Source of the DNA: Octopus vulgaris
Lineage: Eukaryota
Length of the DNA stretch: 64,000 nucleotides
Direction: 5' to 3'
Assembly: GCA_951406725.2 (NCBI GenBank)
Contig: OX597833.1
Location: forward strand, 15,996,001 to 16,060,000
Shown: positions 1 to 64,000 of the stretch, in pieces
How the letters are laid out: every line of letters begins with the position of its first letter
Position numbering within the stretch: the stretch's first letter is position 1
Notes under the pieces: generated by a model
Databases searched by the model: none
Seen by the model: the letters and a program-made list of their open reading frames with translations, nothing else
What the model was told of the DNA's origin: nothing
Position numbers and translations under genes: made by a program

Positions 1-159
1 TTTGCTATGCCTTTACAACCTTTGTCACCCAGTGTGACTGTTGCACCATTTCTCTGTTTCTTGTTATAAAATACGCAGTCTGCTACGATGACTCTGAAGA
101 AAAAATGGTTGATTATTAATATAGACTTAAAGACAGACATTATGAGAAAACCTGCATGT

Positions 160-465
160 GTTGTGTTGTGTTGTTGCTTTCGTTTTTTGTTCCTTCTCGA
201 GCCATGTTTGGCTCATAAGAGCCGGTTTTCCAGTTACATTGACGTATAGGTTCCCCGTCGCAGGTGAGCTGCAAGATGCAGGAAGAAAGAGTGAGAGTAA
301 GTTGTGGCGAAAGAGTCAGCAGAAGATCGCCATTACCTTCTGCCAGAGCCGCGTGGAGCTTGTGTGTTTCGCTCATAAAAACACACATCGCCCGATCTGA
401 GACTCGAAAAAACGTTCCCTCGACCGCGAGTCCGCTACTTTAACCACTAGGTCATGCGCCTCCTC
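160..465 (-). mobile_element. tRNA-derived SINE, group A (variant A1)
   Basis: Reverse strand starts ggaggcgcatgacctagtggttaaagtagcggactcgcggtcg..ttcgagtctc (A/B boxes). Same body as 957-1260 and 23811-24117. Flanked by TSD aaacctgcatgt (148-159, 466-477). Confidence 0.85.
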
Positions 466-956
466 AAACCTGCATGTAGTTATGAATATTACTACCTATA
501 ATGATGCAGCACAGACATCCAAACTATAGAATCCAATACTTGGACATGCCATATCATACACACTTCTTATACCAATCATATAGAACATACAATGCCCGTT
601 AAGAGTTAAAATGGGATGAGGGTACCCCTGGTAAATGTATAAGGCAGCCCCAAATCTCTTGGCAGACATTTCCATGGGAAAGATATACCAGAAAAACATA
701 GGTTTCAACACAAAAATGGTTTGATAGCTTCATGAAAAGTGTTGCTGTGCCTGTCTGTACCTTGGTTGTCTAATCCTGAAATCCAAAAGTTCTCCACTGA
801 AAAAAAATATCGTTATATTCAAAAGATTTTGTGAGGCTTTTAGTCTATCATAAATGGTACCCTACTGAACAAATTCCAACAGGTTTCGTTTCTGTTGGAA
901 TTAGTGGTGGGTTCTGGGGAATAGCAACTAATTTGACTGGACTATATGCATATATT

Positions 957-1260
957 GTGGAGGCACATGGCCTAGGGGTTAGAGCAGAGGACTCGCAGTC
1001 GAGGCTTCGTAGATTCGAATCTCAGACCGGGCGATGTGTGTGTTTATGAGCGAAACACCTAAACTTCACGTGCCTCCTGCAGAAGGTAAAGGCGAACTTC
1101 TGCTGACTCTTTCGCCATAACTTTCTCTCACTCTTTCCTCCTGCATCTTGCAGCTCACCTGCGACGAACCGGCGTCCCGTCCATTTGGAGAACCTATACT
1201 CCAAGGAAACCGGGAAACCGGACCTTATGAGCTAGGCGTGGCACGAGAAGGAACAAACAA
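957..1260 (+). mobile_element. tRNA-derived SINE, group A1
   Basis: gtggaggcacatggcctaggggttag...gattcgaatctc head, ending gagaaggaacaaacaa. Homologous to the copies at 160 and 23811. Confidence 0.85.
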
Positions 1261-1604
1261 TATGTACATATTACATTTATGTCCGTCATAGATTTGAGAA
1301 TTTTGAAACGTATCATATTAATCCCTCAATGTATGAAATGTCAACAAATTTAAGAGAACAAAAGGTCTCTGGCAACCCTTGAGAAACCTACATAAAATTG
1401 GCCTCTTGAGATATGCATAAATCAGCAAATTAAGAAATTAAGAGGGAATACAACTCTTGAAAAACCTATTTAAAATTGGCCTGTGTCAAAGTGTTTGTCA
1501 AGTGGACGCCTGTAATTATCAATGTCTGCTCTTGGAATTTGCTAATTGACCGAGGCGAGGCTTAAAATTCTTAGAAACTGGAGTCATCTAAATAAAAGTA
1601 GTCT

Positions 1605-1612
1605 ATCAATCA

Positions 1613-1675
<63 letters not shown>

Positions 1676-1676
1676 G
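1605..1676. repeat. (CTAT)n microsatellite
   Basis: Tetranucleotide run seen directly. Confidence 0.95.
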
Positions 1677-1719
1677 AGCTATCTATATATTCCACATATA
1701 TGAAAGTGGCCACTCCTAC

Positions 1720-1883
1720 AAGCGTAGAAGTGGGTGTGTACTAAGTAGCTTGCTTATCAAGTATATTGTTCCGGGTTCACTCCCACTGGGTGGTACCTAG
1801 GGCAAGTGTCTTCTACTATAGCCTTGGGCCAACCAAAGCCTTGTGAATGGATTTCGTAAACGGAAACTGACAGAAGCCCGTCG

Positions 1884-1953
<70 letters not shown>

Positions 1954-2101
1954 TATAAATATATGAGTGTATTTTTACCTTGTTAACAATTAACACGGAA
2001 AAATAAATAAATAAATAGTTACCAGTATCAGTGGAATTTTCGAAACATGTGTAAAAAGTAAAAATACTTGTTTAAACCTGCGCTAACTCCATTTTTTATT
2101 C

Positions 2102-2132
<31 letters not shown>

Positions 2133-2469
2133 TAAAAGGGTAAATAATTTTTTCGATGGTTTTTCCGACAACCAACAATTATTTACCGGTAGATTTCGGT
2201 ATGTAAATATGACGTTTAGAGTTCAGTATATATATATAGTATATAAGTAAAAGGGCAGGCAACAGGTTGCTCTGCCGCATACCGAAAGAATTAGAAATAG
2301 CCGTCAGAGACTGTTTATTTCCATTTTCCACAAGTGGGGGCTCCATATACGACATATAACCGTCGTATATGGAGCCCCCACTTGTGGAAAATGGAAATAA
2401 ACAGTCTCTGACTGCTATTTCTAATTCTTTCGGTATGCGGCAGAGCAACCTGTTGCCTGCCCTTTTACT

Positions 2470-2533
<64 letters not shown>

Positions 2534-2606
2534 TCCTGGGGTCAATGTGCTCAATTAAGGCGGTACTCCAGCATGGCCACAGTCTAACAAGTAAAATACG
2601 TAAAAG
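1720..2606 (+). mobile_element. Group B SINE split at its internal (TA)n by later insertions
   Basis: 5' half (..cctagggcaagtgtcttc..gaagcccgtcg) at 1720-1885. 3' half (ggggtcaatgtgctc..ccagcatggccacagtc) at 2531-2606. Confidence 0.7.
2240..2475. repeat. Near-perfect palindrome, about 114-bp arms, 8-nt loop
   Basis: 2240-2353 is the reverse complement of 2362-2475, with one visible mismatch. Loop atataacc. Confidence 0.95.
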
Positions 2607-2894
2607 ATATTTCCCTCCTCTGAATTTCGGCATGTCCTTTGATTTGTGACTGGGATTATTTGCTGGAAATATCTGCAGTGGACGCCAGTTGATGGTGTGG
2701 CTTAACATTTTCATGGCACTTCCTTTTGTGTTGATTAATGATCTCGCAGATTGAGGAACATCTCCGATATCAATTCATCAATCCCTCTGCTGTCTGAAGA
2801 ATTAAGTTAACGGAAGATGGATTCATGGACGCAATTACTGCCGAAATGAAATATTCCCTTTCCAAATTATAAGAAAATTAGAAACCAAACACCT

Positions 2895-3085
2895 TCATAA
2901 GAGATGTCTAATAATCATCTGGGATGAATGTCCGATAGCACACACGAAGTCTCTTGAAACTTTGGGTAGGAAATGGATGGAATTTAGTGAAATAAGATCG
3001 TAAATGGGAAATGTAGCAGTCATGCTATCTGAGCCTGTAAGTGACCCCAAAGGAACAAACGCAGAAATTATTTGTGCTTGAGTTC
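2895..3085 (+). mobile_element. Degenerate Helitron PIF1-type helicase fragment
   Basis: Manual translation RCLIIIWDECPIAHTKSLETL..*MGNVAVMLS..PKGTNAEIICA matches the IIWDE motif II region of RepHel helicases. Contains stops. Confidence 0.7.
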
Positions 3086-3385
3086 TTCATAGTTTAGCAA
3101 ATCAAAGATAAAACAATTCCGTCGTATTTGTAGACAGTTTGAAGATGAGGTTTGGGCCAAAACGATGACGATTTAAAGCAAACACAAATTCCGTATATGT
3201 TTATTCAATGGAGATCACGGGTAAGATCTGACAATACAATTTCTAAGCCTCAGCTTTAACACCCTATCTCACATAGTTCCTATCACAGTTTCCAATGTTC
3301 CCTTATTCATTCCAGACAATCACTGGGCATCAAACAAGAATCTCTCCGGTTCCATAATTCTTGGCAATGTTGCACAAACCTAACA

Positions 3386-3631
3386 TTATCTGTGCCAAAT
3401 CCAGAAAAAAGTCTTCTCGTAAAATGTTTTGTTCAGGTTCAAAGAGAAAAGTACTGCGGTCATTAATACCTTCAAAGCAGCTATAATAACCATGTATTTG
3501 TGTTGGCAGACATTAGCATGCAACAGACTAATCGTTAATGTCTTTCCATTTACTCCATGAACATCAAGGATGAAAGTAGGAGCTCCTTGTAGACGCCGTA
3601 AACCTTGCCCCAAATCCAGTAAAGGGAACAA
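3386..3631 (-). mobile_element. Possible decayed hAT transposase fragment
   Basis: LGQGL..GAPTF..HGV..HANVCQH..IIAA loosely resembles the GQGYDGA...HCxxH region of hAT transposases. Confidence 0.3.
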
Positions 3632-3689
3632 AACATTAGCTTCTACTTGTTACTGAGTTTTCAATTTCTTCTTACTGGGTTGTTCTTTT

Positions 3690-3836
3690 ATTCTTTTACT
3701 TTTTTCAGTCATTTGACTACGGCCATGCTGGGGCACCGCCTTTAGTCGAACAAAGCGACCCCAGAAATTATTCTATGCCGAACTGCTAAGTTACGGGAAC
3801 AAACACAGACATACAAACATATACACACACATACAT

Positions 3837-3882
<46 letters not shown>

Positions 3883-4035
3883 GACGGGATTCTTTCAGTT
3901 TTCATCTCCCAAAGCCACTCACACAGCTTTGGTGGGCCCGAGGTTATAGCAGAAAACACTTGCCCAAGGCGCCACGCAGTGGGACTGAACCCGGAACGAT
4001 GTGGCTGGTAATCAAGTTACTTACCACGCAGACAC
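3690..4035 (-). mobile_element. Group B SINE (tRNA head, CORE-like block, internal microsatellite)
   Basis: Reverse complement of the element at 28168-28612. Confidence 0.85.
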
Positions 4036-4906
4036 ACCATGCCAACAGTTGCATAATTTCTATTGCAAAATTGTTAACGTCAACGCAGCTGTTTTGATAA
4101 AAAGCAACTTTTAAAATTTTGGCGATATACGAGTTTATCCTCGAGCTTGTCGATGATGAGCGCGTTGTCAGTTTATTGGTGCAACCCACCGTATTGCCAA
4201 ACCAAGGTGAAACTTTTATGTTTTTTGCTTAAAAACTTCGACGAGGTAGTCAAATATGTACTGGAACCAAAGCTGAAATTTTGTCACAGCATTTTAACAG
4301 CATAACGAAAATTCCCGGTCCCTTGGCGGTTTGATATAAAGAAATGATTAACATCAACTTGAAAGAGACGATTCGTATTCGTAAAGCAGATCTAAACGTG
4401 TACAAGTAACACTTTTCCTTTTCCTTCTTGCCAATATTATTGACGGAAACGTCATCTATTGCATAGTACTTTTTAGACATTTGGGCGTGAGTGTAATTCG
4501 AACACAAACCAAGAATTTGTTTTCATCATTGAATTCATAAATATCACTTGAAATGTGATAACCAAGAACAGCTCTAAATTTATCAAGGCTTCTGATAAAA
4601 CTGTCCTTTTGCTTCGGATTTCTAACGGGAGAAAGAAAAGACAGGAAAGAGATGTGAAATCGATATTTTGTAGAATGAGAGCGGCTGTTTATATTAAAAG
4701 GAAAAGGAAAGCATGTTACAAAATTTGGAGATTGCCAACAGATGAGAAAGAGAACATAAAAAAGAGACAGACAGACAGACAGACAGAATGAAAACGGAAT
4801 GCCTGACTGTAGCAAAGAATTCAATATGGAGGAGTAAGAGGGAAAGAAACGTAAGACAAAGATATTCAGCGGTGACACTGCAGAAGTCATTGCAAGAAAC
4901 ATCTAT

Positions 4907-4908
<2 letters not shown>

Positions 4909-5003
<95 letters not shown>

Positions 5004-5029
5004 ACACACACACACATATACACACACAC
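4909..5029. repeat. (CA)n microsatellite (paralog at 9256-9346)
   Basis: Seen directly. Confidence 0.95.
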
Positions 5030-5373
5030 GGAAGACGGACAAACAATAGAGATAAGAAGATTTATTAAATGTCAGTGTGTGTCCCTGCGTGTGAGTGTGT
5101 GTGCCTGCGTGTGAGTGTGCGTGTGTGTGTTTGTGTGTACGTCATGTACGAAAGCCACTGTCTACTTTGAGTTTCTCTGTTGTTTATCAGGAATGCTTTC
5201 ATTATACAAGGCTAAACTTCCAGCGAACTATCAACTTCCATATATCATAAACATGTCTATCCTTTCTGCCAAATGTATTAAGTTATATACCAAACCATGA
5301 TTCTTCTATGTCAAACAGATATTTAAAAATATAGGTTACAATTCTATCACATTTATAACATTATATATATATA

Positions 5374-5871
5374 CTAGCAGTATCGCCCAGCGTTGCTCGG
5401 GTTTGTAAGGGAAATAACAATATAAGCATTTTTAGAGAGTTACTTCCCTTATAGATGCCAATTCGGGCTTTCTTAGCCATTTCTGTTTTGGTGTCTTCAA
5501 GCCATGAAGTCGTTGTTCTAAAAGAACGCTGGGGTCCTTGACAACGCTTTACGACGTTGATTTCCTTACACTCCCTTCTCCACAGCTTCACGAGGGAGGG
5601 AAGAAGGGGGAGAAGCAAACAGGTGCAGGTGTGACCATGGACGCCAACTCCGCCGCCATCGACACACGAAAAATTGTGCATTAAAATGGAATAAAAAATG
5701 ATGTTAAATTATTTTTAAAATCGTAGACTCATCGTAGATGCGCGCTAATACTCAGACGGGTTCGATATGAATCACGACTATAAGATACCCGAATTTGATT
5801 AAACTGCACCGCAAAATGTGGGAGTAGTTAGGAATCTAAATCGAAGGAGACAGACACTCACACAACTACAG

Positions 5872-5880
<9 letters not shown>
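5374..5880 (-). mobile_element. Non-autonomous Helitron
   Basis: Reverse strand ends in hairpin cccgagcaacgctggg followed by CTAG|T. Terminus shared with the copies at 11409 and 62551. Absent from the duplicated copy at about 9680. No TSD. Confidence 0.75.
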
Positions 5881-5936
<56 letters not shown>

Positions 5937-6103
5937 ATAAGGCTCAGACGCGGCTGTGTAGAACGAACCTTGGTAAGAAGTTTGTTTCTCAGCCACATGA
6001 TTCGGGTTCAGTGTCTTTTGCCATAGCCTCGGATCGACCAAAGCCTTGTGAGTGGATTTGATAGACCCAAACTGAAAGAGGCCCGTCGTATATATGTATA
6101 TAT

Positions 6104-6160
6104 ATGGTACACTTGCACTCCTCACATCTCTGATATGTATCATTTGGTGAAGTTTGCTGC

Positions 6161-6194
<34 letters not shown>

Positions 6195-6790
6195 GCTGCT
6201 GCTGCCCTCATCTGCATCGTTTCTTACCACGAGGTAGATTCATCCGAAACACTTGACAGGAGGAGATCTAGTTTTGTTTTGAACACATCCACATCACACC
6301 ATAAAAAACCCTCAGGATTTTGACGGAATATTGAAAAGTTGTGGGCCCTTGAAACCGAATCTGTTATAGCATCTGGTCCAATATCTTTATGGTGATGTTG
6401 GGATATTTGGCACACAGCAGTGGCTCCTCATTCTGCTGTGTGTTTAACTTTCAATGCCAAAGTATGGAACAAGTACATCTAGGATTTTTCAGATATACGT
6501 AACTGCATACATTTCCCGCCTTCCAAAGGGTGAGTAGGCTCTAGGATCTTCTCTCGATTGCTTCGAGTTCCAACGTAAATTTTACATTACATAATCTCCA
6601 TAGTTGGGAGCATAGTCTAAATGGTTGAGGACATATCATCTCCAGAGGACCACCATAGTTTCCTGTTCTCTCGTTCTGAATTTTCGAAGGATCCCTGCGG
6701 ATAGCCGTCTGCATTTTATTGCCAATTAAGAAATATGCACCTGGAAAGGTACTTTATTAACCAGGTTACGCATTGACTTTGATTCAAGTA
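6104..6790 (-). mobile_element. CR1-like LINE, 3' part of ORF2 (decayed), with a (GCT)n expansion
   Basis: Fragments YAVTYI*KILDVLVPYFGI..FKGPQLFNI..DVDVFKTKLDLLLSSVSDE match the C-terminus of CR1/Daphne-like RTs. Confidence 0.75.
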
Positions 6791-6804
6791 TTGTACTGTA
6801 TGTA

Positions 6805-6934
<130 letters not shown>

Positions 6935-7153
6935 GATATAGATATAAATTTGTATACATATTTATTTATATATATGTATATAAATACGCACATATACTCG
7001 TATATATACATATCTTATTTTATATCACGATGGTAATAACCTTGTAACTTTCTCTCCAAAGCTTTTCTACGATTATCGGCTACCATAAGCTATCTTACAG
7101 CAAGAATTTTCTTCCAGAAAATGCATAAAGAAACTCGTTCTATCCAAATATAT

Positions 7154-7197
<44 letters not shown>

Positions 7198-7203
<6 letters not shown>

Positions 7204-7380
7204 TATATAGAAGGAGCTTCTACAGGACTAGTACTGTTTCATTCAAGAGAAATCTTCAGGAAGATTTCTCTTGAATGAAACAGTACTAGCCTGTAAGCTC
7301 CTTCTATATAATAAATTAATTTTACTCTGCTATGTATTGAGTACCTTACTTACTGTGGTTAACCCCGAATCAACCCGGGA
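7198..7380. mobile_element. PLE-like fold-back module with truncated hammerhead, in (TA)n
   Basis: Inverted arms of about 58 bp (7198-7257 / 7260-7315). Minus strand reads CTGAAGA-tttctcttgaat-GAAAC-agtacta-GTC. Confidence 0.65.
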
Positions 7381-7382
7381 CC

Positions 7383-7484
<102 letters not shown>

Positions 7485-7745
7485 CATACATACATATATA
7501 TATACGACGGGCTTCTTTCAGTTTCCGTCAACCAAATCCACTCACAAGGCTTTGGTAGTCCCAAGGCTATAGTAGAAGACACTTGCCTGAGGTGCTGAAT
7601 TCGGAACCATGTACTTGGTAAGCAAGCTACTTACCACACAGCCACGCCATGCCAATAATTGCATAATTTCTATTGCAAAATTATTAATTTCAACGCAGCT
7701 GTATTGACAAAAACCAACTTTTTAAAATCTTGGCTATATATATCT

Positions 7746-7962
7746 GTTTCTTTATTGCCCACAAGGGGCTAAACATAGAGGGAACAAACAAGGACAGATA
7801 AACGGATTAAGTCGATTACATCGACCCCAGTACTTAATTTATCGACCACGAAAGGATGAAAGGCAAAGTCAACCTCGGCGGAATTTGAACTCAGAATGCA
7901 ACGACAGAATACCGCTAAGCATTTCGCCCGGTGTGCTAACGTTTCTGCCAGTTCGCCGCCTT
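7746..7962 (-). mobile_element. Group C SINE
   Basis: Reverse strand ggcggcgaactggcagaaacg..gagttcaaattcc..gactttgcctttcatcctttcg..aataaagaaa. Absent from copy 1 of the duplication. Confidence 0.85.
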
Positions 7963-8207
7963 GGCTATATATATATCCTCGAACTTGTTGATGAGGACTG
8001 CGTTGTCAATTTTATTTGTGCAACCCACCCTCTTGCCAAACCAAGGTGAAACTGTTATGTTTTTTGCTTAAAAACTTCGACGAGGTAGTCAAATATGTAC
8101 TGGAACCAAAGCTGAAATTTTGTCACAGCATTTTAACAGAATAACGAAAAATCCCTGTCCCTCGGCGGTTTGAGATATAGAAACTTCTTACATTAACTTG
8201 AAAGGGG

Positions 8208-8695
8208 CATCATCATCATTGTTCGACCGTGGTCGAGACAATTGAATTTACCATGCTACGCCAGACTTCACGGTCCATCATGGCATTACGGAGGTCCTGT
8301 TGCTGGATGCCTGTATCCCTGGAGATTACATCAGGGTAGGAGAGTGAGCACCCTCTGGTATTGCGAGTAGATGGCTTCCAGAGGAGAAGAGTAGAAATTA
8401 CCTCTTTTTCAGCTCTACAACAATGTCCAGCAAACTGGACTCTCTTACCTTTCACAAGAGATGACCCAGGTGGTAGTTTCCCATATATTTGTACTTTGGT
8501 TGGATGGCGCTTCCACGAGAGATTTTGAGCTCTCATAAGGAGGCGAGTGTAGGTTCCATCCAACCGCCTCTCAAGCTTCTTTGAAAACGTCTCGGTTTCT
8601 GAGCCATATAGTAGAATTGGTTCGACTGTGGCTTTGAAGATTTCAAGTTTGAAGTCTCTACTTAGATTTGATGACCAGATCTTATGCATGTCATT
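8208..8695 (-). mobile_element. 5'-truncated RTE-clade LINE 3' end with (TGA)n tail
   Basis: ORF 8216-8752 contains VEPILLYGSET..RLDGTYTRLL..QFAGHCCR..MMDREVW. Imperfect TSD acttcttacat(t/a)aacttgaa on both sides. Empty site at about 4345. Confidence 0.9.
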
Positions 8696-9253
8696 ACTTC
8701 TTACATAAACTTGAATGAGGCGAGTTGTATTCGTAAAGCAGATCGTGTGCAATTAACACTATTCCTTTTCCTTCTTGCCAATGTTATTGATGGAAACGTC
8801 ATCTATTGCATAGTACTTTTTAGACATTTGGGCGTGAGTGTAATTCAAACTCACACTAAGAATTTGTTTTCATCATTGAATTCATAAATATCACTTGAAA
8901 TGTGATAATCAAGAACAGCTCTAAATTTATCAAGGCTTCTGATAAAACTGTCCTTTTGCTTCGGATTTCTAACGGGAGAAAGAAAAGGCAGGAAAGAGAT
9001 GTGAAATCGATATTTTGTAGAATGAGAGCGGCTGTTTAGATTAAAAGGAAAAGGAAAGCATGTTACAAAATGTGGAGATTGCCAACAGATGAGAAAGAGA
9101 ACATTAGAAAGAGACAGACAGACAGACAGACAGAATGAAAACGGAATGCCTGACTGTAGCAAAGAATTCAATATGGAGCAGTAAGAGGGAAAGAAACGTA
9201 AGACAAAGGTATTCAGCGGTGACACTGCAGAAGTCATTGCAAGAAACATCTAT

Positions 9254-9334
<81 letters not shown>

Positions 9335-9676
9335 ATACACACACACGGAAGACGGACAAACAATAGAGATAAGAAGATTTATTAAATGTCAGTGTGTGTC
9401 CCTGCGTGTGAGTGCGTGTGCCTGCGTGTGAGTGTGCGTGTGTGTGTTTGTGTGTACGTCATGTACGAAAGCCACTGTCTACTTTGAGTTTCTCTGTTGT
9501 TTATCAGGAATGCTTTCATTATACAAGGCTAAACTTCCAGCGAACTATCAACTTCCATATATCATAAACATGTCTATCCTTTCTGCCAAATGTATTAAGT
9601 TATATACCAAGCCATGATTCTTCTATGTCAAACAGATATTTAAAAATATATGTTACAATTCTATCACATTTATAAC

Positions 9677-9760
<84 letters not shown>

Positions 9761-9906
9761 ACTCAGACGTGGCTGTGTAGAAAGAAGCTTGGTAAGAAGT
9801 TTGTTTCTCAGCCACATGATTCGGGTTCAGTGACTTTTGCCACAGCCTCGGGTCGACCAAAGCCTTGTGAGTGGTTTTGGTAGACCCAAGCTCAAAGAAG
9901 CCCGTC

Positions 9907-10033
<127 letters not shown>

Positions 10034-10104
10034 TAGATATATTTATATATGTATATAAATATACATATTATATATATATACATATTATATATATACATAT
10101 ATAT

Positions 10105-10600
10105 ATAATTTCAGTAAAAACAATTAAGATTCAAGTGAGTTCCAATGAATTCACATGAATGAGGTACTTAACTTAGATGCACCAGAAATCTTTATGGTAT
10201 TAACCATAAAATAATGTGGGGTGATTATTAACAAGAAAAAAGCAACAAGAATGGATTTGTTGTTCAGTACAATTGTTTTATACGAAGAACAGCTTTATTA
10301 AAAGCTGCAAATATTGCAGCAAATACAAGTGTCCCGTATTCATCAACCAAAAGAATTCGGCATGAAAAAGACCAATTCATGGTAAGCTTAAGTAATATTT
10401 TATAATTAGGGTTCAGCAGAGATTTGCTTCGCCACATACCGAAGTTTAGAAATAGCAGTCAAAAAATCTTAGCTATTCCTTCTATTTTACAAGGGGCTCC
10501 CAGAAAAACCAAAGTACTTGAAAACAATCCACGCAGGCAAAAGGGAAAAATAACGAAAATCAATCGGTATTAGGTTACCCACGTACCTAATACCGATATA
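10105..10600 (-). mobile_element. PLE-like terminal module with degenerate hammerhead, in (TA)n
   Basis: Shares blocks with 12110-12322 and 54428-54705 (gatt..atgaat..ggtactta) and with the 2240 palindrome (taccgaa..ttagaaatagc.gtca). Degenerate core at 10263-10350. Confidence 0.6.
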
Positions 10601-10611
10601 TATATATATTT

Positions 10612-11250
10612 GGTACACTTTCACTCCTCACATCTCTGATATGTATCATTTGGTGAAGTTTGCTGTTGGTGGCCTCATCTGCGTTTCTTACCGCGTGGTA
10701 AATTCATCCGGAACACTTGACAGCAGGAGATCTAGTTTTCTTTTCAAGACACCTACATCATACCATAAAAGTCTCTCAGGATTTTGACGGAATATTGAAA
10801 AGTTGTGGGCCCTCGAAACGAAATCTGTTGTAGCATCTGGTACAGTATCTTGATGGTGATGTTGGTATGTTTGGCACAAAGCAGTGGCTCCTCATTCTTC
10901 TGTTTGTGTAACTTTTAATGCCAAAATTTAGTACAAGTACATCCACTTTTTCCAGATATACGTCACTGCATACCTTTGCCGCCTTCCTTCGGGTGAGTAG
11001 GCTCTAGGAGCTTCTCTCGATTGCTTCGCATTCCAACGTTAATTTTACATTATATACTGTCCATAGTTGAGAGCATAGTCTAAATGGTTGAGGACACATG
11101 AACTCCAGAGGACCACCATGGTTTCCTGTTCTATCTCGTTCTGAATTTTCGAAGGATCCATGCGGCTAGCCGTTTGCATTTTATTGAAATGCAGCTGGAA
11201 AGGTACATCATTAACCAGGTTATGCACTGACTTTGATTCAAATATTGCAT
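10612..11250 (-). mobile_element. CR1-like LINE 3' fragment (paralog of 6104-6790)
   Basis: KRKLDLLLSSVPDE motif. Colinear with copy 1. Confidence 0.75.
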
Positions 11251-11261
11251 TGTATGTATGA

Positions 11262-11321
<60 letters not shown>

Positions 11322-11338
11322 ATGTATGTATGTATGTA

Positions 11339-11391
<53 letters not shown>

Positions 11392-11408
11392 TCGTATATA
11401 TGCATATA

Positions 11409-11792
11409 CTAGCAGTATCGCCCGGCGTTGCTCAGGTTTGTAAGGGAAATAACTATAAAGCATTTTTAGAGAGTTATAGCCCAAAAATAGCAAAAAAAAT
11501 GGGAAAAAATGATGGTAAATTTTTTTGAGAGTAAAAAAAGGTGGAGTTGCGTCCCCTACACAGTTTGCGGTTTGTGTTTCTAATTCTCGACCCCATGTCG
11601 AATTTCTCGATATTGTTCAGAACTGGGGGAACTTTTCAAAATTTTCGCTGCGTTAGTTTTGAATTATGACATTGGGCTATGTGTGTGTCAAGTTTCATCA
11701 GAATCGGTTGAAAGCCGTGGTCAGGGTGAGGGTACAAGCAAACAGACACACAGAAACACGCACAGACAAACTGCCGTTTATATAGAGAGAGA
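11409..11792 (-). mobile_element. Non-autonomous Helitron
   Basis: Reverse strand starts TCTCTCTCTATATAAACGG and ends in hairpin plus CTAG. Very similar to 62551-62918. Confidence 0.8.
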
Positions 11793-12236
11793 TTACTTTA
11801 TATCACGATGGTAATAACCTTGTAATTTGCTTTCCAAGACTTCTCTACGATTATTGGCTACCATAAGCTGTCCAAGAGCAGGAATTTTCTTCCAGAATAT
11901 GCATATGGAAAACAGTTAGTGTACGCAGAATTCAAACAAGAAATTATTATAGAAGAAGAGGGAGAGAACAGGTTTTAACCCCAATCTCACAACACTTAGA
12001 AACCAACAGCTGAGGATAATGCACAGAAACAATTATTGTGGTTTGGCTTAAAGTGTGTTTAATCCAAATATTTTGCTACATAAATGCATATAATCTATAT
12101 ATGTATAGCAAAATAATTGAGATTCAGATGAATTAGGTACTTACATTGAAGCACCAAATATTAGCGCTGTATTATCCGTACAAATTCAAAATAAGGTGAT
12201 TAAAATCAAAATAAGCAACAGGATATCCAGAGGTGG

Positions 12237-12317
12237 TGCAGTACAACCGTTTCAAGCGACTCCATTTAATTGAACAATGTAATCATTACATCAATTTATA
12301 TGCAGGGCTATCCTCAG

Positions 12318-12322
<5 letters not shown>
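12237..12322 (-). ncRNA. Type I hammerhead ribozyme motif with long stem II
   Basis: tgccg-CTGAGGA-tagc..(about 62 nt, partly self-complementary)..gctt-GAAAC-ggtt-GTA-ctgca. Lies in a module spanning about 12110-12322. Confidence 0.65.
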
Positions 12323-12352
<30 letters not shown>

Positions 12353-12356
<4 letters not shown>

Positions 12357-12713
12357 CGTATATTTGCCATTTGAATATGGCTAACCCCTAAGGGTGGATG
12401 CTACTGTAGTTTGTAGCCCCAGGAAGTCACTTCCTCCAGCTGGCTATAGACACACTTTCTGTGCCCTATCAGTATTTGCGAAGGGAAGCCATCCTTCCCG
12501 ACTTCAACTTATGATACACACGGACTCGAGTTTCAGGGTATTGACCCGTCATCGGCGTGTGGCAATCATAGTTGTCGATGAGAATTTGGTTCCTTTATAG
12601 GGCACAGAAAGTGTGTCTATAGCCAGCTGGAGGAGGTGTCTTCCTGGGGCTACAAACTACAGTAGCATCCACCCTTAGGGGTTAGCCATATTCAAATGGC
12701 AAATATACGTCAC
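12353..12713. mobile_element. Inverted-repeat module (117-bp arms) enclosing a hammerhead
   Basis: 12353-12469 is the reverse complement of 12597-12713, with about 2 mismatches. Flanked by (TA)n. Confidence 0.85.
12517..12561 (-). ncRNA. Minimal type I hammerhead, CCGATGA core variant
   Basis: cacacg-CCGATGA-cgggt caat accct-GAAAC-tcga-GTC-cgtgtg. 6-bp stem I, palindromic loop III. Confidence 0.7.
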
Positions 12714-12760
12714 GATGTGTTGCTGCTACTGTTTATAACTCGCTCTGAGATTTGTCATTG

Positions 12761-12810
<50 letters not shown>

Positions 12811-13499
12811 TCACTCTTTCCCTTGCCTCTTGCCTCCCAATTCTTATTTTTCACTTTCGTACATAAAGCGTATCGGCCAAAGTATCAGATTCCCATTTGT
12901 ACCACGCTTCATTGTGGACTTCTTTGTTTTTTTGGCTGTATATTTTTACGCTTTTCATTCACGTACAATCGTTTGTCCCAATCTACGTAGTATTTTTTGT
13001 TTGCTTCCTCTTTGCCTCATATTTTATTCTTGTTATTTGTGCTATGTTTACTTCTATATATATTTGTGTGTGTATGAGAGAGTGAGGGGTACGTGTGCGT
13101 GTACGTGTGCGTGTGCGTGCGTGCGTGTGTGTGTATATGTGTTTGTGTGTATGTGTTAGCGCATGTGTGTAAGTGTATGTGCTGTGTGTGAACGTGTGTT
13201 TAGTTGGTTGGCTGGTTGTCAGTGTGAATTGTAATGCATGTTGATATAGAAAATTTAAATTATAAGCCACCGTGAAAAAAAGTGAACAATTGTGTGCAAA
13301 CGTTTATATTTCTCAGTAAGTAGAAAAAAAAGGAAATTCACATTTCGCTAGTTTCCTGCTGCTTGCATATTCATTGGACAATATTACTTTCATTTTCATG
13401 CCACGTGCATAAATGTCTTTTTTTATACAGATGGAGAGAGAACGAAAAAAAGGGAATGGAAAAACGGTGAGAGTATGTGAGCGGGAAAATGGTACAGAC

Positions 13500-13596
13500 A
13501 CATACATATATACATGAATGCATGCATTCATAAATACATTTGTACATACATAGATAATTCTACATACATACATACATACATACATACATACATTCA

Positions 13597-13632
<36 letters not shown>

Positions 13633-13844
13633 TACATACATACAAGCATGCATGCAAGTATGCATACATACATATATATTACTAAATACATACATATGTG
13701 TATATATATATATACATACAAATACATATACAAACATAATCCTACATACATACATATACACATACATACATATGTACATACATACGTACTTCATACATAC
13801 ACAAATATACATATAGATACTTGGATTCATACATACATACAAGC

Positions 13845-13900
<56 letters not shown>

Positions 13901-14010
13901 ATACATATACAAACATAATCCTACATACATACATATACACATACATACATACGTACTTCATACATACACAAATATACATATAGATACTTGGATTCATACA
14001 TACATACAAT

Positions 14011-14088
<78 letters not shown>

Positions 14089-14200
14089 CATATGTGTAGA
14101 TAATCCTACATACATGTATGCATACATACATGCATACATACATACATCTACATGCATATGTACACTTCAAATTGATGTATATATGTGTGTGCACGTATAT
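13500..14200. repeat. Compound (CATA)n/(TA)n array with an internal duplication of about 180 bp
   Basis: Block cataatcctaca..acgtacttca..gatacttggattc occurs at about 13735 and about 13914. Confidence 0.85.
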
Positions 14201-14851
14201 CACCTGTATATATGAAATCCGTAGCCCCTCTATATCATGCTGTGCCTCTCCGCATATAACATGAATGCATTTGAATAATCGTCGTCCTTCATTTTGATAC
14301 GAAAATCTCTAAAATATAACAGCTATTGTTTAGTATAATACAGCAGCTGTGTCCATGAAAGCTAAACCAGCGTCACATAACCTCTGTTGCTCTACTATAT
14401 TAGAGATGGGTGGAATGATTTCATAAGCACCATCTTCGAACTTTTCTCCAATTGAAACTTGTTCATCTTCAGCTTTGGAAACGATAGAGAACAGAAAACG
14501 ACCTACACATGCCCTGCAGAAGAGAAGGCGTATTGACTTTCAAATACTCGACTGAACAGATGGTGCGAAGCCTGTTAGAAGTTCTTTAAAATTATTCGTT
14601 GCCCGTCAAGATGTCTTTGGTTGTGTGTTTTCGAGTGTATTTGTAAGCATTGAGTGGCGTGCCTCCCGTGGAATACGTTGACAAATGGCTTTCATTCGGA
14701 CTAACGGACTAACTGTCAATTATTGAATGTTCAAATTTGTACATAGATAGATTTATGCAAAAAATTATGTATGCAAAAAATAGCAATATATGCAAAAGTA
14801 TATGTATAAATAAATAGGTAGTTATACAAACAGACAAATATATATCTTCAT

Positions 14852-14907
<56 letters not shown>

Positions 14908-14955
14908 ATAGCTGGATAAATAGATAGATAGATAGACAGACATGCAGACAGACAG

Positions 14956-14991
<36 letters not shown>

Positions 14992-15085
14992 CTTTCTGTC
15001 TGTCCATTCAAAATGTGACCGCGTGTGTACCGTTGGCGATTTTTTTCCCTCCGTCTTCTCTTCTTTGGATCTTTCCTTTTCCTAT

Positions 15086-15120
15086 GTTTCTGACGAAGAG
15101 CTCCACTCGAAACGTTAAAC
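15086..15120 (+). ncRNA. Ultra-minimal hammerhead motif with no loop III, in a PLE-like module (about 14990-15225)
   Basis: gttt-CTGACGA-a gag ctcca ctc-GAAAC-GTT-aaac. Confidence 0.6.
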
Positions 15121-15219
15121 CCTCCTTCATTTCTTCTTTCCTGAGCGTCCAATAATACTATATTTGTTCCACGTCCTCGCGTTGTTGTGTTTTCTCTTTG
15201 TGTTTTCATGTTTGGACTA

Positions 15220-15255
<36 letters not shown>

Positions 15256-15264
15256 TATATATAA

Positions 15265-15326
<62 letters not shown>

Positions 15327-15418
15327 ATATGATATGATATAATATGATATGATTTGATACCATAAGATAAATTCCAGCAATGCAGGACATGTCTATATAT
15401 CAAATTATGTTTGTGATG

Positions 15419-15467
<49 letters not shown>

Positions 15468-15853
15468 TATAGTTAAATATCCATACATGCGTAGAGATAG
15501 GGACGCACAAGTTTCACAAACACATACGCACACATACATATATACGTGTGTGTGTGCGTGTGTCTGTGCGTGTGTGTGTGTGTGTGAGTTCAAATGTATG
15601 TGTTCACACATGTATGCTGTGTCCAATGTCCGTTAATAGCTTATAATTACGTATTCATACGTGCGTATATTAATATGACTTTTTTTTTTATAATAGTGCA
15701 AAATATAGCATTAGAATAATTATAACGCATTTATCATATCACACCTTCTGGCTACAATTTATGTAGATATCAAGCTGTAATTTCGACCAATCTTCTTGCT
15801 AACTGTCATCATGTGTGCATACGCACATACATATAATGTACATACACACACAC

Positions 15854-16350
<497 letters not shown>

Positions 16351-16940
16351 TTAAGTATGTCTGATTGTATGGTTATTATGAATATTTGTGGATATACACG
16401 CTTGATATCAGAAATACCTTTAGGAGAAAACCAGCACGACTGTCTATAAGCTCGGGTGTAAGTAAATAGTTGAGAAGTTTGTAAATGGCATCAGAAGTTT
16501 TTATTGCGAATGCAGAGTAGAAATGAAAGAATGTACAGTAGCAGTAAAATGGAAAGTTTTCACACATACGTACAAAAAGTAGGATGCAGTACCTTTAGGA
16601 AAAATATTATGTTTGGTAGGACAAAAAGAAAAGAAATGAAAATATCACACCAAGGAAAAAATACAGAATTTTGATGATGGTAAATATCAAGCGTAATTAC
16701 GAGGAATAATTGTAATGGATGAAGTTTAAGAAAAGTGCATATTGAGGCAAAAATGTATTTTTGGGAAGTATATGTCCAGGAAGACAAAGATAATTAGTAA
16801 AGCCGAAATATATTTAATATCCTAGTAAGAAAGAATCAGGGTTTCAAATTTCAGTACAAGGCCAGCCTTTTTCAGGAGAAGGGACAAGTCGATTACGTCG
16901 ACACCAGGCCTTGGTAGGTGTTCACACAGGGCATAAGTGT

Positions 16941-16992
<52 letters not shown>

Positions 16993-17146
16993 TAAATAAA
17001 TGGTACAACGAAGCACCGATATCTACTGGAAAATAGCGAACGTAATAAATGCGACGCTAATGTATAGCTTCACTGCGTATGTACTAGTAAAGTACCATTT
17101 ATTTACTTTTATGTATAATTTTACCCTCACGGGCAATACTATTTTC

Positions 17147-17177
<31 letters not shown>

Positions 17178-17178
17178 C

Positions 17179-17211
<33 letters not shown>

Positions 17212-17224
17212 TCTATGTATGTAT

Positions 17225-17418
17225 ACTCTTTTAGTTGTTTCAGTCATTTGACAGTAGCCATGCTGGAGCACCGCCTTTAGTCGATCAAATCGACCCCGGC
17301 ACTTATTCTTTGTAAGCCTAGTACTTATTCTATCGGTCTCTTTTGCCGAACCGCTAAGTGACGAGGACGTAAACACACAAGCATCGGTTGTCAAGCGATG
17401 CTAGGGGGACAAACACAG

Positions 17419-17450
<32 letters not shown>

Positions 17451-17628
17451 GTATATACATATATACGACAGGCTTCTTTCATTTTCCGCCTACCAAATCC
17501 ACTCACAAGGCATTGGTCGGCCCGGGGCTATAGCAGAAGACACTTGCCCAAGATGCCACGCAGTGGGACTGAACCCGCAACCATGTGGTTGGTTAGCAAG
17601 CTACTTACCACACAGCCACTCCTGCGCC
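17225..17628 (-). mobile_element. Full-length group B SINE
   Basis: Close reverse-complement match to 28168-28612 and 58083-58480. Confidence 0.9.
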
Positions 17629-18404
17629 TATTTAATTCACTTAGTCGTTACAAAAATTATAATGATCACCTTATAGCTATAACTGATACTGTTTATCACG
17701 ATTCTTCTAGTTTTTGTCTTTTATTTTCAACAGTTTTCTAAAACTTTTACTTGGAATTATATCTACTGCTAAATCAGTCACTATGAAGGCTGTTGATTTA
17801 CATCAAGCTTACCATCATTTTGTCTTGACTTTTTTTGCATTTATTCTTTATCTCTATAAGTCTCGAATTTCTTTTGTATAAGTTATGTCTGTCACAATTT
17901 ATCTGGAGTGGGAATTCTATCTTTCTTTAATCATGTTTTAAATCTTGCTTTGATAGTTGAAACCTCCACCGCTCTTACAACGCCGAGGTATTGCTTCTTT
18001 ACATCTAGTCTATGAATACTTACACAGTCGTTGTTTTATCGAACGTTCTTCTCTTGTACATCATTTTATGACCAAAAGTTGAGTGAATCCATTCTGAAAA
18101 TTCTCATCTTTTCACTGTTGTTGTTCCCTCCAACAAGAAGTGTTTCCACTAAGGCAGTTTCGTTTACGGAACTCCTTTCTTTATTCTTTCCTACACACAT
18201 GCGATATAAACAGTTTTAATTCATATATTATTCCTTTTTGGGATATTTGGGATATTTGGAATATTCACATTAGATAGCTTTGGCTTTCTTTAATAAACCT
18301 CAAATATAAATGGTTGCTCTTTAATTACTCTTTACATATATATTTATATATATATACATATATATATACATATATATACATATATATATACATATATATA
18401 TGTG

Positions 18405-18449
<45 letters not shown>

Positions 18450-18450
18450 G

Positions 18451-18534
<84 letters not shown>

Positions 18535-18549
18535 TTATATATATATATA

Positions 18550-19630
18550 CAGGGATGGTCATAAGTCGCTTTACCCATTTCTAATAATGATAAACACAAA
18601 CATGGTAACAGTTACATCCTATCTTCGAACTAAATCTTATCTACTAACAGAATAATATTTCTGCTATTTTTAACTATTACGTTTGTGCTACTTTTCCAAT
18701 CACAGGTTTTATCATCGTTAAGCTAGCTTTTCTTACGTCATTCTGTTCATGATTGTTGCTTACATTGGTATTGTGCGATAATTAATTCTTCAGAGCTGGC
18801 AGAAACGTTAGCACGCCGGGCGAAATGCGTAGCCGTATTTCGTCTGTCGTTACATTCTGAGTTCAAATTCCGCCGAGGTCGACTTTGCCTTTCATCCTTT
18901 CGGGGTCGATAAATTAAGTACCAGTTTCGCACTGGGTTCGATGTAATCGACTTAATCCCTTTGTCTGTCTTTGTTTATCCCCTCTGTGTTTAGATAATAT
19001 ATTCTTCAGATAATATATCCCCTCTGTGTTTAGATAATATATTCTTCAGCAACGAATTTTCGTAGTAGAGCAGTGGTTGAAACATGATAAAAATTCAACG
19101 GTTACAACTGTAGCATTAAGCACAATAGTTTCCTAATGGCATTATTCCATCATGATAATCAATGCATGCTTTGGCTAAGAAGTTTCACGAGACTGGTTCC
19201 GTAACCGTCAAGAAAAAAAGGGGGCGACCGAAGAATGTGAATACCGATGAAAATTGTTTTTTAAATGTTAGGACAGTCTATCAGAATACGCCATCAACAT
19301 CTGCAGTCCGTAGAAGTTTGAAGTTGCATGTACCACGCACAAGTTTACAGAGAATAATGAAAGACATTCAATTGAAAATTAGGCGACCTCGTTTGCTCCA
19401 TCAAATAACTGATGACGATTATGAATAGACGTGTAGAATTTTGTGAATGGCTACAACAACAACTGCCCGAGGACGTTGACATCAGGGACAGAATAATTTG
19501 GACCGACGGAGCTTCATTTAAGTTGAATGGTCGTTTTAATTTACACAATGCTGTGTACTAATTCACTGAGAACGCTCGTCATGTATGCGAGACCAACAAC
19601 CTTTCCCAAGGAATTTGTGTGTAGAGTCCC
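18550..19630 (+). mobile_element. Decayed Tc1/mariner-superfamily transposon
   Basis: TA|CAGGGATGG 5' end. QRIFVVEQW..KKFHETGSV..RGRPK..; then RRVEFCEW..IIWTDGASFKLNGRFNLHNAVY (first catalytic D region). Contains frameshifts and stops. Confidence 0.8.
18793..18995 (+). mobile_element. Group C SINE nested in the transposon
   Basis: agctggcagaaacgttagc..gagttcaaattcc..cctctgtgtttag. Confidence 0.85.
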
Positions 19631-19652
19631 TACTTCCTTGATAGAATGGTCA

Positions 19653-19750
19653 CAAGACTGCATGGAATACGAGACTGCATGGAATACGAGACTGTATGGA
19701 ATGCGAGTACTTGGAGATTGTATGGAATGCAAGATTGTATGGAATACGAT
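19653..19750 (+). repeat. Short 17-bp tandem repeat, about 5 units
   Basis: agactg(c/t)atggaata/gcg reiterated. Confidence 0.75.
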
Positions 19751-19759
19751 AGGGTAATA

Positions 19760-19985
19760 TAAAAGTGATACCAGTGGTGATCGGAATGATGAGCTCAACC
19801 CCATTGAAACTTCAAGACTTCTTAAGGCAACTGGAAATCCCATGCAAGATTGATGCCTTGCAAAAAGCATACTTATTGGGCACAGTCCACATCTTAAGGA
19901 AAGATTTATCTGTCTGCGGTCCTTGTTGTGACTTGACAGACGACGTAAGACTCCGGTGCATTTTTACTTACACTGTGTTACGAAG

Positions 19986-20052
<67 letters not shown>
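19760..20052 (+). mobile_element. R4/Dong-like LINE extreme 3' fragment with (AAT)n tail
   Basis: IPVVIG..LQKAYLLGTVHILRK is the C-terminus of the restriction-like endonuclease, followed by (AAT)n. Confidence 0.75.
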
Positions 20053-20054
<2 letters not shown>

Positions 20055-20056
20055 AT

Positions 20057-20292
20057 ATTTCTTTACTACCCACAAGGGGATAAACAAGGACAGACAAGGA
20101 CAAACAAGGACAGACAAACGGATTAAGTCGATTACATCGACCTCAGCGCGTAACTGGTACTTAATTTATCGACCCCGAAAGGATGAAAGGCAAAGTCGAC
20201 CTCGGCGGAATTTGAACTCAGAACGTAATGCCAGACGAAATACGGCTACGAATTTCGCCCGGCGTGCTAACGTTTATGCCAGCTCGCCGCCT
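20057..20292 (-). mobile_element. Group C SINE
   Basis: Matches the group C consensus seen in the window. Confidence 0.85.
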
Positions 20293-20846
20293 TAATAATA
20301 ATGATAATAATAATAACGACGACGACGACGACGACGACTATGATGATAATGAAGATGATGACGACTACGATGATGATGATGACTTATTGAAGCTCTGTTA
20401 CATATAGACATATGTTCGAAATCATTAATATGTACAGTGGTACATATCTTCTGATAAGATACTTTGGTCGAACGAAGGGCAAGCCTATTCAACGTCACTG
20501 TAGATATTAACATCAAATGTATTACATCGAAACGAGATTTATTGCCCGAATAATTAAAAAGTTATTAAGCCCCTTTCTAGTCCTTAAAACAATACAGTTA
20601 CGAGGTAGCGTGATATCATATGATATGATTAATTCTCTCGAAAACTTTGGCAAAGTCCAGGGAAACAAGTGTAGTTTCCAGTGATTGAATACCTGCTTCA
20701 ATATCCAGTAGTAATTTGTAATGTTACAGTACAGATGCATGAAACAGCTTCTATCCAGGACATAAATCATGTAGAATTTCTCCGTTTTTTTTCTCTGATA
20801 TTCCAATCCATTACTTACATGTGATCTGTTACATGATGTAAAGAGA

Positions 20847-20895
<49 letters not shown>

Positions 20896-20961
20896 TGCAT
20901 GTATGTATGTATGTATGTATGCACACACGTGGATAGGTATACATAGATACATATATGTTTG

Positions 20962-21045
<84 letters not shown>

Positions 21046-21132
21046 GTATTTATGTAGTTATGTATGTACATGTATACGCATGTGGAAAGAGACAGGGAGA
21101 GGTGAGCGAGTGGAGAGAGAACAAGGTAGATG

Positions 21133-21274
<142 letters not shown>

Positions 21275-21282
21275 GATAGATT

Positions 21283-21333
<51 letters not shown>

Positions 21334-22164
21334 TCATTAGTCAGTCAGTCATTCATTGGTCGATCGATCGATGATCGATTGATTGAATGATTGATAGACA
21401 AAAGGCAGAAAGAACCTGAACGCGAAATGCATAAATACATACACACACGCACACATACACACACACATACATACATACATACCTACATCCATACATACAT
21501 CCGTAAATACATACATACATAATACATTCGTGCATACGTACACACAAAAATGCACAAAGAAACACGTACAAACTTAATTAAAGGTATGAATACTAAACCG
21601 AAATCAAATGCTTTTCAAAGCACGTTACCATATGAAGATTAACAACTAAATTATCGGGTATATATTTGCACGTGAAAATTACGATTCATCTCAGGTGCAG
21701 TAAACTATGAAAGATCATATATCACTTCATCATTTCCAACGTCACTGGATATTTAAAATATTGCATGGTACAATAATATTATAGGAATAAACTAGCAATG
21801 TCATATGAAACTAGGGCTAAAATTACTGCTTTGCGTGTCAAAGGACTTGAATCCGGAAAACTTTGCTTCAGTCTTGCTGAATGGGTGAACATATTCAAGA
21901 TCAGACAGATTTTGTGCCACCATTCTTGCAGTCTGCAAGATGTTTGTAATACTATACATCTTTGCGTTGCATTAATATTCTTTTCTATTCTTGGCACAAG
22001 GCCCGAAATTTTGGGAGAGGGTGCCAGTCGATTCGATCGTCTCCAGTACGCAATTGGTACTTAATTTATCGACCCCGAAACAATGAAAGGTACAGTCGAC
22101 CTCTGTGGAATTTTAACTGTGAACGTAAAGACATACGAAATACAGTCTTATTTTTTATTTCTTA

Positions 22165-22788
22165 TTTTTTGAGCTTCTTTAGCTTCGGAAACAAGTCCGG
22201 GGAGTTTGAAACCTGACAAACAAGTGGTGTGCTTTGCTTGATGAGGAATGCTTAGACGACGTGGCCGGAGTGAAATGCCTGAGTTGACTCCTGGCTGATT
22301 CCCACTTCGGCAACAATCTCCTCAATAGTTACATGGTTGTCTTTATAGACTGTTCCTCAAACCTTTGCAATCATTTCGTCGTTTCCGGTAGTCGATGGTC
22401 TGCCACAACAAAGGTGCGGCCATCTTTGAACTGGTTATACCACCCCTTTTCTGTGTTTTTTCCATGGCATCATCTCCAAAAGCCTTCTGAATCTTCTCGA
22501 TTTTCTGGGTTTGCATATCACCAAGTTTTGGGCAGAATTTAATACAGTATCTTTACTTAATGCGCTCGATTATCTTAACTCAAAAAGAAAAATCGCACAG
22601 TACACGCTTCCCGTCTGTACTCTGTACTCAACCCGTCATTACGGGCGAATGGCGCAACCTACAGACACGAAATTTTTGCGCATGCTCATGAAAGACGCAT
22701 CCACCTAAACCCAAGCGGATTTTGCTCACGTATTATTATTTTGTGTAAAAAAAAATCAAGGTCGGATAATTTTTGACTACACCTCGTA
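22165..22788 (-). mobile_element. Internally deleted mariner element
   Basis: Reverse strand starts TA|CGAGGTGTAGTCAAAAATTATCCG (mariner-type TIR). Fragments WYNQFKDGRT..TIEEIVAEVGIS..SPDLFPKLK. Confidence 0.75.
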
Positions 22789-23289
22789 TATGTAGTTGCC
22801 GTTATAAGAATTCAGCAAGTTCGAGAGAACTTCAAATAAATCATCGTGGAACGGTGAAGCGGTGAAACACTAATCAGATAAATGTAGGAATAACAGCGTG
22901 GAGAGAAAACAGCTGCACTTGGAACTTGATCCCGTGAGATATTTCATGTGTGTGTGCGTGTGTGTGAGAGACAGATGCAGAGAGAGAGAAAGAGAGGGTG
23001 TGTGTGTGTGTGTGTATGTGTGTTTGTGTGCGTAAGTTTGGATTGTTAATATATAAATATCCATTTATCACTACATGAATAATTATCGTTTTATTTTGTC
23101 TCTATTTACATGTATATATGAATACATATATAAATTCACACACAAACATATCTCTCTCTTTTACTCTTTTACCTGTTTCAGTCATTTGATTGCGGCCATG
23201 CTGGAGCACCGCCTTTTAGTCGAGCAAATCAACCCTACGGCTTATTCTTTGTATGCCTAGTACTTATTCTATATATATATATATATATT

Positions 23290-23460
23290 TTCTATTTCCA
23301 ATTTTCTCTCTCTGTTCATTTCTGAGTTCCTGTCTGTCGAAGAGCATAGGCTCGAAACGTAAAAGACTTTCTCACTTCTCGAGCGTTAAACTAATACATC
23401 TGTTTGTTGTTTACACACCCGTCTTCGTCTCTTGTTTTGTTTCTTTGTAAATTCTCACCA
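23290..23460 (+). mobile_element. PLE-like module with variant hammerhead (23334-23365)
   Basis: CTGTCGA-a gagc atag gctc-GAAAC-GTA-aaag. Same layout as 15086. Lies between TA-rich tracts. Confidence 0.5.
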
Positions 23461-23488
23461 TATATATCTATATCTATCTATCTATCTA

Positions 23489-23532
<44 letters not shown>

Positions 23533-23810
23533 GTCTGCAAGGGCTCCGAGATGTGAAACTAAGGGAATTATTGCAGCTCAGCCAGGTAAGGATACCAAAA
23601 AGGAACGCATCATTAGCTCTCTCGCTGCTGCCTAAATTATTTATGCATTCTACCAAAGACACTTCTGTTCGGAGAGGGAAATAAGCTGCCAACTGCTCAC
23701 TGTGACTCAACAACACCAAAACAAAAAAGATTGTTGTTTAGCCCTGGGTCAAAAACTCACGCGCGCCTATTAAGAAAAGCTTATGCTATGCGCATCTTGT
23801 TAATGCTTGA

Positions 23811-24117
23811 TTGTTTGTTCCTTCTCGTGCCACACCTGGCTCATAAGGGCTGGTTTCCCGGTTTCCTTGGCGTATAGGTTCCCCACCTGGACGGGACGCC
23901 AGTCCATCGCAGTTGAGCTGCAAGATGCAGGAGATAAGAGAAAGAGAGAAAGTTGTGGCGAAAGAGTCAGCAGAAGTTCGTCATTACCTTCTGCCCGAGC
24001 TAAGTGGAGCTTAGGTATTTACGCTCATAAACACACACATCGCCCGGTCTGAGATTCGGACCCGCGATTCCTCGACCGTGAGTCCGCTGCGTTAACCACT
24101 AGGTCGTGTGTCTCCAC
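23811..24117 (-). mobile_element. Group A1 SINE
   Basis: Homologous to 957-1260. TSD gttaatgcttgat. Confidence 0.85.
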
Positions 24118-25377
24118 GTTAATGCTTGATGGGGCAGGTTGTATCTGAGACAACATTCGCTAAAAGGAACCAGATACAAAAAAAAAACGAAAATAAAAAC
24201 GGAAAGCAAAACCTGAAAACGAGGCAATTCATTTTATGATGCAAGGAAAAGATAGAAAGAAACAAAAGTGAAATCAAAGATTGGAGTTGTGACTGATTCT
24301 CAAAAAAAATAATAGAGAGAAAAAACAGAGAAGAAAGAAGTGTGCAAAATCAATTTTACTGAAGACGTTAATCATTGAATTACTTCTTATCTTTAAGACG
24401 GCGAAGTATGATTTGTGAGAGTTTGTTTTGTTATACCTTGCAGATCCATCAACGTATGTTCACAGTTGGAAGGTTGGTGATATTAATGATGGTGGCTATT
24501 GTGGCGTCGGCAGCGATGTCGCCATTAGTGTCGGTTGGGTTGCTGGGATGGCGGAAGTGAAAATTACGCCATGATCGTTTATAGTAACTTTGTTGATGGA
24601 TGTTGAAGATGGAAGCGGATGATTCCGTCGACGAATTTAGCTACTGCGCTGTAGGAATGTTACTGGCAGTCAATATGACCCATGATTATTGTTCTATCAT
24701 TAATTATCATTTAATTTAATGAAAATGAAATAATTAGTACTCATTAGAGATATTTCTATACAGGATATCATTACTTCACTCTCAAGGCCACGGCTATTGT
24801 TTCTTCTGAACAATAACAGAGGCTGAAAAGACAGTGTAAACTAGTGTGTGTATATGTGTGAATGTGTGTGTGTATGTATGTGTGTTTGTGTGTGTGTGTG
24901 TGTGTGAAGTGTGTGGAAGATGGAAGAGTTCTACTTCACAATTCACGTTTATGGATTTGTAGAGATATTTAAGAGGTAATGAAGTAACTAATAAAGACTA
25001 TGTAATTATAGTATGTGCTTGTGTGCGTATATATGTATGTATATGTGTGAGTGTATCAATGTAGGAATGTATGAATATATCTGTATGAGTGAAGCAGTGT
25101 GTGTATGTGCGTGTATATAAGCCTATACCTACGAAACAGCATGTATGTAAGTGTGGTTCAGAGGTTTGAATCGCAGTTATGGCATCTTCGTTTCAATCCC
25201 ATTGCTTGGAATTTTGTTGCAGTGCATTTTACCGTTAGTCGTTTGGGGAATTACATCAAGCAGATACGGTTGAGTGGTCAAGCTGGCTTTGCAGACACAT
25301 ACTTTTCGAGTACAGTTCTTCCTAGAACGTCTGGAAATATCGCGGTTAAAATTCATGCCACCATGAAACCAGTATGT

Positions 25378-25595
25378 ATTTTACTACCCACAAGGGGCTA
25401 AACACAGAGGGGACAAACAAGGACAGACAAACTGATTAAGTCGATTATATCGACCCCAGTGCGTAACTGGTACTTAATTTATCGACCCCGAAAGGATGAA
25501 AGGCAAAGTCGACCTCGGCGGAATTTGACCCCAGAACGTAGCGGCAGACGAAATACGGCTATAGTTTTCGCCCGGCGTGCTAACGTTTCTGCCAG
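25378..25595 (-). mobile_element. Group C SINE
   Basis: Consensus match. Confidence 0.85.
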
Positions 25596-25640
25596 GTTAA
25601 TCATTAAATATTTATATGTGTATGCGTGTATATATTTATA

Positions 25641-26058
25641 CGAGCAAAATGACCCCCGTCCAATGGGCGGTGCTGAGTTGTCAAAAATTTAAACCAAATT
25701 TTCTCAAAACAACTTGTCTGACCGACCCATAGGCCTCCCCTTTGAGAAACGCTGATTTAACCTAAATTTGAGACACCAAACAGGCTGACTTTTGGGGCGC
25801 AAACTGCACGTGCATTTTCTCGCGTACGCGTAGTATCGATCGCAACAGCTGATGTACTTGCGCGTACAAATGCACGTTCCCACGGTATTTAGGAATGGAA
25901 TTCTCACCTGGAATCGATTTTTGTAATTTTTCCAAGACTTATACACGCCCTAATACCGTCGGTATCTACATATCAAATTTGAGCGCAATCGGATGGAGGA
26001 TGCCCGAGATCCTAGAAGACACACACACAGACAGACAGAACGAATTTTATATAATAGA
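25641..26058 (-). mobile_element. Second non-autonomous Helitron-like family
   Basis: Reverse strand starts TCTATTATATAAAATTCG..ctgtctgt and ends in hairpin cgcccattggacg followed by ..CTCG|T. Confidence 0.6.
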
Positions 26059-26149
26059 TATGTGTGAGTATGTGTGAAATCATGTAACCAAGTGGTTATG
26101 ATGTCGGAATCACTGCCACATCGTATCTTTGTTTTTTTGTACCAGGCGT

Positions 26150-26850
26150 ATAAACGCCAAGCGTCATTGTAAATTTACACAACCTCACATCGAGTTTTAT
26201 TCATTTTACACTTAACTTCCAAAGGACCTGCTCATCAACACCCTTTTGTTTGGCAAGGTATATTTCCATGATTATATAATATATCAATACTAGAATATTC
26301 TTACTATTCTGCTCATACTTTTTATTAGAGGAGAAAAGCAGAGATGAAAGCTTTGATTTTTTTCGTGAGGAAATATGACAGTGATGAAACCGCCATTTTA
26401 ACTGATTATTTTATAATAAATAGCCTCATCCTCAACAGAGATATAAAGGATACAGACATAGAATAATAGAGAAATTTTCCAAAAGACGAGTACGTAAATA
26501 AGAATTTCGCTAAAATATTTAAGCAGTATAATCTAAAAGTCACTGTTAACATCAGTCTTAAAATAGTCCATTGACTGGAAATCACCATGAATATTAATGC
26601 AGGTTAATACCACTAGTTCTATAAATTTAAGTAAGAATTTTATATAAAATTAGCTCAAACCATCCGTTATTGATTATGGTGAAATCATCAATAGAAGGGT
26701 TAGTTCTTGCTAGTCTACCGATGAAATCGTTATAGTAGGGTGGCCCCGCTTTAAGATGATGCACTAATGTGGTTTGATTCCAAAGATAATATTCCTTTGA
26801 ACAGACAACATTTAAAAGATGTAGATCTAGGAACATGAATATGTAACTAG
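26150..26850 (+). mobile_element. Highly decayed Penelope-like reverse transcriptase
   Basis: Fragments KDLLINTLLFGK, KIFKQYNLKVTVNISLKIVH*LEITMNINAG*Y and SNHP resemble the PLE RT palm/thumb region. Confidence 0.5.
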
Positions 26851-26917
26851 ACAATTTGAATTAGCTACATATGTAACTAGGTAAATTCTCACCTTAATCG
26901 AAACCGTTTTACCACCT

Positions 26918-27150
26918 ATTTCTTTATTACCCACAAAGGGCTAAACACAGAGGGGACAAACAACGACAGACATAGGTATTAAGTCGATAACATCGACCCC
27001 AGTGCGTAACTGGTACTTAATTTATCGACCCCGAAAGGATGAAAGGCAAAGTCGACCTGTGCGGAATTTGAACTCAGAACGTAAGAGCAGACGAAATACC
27101 GCTAAGCATTTCGCCCGGCGTGCTAACGTTTCTGCCAGCTCACCACCATC
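26918..27150 (-). mobile_element. Group C SINE
   Basis: Consensus match. Confidence 0.85.
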
Positions 27151-27597
27151 AGGCAGAAAACACAAAATATTCAAAAAAATTACAAATTCAACACAGCTAA
27201 CTCACCAGCCCAACCGCATTCCACAACACTCGTGCCTACCCTTATCACAATAAATATGTGGGACCACATGCTCACGCGATATCTTTTATTACTATCTCCA
27301 GTATGGGGCTTGTGAGCGCCAAAGACATACATGATGAAAGGATGTTCTCTCTATCCAATAACGTCAATGATAGCAGTCTGTTCAATCTCAGGCGTCTACA
27401 TCACACACTCTCGGTCACAGAGGTAGCTCATCTGTCGACTACCTTTCGCCAAAAGTAGCAATCTAGTTACCTTTAACGTGTATATACTGCATACTCATAT
27501 TCATACTTATGCGTCCATCCAACGGAAAACACCACCTGGGAGTCAGATTCGAAAAGAATTTCTCAAATAGCGTAGTTGTCAGTAAGATATATTATCC

Positions 27598-28013
27598 TAT
27601 TTTTTTATTGCCCACAAGGGGCTAAACATAGAGGGGACAAACAAGGACAGACAAGTGTATTAAGTCAATTACATCGACCCCAGTGCGTAACTGGTACTTA
27701 ATTTATCAACCCCGAAATGATGAAAGGAAAAGTCGACCTCAGCGGAATTTGAACTCAGAACGTAACGGCAGACGAAATAACTATTTCTTTATTACCCACA
27801 AGGGGCTAAACACAGAGGGGACAAGCAAGGACAGACATAGGTATTAAGTCGATTACATCGACCCCAGTGCGTAACTGGTACTTAATTTATCGACCCCGAA
27901 AGGATGGAAGACAAAGTCGACCTTGGCAGAATTTGAACTCAGAACGTAACGGCAGACGAAATACCGCTAAGCATTTCGCCCGACGTGCTAACGATTCTGC
28001 CAGCTCGCCGCCT
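27598..28013 (-). mobile_element. Group C SINE dimer
   Basis: One head plus one extra unit of about 184 bp. Flanking repeat cagtaagatatattatcct. Confidence 0.85.
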
Positions 28014-28167
28014 TAAGATATATTGCCAGTAAGATATATTATCCTGTCTGTATTGCCACCAACAAGAGGCAGAGAAGACAATCCACCTGTTTACGCTATC
28101 TTGTGTGCCTGATTTTGATTGCTGTGAAAATTTAGAATGACGTTGACAAAGGCGCAGGAGTGGCTAT

Positions 28168-28333
28168 AGGCGCAGGAGTGGCTGTGTGGTAAGTAGCTTG
28201 CTAAACAACCACATGGTTCCGGGTTCAGTCTCACTGCGTGGCATCTTGGGCAAGTGTCTTCTGCTATAGCCCCGGGCCGACCAATGCCTTGTGAGTGGAT
28301 TTGGTAGACGGAAACTGAAAGAAGCCTGTCGTA

Positions 28334-28398
<65 letters not shown>

Positions 28399-28612
28399 TT
28401 GTGTGTCTGTGTTTGTCCCCCTAGCATTGCTTGACAACCGATGCTGGTGTGTTTACGTCCCTATCACTTAGCGGTTTGGCAAAAGAGACCGATAGAATAA
28501 GTACTGGGCTTACAAAGAATAAGTCCCGGGGTCGATTTGCTCGACTAAAGGCGGTGCTCCAGCATGGCCGCAGTCAAATGACTGAAACAAGTAAAAGAGT
28601 AAAAAGAGTAAA
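28168..28612 (+). mobile_element. Full-length group B SINE
   Basis: ggcgcaggagtggctgtgtggt..ggttcagtc head, CORE-like cttgggcaagtgtctt, internal (TA)n(TG)n, tail (gtaaaaga)n. Confidence 0.9.
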
Positions 28613-28853
28613 GGATTGGCGAAAGCAAATACTGCAGTCAGTAAACTGTGTATTAGAAGTATCTAAAACGGGTAATCACATAAGCACATGAGAATAAGAA
28701 CCAGGGGACAGTGTGTGCAAAAACCGTTATACTGAGCGTCCTCCAGTACGTTTCAAAGTCGTTAGCTAACTGAGGCTACCATTTACGACCACTTTATTGC
28801 TTACACCAGCGCTGTTTCTGCACTATACTCAACACCTACTAGAGCGACTAGGT

Positions 28854-29051
28854 CAGTGGTTCCAAAACTATGAGTCACGACCAACAGATGGGTCGCGAAC
28901 GGAATCTTAGTGGGTCGAAAAGAGTTATGAAATTACGCATTAGCTTTGATTAACTGCTGTCTATCGAGATAGTTCAAGACGTATAAGTGGGTCGTCATAA
29001 ACTGGTGTGATAAATAGTGGGTCGCGACTCTAAAAATTTTGGGAACCACTG
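28854..29051. mobile_element. hAT-family MITE, 198 bp
   Basis: TIRs cagtggttccaaaa / tttgggaaccactg. Perfect 8-bp TSD gactaggt (28846-28853, 29052-29059). Confidence 0.9.
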
Positions 29052-29115
29052 GACTAGGTTACCATCTTTGAAATCTTCAAACTGGCGGAGCTCACGAGAA
29101 TGAAATCCATATACT

Positions 29116-29714
29116 TATTTCTTTATTACCCACAAGGGGCTAAACACAGAGGGGACAAACAAGGACAGACATAGGTATTAAGTCGATTACATCGACCCCA
29201 GTGCGTAACTGGTACTTAATTTATCGACCCCGAAAGGATGAAAGGCAAAGTCGACCTCGGCGGAATTTGAACTCGCAACGTAACGGCAGACGAAATACCT
29301 ATTTCTTTATTACCCACAAGGGACTAAACACAGAGGGGACAAACAAGGACAGACATAGGTATTAATTCGATTACATCGATCCCAGTGCGTAACTGGTACT
29401 TAATTTATCGACCCCGAAAGGATGAAAGGCAAAGTCGACCTCGGCGGAATTTGAACTCGCAACGTAACGGCAGACGAAATACCTGTTTCTTTACTACCCA
29501 CAAGGGGCTTAACACAGAGAGGACAAACAAGGACAGACAAACGGATTAAATCGATTATATCGACCCCAGTGCGTAACTGGTACTTATTTAATCGACCCCG
29601 AAAGGATGAAAGGCAAAGTCGACCGCGGCGGAATTTGAACTCAGAACATAGCGGCAGACGAAATACCGCTAAGCATTTCGCCCGGCGTGCTAACGTTTCT
29701 GCCAGCTCGCCGCC
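29116..29714 (-). mobile_element. Group C SINE trimer
   Basis: Three units. TSD tgaaatccatatact on both sides. Confidence 0.9.
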
Positions 29715-30171
29715 CTTTGAAATCCATATACTGTTTAATTTACAGCAGTGTTCTGCTTCCTTGTCATCTAATTACAACACACACCCATAGGCTATGTACA
29801 ACTAATTACAACACTAAATACCTCCTTGATCAAGGCCACATTGCCGCTCGAAGTTGCTCTAGTTTACAAACTACCACTGGTAATGATTATGTTTGATCTT
29901 TGAGCTGCGAGAACCTGAAACAAGCTGAGAGTGACTGAAACAACGTCTATACATTTTCCATTAATATCCTTCAAATAGCCACAATAGTGAACCCTAAGAC
30001 CTCAGTGTTTCAATCGTAGTTGTTGTAAATTATTTCAGATCCAGAAAGGGCCTACAGTGTTTGAAAAACATCACCCATTCTTCAAGGTAAGGAGGTTTAC
30101 CCAAAACTACGGCTCAAATAGAATTAGCAGCTGAACCATAAATGATGCATTTTTTGTCTGTCAAATACCGC

Positions 30172-30503
30172 AGGGCGCGTGGCTCAGTGATTAGAGCTTA
30201 GAGCTTACGATCGTGAGGTTGTGAGTTCGATTCCTGGACCGGGCTACGTGTTGTGTTCTTCAGCAAGACACTTTATTTCATGTTTCTCCACTTAACTCAG
30301 CTGTAGAAATGAGCTGCGACATCACTGGTGCCAAGTTACATCCGACTTTGGCTTTCCCTTGGATAACATCCGTGGCGTGGAGAAGGGAAGCCAGTATGCA
30401 TGGGCGACTGCTAGCCTTCCACAAACAATCTTACCCTGACTTGTGCCTCGGAGGGTAACTTTCAAGGTGCAATCCCATGGTCAATCATGACCGAAGGAGG
30501 TCT
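30172..30503 (+). mobile_element. Group D SINE (tRNA head, V-SINE-like block)
   Basis: gtggctcagtgattag..gagttcgattcc..gttgtgttcttcagcaagacac. Homolog at 37154-37483. Confidence 0.8.
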
Positions 30504-30616
30504 TCTCCTCCTCCTATCCTCAAGCAGTATGTCGCTGAGCAATCTGCTAAATTACCAACTTCATCAGTATTTCACTTTTATCTCTCTCCGTGCAGGAATT
30601 TCATTCCTAATAAATG

Positions 30617-31148
30617 TGTAAAGGGAACTGGTTGCTTCTTTACACTTTTGGGGTGCAACTTGGGTGCAACACAATTTCCTTTCTTTTTGTTTCTAGAAAC
30701 TACCAGTCAGTAACAAAACGCAACTTTAAAAATATATGCGATTCTTTATTCTCTTATTCAACAATGAAACACGATGGTATACTGGTATCCACCTAGTTCA
30801 ACACAGCAAGGCTGAATTCTAACGTTTGTAAGTTTCTTACAACAATTCAGCAGCAACAGAACAGGTCAAATCTTAAGCGTCTGGGACAGGAGAATAGGCT
30901 GATCACACGTTTAAAAATACGTCCTTTCTCTTCTATCACCGTGTTTCAAGTCGACAACGCTATTAAGGAACGCGATAGAATTTCTTTCCCAGTCTCTAGC
31001 GCATGTGCAAGAGGGAACTTCCTTATGCCTTCCCAGAAGGTTCCAGGAGGTTCCAACCTCGCACACGCACACTGAAGAAGGACGTTCCGCACACACACAC
31101 TGAAGAATGACGTTGCGTGTGCGCACATTGGAATATGACGTCACTACA
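30617..31148 (-). mobile_element. Solo LTR, probably Ty3/gypsy type
   Basis: Termini TGTA...TACA. 4-bp TSD aatg (30613-30616, 31149-31152). AATAAA on the minus strand near 30745. Confidence 0.75.
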
Positions 31149-31363
31149 AATGCAAACCTTGTGATGTTATCAACAATCGCTTTATTTTACACTCACTACA
31201 ATATCTGAAACGTAATTGGGTTAGTCATTATCAAAGCGCTTCATCTATGTTTCTTCTGTCTCACCTACCATGGTCTACGTTCCTCAGAGCAACGATTGAT
31301 GTCGGGTAAACCAACAGAGCTATTCTCAGCCGACTCATCACTTTCTTTACGTCAACACTTTTC

Positions 31364-31813
31364 AGGGATCTTTTCGGTTTGAACGGCAGTTTTTTCTAGC
31401 GGTGTCAAATGAAATTGTCACCCATAATTATGACCCTAGTATCGATCTATTGCATTTCAATCTGTTTTAGGGTTAGGGTTATTTAGGGTTAGGGTTAAGG
31501 TTAGGGTTAGAGTTAGGGTTAGGGGTGGAGGGAAGGGTATCTTTTTTACTTCACAAATGTAAATAAACCTAATCTGTTTCTTAAACGAGGGATATATTCA
31601 CACGGCACATAATGTTTTTTTTTACCTCAATAGACGTCAGTGATTGGTTGAAATTGCAGAAATTGGAGAAAAAAAAACAACAAATATCTTACAAACTATA
31701 GAATTTTCTCAATAAAACTAAGAGAAAAAGATGTTTTATAAACACATTCTACCAGTATACGAAGTTTAATATTTTTTAGATACCTAGAAATTATGTTAAA
31801 ATCTGCCGTTCAG
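31364..31813. mobile_element. MITE-like element with internal (TTAGGG)n
   Basis: 5' tgaacggcagtttt versus 3' aaaatctgccgttca (truncated TIR). Telomere-like hexamers at about 31467-31525. Confidence 0.65.
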
Positions 31814-32917
31814 AAGCTTAGTCATTAGTTAACCTTCTATTTGATCTCAGATGGTTTCATGTAGATTTAACATAATGACTCACCTCGCTTATAAACCGGC
31901 CTCCCATCAGTATAGACGAGTGTTCAGGCACCTCTTATAGAAATAGTTTATAATCTTAACTGTAAACACGTGACAGGCCTGTAGCTATTTCATTTAATTT
32001 TTTTGTGTTCTTTTCTCACAATCTAGAGATTTCCTTTTTTTCTTTCCATTCATGCTGTCACATCTGATGCAAGACATCGAGAAAGATATTTTATCGTGTG
32101 GTAATACATAATGGCGAAGTTTTAATACTAGAAATTCAGTGGTTTGGTCTTGAAGTCTTCCAGTTTGATATTTTTCTTTATTCCTCCTGTTATTTACTTC
32201 TACACATTATTTTTCACAAAATAGATTTGATCCCGCTGTGCTTCGTTTCGTATTGGAACTCTGTCACCATTATCTCTATCCAATCAGTATACCTTTTATA
32301 ATTTCAGCTTCTTTCCACCCACTGTGTGACTACTATTGTTTTGATCTAGCGGTATACACAATTACTTGCTTATTTTCACTAACTTCTACAAACTTCTTTG
32401 TTGTTTTCAAACTTCAAAAAGCATTCTGTTTTTATGTATACTTATCCACTAGTAAGCAACACTTCTTATTTTCTTTCTCTTTCAGCAACAATTTGTATTT
32501 TGTTTATAATCTATTATAAACATTGCTCTTTTTTTATTCAATACTTAAGAAACTTTCTTGAGTAGCCAAGTTATATTTTATTTATCATTCTGTTACTTTA
32601 TTCATTTATTTTCTCTTATATATCACTTTCTGTTATTTATTTTATCATCATCATCAGTATCTTCCCCGTTATTTTTATTTGTAGTTTGTCATTCTTTTAA
32701 TAGATCTTTTGTGCTTTCTTTTCCTTTATTATTAAACACAACTCTATCGTGTATTTCATTTCATTTTGATGTAGTTTCAAATTTTACTAAGAGTAGTTAA
32801 CAATACTATCATCTGAATATCCCTGATGCTCTGTTTAATGTTTGATATCGGCTGTAAATTAAAAGAGATGAAGACAATTATTTCCCTTAATGTATTTATA
32901 ATTATGTCTTTTATTAT

Positions 32918-33272
32918 ATTTACCCTGTGCGCGTAAGCGAAAGCAGAGTATTGTAGTCGCTCGTCTTAGATTGCTTGTCTGTGTGTTTATAAAATTATTG
33001 GAAAACGGCTGAACAGATTTTCGCTAAATTTGGCAAAAATACTTACTGGGTAAGTGGCTCAAAACCATTAAACTTTGGTTTGATTATCTTTAAAACTGTC
33101 GAACTGGTGAATAAAAATGTGTATTGTTTCTTTGTTACATATGCATAAACGATAAGCAGGGGAAATAACTCTTGATGTCTTTTTTTTAATATGAATTCGT
33201 CCGAGAATATATTTATTAAATCAAATTTTATTTTATTCTTGCGAACAGGGTATACATCACCCCTCCGATACC
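32918..33272 (+). mobile_element. Helentron/DINE-1-like non-autonomous element
   Basis: 5' subTIR taccctgtgcgc with adjacent partial inverted copy, 3' subTIR gcgaacagggta, T-rich flanks. Confidence 0.55.
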
Positions 33273-34612
33273 TTTTTTTTTTTTCATCACTTAGGTTTTT
33301 TATATCTATTAATCAACGGTTTCTTTTAGCTTCCAATCCTAACATTTGAGATATCTATATTTTCTTGTGTTTAAGTTTCTATTGTACATATACATTGATG
33401 TTAAAATAAACAGAAGCAAATAGTGTTTTCTTGGAATGCTCTTTTTCAAGGACTTGTACCTCAGAAATAATACGTCAACGCTGATGGTGAAAAATCAGAT
33501 CTTTATTAGCCATTCAATAACAATTCCACAAGCTGCTACTTTCGCCATTTATAACAGCAGCAGTGAGAAAATTATACACTTAAACATCTGATACACTCAC
33601 TTCATAATATCTGTACATTTTACTTCAGGCAGCATGGCTTTGTTTTAAACAGAATTATCTTTCCTTTTTTTTCTCTTTCGCACATCCCATACTCCATTCA
33701 GAATGTTTTCTCGTCAGTTCTTCCCTTGTTGAATACATTTTTGCCTTATATAAATCGATTGGGAAAGCTCTTTCATAATTTATAAGCAAACAATTGGCCA
33801 CAAGGTTTCAATGAAATGGTTGTTATCACTTCTGGCGATGTTATACTCTTGATACTGCGAAACCAGTTCGTTTTTATCAATTGTCAGTATTTGTTGAATC
33901 GTAGAAAGTTATCAAATGTCAGAAGGGTAGGGTAAAATCTTATTAATATATTCAAGACGAAGAAATGAATTTCAATATAGAACGAGGCTTCAGTGTTGTA
34001 CATGAATTAAATTTAAATATCTTTTCACAGGTAAAATAATCAGTTGAGCTACGGCTTATGGCGCAGGCGTTAAAGTGAAAGAGAACCCTATCTGTCAATG
34101 ACAGAATATAAATATATAAAAGGCAACATGCTCCTGTCAACTATGAGATAATCCAGCCGCTCTGTCAGTATGACATTGTAAACGTGAGATAATGTAGAAA
34201 TAAATTATGACTTGCACAGAGGCACAAATACACACTTACTAAACGGTGCAATGACAAAAGCAAGTAACTAACTGGTTCTCCGTCAGTTACGACGACGAGT
34301 GCTCCAGTTGATCAGATTAACTCAACAACCTGCGTGTGAAATTAACGTGCAAGTGGCTGAGCAGTCCACAGATACTCATATCTTTAACGTAGTTTGTAGG
34401 GAGTCTAGGTAGTGGGTAGTGGTTTTCTTCACTACTTCGGGGAGTGATGACCCTGCCTGACACGAGTCCCGGGCTCAGCTGGCTCCGGCTGACAGTACCC
34501 AGTATGGGCCCCTATCCAGGATTACGCAAAGGAGACAACATGCAAAGAAATCCGGCGTGGAGCCCCGCAGGTGGTTTAGCGTTCGACTTGACACTCTTCC
34601 AGCAGCTTCTGC

Positions 34613-35008
34613 AGTGGAGGCGCAATGGCCCAGTGGTTAGGGCAGCGGACTCGCGGTCGGAGGATCGTGGTTTCGATTCCCAGATCGCGCGTTGTGTGTG
34701 TGTTTATTGAGCGAAAACACCTAAAGCTCCACGAGGCTCCGGCAGGGGGTGGGGGTGGCGACCCCTGTTGTACTCTTTCGCTCCAACTTTCTCTCACCCT
34801 TTCTTCCTGTCTCTTGTCCCCGACTTCCTACGCAACCGCTGAGCCTGGATGCGCATTCATCCATCCGTCGATGCTCTCGGTGTCTGGGGTTGACTTGCTT
34901 TCTTTTCTGCGGGTCTTACGAAAAGCAAAGGGCCACGTTTCGTACTTCTCCCACTACAGACGGGACGATGACCGCTTCGCTCAACAAACAAACAAACAAA
35001 CAAACAAG
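34613..35008 (+). mobile_element. Group A SINE with a different 3' body and (CAAA)n tail
   Basis: Group A head, then unrelated sequence after about 34812. Flanks agcagc(t)tctgca / agcagctcctgca are TSD-like. Confidence 0.75.
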
Positions 35009-35189
35009 CAGCTCCTGCAACCAAGCTGGTGCCAAACGTAATGCTCTGCACTCCTTTGGACTACGTCAGCAAGGTCAAGAGAAGAATCCTGACGATTAGG
35101 CTACCCAGGATTTTCTTACATCTAGCCCAGGCCTGCGCAAAACCGGAGAGGAAACTGGAGAGGACATGAAATGTAAAACCCAGACTGGA

Positions 35190-35432
35190 TTAGTTTATGT
35201 GCAACTCCATTGTCTCCCGAGACATAAGGATGCCAACAATTTCGCAGGGAGATTCACCGTGACACAGAATGTGAAAAACCTGGCCCTTCGAAATACAGGT
35301 ACAACTCATTTTCGCTAGCTGAGGGGACTGGAGCAAAGTCATACTCAAGTGACACAACGCACCGCCGGGAATCGAACTCGGGACCGCACAATCGTGAACC
35401 GAACACCCTAACCACTGAGCCACGCGCCTTTA
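35190..35432 (-). mobile_element. Degenerate tRNA-SINE (D-like head, A2-like body)
   Basis: Reverse strand ggcgcgtggctcagtggttagg..gagttcgattcc. Confidence 0.7.
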
Positions 35433-35484
35433 CACACAAAAACAGATAGGGGATAAAAAAACTTAATGAAAATGTACGCGAGCA

Positions 35485-36115
35485 TGGTTGTTTGAATAAG
35501 AGATTCGCTTTGCTTCCTCGTAGTCTCGGCTTGCGCCTTACTGCGCCACACCTTGGGCAAATACGTCCTACTACAGCCCCGAGAATATTAATGCTTTATG
35601 TGGGAATTTGGTAGGCAGAAACTGTGTAAGGCGGCGAGCTGGCAGAAACGTTAGCCCGGCGGGCGAAATGCTGAGCAGTATTTCGTCTGCCGCTACGTTC
35701 TGAGGTTGACTTTGCCTTTCATCCTTTCGGGGTCGATTAAATAAGTACCAGTTATGCACTAGGGTCGATATAATCGACTTAATCCGTTTCTCTGTCCTTG
35801 TTTGTCCTCTTTGTGTTTAGCCCCTTGTGAGTAGTAAAGAAATAAGAAACTATGTGAAAGCCAGTCGTATATATGAGTCTGTATGTTCTTGTGCGTGTAG
35901 TTGTGCCTTTGTGTTTGCCTTCATAACATCACTTGACAACCGGAGTTGGTTTGTTTGCGTATTCGTAATTTAATGGATCGCTCAAAGAGGCCGAGAGAAT
36001 AAGTAACATATTTTAAAATGTACTATGTGGGGGAGAGGGTGTTGTTCGACTAAACACTTTAAGGTGGTGCCCCAGCAGGGTCGCTTTCTAATAAATGAAA
36101 CAAGTAAAAGGTAAA
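35485..36115 (+). mobile_element. Old group B SINE with nested group C SINE (35630-35845)
   Basis: ccttgggcaa..gaaactgtg | group C copy | gaaactatgtgaaagcc..ggtgccccagc..aacaagtaaaag. Confidence 0.75.
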
Positions 36116-36302
36116 ATATCGAGGGTAGCGGCAGTGATGGCTGATTGATTCAAGAGGTTTGCCTACCTACCGCAGGGTTTTGGTTTCAATCCCACCGCTC
36201 AGATTTTGAGGTATGTAACCTCTTAACGTATTGAGTAAAATCTGACAGACAGAATTTGTACAGAAGTGTTCATACTTATGAGAATGTAGGTGTGAGTTTG
36301 TA

Positions 36303-36342
<40 letters not shown>

Positions 36343-36907
36343 TATGTGTATGAGTGTGTCTGTGTGCTTGTGTGTGTGTGTTTGTGTGTTTGTGCGTGTT
36401 TGTGCGTCTGTGTGTTTTTGGGTGTGTGAATTTATTTGTGTGTATGTTTGTGCGTGTGTATGTATGTGTTTGTGTGTATTTGTGTGTATGAGTATGCGTG
36501 TGTATGTCTCTGTGTCTGTGCGTTTACAATGATTATGTTCTTCTTTTTATATATGTGTCGTGTCTGAGCAGTTCGACAATTAGTATTCAATATAATAAGT
36601 ACAGAGCTGAAAATAAAGATGGGGCATAGAGTCGTTCCAGCATGACCGGCCACAGATTAATAAGTGAAAGATTACAAAAATATGAAGCCACGCCTTAGAC
36701 TGATTTAGTGTTTAGCCAACCAGTTCAGATAAATAAAATCGGATAGAAAAGAAAAGAATACTGAATGATATGAAGAAAGCAGACGACGGGATCAAAGCTG
36801 GAAACACAATATGAATGACGAGGGAAAAGAAGACATCAAGAGAAAAGATAAAGATTGGTTTTGAACTGAATTGAGAATACGATATGCTATGCACGATGCA
36901 TTCAACT

Positions 36908-36910
36908 GTT

Positions 36911-36968
<58 letters not shown>

Positions 36969-36972
36969 AAAA

Positions 36973-37007
<35 letters not shown>

Positions 37008-37108
37008 TAGTTGTAGTAGTAGCAGCAGCAGCAGCAGAGGCAACAGCAGTGGTGGTGGTAGTGATGACGGAGGAGGTGGCAGAAGTGGTGGTGGTGGTGG
37101 TGGTGGCG

Positions 37109-37150
<42 letters not shown>
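36908..37150. repeat. Compound (GTA)n/(GCA)n/(GTG)n trinucleotide array
   Basis: Seen directly. Confidence 0.95.
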
Positions 37151-37153
37151 TAA

Positions 37154-37482
37154 AGGTGCATGGCTCAGTGATTAGAGCGTCGAGCTTACGATTGTGAGCT
37201 TGTGAGTTCGATTCCCGGACCGGACCGGGCTGCGGGTTGTGTTCTTGAGCAAGACACTTTATTTCATGTTACTCCAGTTCACTCAGCTGTAGAAATGAGT
37301 TGTGACGTCACATATGCCAAGCTGTATCAGCCTTTGCCTTGCCATTGGGATAACATCGGTGGCATTGAGAAGGGAGAGTTGTATATATGAGCGACTGTTG
37401 GTCTTCCATAAATAACCCGGCCAGGATTTGTGCTCGGTGGGTAACTTTCTAGGTGCAATCCCATGGCCATTCATGTCCGAAG

Positions 37483-37483
<1 letters not shown>
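37154..37483 (+). mobile_element. Group D SINE
   Basis: Homologous to 30172-30503. Confidence 0.8.
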
Positions 37484-37513
<30 letters not shown>

Positions 37514-37896
37514 GAAGTGATGAGTTATTCTCACCATCGTCGTAATTTTTTTAGATAAATTTCTCAGGTAATGGTAGAGAAAGGAGTGTGGTGTATGAAA
37601 GTCCAGTCATTTTGGTAGACCAGTTATTTACTTTCTAGATGATATCACAAGTTGAACTCGTCATTGCAACATATTTTTCGTTAGTTTTACATTGTTTGTC
37701 ACAGAAGACAGTCTTTTTTTTTTTATTTATTTATTTAAGACAAGACATTGAGGGAGGCAGACAGAAAGACAGAATTGACTTAAGACTTGTGTGAAAAGCA
37801 ATTTTTCCAAGTTTAGTTAGTACAAATATATCTGACACATTTCTATGCTTTTTATTAGCTGAAAATGTTGTTAATTAAGACAGCTATTTCTTAGTG

Positions 37897-38164
37897 TGTG
37901 GAGGTGCGTGGCTTAGTGGTTAGGGTGTCAGCATCATGATCCTAAGATTCTGGTTTCGATTCCTGGACCGGGCGACGCGTTGTGTTCTTGAGCAAAACAC
38001 TTCATTTCACGTTACTCCAGGCTTATAGGCCCGGTTTCCCGGTTTCAATGGCGTGTGCGTGCCCCAGCTGGACAGTACGTCAGTCCATTGCAGTGTTACT
38101 CATTTTTGCCAGCTGAGTGGACTGGAACAATGTGAAATGAAGTGTTTTGCTCAAGAACACAACG
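37897..38164 (+). mobile_element. Two fused, oppositely oriented D-like SINE pieces
   Basis: tRNA head at 37897. 37979-38020 is inverted at 38122-38164. Confidence 0.7.
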
Positions 38165-40078
38165 ACTATAAAAAGGCGTTCGATAGTGTACCTCATGGAT
38201 TCTAAAAGTGATGGAAGTATACAAAGTATCCCCAACTCTCATCAAGTTTATGAAACAGCATGAATACATGGGAAACTACGTTGACACTGAACCATTCCAG
38301 TAGATCAATAACAAGCAGACCAATCAAAATCGAAAGTGGTATCTTCCAAGGGGACTCGCCGTCACCCTTAATATTCTGCTTGGCACTGGCACCATTAAGT
38401 ACCATGCTCAACTAAACCGAGTATGGATATGAGATCAAGAAGAAAAAAGGGAGTCATCTGTTCTACATGGATGATCTGAAAATGTACACAAAAAAAAATG
38501 ACGAACAACAAGGTCTACTTTCTACGGTTAAAAAGTTCGGTGAAGATATCAGGATGTAGTTTGGACTGGAGAAATGCGCGAAAGCCACTTTCATAAGAGG
38601 GAAACTGGCATGTTCTGCGGATATCCAAGTAGATAAAGAAGCAAGAATCCAGCACTGGACCAGGAAGAAGCATATAAATACCTTGGCAGAGACGAAAAGT
38701 AACGGCATAAAGCATTCAGCAATGAAAGAGAAGATTAGAAAAGAGTACTACAGGAGAGTACGGTTAGTAACAAAGACTGAACTCAACGCTACAAACAAAA
38801 TAGAAGCTATTAACACTCTTGCAGTACCAATCGTAGCTTACAGTTTCAACATACTCAACTGGCAAATGAGCGTAATAAAGAAGCTAGACTCCAGGACCAG
38901 AAAACTACTAACCATGGCTCGAATGAACCACACAACAGCGGACGCGAACAGGATTTATTTACCGAGAAGCATGGGAGGAAGAGGACTAACTCAATTAGAA
39001 TTATCTTACAAAACCACCTCTGTAGGATTAAATACATGTCTTGAGCTGTCAAAAGATCCTCTAATGAAGCTTGTGCACCAGCATGATAAAGTAAAGAAGC
39101 TATACTTGATATACAAAGAATCTGTACAGTTAAAGAAATAACTGATGACAGAGGAACCTAGGATGAAGATGAGTGAGAAAGTAACCCAGTTTGCTAAAGG
39201 AGTTAAGGAAGAGGTGAAAAAACAAGCCCAGAAGTACAAAGAAGAATGGCTAGAAAAACCGATGCATGGCCGATACACATGTAGAGTGAACAAACCAGAC
39301 GTAGAAAAACGAGACATTCCTGTATGGATGAAGAGCTCAGGACTGAAGGTTGAAACCGAAGGATTTATCATAGAAGCACAAGATCAAAGCTTGGCAACCA
39401 GAGCTTACCACAACAAAATAATGAACGAAGGCACTGACCCGAAATGCAGAATGTGTCATGAGAAGGATGAAACAGCGGACCACATCTTAACTGGATGCGC
39501 AGCGCTTGCAAAAACCGAATATATTCATAGACACGATAGAGTAGTGCAATATATCCATTGGAAGATATGTAAACACTACCAGCTTCCAACTTCAGAAAGA
39601 TGGTACCAGCATAAACCTGAACCTGTGACCGGAAAAGATGATGTAACAGTACTCTGGAACATGCCAATCAACAGCGATAAAGAAATCAAAGCAAACAGGC
39701 CGGACATAGTCATCAAAGATATGAAGAATAAGAAATGCTTAATGATAGATGTGACAGTATCATCAGAGAGAAATTAAAGAAGTTGAGAAGTTATTTAAGT
39801 ACAAAGACCTAGAAGTAGAAGTGACCAAGATGTGGGGAATGAAAGCAGCACAGCACCAGTGGTGATTGGAGCGTTAGGGCTAATTAAAAAGGGCCTTGAT
39901 AAGCAGCTCAACAAACTCCCTTGCAGTGTTAACGTGGGAGAACTTCAGAAAATAGTGTTGCTAGGTTCCGCACACATTTTACACCGTGTAGTCTCCATGA
40001 GATGAGGACCTGCTGTAACCCTAGGGACAAGGGATGACCCCGGTTCAGCAGAAGACAACGGACCATCTTTTATTTTAA

Positions 40079-40155
<77 letters not shown>
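38164..40155 (+). mobile_element. 5'-truncated R4/Dong-like non-LTR retrotransposon (RT, CCHC, RLE), pseudogenised
   Basis: DYKKAFDSVPH, GIFQGDSPSPLIFCLA, HLFYMDDLK, FGLEKCAK, CRMCHEKDETADHILTGC, RHD, NRPDIV, KYKDL. Contains stops and frameshifts. (TAA)n tail. Confidence 0.92.
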
Positions 40156-40160
<5 letters not shown>

Positions 40161-40780
40161 GGTATAAACACCATCCTGAAGCTGTGACTGGGGGAGAAAA
40201 TGTGTTGATTCTATGGAACTTCCCCGTGCATACCGACAAAACTATAAAAGCTAATAAACCGGATATTATTATAAAAGATCAGATAAAAAAGGTGTGTTTA
40301 TTAATTGACATGAGTATTCCTTGCGATCACAATATAGCAGCGAAAGAATTTGACAAGATTAGTAAATATAAAGACTTGCTAATAGAAATTGAAAAAAATG
40401 TGGCATCTCAAGGCGACTACAGTACCAGTGATTGTAGGATCTCTAGGAATGATAAAAAAAAAGGTACTGAAACCAATTTGAAAATGATACCAGGTTTACC
40501 ATCCCTACAAGAAGTGCAAAAAATCGTGTTAACTGGAACGACTCATGTACTGAGAAGAGCATTATCGATGTGAAAACAACATCCATTCATGAATTTGTTT
40601 ATTTATTAATTTTTTAAATATATGTTTTATCTATAAATTTGCGTGTGTAATCTGGGAATGCATACAATGAGCTTCTCTGCCCTAGGTTTACGGAAAACAC
40701 TCGGCGAGAAACGGAAGAAAATTTGAAGAAAGAAGAAAAAAAAAATAATAATAATAATAATAATATTAATAATAATAATA
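40156..40780 (+). mobile_element. Second, divergent R4/Dong-like 3' fragment
   Basis: KWYKHHPE..ILWNFPVHTDKTIKANKPDII..KISKYKDL..LQEVQKIVLTGTTHVLRR, then a 3' UTR and (TAA)n. Confidence 0.88.
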
Positions 40781-42700
40781 CTTAGTGCTAAAGTCACAAG
40801 GCCTGGAATTTGTGGGGAGGTGACTAGTCGATTCCGAAAGGATGTCGGTGGACTTTCAACTCAGAACGCAATGATTCTATCAGACAATGTTAAAAGATTT
40901 CTGCATAGTTTACTTTAGATAGCGCAGCTTTGGTTTTAAACGGAAGATTTTTGGTACATCCCACACCTCTTTCGTTCAACATGTTATCTCATTAATTCCT
41001 ACCTTGTTGAACACAGGTTTTATATATAAATTGTTTGAGAAGGTCTATTCATGATGTTTAAGCAAGCAAATGACCAAAAACTTTCTATAAAATGGCCGTT
41101 ATTATTCTGGCAAGCTGTGCTTGTGATACGGCAAACTATTCCGTTATATTAATTTCTTTATCGATTGTCTTCTTAAATATACAATTCAGTTGTCATCTGT
41201 TGAACGATAACATCTCGCGCCAGAACCCAACAATTACGTCACTTCCTATACTTCGTTGTGCAATCTTCACACTTTTATGGCGTGTTTTATTTCTATATGT
41301 TTATATGCATGTATACGTATATATATATATGTGATACATGTTTACGCATGCGTTTTGTTGATATTTACGTGTGTGTTGAATGCTATTTTTTTTTATTATT
41401 ATTATTATTATTTATTTTTTTTTTTTGCATAATCGATTCGTGTAAATTTTTATGAGGTTTCCAACGACATCAAGGGATTTAATGTCTGCCATCGACTTAG
41501 AGTCACTGAACGGAATAGAATAATCTTCCATATTGTCAGATTACAACGTCTCCTCAAATTCTTGTCTTCTTCATTTATCCTCTTATTTTATTTTAACCTC
41601 TAAAAGACTTTGCTTCTCTCTTTCACAATTTATCTTCTCTCTTCACTCTCATTCTCCCCTCTTTTCCCTCACTTTCTCCTTCACTCTCCGTCCCGATTTG
41701 CTTAATATATTTATCCTTCTTTTCTTTTTCTATAACATTTCTTTTATACTTGAGAAATAGTCTTCACAATCGTCAGCATTTTACCGCATACAAACCTTTT
41801 GAATAATCTTAATGTTAATATAATGTTTTATATTTCATTTTAGATTCCAGACAGTATTTCTTCCGAAGTAATTTTGTTTCAGTTTCGGAAGAAAAAAATA
41901 TGCTGCGGATTACTAATGTAATCCGTAAAATATATTACTTAAGTGGCCTTTATCCCCTGAGAAATTATTTGTCAATTTAATACATTTTTGCTGCTTTGGT
42001 ATGACGTCATTGATGATGAAGAGTAGATTCATATTGCCAAGCAGTTATATATTTTTTAGACCTCTCCATCTCAGTTGTTTTTCTGATATCATTTTAAAGT
42101 TATTGTAAACTTTCACACATGCGCACACAGATACACATACACACACTTCCCGTTTAAATTTCTTTCCATTTGCCTCTCACTCCCTCTTTTTTCTCTCCCT
42201 TTGAAATTGTATATATATACATATATACATATATATATATAAATGACGGGATTCTTTCAGTTTCTGTCTACCAAATCCACTTGCAAGGCTTTTGTCGGCC
42301 CGAGGCTATGACAGAATACACACGCCCAAGATGCCATGCAGTGGGACTGAACTGGAACCACATGTTTGGGAAGTAAGATTCTTACCACACGGCCACTTAT
42401 GCGCCTATGTATAACAATACGTCGCATTTGTATTATTGTACTAATACCGAAAAAATATCGACTCTCAAGGTTATATACAAAACCATTTGCATTCTTCTTT
42501 TTGATATTTATTTATACCCTATGGGTATTTACATACTTCATAAATATAATAGCTCTAACCATACATTTCAGTTTTATAATTCTATCCGATATCTCTATTA
42601 CCCGTGGACAAGTTTAATGAAGCAACCTCCATGGTTAAAACCCAAACGGAATTGATATATTATGAATAGATATATGCTTATGTGTATATATGTATGCATG

Positions 42701-42780
<80 letters not shown>

Positions 42781-42781
42781 G

Positions 42782-42834
<53 letters not shown>

Positions 42835-42836
<2 letters not shown>

Positions 42837-43033
42837 TTAAATCCTTAAAAATGTTTTAGCCCGAAGGCCGCGGCCATGCTGGGGCACCACCGCTGAATGA
42901 GCTACACTAGTTTGTGAATCCACCTCTGATACGTGGCACTTGATCAACAAGGGAGTTCGATGCTGCTGCCCGCATCCGTGTCTCCTGTCGTGAGGTAGGT
43001 TCATCTGGGACTCCCAACAAGAAGAGATCCAGT

Positions 43034-43035
<2 letters not shown>
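42835..43035 (-). mobile_element. CR1-like LINE extreme 3' end
   Basis: [33 protein letters not shown], then tail ggtgccccagcatggccgcggccttcgggctaaaaca and short repeats. Confidence 0.8.
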
Positions 43036-43100
<65 letters not shown>

Positions 43101-43111
43101 TTATATATATG

Positions 43112-43172
<61 letters not shown>

Positions 43173-43173
43173 G

Positions 43174-43289
<116 letters not shown>

Positions 43290-43779
43290 TCTGTTTATGA
43301 ACAGAAAAAAGGGAGAAAGGGAATTATACACATCCTTGCCAATATGGAGCAAGATAATGTTACAATAATATAGAGTTTTGTTAAAGTTTATCTCGTTTTA
43401 TTCATTGTCGGTTTTCTCCATGAAGGCATGATAGCACCGGACGAAGCTAATAAAATATCATTTATCAGAACAACTGCCTGAAGGTTGCGAAAATAAACAA
43501 CTGTCACATTGCCTACAAACATATCCAGAATTTTCAGGTATATATAAAATTTACTTTTCCGTGAAATTATTCTGGAAATTATCTCTCTTTTTCTTTGAGA
43601 GGCGTCGATAACGATTCTTAGGTATTTGCTTGCTTCCTTTCTTTAAGTAAGAAACACAATCCGATTCCTACCAAAATATTCGCGTTATATTCTCTTCATC
43701 GGTACCTACCGGATTTCTCATAAATGTATGTCACTTTTTGAGATAAGAAATATTTGTGGAGAGTTGTTCCTCTTTTCTA

Positions 43780-44875
43780 TTCATCATTACTGAAGGAAGG
43801 ACACCTCCTGGGACTCCTTCCACTGCTGTCTGTCTCTGGACAGTCATGGCCAAGTAGGCGCCAGAAAGCGGATGATATCTCGCCAACAAAAAGGCGGTGA
43901 GCTGGCAGAATCGTTAGCACGCCGGACGAAATGCGTAGCCGTATTTCGTCTGCAGTTACGTTCTGAGTTCAAATTCCGCCGAGGTCGACTTTGCCTTTCA
44001 TCCTTTCGGGGTCGATAAATTAAGTACCAGTCACGCACTGGGGTCGATATAATCGACTTAATCCGTCTGTCTGTCCTTGTTTGTCTCCTCTGTGTTTAGT
44101 CCCTTGTGGGTACTAAAGAAATAGGTATTTCGTCTGCCGTTACGTTCTGAGTTCAAATTCCGCCGAGGTCGACTTTGCCTTTCATCCTTTCGGGGTCGAT
44201 AAATTAAGTACCAGTTACGCACTGGGATCGATATAATCGACTTAATCCGTCTGTCTGTTCTTGTTTGTCCTCTGTGTTTAGCCCCTTGTGGGTACTAAAG
44301 AAATAGATATTTCGCCTGCCGTTACGTTCTGAGTTCAAATTCCGCCGAGGTCGACTTTGCCTTTCATCCTTTCGGGGTCGATAAATTAAGTATCAGTTAC
44401 GCACTGGGGTCGATATAATCGACTTAATCCGTCTGTCTGTCCTTGTTTGTCTCCTCTGTGTTTAGTCCCTTGTGGGTACTAAAGAAATTGGTATTTCGTC
44501 TGCCGTTACGTTCTGAGTTCAAATTCCGCCGAGGTCGACTTTGCCTTTCATCCTTTCGGGGTCGATAAATTAAGTACCAGTTACACACTGGGGTCGATAT
44601 AATCGACTTAATCCGTCTGTCTGTCCTTGTTTGTCTCCTCTGTGTTTAGTCCCTTGTGGGTAGTAAAGAAATAGATATCTCGCCAACTTGTCTTTGGGCA
44701 GGCTCTTGATCTTGTCCATTGTCTAGGTGTCCATTCCCCCACACTGATTGTCCTTCAGTTGCGCGATGTGGTCAGCCCTCTTACATTTCGTCTCCTTAAT
44801 GGTGCTTTTGATCTTGGTGATTCTCGTTTACTGTTGTATCCAGGCGTTGGTTTTTTTGTCCTGCTATAATTCTTT
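43780..44875 (-). mobile_element. Decayed RTE-like LINE 3' end interrupted by the SINE tetramer
   Basis: WIQQ*TRITKIKSTIKETK..ADHIAQLKDN.. and WRDIIRFLAPTWP*LSRDRQQWK. Confidence 0.6.
43893..44673 (+). mobile_element. Group C SINE tetramer
   Basis: One head and four body units of about 183 bp. 14-bp TSD gatatctcgccaac (43874-43887, 44674-44687). Confidence 0.92.
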
Positions 44876-45014
44876 CTATTTTCCGTTCGTGGGTGTCAAT
44901 GGAGACTTTTATGAATGCATTATTACAATGAAAGCATCATAAAAGATTAGATGATTTGTACTTTTAAAGAAGTCAGTTTTCTAGAAGCTACAGATTATCA
45001 TGTATCTTTTAAAT

Positions 45015-45395
45015 TTTACTTGCTCAGTCATTGGGCAGCAGTCACGCTGGAGCACCACTTTAATGAATTTTAATCAAACAAATCGACCCCTGTACTTATG
45101 GTATTTTCAAGTACGATAATTATTCTCTTGGTCATTTTTGCCGAATCGCTAAGTCATTAGACGTGAACAAACCAGCATCACTTGTCAAGTAGTGGTATGG
45201 GACAAACACAAGGCAAATACACACATGTGGATATACGATAGGCTTCCACGCAGTTTCCTTCTACGAATTTCGCTCATAAGGTATTGATCGACTCGGAGTA
45301 ATGCTAGAAGACACTTGAAAAGTTGTTTTGCAGCGGGACTGAACCCGAAACAATGCGGTTTCAAAGTGCGTTAACCGTAGAGCCAATGCTCGCTC
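45015..45395 (-). mobile_element. Old group B SINE
   Basis: Degenerate match to group B. Confidence 0.7.
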
Positions 45396-45869
45396 TTATA
45401 TTACTGCGAAAATATCTGACATTTTTGCTGCAAATTTTAGTCTCTCAATTCGTATCTATTTCACATATTCCTTTTTATGATGTTTACAAAGAACGGAGAT
45501 GAATATTTCCTTTATTTTGACAAAGCCCCCGAAGACCTGTGTACGAAGACACTAAGAAATGGCAGGTTTTTAATGACATTTCTCGGTAAAATATTTCTTG
45601 ATATCTGACATTTTATATTTGTTAAATCCGGAAGAAAGGGACTGTTGACGGCATTTGCAAGGATTCCGAGACCAGTGGGTAATGCCACCTACGTTCAACT
45701 TCAACAGTTTGAATTTGACGCCTGTAATAAAAACATGTGCACTAAGAAATTCTTGGCAAGAATGACAGAGTAGAAAGTCATTGGTATTGATATCCAAATT
45801 GAATAGGTGTGTGATAAGAGGAGCAAAATCTATATAACTACAGAACAAAATTTGAGGAAAATTCAGCCT

Positions 45870-47118
45870 GGAGAGAATAGATGGTCTATAGGTCAGTGTT
45901 GAGAAAATAGATGATCTATGGGTCAGTGTTGAGAGAATAGATGGTCTATGGGTCAGTGTTGAGAGAATAGATGGTCTATAGGTCAGTGTTGAGAAAATAG
46001 ATGATCTATGGGTCAGTGTTGAGAGAATAGATGGTCTATGGGTCAGTGTTGAGAGAATAGATGATCTATGGGTCAGTGTTGAGAGAATAGATGGTCTATG
46101 GGTCAGTGTTGAGAGAATAGATGATCTATGGGTCAGTGTTGAGAGAATAGATGGTCTATGGGTCAGTGTTGAGAGAATAGATGGTCTATGGGTCAGTGTT
46201 GAGAGAATAGATGGTCTGTGGGTCAGTGTTGAGAGAATAGATGGTCTATGTGTCAGTGTTGAGAGAATAGATGGTCTATGTGTCAGTGTTGAGAGAATAG
46301 ATGGTCTATGTGTCAGTGTTGAGAGAATAGATGGTCTATGTGTCAATGTTGAAAGAATAGATGGTCTATGAGTCAGTGTTGAGAGAATAGATGGTCTATG
46401 AGTCAGTGATCAGAGAATAGATGGTCTATGGGTCAGTGTTGAGAGAATAGATGGTCTATGGGTCAGTGTTGAGAGAATAGATGGTCTATGAGTCAGTGTT
46501 GAGCGAATAGATGGTCTATGGGTCAGTGTTGAGAGAATAGATGGTCTATGGGTCAGTGTTGATAGAATAGATGTTCTATGAGTCAGTGTTGAGAGAATAT
46601 ATGGTCGATGGTCTATGGGTCAGTGTTGAGAGAATAGATGGTCTATGTGTCAGTGTTGAAAGAATAGATGGTCTATGTGTCAGTGTTGAGAGAATAGATG
46701 GTCATGTGTCAGTGTTGAGAGAATAGATGGTCTATGTGTCAATGTTGAAAGAATAGATGGTCTATGAGTCAGTGTTGAGAGAATAGATGGTCTATGAGTC
46801 AGTGATCAGAGAATAGATGGTCTATGGGTCAGTGTTGAGAGAATAGATGGTCTATGGGTCAGTGTTGAGAGAATAGATGGTCTATGAGTCAGTGTTGAGC
46901 GAATAGATGGTCTATGGGTCAGTGTTGAGAGAATAGATGGTCTATGGGTCAGTGTTGATAGAATAGATGTTCTATGAGTCAGTGTTGAGAGAATATATGG
47001 TCGATGGTCTATGGGTCAGTGTTGAGAGAATAGATGGTCTATGAGTCAGTGTTGAGAGAATAGATAATCTATGAGTCAGCGTTGAGAGAATAGATGGTCT
47101 ATCAATCAGTGTTGAGAG
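45870..47118. repeat. 30-bp minisatellite, about 41 units (gagagaatagatggtctatgggtcagtgtt)
   Basis: Seen directly. Variant units recur with a 396-bp offset. Confidence 0.97.
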
Positions 47119-47614
47119 ATTTGTGTCTGGATAAGGGAGTATGCGTGCTTGTATGAAGGGTGGGGTAGGGTTCAAGTTGGATCGAAGTCTACGGCAGTCG
47201 TAGAAGAGAAACGAGGATACATTAGCGGGTTAATTATGAGTATCTTGGAGAGTGTAAATAGTGGCGGCATCCTGAAAACTTACGATAAAGAGCTGCCAGG
47301 TGCCGCGATCCCATGCTTGTAACCGTTCATTCTATATTAGGAACACATGTGGCCAGAAGGTGAAGTTAAACTAGGCAGCATGATGGACATACTTCTCAGA
47401 GTAAAGAGGGATCCGCGAATCATTTCTAACAGGACTACACGAGAGAGGTAGTAACGGAACGTATAATTCCGTTACTTTATAAGCGGCACAGTGCCACTGG
47501 GTTGTTCGTTAAATTCGTTCGTTTCGTTCCAATGTTTGAATTAACACGAGAAATATTTTTATCATAGTGTTTCAGGGTTTTACATATACATGTATGTGTA
47601 TATACATATATATA

Positions 47615-47673
<59 letters not shown>

Positions 47674-48466
47674 GTATATATATTTTTATATATATATACA
47701 TACTTTTATATATGCATATGTATGTATATAGATATATACTTAGTTACATATATATGCATGTATGTATATATATACTTATGTACATATATATGCATATGTA
47801 GATATATATATATATATATATTTACATATATATATGTGTACATGCATGTGTATATACACACACAGTGCGCGCCTATATTTGCATAAATATTGTGTATGCA
47901 TACACATACACACACGTATATATATGCGTGTGTATACATATATACATAAATGTATATGTGTGTGCGTGTATGTATGTATATGTATATGCGTACGTATGTG
48001 TATATGTGTGTGTGTTGTGAGTACACACGCACATACCACAAATGCACACATAATGCAGAACGTAAATAGAAGGAAGAGGGGAAAAAATGGCGAAACGGGA
48101 AAGTTTATCGAACGCAATGTGAACTATATTCGTTGAGGAAGAATCGAATGACACTACAGCAATCCTAACACTATGTGCCCCATTGAAACACTTCTCGTTG
48201 TATAGGACATAAAATCCAACCCTAACCAGATATTTTTCCTTGAACTTAAGTTGGTTCCTCACGTGTATACGTATATTTTTCGATCGCCCTCTTGTTTCCT
48301 TCGGTCGTTATTGCTTCTGATTCCCCTTGGAAATACGTGTAAGTTTTATTTGATTTGAGTCCTGAAGAGATATGCACACGAATCTATAGACTCACTAATA
48401 CAAGTATGTATGTAACATATATCCACTAACATACAAATATATACATAAGCATTTACATTTATATTG

Positions 48467-48925
48467 AGTGGCTGTGTGGTAAGTAGCTTGCCTACCAACC
48501 ACATGGCTCTCGGTTCAGTCCAACTGCGTGGCACTTTGAACAAGTGCCTTCTACTATAGTCTCGGCCGACCAAAGCCTTGTGAGTGGATTTCATAGACAG
48601 AAACTGAAAGAAGCCCGTCGTGTATATATGTGTGTATGTGTTTATGTATGTTTTGTGTGTGTTTCTGTGTGTGTGAGTGTGTGTGTGTGTGTGTGTGTTT
48701 CTGTGTGTGTGTGTGTGCATGTTTGTGTGTGTGTTTGTTCCCATACCATCACTTGACAACCGATGTTGGTGTGTTCACATCCCCGTAACTTAGCAGTTCG
48801 GCAAAAGGAAAAGATACAGTAAGTACTAGGCTTACAAAGAATAGGTCCTGGGGTCGATTTGTTCGACTAAAGGCGGTGCTCCAGCATGGCCGCAGTCAAA
48901 TGGCTGAAACAGATAAAAGAAAAAA
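48467..48925 (+). mobile_element. Group B SINE
   Basis: Consensus match. Confidence 0.85.
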
Positions 48926-48957
48926 GAAAAAAACCAAAGCATATATGTATGTATATG

Positions 48958-49021
<64 letters not shown>

Positions 49022-49198
49022 TACATGTATGCACATAAGTATAATATACGATTAGAAATCTCTGCGTGTGTGTATTTCTTTTATATATGTAAAAGAGTGC
49101 CGAAAAATACAGAGACTGACATGGAAAAATATATGCTTGTATGTGTTTCCATGTAGGTAGATGTATATATGCTCTGTGTGTGTGTGCGTGCGTATATT

Positions 49199-49582
49199 TG
49201 TGGAGGCCCAATGGCACAGTGGTTAGGACAGCGGACTCGCGGTCATAGGATTGCGATTTCGCTTCCCAGACCGGGCCATGTGAGTGTTTATTGAGCGAAA
49301 ACACCCAAAGTTCCACGAGACTCCGGCAGTGGGTAGTGGTGAACCCTGCTGTACTCTTTCACCACAACTTTCTCTCACTCTTTCTTCCTGTTTCTGTGGT
49401 ACCTATATTTCAAAGGACCAACCCTGTCACACACTGTGTCACGCTGAATCTCCCCGAGAACTACGTCAAGGGGTACACGTGTCTGTAGAGTGCCCAGTCA
49501 CTTGCACGTTAATTCTCGAGCAGGCTGTTCCGTTGATCGGATCAACTCGGTCCCTCCCTCGTCGTCGGAACCAACCCAGTGC
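49199..49582 (+). mobile_element. Group A SINE, body variant A2
   Basis: Group A head, then ..cacttgcacgttaatt..gttgatcggatcaac. Inverted homolog at 50263-50688. Confidence 0.85.
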
Positions 49583-49670
49583 CACTATACTATATATAAG
49601 CACATATATATAAATACATATATTTATATATATGTATATATATATATACATACATACATACATACATACA

Positions 49671-49741
<71 letters not shown>

Positions 49742-49746
<5 letters not shown>

Positions 49747-49886
49747 AAGAAATGAGGTACTCAGAAATTCGGATGGTTTTATATTTACAGATATTTATTT
49801 GTAAATTACATGTTTTTATAGATCATATATCTTAGAAATGAATACCTGTAAATATAAAACCATCCGAATTTTTTAGTACCTCATTT
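49742..49886. repeat. Imperfect inverted repeat (arms about 60 bp) in (TA)n
   Basis: agaagaaatgaggtact..ttcggatggttttatatttacag versus ctgtaaatataaaaccatccgaa..agtacctcatttcttct. Confidence 0.85.
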
Positions 49887-49924
49887 CTTCTAATATAAAA
49901 TACCTGTACATCATCTCCAAAACT

Positions 49925-49995
<71 letters not shown>

Positions 49996-50071
49996 ACACA
50001 CACACACACATATATATATAAATCAGACTCCCATGAATATTCATAATTTTATATCTTTATATGTAAGCAGC

Positions 50072-50122
<51 letters not shown>

Positions 50123-50262
50123 ATAGCCAAACATCTGTGTGCACATAAAGATTTAAAATTATGAATATTCATGACAGTCTGGCTTAATTTAAACATTGAA
50201 CAAAATGCAAATATCAAAGACATGAATAGCTAATGATACGTGTTTTCTACAGTATATGTATA

Positions 50263-50685
50263 TGTGGAAGCACTCCGTCGGTTACAACGACGAGGGTTCC
50301 GGTTGATCCGATCAACGGAACAGCCTGCTCGTGAAATTAATGTGCAAGTGGCTGAGCACTCCACAGACACGTGTACCCTTAACGCAGTTCTCGGGCATAT
50401 TCAGCGTGATACAGAGAGTGACAAGGCCGGCCCTTTGAAATACAGGTACAACAGAAACAGGAAGTAAGAGAGAGAAAAAGTTGTGGTGAAAGAGTACAGC
50501 AGGGATCACCACCATCCCCTGCCGGAGCCTCGTGGAGCTTTAGGTGTTTTCGCTCAATAAACACTCACAAGGCCCGGTCTGGGAATCGAAACCGCGATCC
50601 TACGACCGCGAGTCCGCTGCCTTAACCACTGGGTCATTGCGCCCCCACATAGTCCGCTGCCCTAACCACTGGGCCATTGCGCCTC

Positions 50686-50688
<3 letters not shown>
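50263..50688 (-). mobile_element. Group A2 SINE with duplicated 5' head
   Basis: Reverse complement of 49199-49582. The first roughly 36 nt are repeated. Confidence 0.85.
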
Positions 50689-50721
<33 letters not shown>

Positions 50722-50724
<3 letters not shown>

Positions 50725-51394
50725 TTAACAATTAAGGACAACTTCTTAATAAGGAATCTTAACAAGAAATTATCAGGTAGATAGCGTGAAAAACCTCATA
50801 AGAGAAAAAATTTCGAAAATAATTCTTTCTTATTGAACATATTAATTTATATATAGAGGGCATTATTATACATACATGCCACACGCTACGAGGGACAATT
50901 AGTCATTTCTACCAAAAAATTTTACTTATCATACCCAATGCAATTTTTACAAAGCAAGACATTTAAAAATGAATTTAATCTTGTATCACCTGTGATTTCG
51001 TACTTACCGCCATTAGCGACCGTACTCGTCAGCAAGATTGATTCTGAACATATCATAAATAAACGACCAGTCTCGTCAAAACCAAACTGCTAACTGCTCG
51101 ATCCCAACGAAGCACATAGAGAAGTTTACATATAATACATCCGGTAAATGGCAGGCTTCTTCGAATTGCATTTCGGGTAGGAAAAGTTTTTTCGGAATAA
51201 AATTATTTAACAATTAAGGACAACTTCTTAATAAGGAATCTTAACAAGAAATTATCAGGTAAATAGCGTGAAAAACCTCATAAGAGAAAAAATTTCGAAA
51301 ATAATTCTTTCTTATTGAACATATTAATTTATATATAGAGGGCATTATTATACATACATGCCACACGCTACGAGGGACAATTAGTCATTTCTAC
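50722..51394 (-). mobile_element. Partial tandem repeat (482-bp period, 191-bp direct repeats) carrying a hammerhead: retrozyme or PLE pseudo-LTR
   Basis: 50722-50912 equals 51204-51394 with one visible mismatch. No ORF in the supplied track. Microsatellite flanks. Confidence 0.8.
50977..51039 (-). ncRNA. Canonical type I hammerhead ribozyme
   Basis: aatcttg-CTGACGA-gtac..gtac-GAAA-tca cagg tg-ATA-caagatt. 7-bp stem I, G-C closed stem II, paired stem III, AUA site. Confidence 0.85.
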
Positions 51395-51442
51395 GAGGGA
51401 CAATTAGTCGCGTAGATAGATAGATAGATCTATAGATATCTC

Positions 51443-51518
<76 letters not shown>

Positions 51519-51519
51519 C

Positions 51520-51905
51520 GTTTATTCTTATACTTGTTTGAGTCATTTGACAGCGGCCATGCTGGTGCACAGTCTTTTGTCGAACAAATCGAACTCGGGG
51601 CTTATTTTTTGTAAGCCTAGTACTTATTCTATAGTTTGCTTTTGCCGAACTGCTACGTTTCAGGGACGTAAACACAGCGTCATTGGTTGTTAAGCGATGG
51701 GAGGAACAAACAGACACACAAACATATACATACATACATATCACAGGCTTCTTTCATTTTCCGCCTACCAAATAATCTACTCACAAAAATTTGGTCATTC
51801 CAAGGCTATAGTAAAGGACACTTGGCCAATGTGCCACGCAGTGGGGCTGAACCCAGAACCATGTGGTTGGGAAGCAAGATTCTTAATAGACAGCCCCACC
51901 TGCAC
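51520..51905 (-). mobile_element. Group B SINE
   Basis: Consensus match. Confidence 0.8.
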
Positions 51906-52214
51906 GTAGCTTCCTACCACACAGCCCCATACATTCATACACACGCAGACAGATATAGATATATACGAAAACCTACACGCACACCAAGACACACATGTAT
52001 GTGTCTGTAAGTATGTATAAACTCAGACATGTTTTGTCTTACAAAAGTGGGACACTCATAAAAATCTTGCTGTTAATTTGAATTCTGGAAGGCGAAGTCT
52101 ATTTTCCCTATAATATTGAGTATTGAGTAGTGTGGAAGGCAACAGAAAGCTCAAACGCATAGGGGACACGTATACACTATACTAAAGAAGTATTTACTCC
52201 TAGTTTCTTTTCTG

Positions 52215-52870
52215 CCCTAGGCACAAGGCCCAACATTTTTTGGGTGGGTGGGGGGCGACTAGTCCATTAGATCCACCCCAGTCAGCAACTGGTACTTAAT
52301 TTAGCGATCCTGAAATGACGAAAGGCAACGTCGACCTCAACGGACTTTTGAACTCAGAACGTAACGGCACACGAAATACCTATTTCTTTACTACCCACAA
52401 GGGGCTAAACACTGAGGGGACAAGCGAGGAAAGACAAACGGATTAAGTCAATTTTATCGACCCCAGTGCATAACTGGTACTTATTTCATCGATCCCGAAA
52501 GGATGAAAGGCAAAGTCGACCTCGGCGGAATTTGAACTCAGAACGCAGCGGCGGACGAAATACCGCTAAGCATTTCGCCCGGCATGCTAAAGTTTCTGCC
52601 AGCTCACCGTCTTAAATATTCTTTTTGTATTCTAGGCACAAGGCCCAAAATCTTGGGAGAGGGGACCAGTCGATTAAATCGACCCCAGCACGCAAGGAGA
52701 AAGGCAAAGTCGGCCTCAACGGGATTTTGAACTCAGAACATAAAGACAGACGAAATAGCTATTTCTTTACTACTCACAAGGGGCTAAACACAGAGGGGAC
52801 AAACAAGGACAGACAAACGGATTAAGTCGATTACATCGTCCTCAGAGCGTAATTTATCGATCCCGAAACT
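52215..52870 (-). mobile_element. Cluster of group C SINE dimers and fragments
   Basis: Junction gaaata(c/g)ctatttc at about 52378 and about 52758. Confidence 0.75.
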
Positions 52871-53065
52871 CATATATATATATTCCTAATTATATTAGAA
52901 GGTACACGAAATACTAGTTTGCTAGAAACTGGAAACAAAAACCTCCAACTTAACCACCAAAGTCATTGAAAATATGCAACAGTAAGCCTCGTGTCATTTT
53001 CAAATAGGTTTCAGTGCCTTTTTTTATCATTCCTAGATATTATTTAAAATTCCTAGAGACTATTA

Positions 53066-53100
<35 letters not shown>

Positions 53101-53650
53101 GAGTGAGAGAGCAGTTCATGCCATCAAAGTGACACTGGGGTAAAATATACGAAGCCCAATATACCCATCATGACTACCCGTCTGATAAGGGTACACCAGT
53201 CACATGCATCACAACCATATGTGCGCGACATGGTGATCTTATATCAAGATAAACAGCACATGACCTTGCAGGTGGGGCCCTGTTAGAATTTCCTTCAGGT
53301 TGAGTAGCCCATCCCGCTCAAACGGTCCCTGAATAAGGGTTGTTTAAGGATGTTGAAAAAACCACCCATGTTTCCAGAGGTGAATTATTCAAACCCCAAA
53401 GAATCCCTCTCAACACATGGCTATGATGCTCCCCCACTACTTCTGCTCGTGATCAGAGATGCACATATCGTCAGCCACTAAGAGACATGCTCAACTGGTT
53501 AAGGTCAAACAACTGACAAGCAAATCTGTGGTATTGAGCAGAATATTTGCTGTAGCCCATCTTTTATACCAAGACAAAACAATGTACATGATAACACTTC
53601 CAATCAGTTAAGATCAGAAGCCATGAGAGCCACTGCCTGGTACTGCATCA
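53101..53650 (-). mobile_element. Non-coding element of about 550 bp embedded in (TAA)n
   Basis: Sharp boundaries against (ATT)n on both sides. No ORF and no tRNA head seen. Confidence 0.55.
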
Positions 53651-54006
<356 letters not shown>

Positions 54007-54010
54007 TCTA

Positions 54011-54200
54011 AGGCGGCGAGCTGGTAGAACCGTTAGCATGCCGGGCAAAATGTTTAGCGGCATTTAGTCTTTGAGTTCTTTCTTCACATTCCGCCGAGGT
54101 TGACTTTGCTTTTCGTCATTTCAGAGTCGATAAATTAAGTACCAGTGAAACACTGGAGTCGATGTAATCGACTAGTACCCTCCCGTCGAATTTCACTTTT
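54011..54200 (+). mobile_element. Group C SINE (diverged)
   Basis: ggcggcgagctggtagaaccg head. Confidence 0.75.
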
Positions 54201-54383
54201 TTACGCCTATTGTAGAAACGATTATTATCATTATTACTATATTTATCCTACATTATATCGTCACAGCTCGGTTCAACCGCAAAAGACTGTTGTTGCATCT
54301 TGGTAACGTTAGTCTGTATCCAACATAATAGAATAAGGGCTTCTGTATACATATTCAAAAACTTTTCACGTAGGCGAACTTAT

Positions 54384-54426
<43 letters not shown>

Positions 54427-54427
54427 C

Positions 54428-54701
54428 AAAAATTTAGATTAAGATGAATATGGTACTTAAGTTGAGGCAACAGTTTTTAGTTTGGTATTATCCATATAAT
54501 TTTAAAGGTAATTAAAATCAAAATAAGCAACAGGAATATCCGGTGGTAATGCAGTACGATCGTTTAATTCATTTCTATGTCTTTGTGCAGCTGAGGATTG
54601 GTCTGCATTTTAAATTGATGTAATGATTGCATTGTTCAATTAAATGGAGTTGCATGAAACGATCTTCATGCATTACCTCTGGATATCCTTGTTGCTAATT
54701 T

Positions 54702-54705
<4 letters not shown>
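54428..54705. mobile_element. PLE-like inverted module with long-stem-II hammerhead (54585-54673, plus strand)
   Basis: gtgcag-CTGAGGA-..-GAAAC-gatc. The inverted partner at about 54515-54565 retains aaacgatcGTActgcat. Same family as 12110-12322. Confidence 0.65.
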
Positions 54706-54772
<67 letters not shown>

Positions 54773-54829
54773 TGTGTGTGTATGTGTATGTGTATATGTG
54801 TGTGTATGTGTTTGTGTGTGTGTGTGTGT

Positions 54830-55172
54830 AGTCTTTTATTCTGTTATTTGCTTCAGTCATTTCAGTGCAGCCATATTGGGGCACCGCCTTAAGTCGAGCA
54901 AATCGACCCCGGAACTTATTCGTTGTAAGCCTAGTACTTATTCTGTCGTTCACTTTTGTCGAATCGCTAAGTTACGGGGATGTAAACACACCAACATCGG
55001 TTGTCAAGCAATGGTGGGGGACAAACACAGACACGCAAACATATATATATTACGACGGGCTTCTTTCAGTTTCCGCCTACCAAATCCACTCACAAGGCTT
55101 TGGTGAACCCGGGGCTATAATAGAAGACACTAGCTCAAGGTGCCACGAAATGGGACTGAACCCGGGACCATG
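54830..55172 (-). mobile_element. Group B SINE
   Basis: Consensus match. Confidence 0.85.
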
Positions 55173-55777
55173 TGAAAATATTAAGGTAGTAAGAATGTTG
55201 GATGATTATATATTTTGATCTAAATTTTTTTGGCGTTTTCTTTCGTTATCGTATTTATCAAAAAAGTGGTTTATAGTAAGTTTACTTCGAATTTTAAAAT
55301 TGACGCTGACGATGTCTTAGAAAGAGAGAGGGGAGAGAGGGGCAAGAGAACAAATTAGAAAGGAAGGTGCAGGGGTGAGAGAGGAAGAGAAAGTGGGAGA
55401 TAGGGAATGTAGAGAAGAGAAAAGAAATTAGGAGTATTTTGGGAGTTTGAGGAGGAAGAAAAATGTTTTAGGGGGAGGGAAAGGTAAAGAACGCGTGGTC
55501 AAATTTGCTAAATCAGAACTCAATATGTTGTTTTTTATTCTTTTTAGCGACCTTTTGAGTGGAGAAGGAAAGAAATTTTTTGTATTCAAATGGTCAAAGT
55601 TTTTAATTGGAAAACCAGATGTTGATTTTGATTTTCTCCAGTCTGAATTATAATTACATTTCAAAGTCTAACTTTTTTTTAATTTCTTTTGTATTCATAA
55701 ATGTAAGGGGGAGAGAATGGTTATATTGATGTATGTATGTATGAGCGTTCGTATATGAAAGTATAACGTATGTTCTG

Positions 55778-55958
<181 letters not shown>

Positions 55959-55981
55959 CATATATATACATATATATACAT

Positions 55982-56056
<75 letters not shown>

Positions 56057-56294
56057 TGTATCTGTATTTATGTGCTTCTGGTATATTCAACTGAAGAAGT
56101 CAAATCTTTTGGTTAAAATTCCAGATGTTTTTGATTTAGCAGTGTATGTCTATGTTTTTGAAAGAGTGATTTTAAAGTAAGAATCGGTACGATTTTAAAT
56201 ACAGTCTGATAAAAGATTAATTGTGGGGAAAGTGTTTCTCAATTATATATTATGACCTGAATTTCTTTAAAAAACATCATAAACATGATCTACG

Positions 56295-56860
56295 TACCTT
56301 GAATTTTCTCTATCCACATATTTCTAAATGAACCGTTTAATTTCGGTGAGAACTTCTTTATGAAATATAGTTCAATTGACTTTCGTAAGTTTGAGGCGTT
56401 CTTTGAGCATTTATAGAAGGGGAAGACCTTGAATTTTCCTTCTCCACATATTTCCAAATCTACTCAGTGGAATTTTCCGTAGTTCTTCTTGTCGGATTTG
56501 CTGACTGTGGATTCTTTCGCATTCGCAAAAGGAGTTATTAAATTCACCAATATAATTCTATTTGCATTTGAGGCTAGTAATGCAGTAGATGTGATTTTGT
56601 GCCTTGCAGTTCATATTTGCATTTATATTGAACGAGAATCCACACTTAAATTTTATGTGAGTGTCCCCATCTATGTATTTGAAGTTATTGTTGTTATTCC
56701 ATATTCCACATCCGTTATCTCCACATCCTTTTACGGAAAATTCTGTTTCATCCTCTGATGCCATATGATAAAAGGTCTGTTTATTCATATAAAATTGGTT
56801 AAACGCAGTCATGCTGTAATGCAGACGGATGAGTACCGAATCGTTGTTCCTGTTTGACAA
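56295..56860 (-). mobile_element. Penelope-like element GIY-YIG endonuclease remnant
   Basis: CGDNGCG..NMNCKAQNHIYCITSLKCK*NYIGE..RIHSQQIR..IPLS/..ICGEGKFKVFPFYK..RKSIELYFIKKFSPKLN. Confidence 0.8.
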
Positions 56861-56864
56861 GTTA

Positions 56865-57245
56865 TACTCTTACTCTTTTACTCTTTTACTTGTTTCAGTC
56901 ATTTGACTGCGGCCATGCTGGAGCACCGCCTTAAGTCGAGTACATCGACCCCATGACTTATTCTTTGTAAGCCTCGTACTTATTCTATCGGTCTCATCGG
57001 TTGTCAAGCGATGTTGGGGGGGGGACAAACACAGACACACAAACACATACACATACATATATATATATATATGCATATATACGACGGGCTTCTTTCAGTT
57101 TCCGTCTACCAAATCCACTCACAAGGCTTTGGTCGGCCCGAGGCTATAGTAGAAGACACCTGCCCAAGGTGCCACGCAATGAGACTGAACCCCGGACCAT
57201 GTGGTTGGTAAGCAAGCTACTTACCACACAGCCACTCCTGTGCCT
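56865..57245 (-). mobile_element. Group B SINE
   Basis: Consensus match with an internal deletion. Confidence 0.85.
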
Positions 57246-57528
57246 ATATTATGTTTGTATCTACAGCGAAATTCTCTTAGGACCTCATTATGAGAAGTAC
57301 ACCATTCGATAGACTGATCGATAGTGATAGAGAGATTGATAGATACATAGATACATACATACATACATAGATTCATACATACATGTATGCATGCATGTTC
57401 CAGCATGGCCACAGTCAAATGACTGAAACAAGTAAAAGAATAAAAGAATACAGGTACATATATGTATGTCTACATATATATGTGTGTACGTGTATTTGTG
57501 TCTGTATGTATGTGTGCATGTGTTCACA

Positions 57529-57591
57529 TAGACAAATAGACAGATAGACAGACAGACAGACAGGCAAACAGACAGACAGACAGATAGATAC

Positions 57592-57656
<65 letters not shown>

Positions 57657-57657
57657 C

Positions 57658-57696
<39 letters not shown>

Positions 57697-57737
57697 CAGA
57701 CAGACACACAGACACACAGACAGACACACAGACACAC

Positions 57738-57804
<67 letters not shown>

Positions 57805-57885
57805 CAGACACACAGACAGACACACAGACAGACACACAGACAGACACACAGACAGACACACAGACAGACACACAGACAGACAGAC

Positions 57886-57962
<77 letters not shown>
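57529..57962. repeat. Compound (GATA)n/(GACA)n/(GACAGACACACA)n array
   Basis: Seen directly. Confidence 0.95.
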
Positions 57963-58082
57963 TATGTGTGTGTATGTATTATGCATATATGTTTATATAT
58001 CTATGTATTAGCATATCTATAAATATAAATTATTTTTAATGAATAGTCTCTTATAGTACATATATTTGAGAATACCTGTACA

Positions 58083-58480
58083 GGCGCAGGAGTGGCTGTG
58101 TGGTAAGTAGCTTGCTAACCAACCACATGGTTCCGGGTTCAGTCCCACTGCGTGGCACCTTGGGCAAGTGTCTTCTGCTATAGCCCCGGGCCGACCAATG
58201 TCTTGTGAGTGGATTTGGTAGACGGGAACTGAAAGAAGCCTGTCGTATATATGTATATGTATGTATGTGTGTGTCTGTTTGTCCCCCTACCATTGCTTGA
58301 CAACCGACGCTGGTGTGTTTACGTCCCCGTAACTTAGCGGTTCGGCAAAAGAGATTGATAGAATAAGTACTGGGCTTACAAAGAATAAGTCCCGGGGTCG
58401 ATTTGCTCGACTAAAGGCGATGCTCAAGCATGGCCGTAGTCAAATGACTGAAACAAGTAAAAGAGTAAAAGAGTAAAGAG
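58083..58480 (+). mobile_element. Full-length group B SINE
   Basis: Consensus match, tail (gtaaaaga)n. Confidence 0.9.
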
Positions 58481-58864
58481 AGTCTCTTCTTATAATGCTT
58501 ATATTTGAGAATACTTGTATAGTAATCATTTTGTTCAAATAGATTTCCGAATTGTTGGCATTATTTTGCCATTATAAGAAAGAGAGAAGAAATTCCAAAA
58601 CACAAATTCAAATGACTTTACACAAATCTCAAAGTACATTCAGCAGGAACTTTTCAAAAACGTAGAAGATTATAATCGTTTATTACAATAAGGCTCTCAT
58701 TAAATGCGTCTGTAGTTTTCCACATATGTACATATATATATATATGTGTGTGTGTATGTGTGTGTATGTGTGTATGTATGTATTATATAACTACTTGAAA
58801 CATCTGTAAGTCATATATGTTACAATAAATATGTAATGACCATTAGCAATGGATTGTCTTATAT

Positions 58865-59258
58865 AAGTTTCTTTATTGGCCACACAGGGCTGCACACAGA
58901 TGGGACAAGTTACAAGGTAGAGATTTTCTTTTGGGGGATGAAAAAAAGTGGGTGGCGAAGGTTTTCGATCAAGAGGGATCGTAAAAGGGAAGAAAAGAAC
59001 AAAAAAAAGAAAAAAAGAAAAAAAATAGAATAAAAAATAAAAAGAATAAAAGAAAAAAAGAAAGGAAAAGGAACAAAAGAAAAGAGAAATGAAAAAAGAA
59101 GAAAAAGAGGGAAAAGAAGGGGGAAGAGGAAAAAAAAAGGAACGATCAATAGGGATCGTGTATCACAGTGTTATGATATATGGTGTAAAGGGGAAAGCAA
59201 GTAAGGTTTATCCGTAGGAAGAAAAGCCTACGAAAAAGACCACGGTAACCTTGGTCAA
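58865..59258 (-). mobile_element. Probable LINE 3' UTR sharing its tail with group C SINEs
   Basis: Reverse strand is pyrimidine-rich and ends ttgtcccatctgtgtgcagccctgtgtggccaataaagaaa. Confidence 0.55.
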
Positions 59259-59794
59259 CATATATAGATATACATAAATATAGATGCATACATACACACA
59301 CATATATATATACATACACACATATACATGTACATATATATATGTATGTGTATATGTGTGTGTGCGTGCGTATATGTGTGTATGTGTGTGTGCGTGCGTG
59401 TGTGTGTGTTTTCTCGTGAACGTGTATGTATATGAGTGTGTGTATACAATTAAACATAAATGGTGTTTAAAAATTACGACAGCTGTTCCAGCAGCCTTTT
59501 ATCTAATGTCGTCATAAAAGATTACAATTCTTAAGAATCAAAGCACAGACACCTGGCACCAATATGTCTATCAAAAATTCATATTAATTGGTGTTTATGT
59601 TGAACAATAAACTAATTTAGCTAAGTGAAATTAGATTTTCTCATTGTATATTTATTCCATTTCTTATCATTATTTATTAATTGCCTATTTTAAACCAGAG
59701 CTTCTAATTCTATAAATTCGAATGTACAACTTAATAATTCCTTAACCCACCAAATGTAGGCTAAACTTTATGTTTATAATCTTATCTGCTTAAA

Positions 59795-59884
59795 ATTCTA
59801 GCTGATGATGCCGGGTTGTATCTTATGATATAAACTTTTCTGACTGGATTAAATAAAATGGTAGCGAAACGGCTGTCAAGAAAT
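59795..59884 (+). ncRNA. Hammerhead motif with long stem II and weak stem I
   Basis: CTGATGA-tgcc..ggtagc-GAAAC-ggct-GTC. Confidence 0.5.
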
Positions 59885-60810
59885 GTAACCAACAATTTTG
59901 TTTAATTCTTTATACTTACACTAAGGACCAATTGGTGAGTCGGAGCTACGATTTTAAACTAGATTTGGTACTTGCATATCTACAGTATCCTTCCAACACT
60001 TAAATTTTCCTATGTTATGACGTTTCACTGTGAGATCAACGTGATCGCACCTAGCCATTTCTTGCCTCCTACGTGGAGATGCGCCTTGATTTTTAAGAAT
60101 CCACATAACCAAATATATAGTCGTTACCAAAAGTTTAGAACTTTTTTTAAAAACTAAAATTGTTATGCCCAAGTACAATTCGACTCAAATATATACAACG
60201 TAGAGATATACGCAACTAATAACTTATCCAATAGCTCAATATCTACAAGACAAGATAGGCAAAATCAAAATTAAAGTTCTGTACCAAATTGCTTATTTTT
60301 AATGTCACTTTGAGCATTTAACATGAAAATTCTAATTTTCCAAAAATTTGGCCGCAATTTACGGACAAAGCTAGTTCTAGTACAGTGATTCTAGCTTCGC
60401 TTATGGAGCTGTTATCCCCGGCGGTCAGTATAGGAAAATGAGTTTCCTTGCGGTTCTAATAGTTTTGACTCTTGTTTCTACCAATATACGTTCTATCCAG
60501 CACCCTCAGTCACAATTGGTGTTGATTGAAATTTTATTTTTTTGTTTTATATTACAGTATAGCTGCCTACCTTAGTTTGTAATTTTCACATTAGTATTTC
60601 GCTAACTCAGCCATAAATTTATATATAAGGATATTCTGGATTTCGTTAAGCCATTCAGCGATGGAGTAGTCACTGCTGAATAGCCCGTATATGAAAATGT
60701 GCTTCCTTATAGTTCTAAGGGTTTTAACTCATATTTCTAGCAATATAGGGTCTATCTAGCACCCTCAGCACGGCTAGTTACGATTGATATATATATATAT
60801 ATATATACAT

Positions 60811-60970
<160 letters not shown>

Positions 60971-61915
60971 GAATGACCCGTCTTTCTCTGCCTGTCCTTC
61001 TTATTGTTGTTTCTCTTGTCCACATTTGCGATCCAACGGAATTGCCCCACAACAGCGGATGACATCAAGTAGCCAAAACTGTGCTGGTGCTCTACTCAGC
61101 ATTTAAACATACTAACCAGATTTTACGTATTTGTGCCAATTATTCATTATTGTGTGCGTGTGTGTGTGTCTGTGTCTGTGTGTGTGCGTGTGTGTGTATG
61201 TATGTGCGTGTATCATTTGTTTCTGACACTAGACTGTGGCCATGCACTGATTTCAAGAATTTTAGTCAAACAAATCGACTCCAGGGTTTAATATAATCAT
61301 ATATCGCACTACACTTAACTTGCTGGACTTAGGCAAAATTTCGGAATAATTACTGTATTCCCGTTACACTGACAGAGAGTAAATTTTGAAACAACAAACA
61401 ATTGATTTGGGAAATAGTTGAAAGAAGTTAGATACTGGTATACCTCAAACAACCATCATACATTGTCTAACACATAAAATAATGTACTATTATTTTCTTG
61501 AAAGGTGATAAAGAGACGCCTGGAGATATGTAATGGAGAAATAAAAGTACTCAAAGAAAGGCAAGAAAGCTCCGTTACGTCGATAACTAAGCACACATAG
61601 AAAGGCAGCTGAATATTTGTCCGCCATTTTGGACGTAGCTATCTGCGAATTTTATAATAAAATCTAGAAGTAATATCTCTTCGAATTGAAGTGAACAAAA
61701 ATGCAATATATTTATTATTACATAACAGCCATTTCTATTAGATCATTAATTTCTATTATGCAGTTATTTCATATGTTACAACTAAAATATGAATATAAAA
61801 TTTACTTCTGTTATATATCATCCGGGCCTGGCATCATCTCTGAATTTATTACAGACATTACGAGCTTCGATATACTTAGATACAAAGTTACATGCATATT
61901 TACATATGGCTTATA

Positions 61916-62075
61916 GGCGCAGGCATGGCTGTGTGGTAAGTAGCTTGCTTACCAACCACACGGTTCCGGGTTCAGCCCCATTGCATGGCACCTTGTGCAA
62001 GTGTCTTCTGCTATAGCCTCGGGACGGCCAAAGCCTTGTGAGTGGATTTGGTAGACAGAAACTGAAAGCGGCCCG

Positions 62076-62151
<76 letters not shown>

Positions 62152-62295
62152 TTGTGTATGTTTGTGTGTTTGCGTCCCCGTAATTTAGCGGTACTAGACT
62201 TACAAAGGAATAAGTCTTGTGATCGACTTGTTCGACTAAATACGGTGCTCCACCATGGCCGCAGTCAAATGATTGAAACAAATAAAAGAATAAAA
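61916..62295 (+). mobile_element. Group B SINE
   Basis: Consensus match. Confidence 0.85.
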
Positions 62296-62309
62296 GCATA
62301 TATATATGT

Positions 62310-62540
62310 TTTTTTATTACCCACAAGGGGCTAAACATAGAGGGGGACAAAGAAGGTCAGACAAACGAATTAAGTCGATTACATCGACCCCAGTGCGTAA
62401 CTGGTACTTAATTTATCGACCCCGAAAGGATGAAAGGCAAAGTCGACCTCGGCGGAATTTAAACTCAGAACGTAACAGCAGACGAAATACCGCTAAGCAT
62501 TTCGCCCGGCCTGCTAACGGTTCTGCCAGCTCGCCGCCTT
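62310..62540 (-). mobile_element. Group C SINE
   Basis: Consensus match. Confidence 0.85.
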
Positions 62541-62550
62541 TATATATATA

Positions 62551-62918
62551 CTAGCAGTATCGCCCGGCGTTGCTCGGGTTTGTAAGGGAAATAACTATAA
62601 AGCATTTTTAGAGTTATAACCAAAAAATGGAGAAAAAAATGATGGTAAATTTTTTTTAGTTAAAAAGGTCGAGTTGCGTCCCCTAGACAGTCTGTGGTTT
62701 GTGTTTCTGATTCTCGACCCCATGTCGAATTTATCGATTTTTTCAGAACTGGGGGAACTTTTCAAAATTTTCGCTGCGTTAGTTTTGAATTATGACATTG
62801 GGCTATGTGTGTGTCAAGTTTCATCAGAATCGGTTGAAAGCCGTGGTCAGGGTGAGGGTACAACCTAACAGACACACAGAAACACACACAGACAAACTGC
62901 CGTTTATATATAGAGAGA
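62551..62918 (-). mobile_element. Non-autonomous Helitron
   Basis: Same family as 11409-11792, with TC...hairpin-CTAG ends. Confidence 0.8.
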
Positions 62919-63032
62919 TATATGTACCGGAGTAAACACATAAATGAGAAACAAGGTGGAAAAAAGAGTACTCAAATACCAGTGGTGGAGTAATGTGCTT
63001 TATTTAAAGCAGCAGATTGCTAGATTCTAGCA

Positions 63033-63079
63033 AAAACTGTCCGACGAACGGGAACGTGAAACTCAGAGTAACAGGTTTT
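63033..63079 (+). ncRNA. Minimal type I hammerhead, CCGACGA core variant, between 19-bp inverted arms
   Basis: aaaactgt-CCGACGA-acg ggaa cgt-GAAAC-tcaga-GTA-acaggtttt. Arms at 62998-63016 / 63089-63107. Confidence 0.7.
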
Positions 63080-63122
63080 GTTGAATTTTCTGCTGCTTTA
63101 AATAAAGTATATATATATGTAT

Positions 63123-63290
63123 ACTCTTTTACTCTTTTTAATCGAGCAACTCGACCCCGGGACTTATTCTTTGTAAGCCCAGTACTTATTCTATGGGTCT
63201 CTTTTGCCGAACCGCTAAATGACGGGGTCATAAACACACCAGCATCGGTTGTCAAGCAATGCTAGGGGGACAAACACAAACATACACGCA
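63123..63290 (-). mobile_element. Group B SINE, 3' half
   Basis: Consensus match. Confidence 0.8.
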
Positions 63291-63316
63291 CACACACATA
63301 TACATATATATATATA

Positions 63317-63591
63317 TATAATATTAATTCGAGACAAAACCACTATTTTGCAAAACAAACAAGGAAAGACTTAATCAATACATAAAAATTTTTAATATAA
63401 AGAAATAACCGCCACTACAATCGTTTCATGTCTTCAATGACATTCGTCAGGTGGATTTTCGATCTCCTAATCTTGTTTGTTTTGCAAAATAGTGGTCTTG
63501 TCTCGAATTAATATTATATAATATTTTACTATAAAATTGGATTTAATCCTAAATCTGATTTTTTCCCTGTAAATTTGGATTTATTCCCTAA

Positions 63592-63596
<5 letters not shown>
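63317..63596. mobile_element. PLE-like inverted-repeat module in (TA)n
   Basis: Arms of about 47 bp at 63317-63363 / 63472-63518, with a hammerhead in the spacer. Confidence 0.75.
63412..63454 (-). ncRNA. Minimal type I hammerhead ribozyme, canonical core
   Basis: ccac-CTGACGA-atgtc attgaa gacat-GAAAC-gatt-GTA-gtgg. Confidence 0.8.
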
Positions 63597-63632
<36 letters not shown>

Positions 63633-64000
63633 GTGTGTGCTGTATGTGCTCACCTACATGTATAAATGCTTAAACGTGAATATTCCGCTATTTCTATATG
63701 AACTCATCCACACTTTCTTACGTAAATCGTTCAATGATTCGTGTTAAGCTTAACGCCCAATTCTAATTCCATATTGAATTGCATCATTATTATCGTAATT
63801 TTTCATTTCAAATTTACTTCTTACAACTTTCCACGTATTCCAATTTACTTAATTTTATTTTACTTCGCTTGACATTACACGAGTTTGTTATTAGGTTATT
63901 CCAGTGTGTTTTTTTGCATTATCATATTTTGTCATATTATGATATCCTTATGAAATTTGTTATTACTTCTTTATGTCTTTACATTCAAGCATATTTATAT

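Follow-up and report, generated by a model that had tools for sequence, protein, structure and literature searches.

A likely non-LTR retrozyme of octopus: a 1.4-unit insertion with a single hammerhead ribozyme beside a TA microsatellite

The stretch of Octopus vulgaris DNA analysed here (the window, 64 kb) contains, on its minus strand, a 482-base repeat unit that is present once in the window as an insertion of 1.4 units. The insertion is made of two copies of a segment A that enclose a segment B with a ribozyme, and it lies between two microsatellites. Its features, in coordinates of the window, are:

50690..50721, no strand: (CA)n(TA)n target adjoining the insertion's 3' end, with (TA)n matched by the final 2-3 nt of the element
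50722..51409, minus strand: whole insertion, 1.4 units, comprising a 19-nt 5' duplication, segment A, segment B and segment A
50722..50912, minus strand: 191-nt 3' copy of segment A, with (TA)n directly beyond its 3' end
50737..50777, minus strand: long predicted hairpin that stops ~15 nt short of the 3' end of the insertion
50913..51203, minus strand: segment B, 291 nt, containing the ribozyme; predicted to form a single long rod closed at ~51203/50904
50977..51039, minus strand: type I hammerhead, core at 51032-51026, predicted cut between 50984 and 50983
51069..51104, minus strand: hypervariable stretch with 21 variable sites, predicted in this copy to pair with and mask the 5' half of the ribozyme
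51204..51394, minus strand: segment A, 5' copy, with a mismatch at 51262
51391..51409, minus strand: direct duplication of the preceding sequence, 19 nt, at the 5' junction, with 4 nt of shared microhomology
51413..51516, no strand: (TAGA)n microsatellite on the 5' side of the insertion

The direct repeats (50722-50912 and 51204-51394, 191 nt each) have a single mismatch (50780 G / 51262 A) and a period of 482; sequence comparison recovered the same coordinates for the 482-bp period and the 191-bp repeats with one differing base that had been described in an earlier note on this DNA. Along the ribozyme strand, the 19-nt duplicated piece comes first, and then come segment A, the ribozyme-bearing segment B, a second copy of segment A, and (TA)n. 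The duplicated piece, which is absent from the earlier note, extends the element to ~51409 and is likely a template slip at termination. No target-site duplication is discernible at the ends of the insertion at this locus. A partial tandem whose 3' end lies in a (TA)n target, as found at this one locus, is a feature of Penelope pseudo-LTRs. The letter at 51262 is probably the derived one of the mismatch, because a public sequencing run (X1, see below) agrees with 50780. At least two further changes (51084 and 51118) appear private to this copy, which fits a young, not brand-new, insertion, and the suggestion that the element is probably young holds in that form. Family variants in three public runs (X8, X10, and X15) carry a short internal duplication at 50857-50885 (joint 50881 to 50865), which adjoins the site of the 19-nt 5' duplication of this copy and marks a slippage hot spot in segment A.

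The unit has no coding capacity that we could recognise. Its longest stop-to-stop frames are 78 aa on the plus strand and 55 aa on the minus strand, and a Pfam search of seven unit frames returned no match better than E 0.13, in agreement with the earlier observation that there is no ORF. An ORF for RT and GIY-YIG flanking the unit, which is a feature of pseudo-LTRs, was found neither at the locus, nor among 150 of the 203 longer frames of the window that were searched for RT and GIY-YIG families, nor as an abundant attachment in the sequencing runs. Segment A holds a TATA-like word at 50857-50848 (minus strand). Newt satellite 2 is described as carrying an snRNA promoter (PMC2220036, in part), and an snRNA-type promoter in segment A was considered and dropped as unsupported, the upstream word lacking the invariant fly core given in PMC1761439 (in part). 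No mollusc snRNA-promoter consensus was found in the literature. A sigma-70 promoter scan of the unit was disregarded, as it does not apply to animal DNA.

The hammerhead of segment B (minus strand, 51039-50977) comprises a helix I of 7 bp, the core CUGACGA, GAAA, the cleavage triplet AUA, a helix II of 4 bp that continues through an internal loop into ~5 more pairs, and a helix III of 4-5 bp. A motif scan of both strands of the 64 kb reproduced exactly the cleavage position that had been predicted between 50984 and 50983 on the minus strand, and this hammerhead was the top of two matches, consistent with its description as the best-formed ribozyme in the window. Block-wise dinucleotide shuffling of the window, repeated 100 times, produced no motif with helices of at least 7/4/5 pairs. 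The both-strand scan found no ribozyme on the opposite strand of the unit. Rfam at gathering score gave 0 matches in the window, and its hammerhead families gave none in 50600-51500 at E up to 10; the long helices II and III are the likely cause of this miss. A type I hammerhead with a full core and three helices is a feature of retrozymes, and here the core is conserved across copies. The unit also has a U 7 nt beyond the cut, and the helix II loop has an A at its 3' end, an arrangement that forms an activating trans-Hoogsteen contact in known hammerheads (PMC9217987, in part) and that is here only a resemblance. The 1.4-mer contains one hammerhead only, a point that had not been recorded before. 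Two are needed to release a monomer, so a unit-length monomer cannot be excised here, and the proposal that the element produces an RNA of ~482 nt does not apply to this locus.

The window is made of animal repeat DNA and holds several other repeats. A small hammerhead at 63454-63412 (helices 4/5/3), within a long inverted repeat between (TA)n tracts (~63320-63590, minus strand), bears no relation to the 482-base unit. A further element, of 235 bp and without an ORF (14990-15224, plus strand), also lies between (TA)n tracts. It has a minimal-hammerhead-like core at 15090, with a short helix II and no helix III, and resembles a solo Penelope pseudo-LTR from a different family. The broken C-terminal part of a non-LTR retrotransposon (38560-40573, plus strand; zf-RVT, E 4.7e-05) lies beside (AAT)n; it has relatives in corals and a sea cucumber, and it may be R4/Dong-like. 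A 184-bp SINE-like unit forms tandem arrays of 2-4 copies at 27597-27963, 29111-29667, and 43941-44682 and is also dispersed in the window. By eye, an inverted-repeat (MITE-like) element of ~160 bp lies between TA tracts at 49740-49900. A 30-bp minisatellite at 45871-47119 has 41 copies and is open in some frames, and a frame derived from a repeat (58054-58410) shares 88% identity with a predicted protein of Octopus vulgaris over one third of its length, its only match, which makes an octopus host likely.

Folded as a circle, the minus strand of the unit (G+C 33%) is predicted to reach -117.8 kcal/mol, with z scores of -5.1 (60 shuffles) and -6.2 (30 shuffles), and the plus-strand circle has a z of -1.8; z stayed above -3 in 12 of 13 background windows, and the one that fell lower was a 30-bp tandem repeat. 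The predicted circle is thus highly self-paired on the ribozyme strand, as is characteristic of retrozymes, and the strand asymmetry of folding suggests selection on the RNA. Segment B is predicted to fold into one long rod that masks the ribozyme, and in the model the active hammerhead fold would lie 1.4 kcal/mol above this masked rod. In an isolated 88-nt piece (51052-50965), the hammerhead is the minimum-energy fold, at 3.6% of the ensemble and z -0.46. The earlier note had called the hammerhead intact, which is accurate for its sequence, which is complete, and less so for its predicted fold, the three active helices forming at a probability of ~0.03-0.14 in the context of the unit.

The unit or part of it is present in 20 of the 24 public sequencing runs listed, under 11 organism labels, and eight of the 24 hold half or more of its words. 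Contigs of four runs (X1, X8, X10, and X15) were placed on the monomer at 80% likeness; X8 and X10 are DNA-type runs, X15 is only guessed to be RNA, X1 is of undeclared kind, and no listed holder is recorded as RNA, which we count as evidence in neither direction. Runs X17-X20, which hold a small share, and a gap in the X15 coverage at 51011-51027 were left out of the evidence. The head-to-tail joint (51203 to 50722) occurs in all four aligned runs, exactly in X15, X1, and X10, and in slightly variant form in X8. The DNA-type runs yielded 1191 and 1298 contigs, many of them at depths in the hundreds or thousands, which indicates a large family with subfamilies, contig depth not being the same as copy number. 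The family thus consists of a multi-copy, head-to-tail unit of a few hundred bases with a G+C below 50% (0.328), which is a further feature of retrozymes. Recurrence of the same joint in other samples largely refutes an origin of this 1.4-mer as a one-off, produced from a solo element by a later local DNA duplication or by an assembly slip. The region is microsatellite-rich and has other local duplications (e.g., 50611-50689), as such an origin would predict; however, one base distinguishes the two repeats and a separate 19-nt duplication marks the 5' end, and we regard this origin as extremely improbable.

The ribozyme is conserved across the family. Only one of the 32 variable sites listed for segment B falls inside the 63-nt ribozyme (hypergeometric P 0.003, a value that is biased because copies less than 80% alike were left out and the sites are those listed), and this sole listed substitution, at 51028, is at the free core position 7. 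One diverged contig has changed helices I and II and retains GAAA, the helix III arms, and the triplet at the cleavage site. The predicted masking rod is not maintained among family variants: of 26 listed substitutions at its paired sites, 17 break the pair and 9 keep it (5.7 expected by chance), and family variants mostly break the pairing of 51069-51104 with the ribozyme's 5' half. A conserved anti-ribozyme switch, which we considered, is unsupported, given that 17 of those 26 substitutions disrupt pairing, although partner changes in diverged subfamilies would have escaped the listing. In both DNA runs, segment A together with 51144-51203 is the most deeply covered block, and the ribozyme part lies well below segment A (by ~10-50x) and 51130-51197 in depth. 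Coverage falls at 50909-50925, the same place where the second pass of this copy ends, a drop to which diverged subfamilies and short A-only stubs may each contribute. The deep block (segment A and 51144-51203) is likely the part recognised by a partner reverse transcriptase.

Contigs that continue into unlike sequence make up a share of 0 in X8, 0 in X10, and 0.03 in X15; the share of 0.6 in X1 comes from two short contigs of three. Among the 19 loose ends listed (there are 162 further, and 7 further variants), most look like diverged forms of the unit itself, and two (X15 at 50896, X10 at 51143) could not be placed. The earlier note had named constant attachment of the unit to a Penelope-like ORF, with no multimers or circles, as evidence against its reading. 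Among the aligned contigs no attached ORF was seen, within the scope of short contigs, which in a repeat conceal rare attachments and cannot count the units per array. An abundant ORF attached to the unit is unlikely, and a rare ORF-bearing master is possible.

These data bear on whether the unit could instead be plain pseudo-LTR debris, that is, a terminal repeat belonging to a Penelope-like element with an ORF, whose short tandems arise from repeated template jumps on the RNA of that element and lack an independent life cycle. Penelope-like elements normally show partial tandems and 5' truncation (PMC8557442, in part), retrozyme sequences are described as related to pseudo-LTRs (bioRxiv 10.64898/2026.07.22.740005, in part), and the excess depth of segment A is what 3'-biased truncation would give. 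Yet the joint recurs in four of four runs and closes into a loop in X1, no contig of either DNA run continues into unlike sequence, and the 4-5-bp helix III sets the ribozyme apart from the minimal motifs that animal Penelope elements typically carry (PMC4209133, in part). The unit also lacks a coding remnant, and the 150 of 203 longer window frames searched contain no RT or GIY-YIG. Debris of this kind is, in our estimation, rather unlikely. The earlier description of a retrozyme-like or Penelope-dependent non-coding unit is supported for the unit itself, whose joint recurs, whose loop closes in one run, and which has no attached ORF seen, and is unsupported where it concerns RNA production at this locus.

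The closed loop in X1 is a single 516-nt contig that runs from 50904 to 51203 and on from 50722 to 50934, overlapping itself by 30-31 letters. It is 485-486 nt long and ~97.5% like the window (5 substitutions and 6-7 gap letters), and it can be derived from either a circle or a DNA tandem. X1 has a flat depth of 6.12 and shows neither the cloud of variant contigs nor the segment A excess of the DNA runs. Eight runs of undeclared kind (X1-X7 and X9), each under a different organism label, contain 0.49-0.59 of the words of the unit, and X1 alone among them was aligned; an abundant contaminating RNA, or related species that carry few copies, would account for their signal. A viroid-like RNA circle, copied from RNA to RNA or moving between species and leaving genomic copies as reverse-transcribed by-products, would fit the single clean loop of X1 (without the 1191-1298 variant contigs), the spread of the signal over eight labels, and the strongly self-paired, strand-specific fold. 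We nevertheless consider it very unlikely: the opposite strand has no ribozyme, the many genomic subfamilies account for the unit without replication, and cross-contamination or related species with few copies is a plainer account of eight runs of which one was aligned. A related model supposes that the unit is a circular RNA, abundant in cephalopods, whose ribozyme switches between two states (masked rod and active fold); it would exist apart from the genomic copies, would appear as a single near-identical 485-nt loop in samples that bear many different organism labels, and would replicate at the RNA level or have passed recently between species. This model strikes us as highly doubtful. Motif scans of viral and metagenome sequences (9 and 116 loci; 43 of 64 metagenome parts) gave 0 of 125 loci that resemble the unit (blastn, E 1e-3); two of these loci had marginal helices and were taken as chance. 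No exact match to 22-23-nt words of segment A turned up in contigs of viral and prokaryote genomes.

The closest likeness is to the non-LTR retrozymes of metazoans, above all the 350-390-bp units of Mytilus (PMC7229834, in part), and is known here from sequence-level features. These units, like that of the octopus, are non-coding, low in G+C, arranged head-to-tail, and a few hundred bases long, with one type I hammerhead per unit, a self-paired predicted circle, and a mollusc host. The octopus unit is larger (482-486 nt, against 150-450 in the metazoan retrozymes), its helix III has 4-5 bp where 1-2 bp are usual, and its helix II is extended through an internal loop (PMC7229834, in part). Masking, noted in the available part of that paper only for some mussel circles, is predicted for the ribozyme of the octopus copy, unlike most animal retrozymes. 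These differences from described animal families (larger unit, extended helix II, stable helix III, and predicted masking) are modest.

The insertion also resembles the monomer derivatives of vertebrates (Li, Clavereau and Pollet 2026, bioRxiv 10.64898/2026.07.22.740005, in part), which are likewise dispersed single-unit hammerhead repeat copies, in a size range (51-972) that includes it, and which are proposed, as the octopus unit is, to be non-autonomous to Penelope-like elements. No mollusc is among the classes listed in the available part of that survey. Its active class requires two complete hammerheads in consecutive units; the octopus locus lacks these and is, by this criterion, a monomer-type derivative and not an active retrozyme. 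With the pseudo-LTRs of EN+ Penelope-like elements (PMC4209133 and PMC8557442, both in part; Poseidon PAc, PMC11167929), the insertion shares a partial tandem, a hammerhead upstream of the 3' end, an AT-rich or (TA)n target, and no visible target-site duplication. In contrast to these, the octopus unit has no ORF and its hammerhead is not of the minimal type, and its 3' end is 262 nt past the cut, compared with ~85-92 nt in PAc (subtracted from figures in PMC11167929). No account of cephalopod retrozymes was found in the literature, although the supplements of PMC7229834 or of the bioRxiv paper might list cephalopods; the giant-squid genome paper lists 235 Rfam hammerhead matches, which it does not analyse.

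We conclude that the locus is a recent 1.4-unit insertion of a multi-copy, non-coding 482-base unit; the unit is likely an octopus non-LTR retrozyme and was likely copied into a TA microsatellite by the enzyme of a Penelope-like element. Animal retrozymes are tandem type I hammerhead repeats that are expressed as circles, are ligated by RtcB in vitro, and are proposed to use Penelope-type enzymes (PMC7229834, in part). Partial tandems, (TA)n targets, an internal start of reverse transcription, and nicking of AT-rich DNA are Penelope traits (PMC8557442, in part; PMC11167929), and Neptune and Naiad prefer microsatellites (PMC8557442, in part). A Poseidon protein nicks AT-rich DNA, starts copying inside its own RNA, requires sequence lying ~55 nt past the start site, and accepts uncut and cut RNA equally well (PMC11167929).

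In the cycle that we propose, master arrays of two or more units would be transcribed on the ribozyme strand, their hammerheads would cleave the transcripts into monomers, and a host ligase would close these. A Penelope-type endonuclease would nick (TA)n, and the reverse transcriptase would start inside the RNA at the site equivalent to 50722, 262 nt downstream of the cut. The deep block reaches ~60 nt past this start site (51203-51144), which parallels the ~55 nt that Poseidon needs. Copying would run through A, B, and then A again, crossing the ribozyme site once; because of this single crossing, the template would have been a closed circle, which we favour slightly, or an uncut multimer, which is nearly as probable. 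The second pass would halt near the base of the predicted B rod, slip back 19 nt, and join the target. The resulting single-ribozyme copy would be a product of the cycle and not a source of circles. Counting against this reading, eight of nine predicted Xenopus retrozymes failed to cleave in vitro (bioRxiv 10.64898/2026.07.22.740005, in part).

The octopus unit leaves the known picture of what retrozymes are unchanged, and it would extend non-LTR retrozymes to octopuses. As its ribozyme is invisible to Rfam, families of this kind are under-counted. The young 1.4-mer preserves a footprint (a 3' end fixed in (TA)n, a single pass across the cut site, and a stop with a template slip) of a kind that can serve to test whether the circles of retrozymes are copied by Penelope-type enzymes, a proposal that is still unproven.
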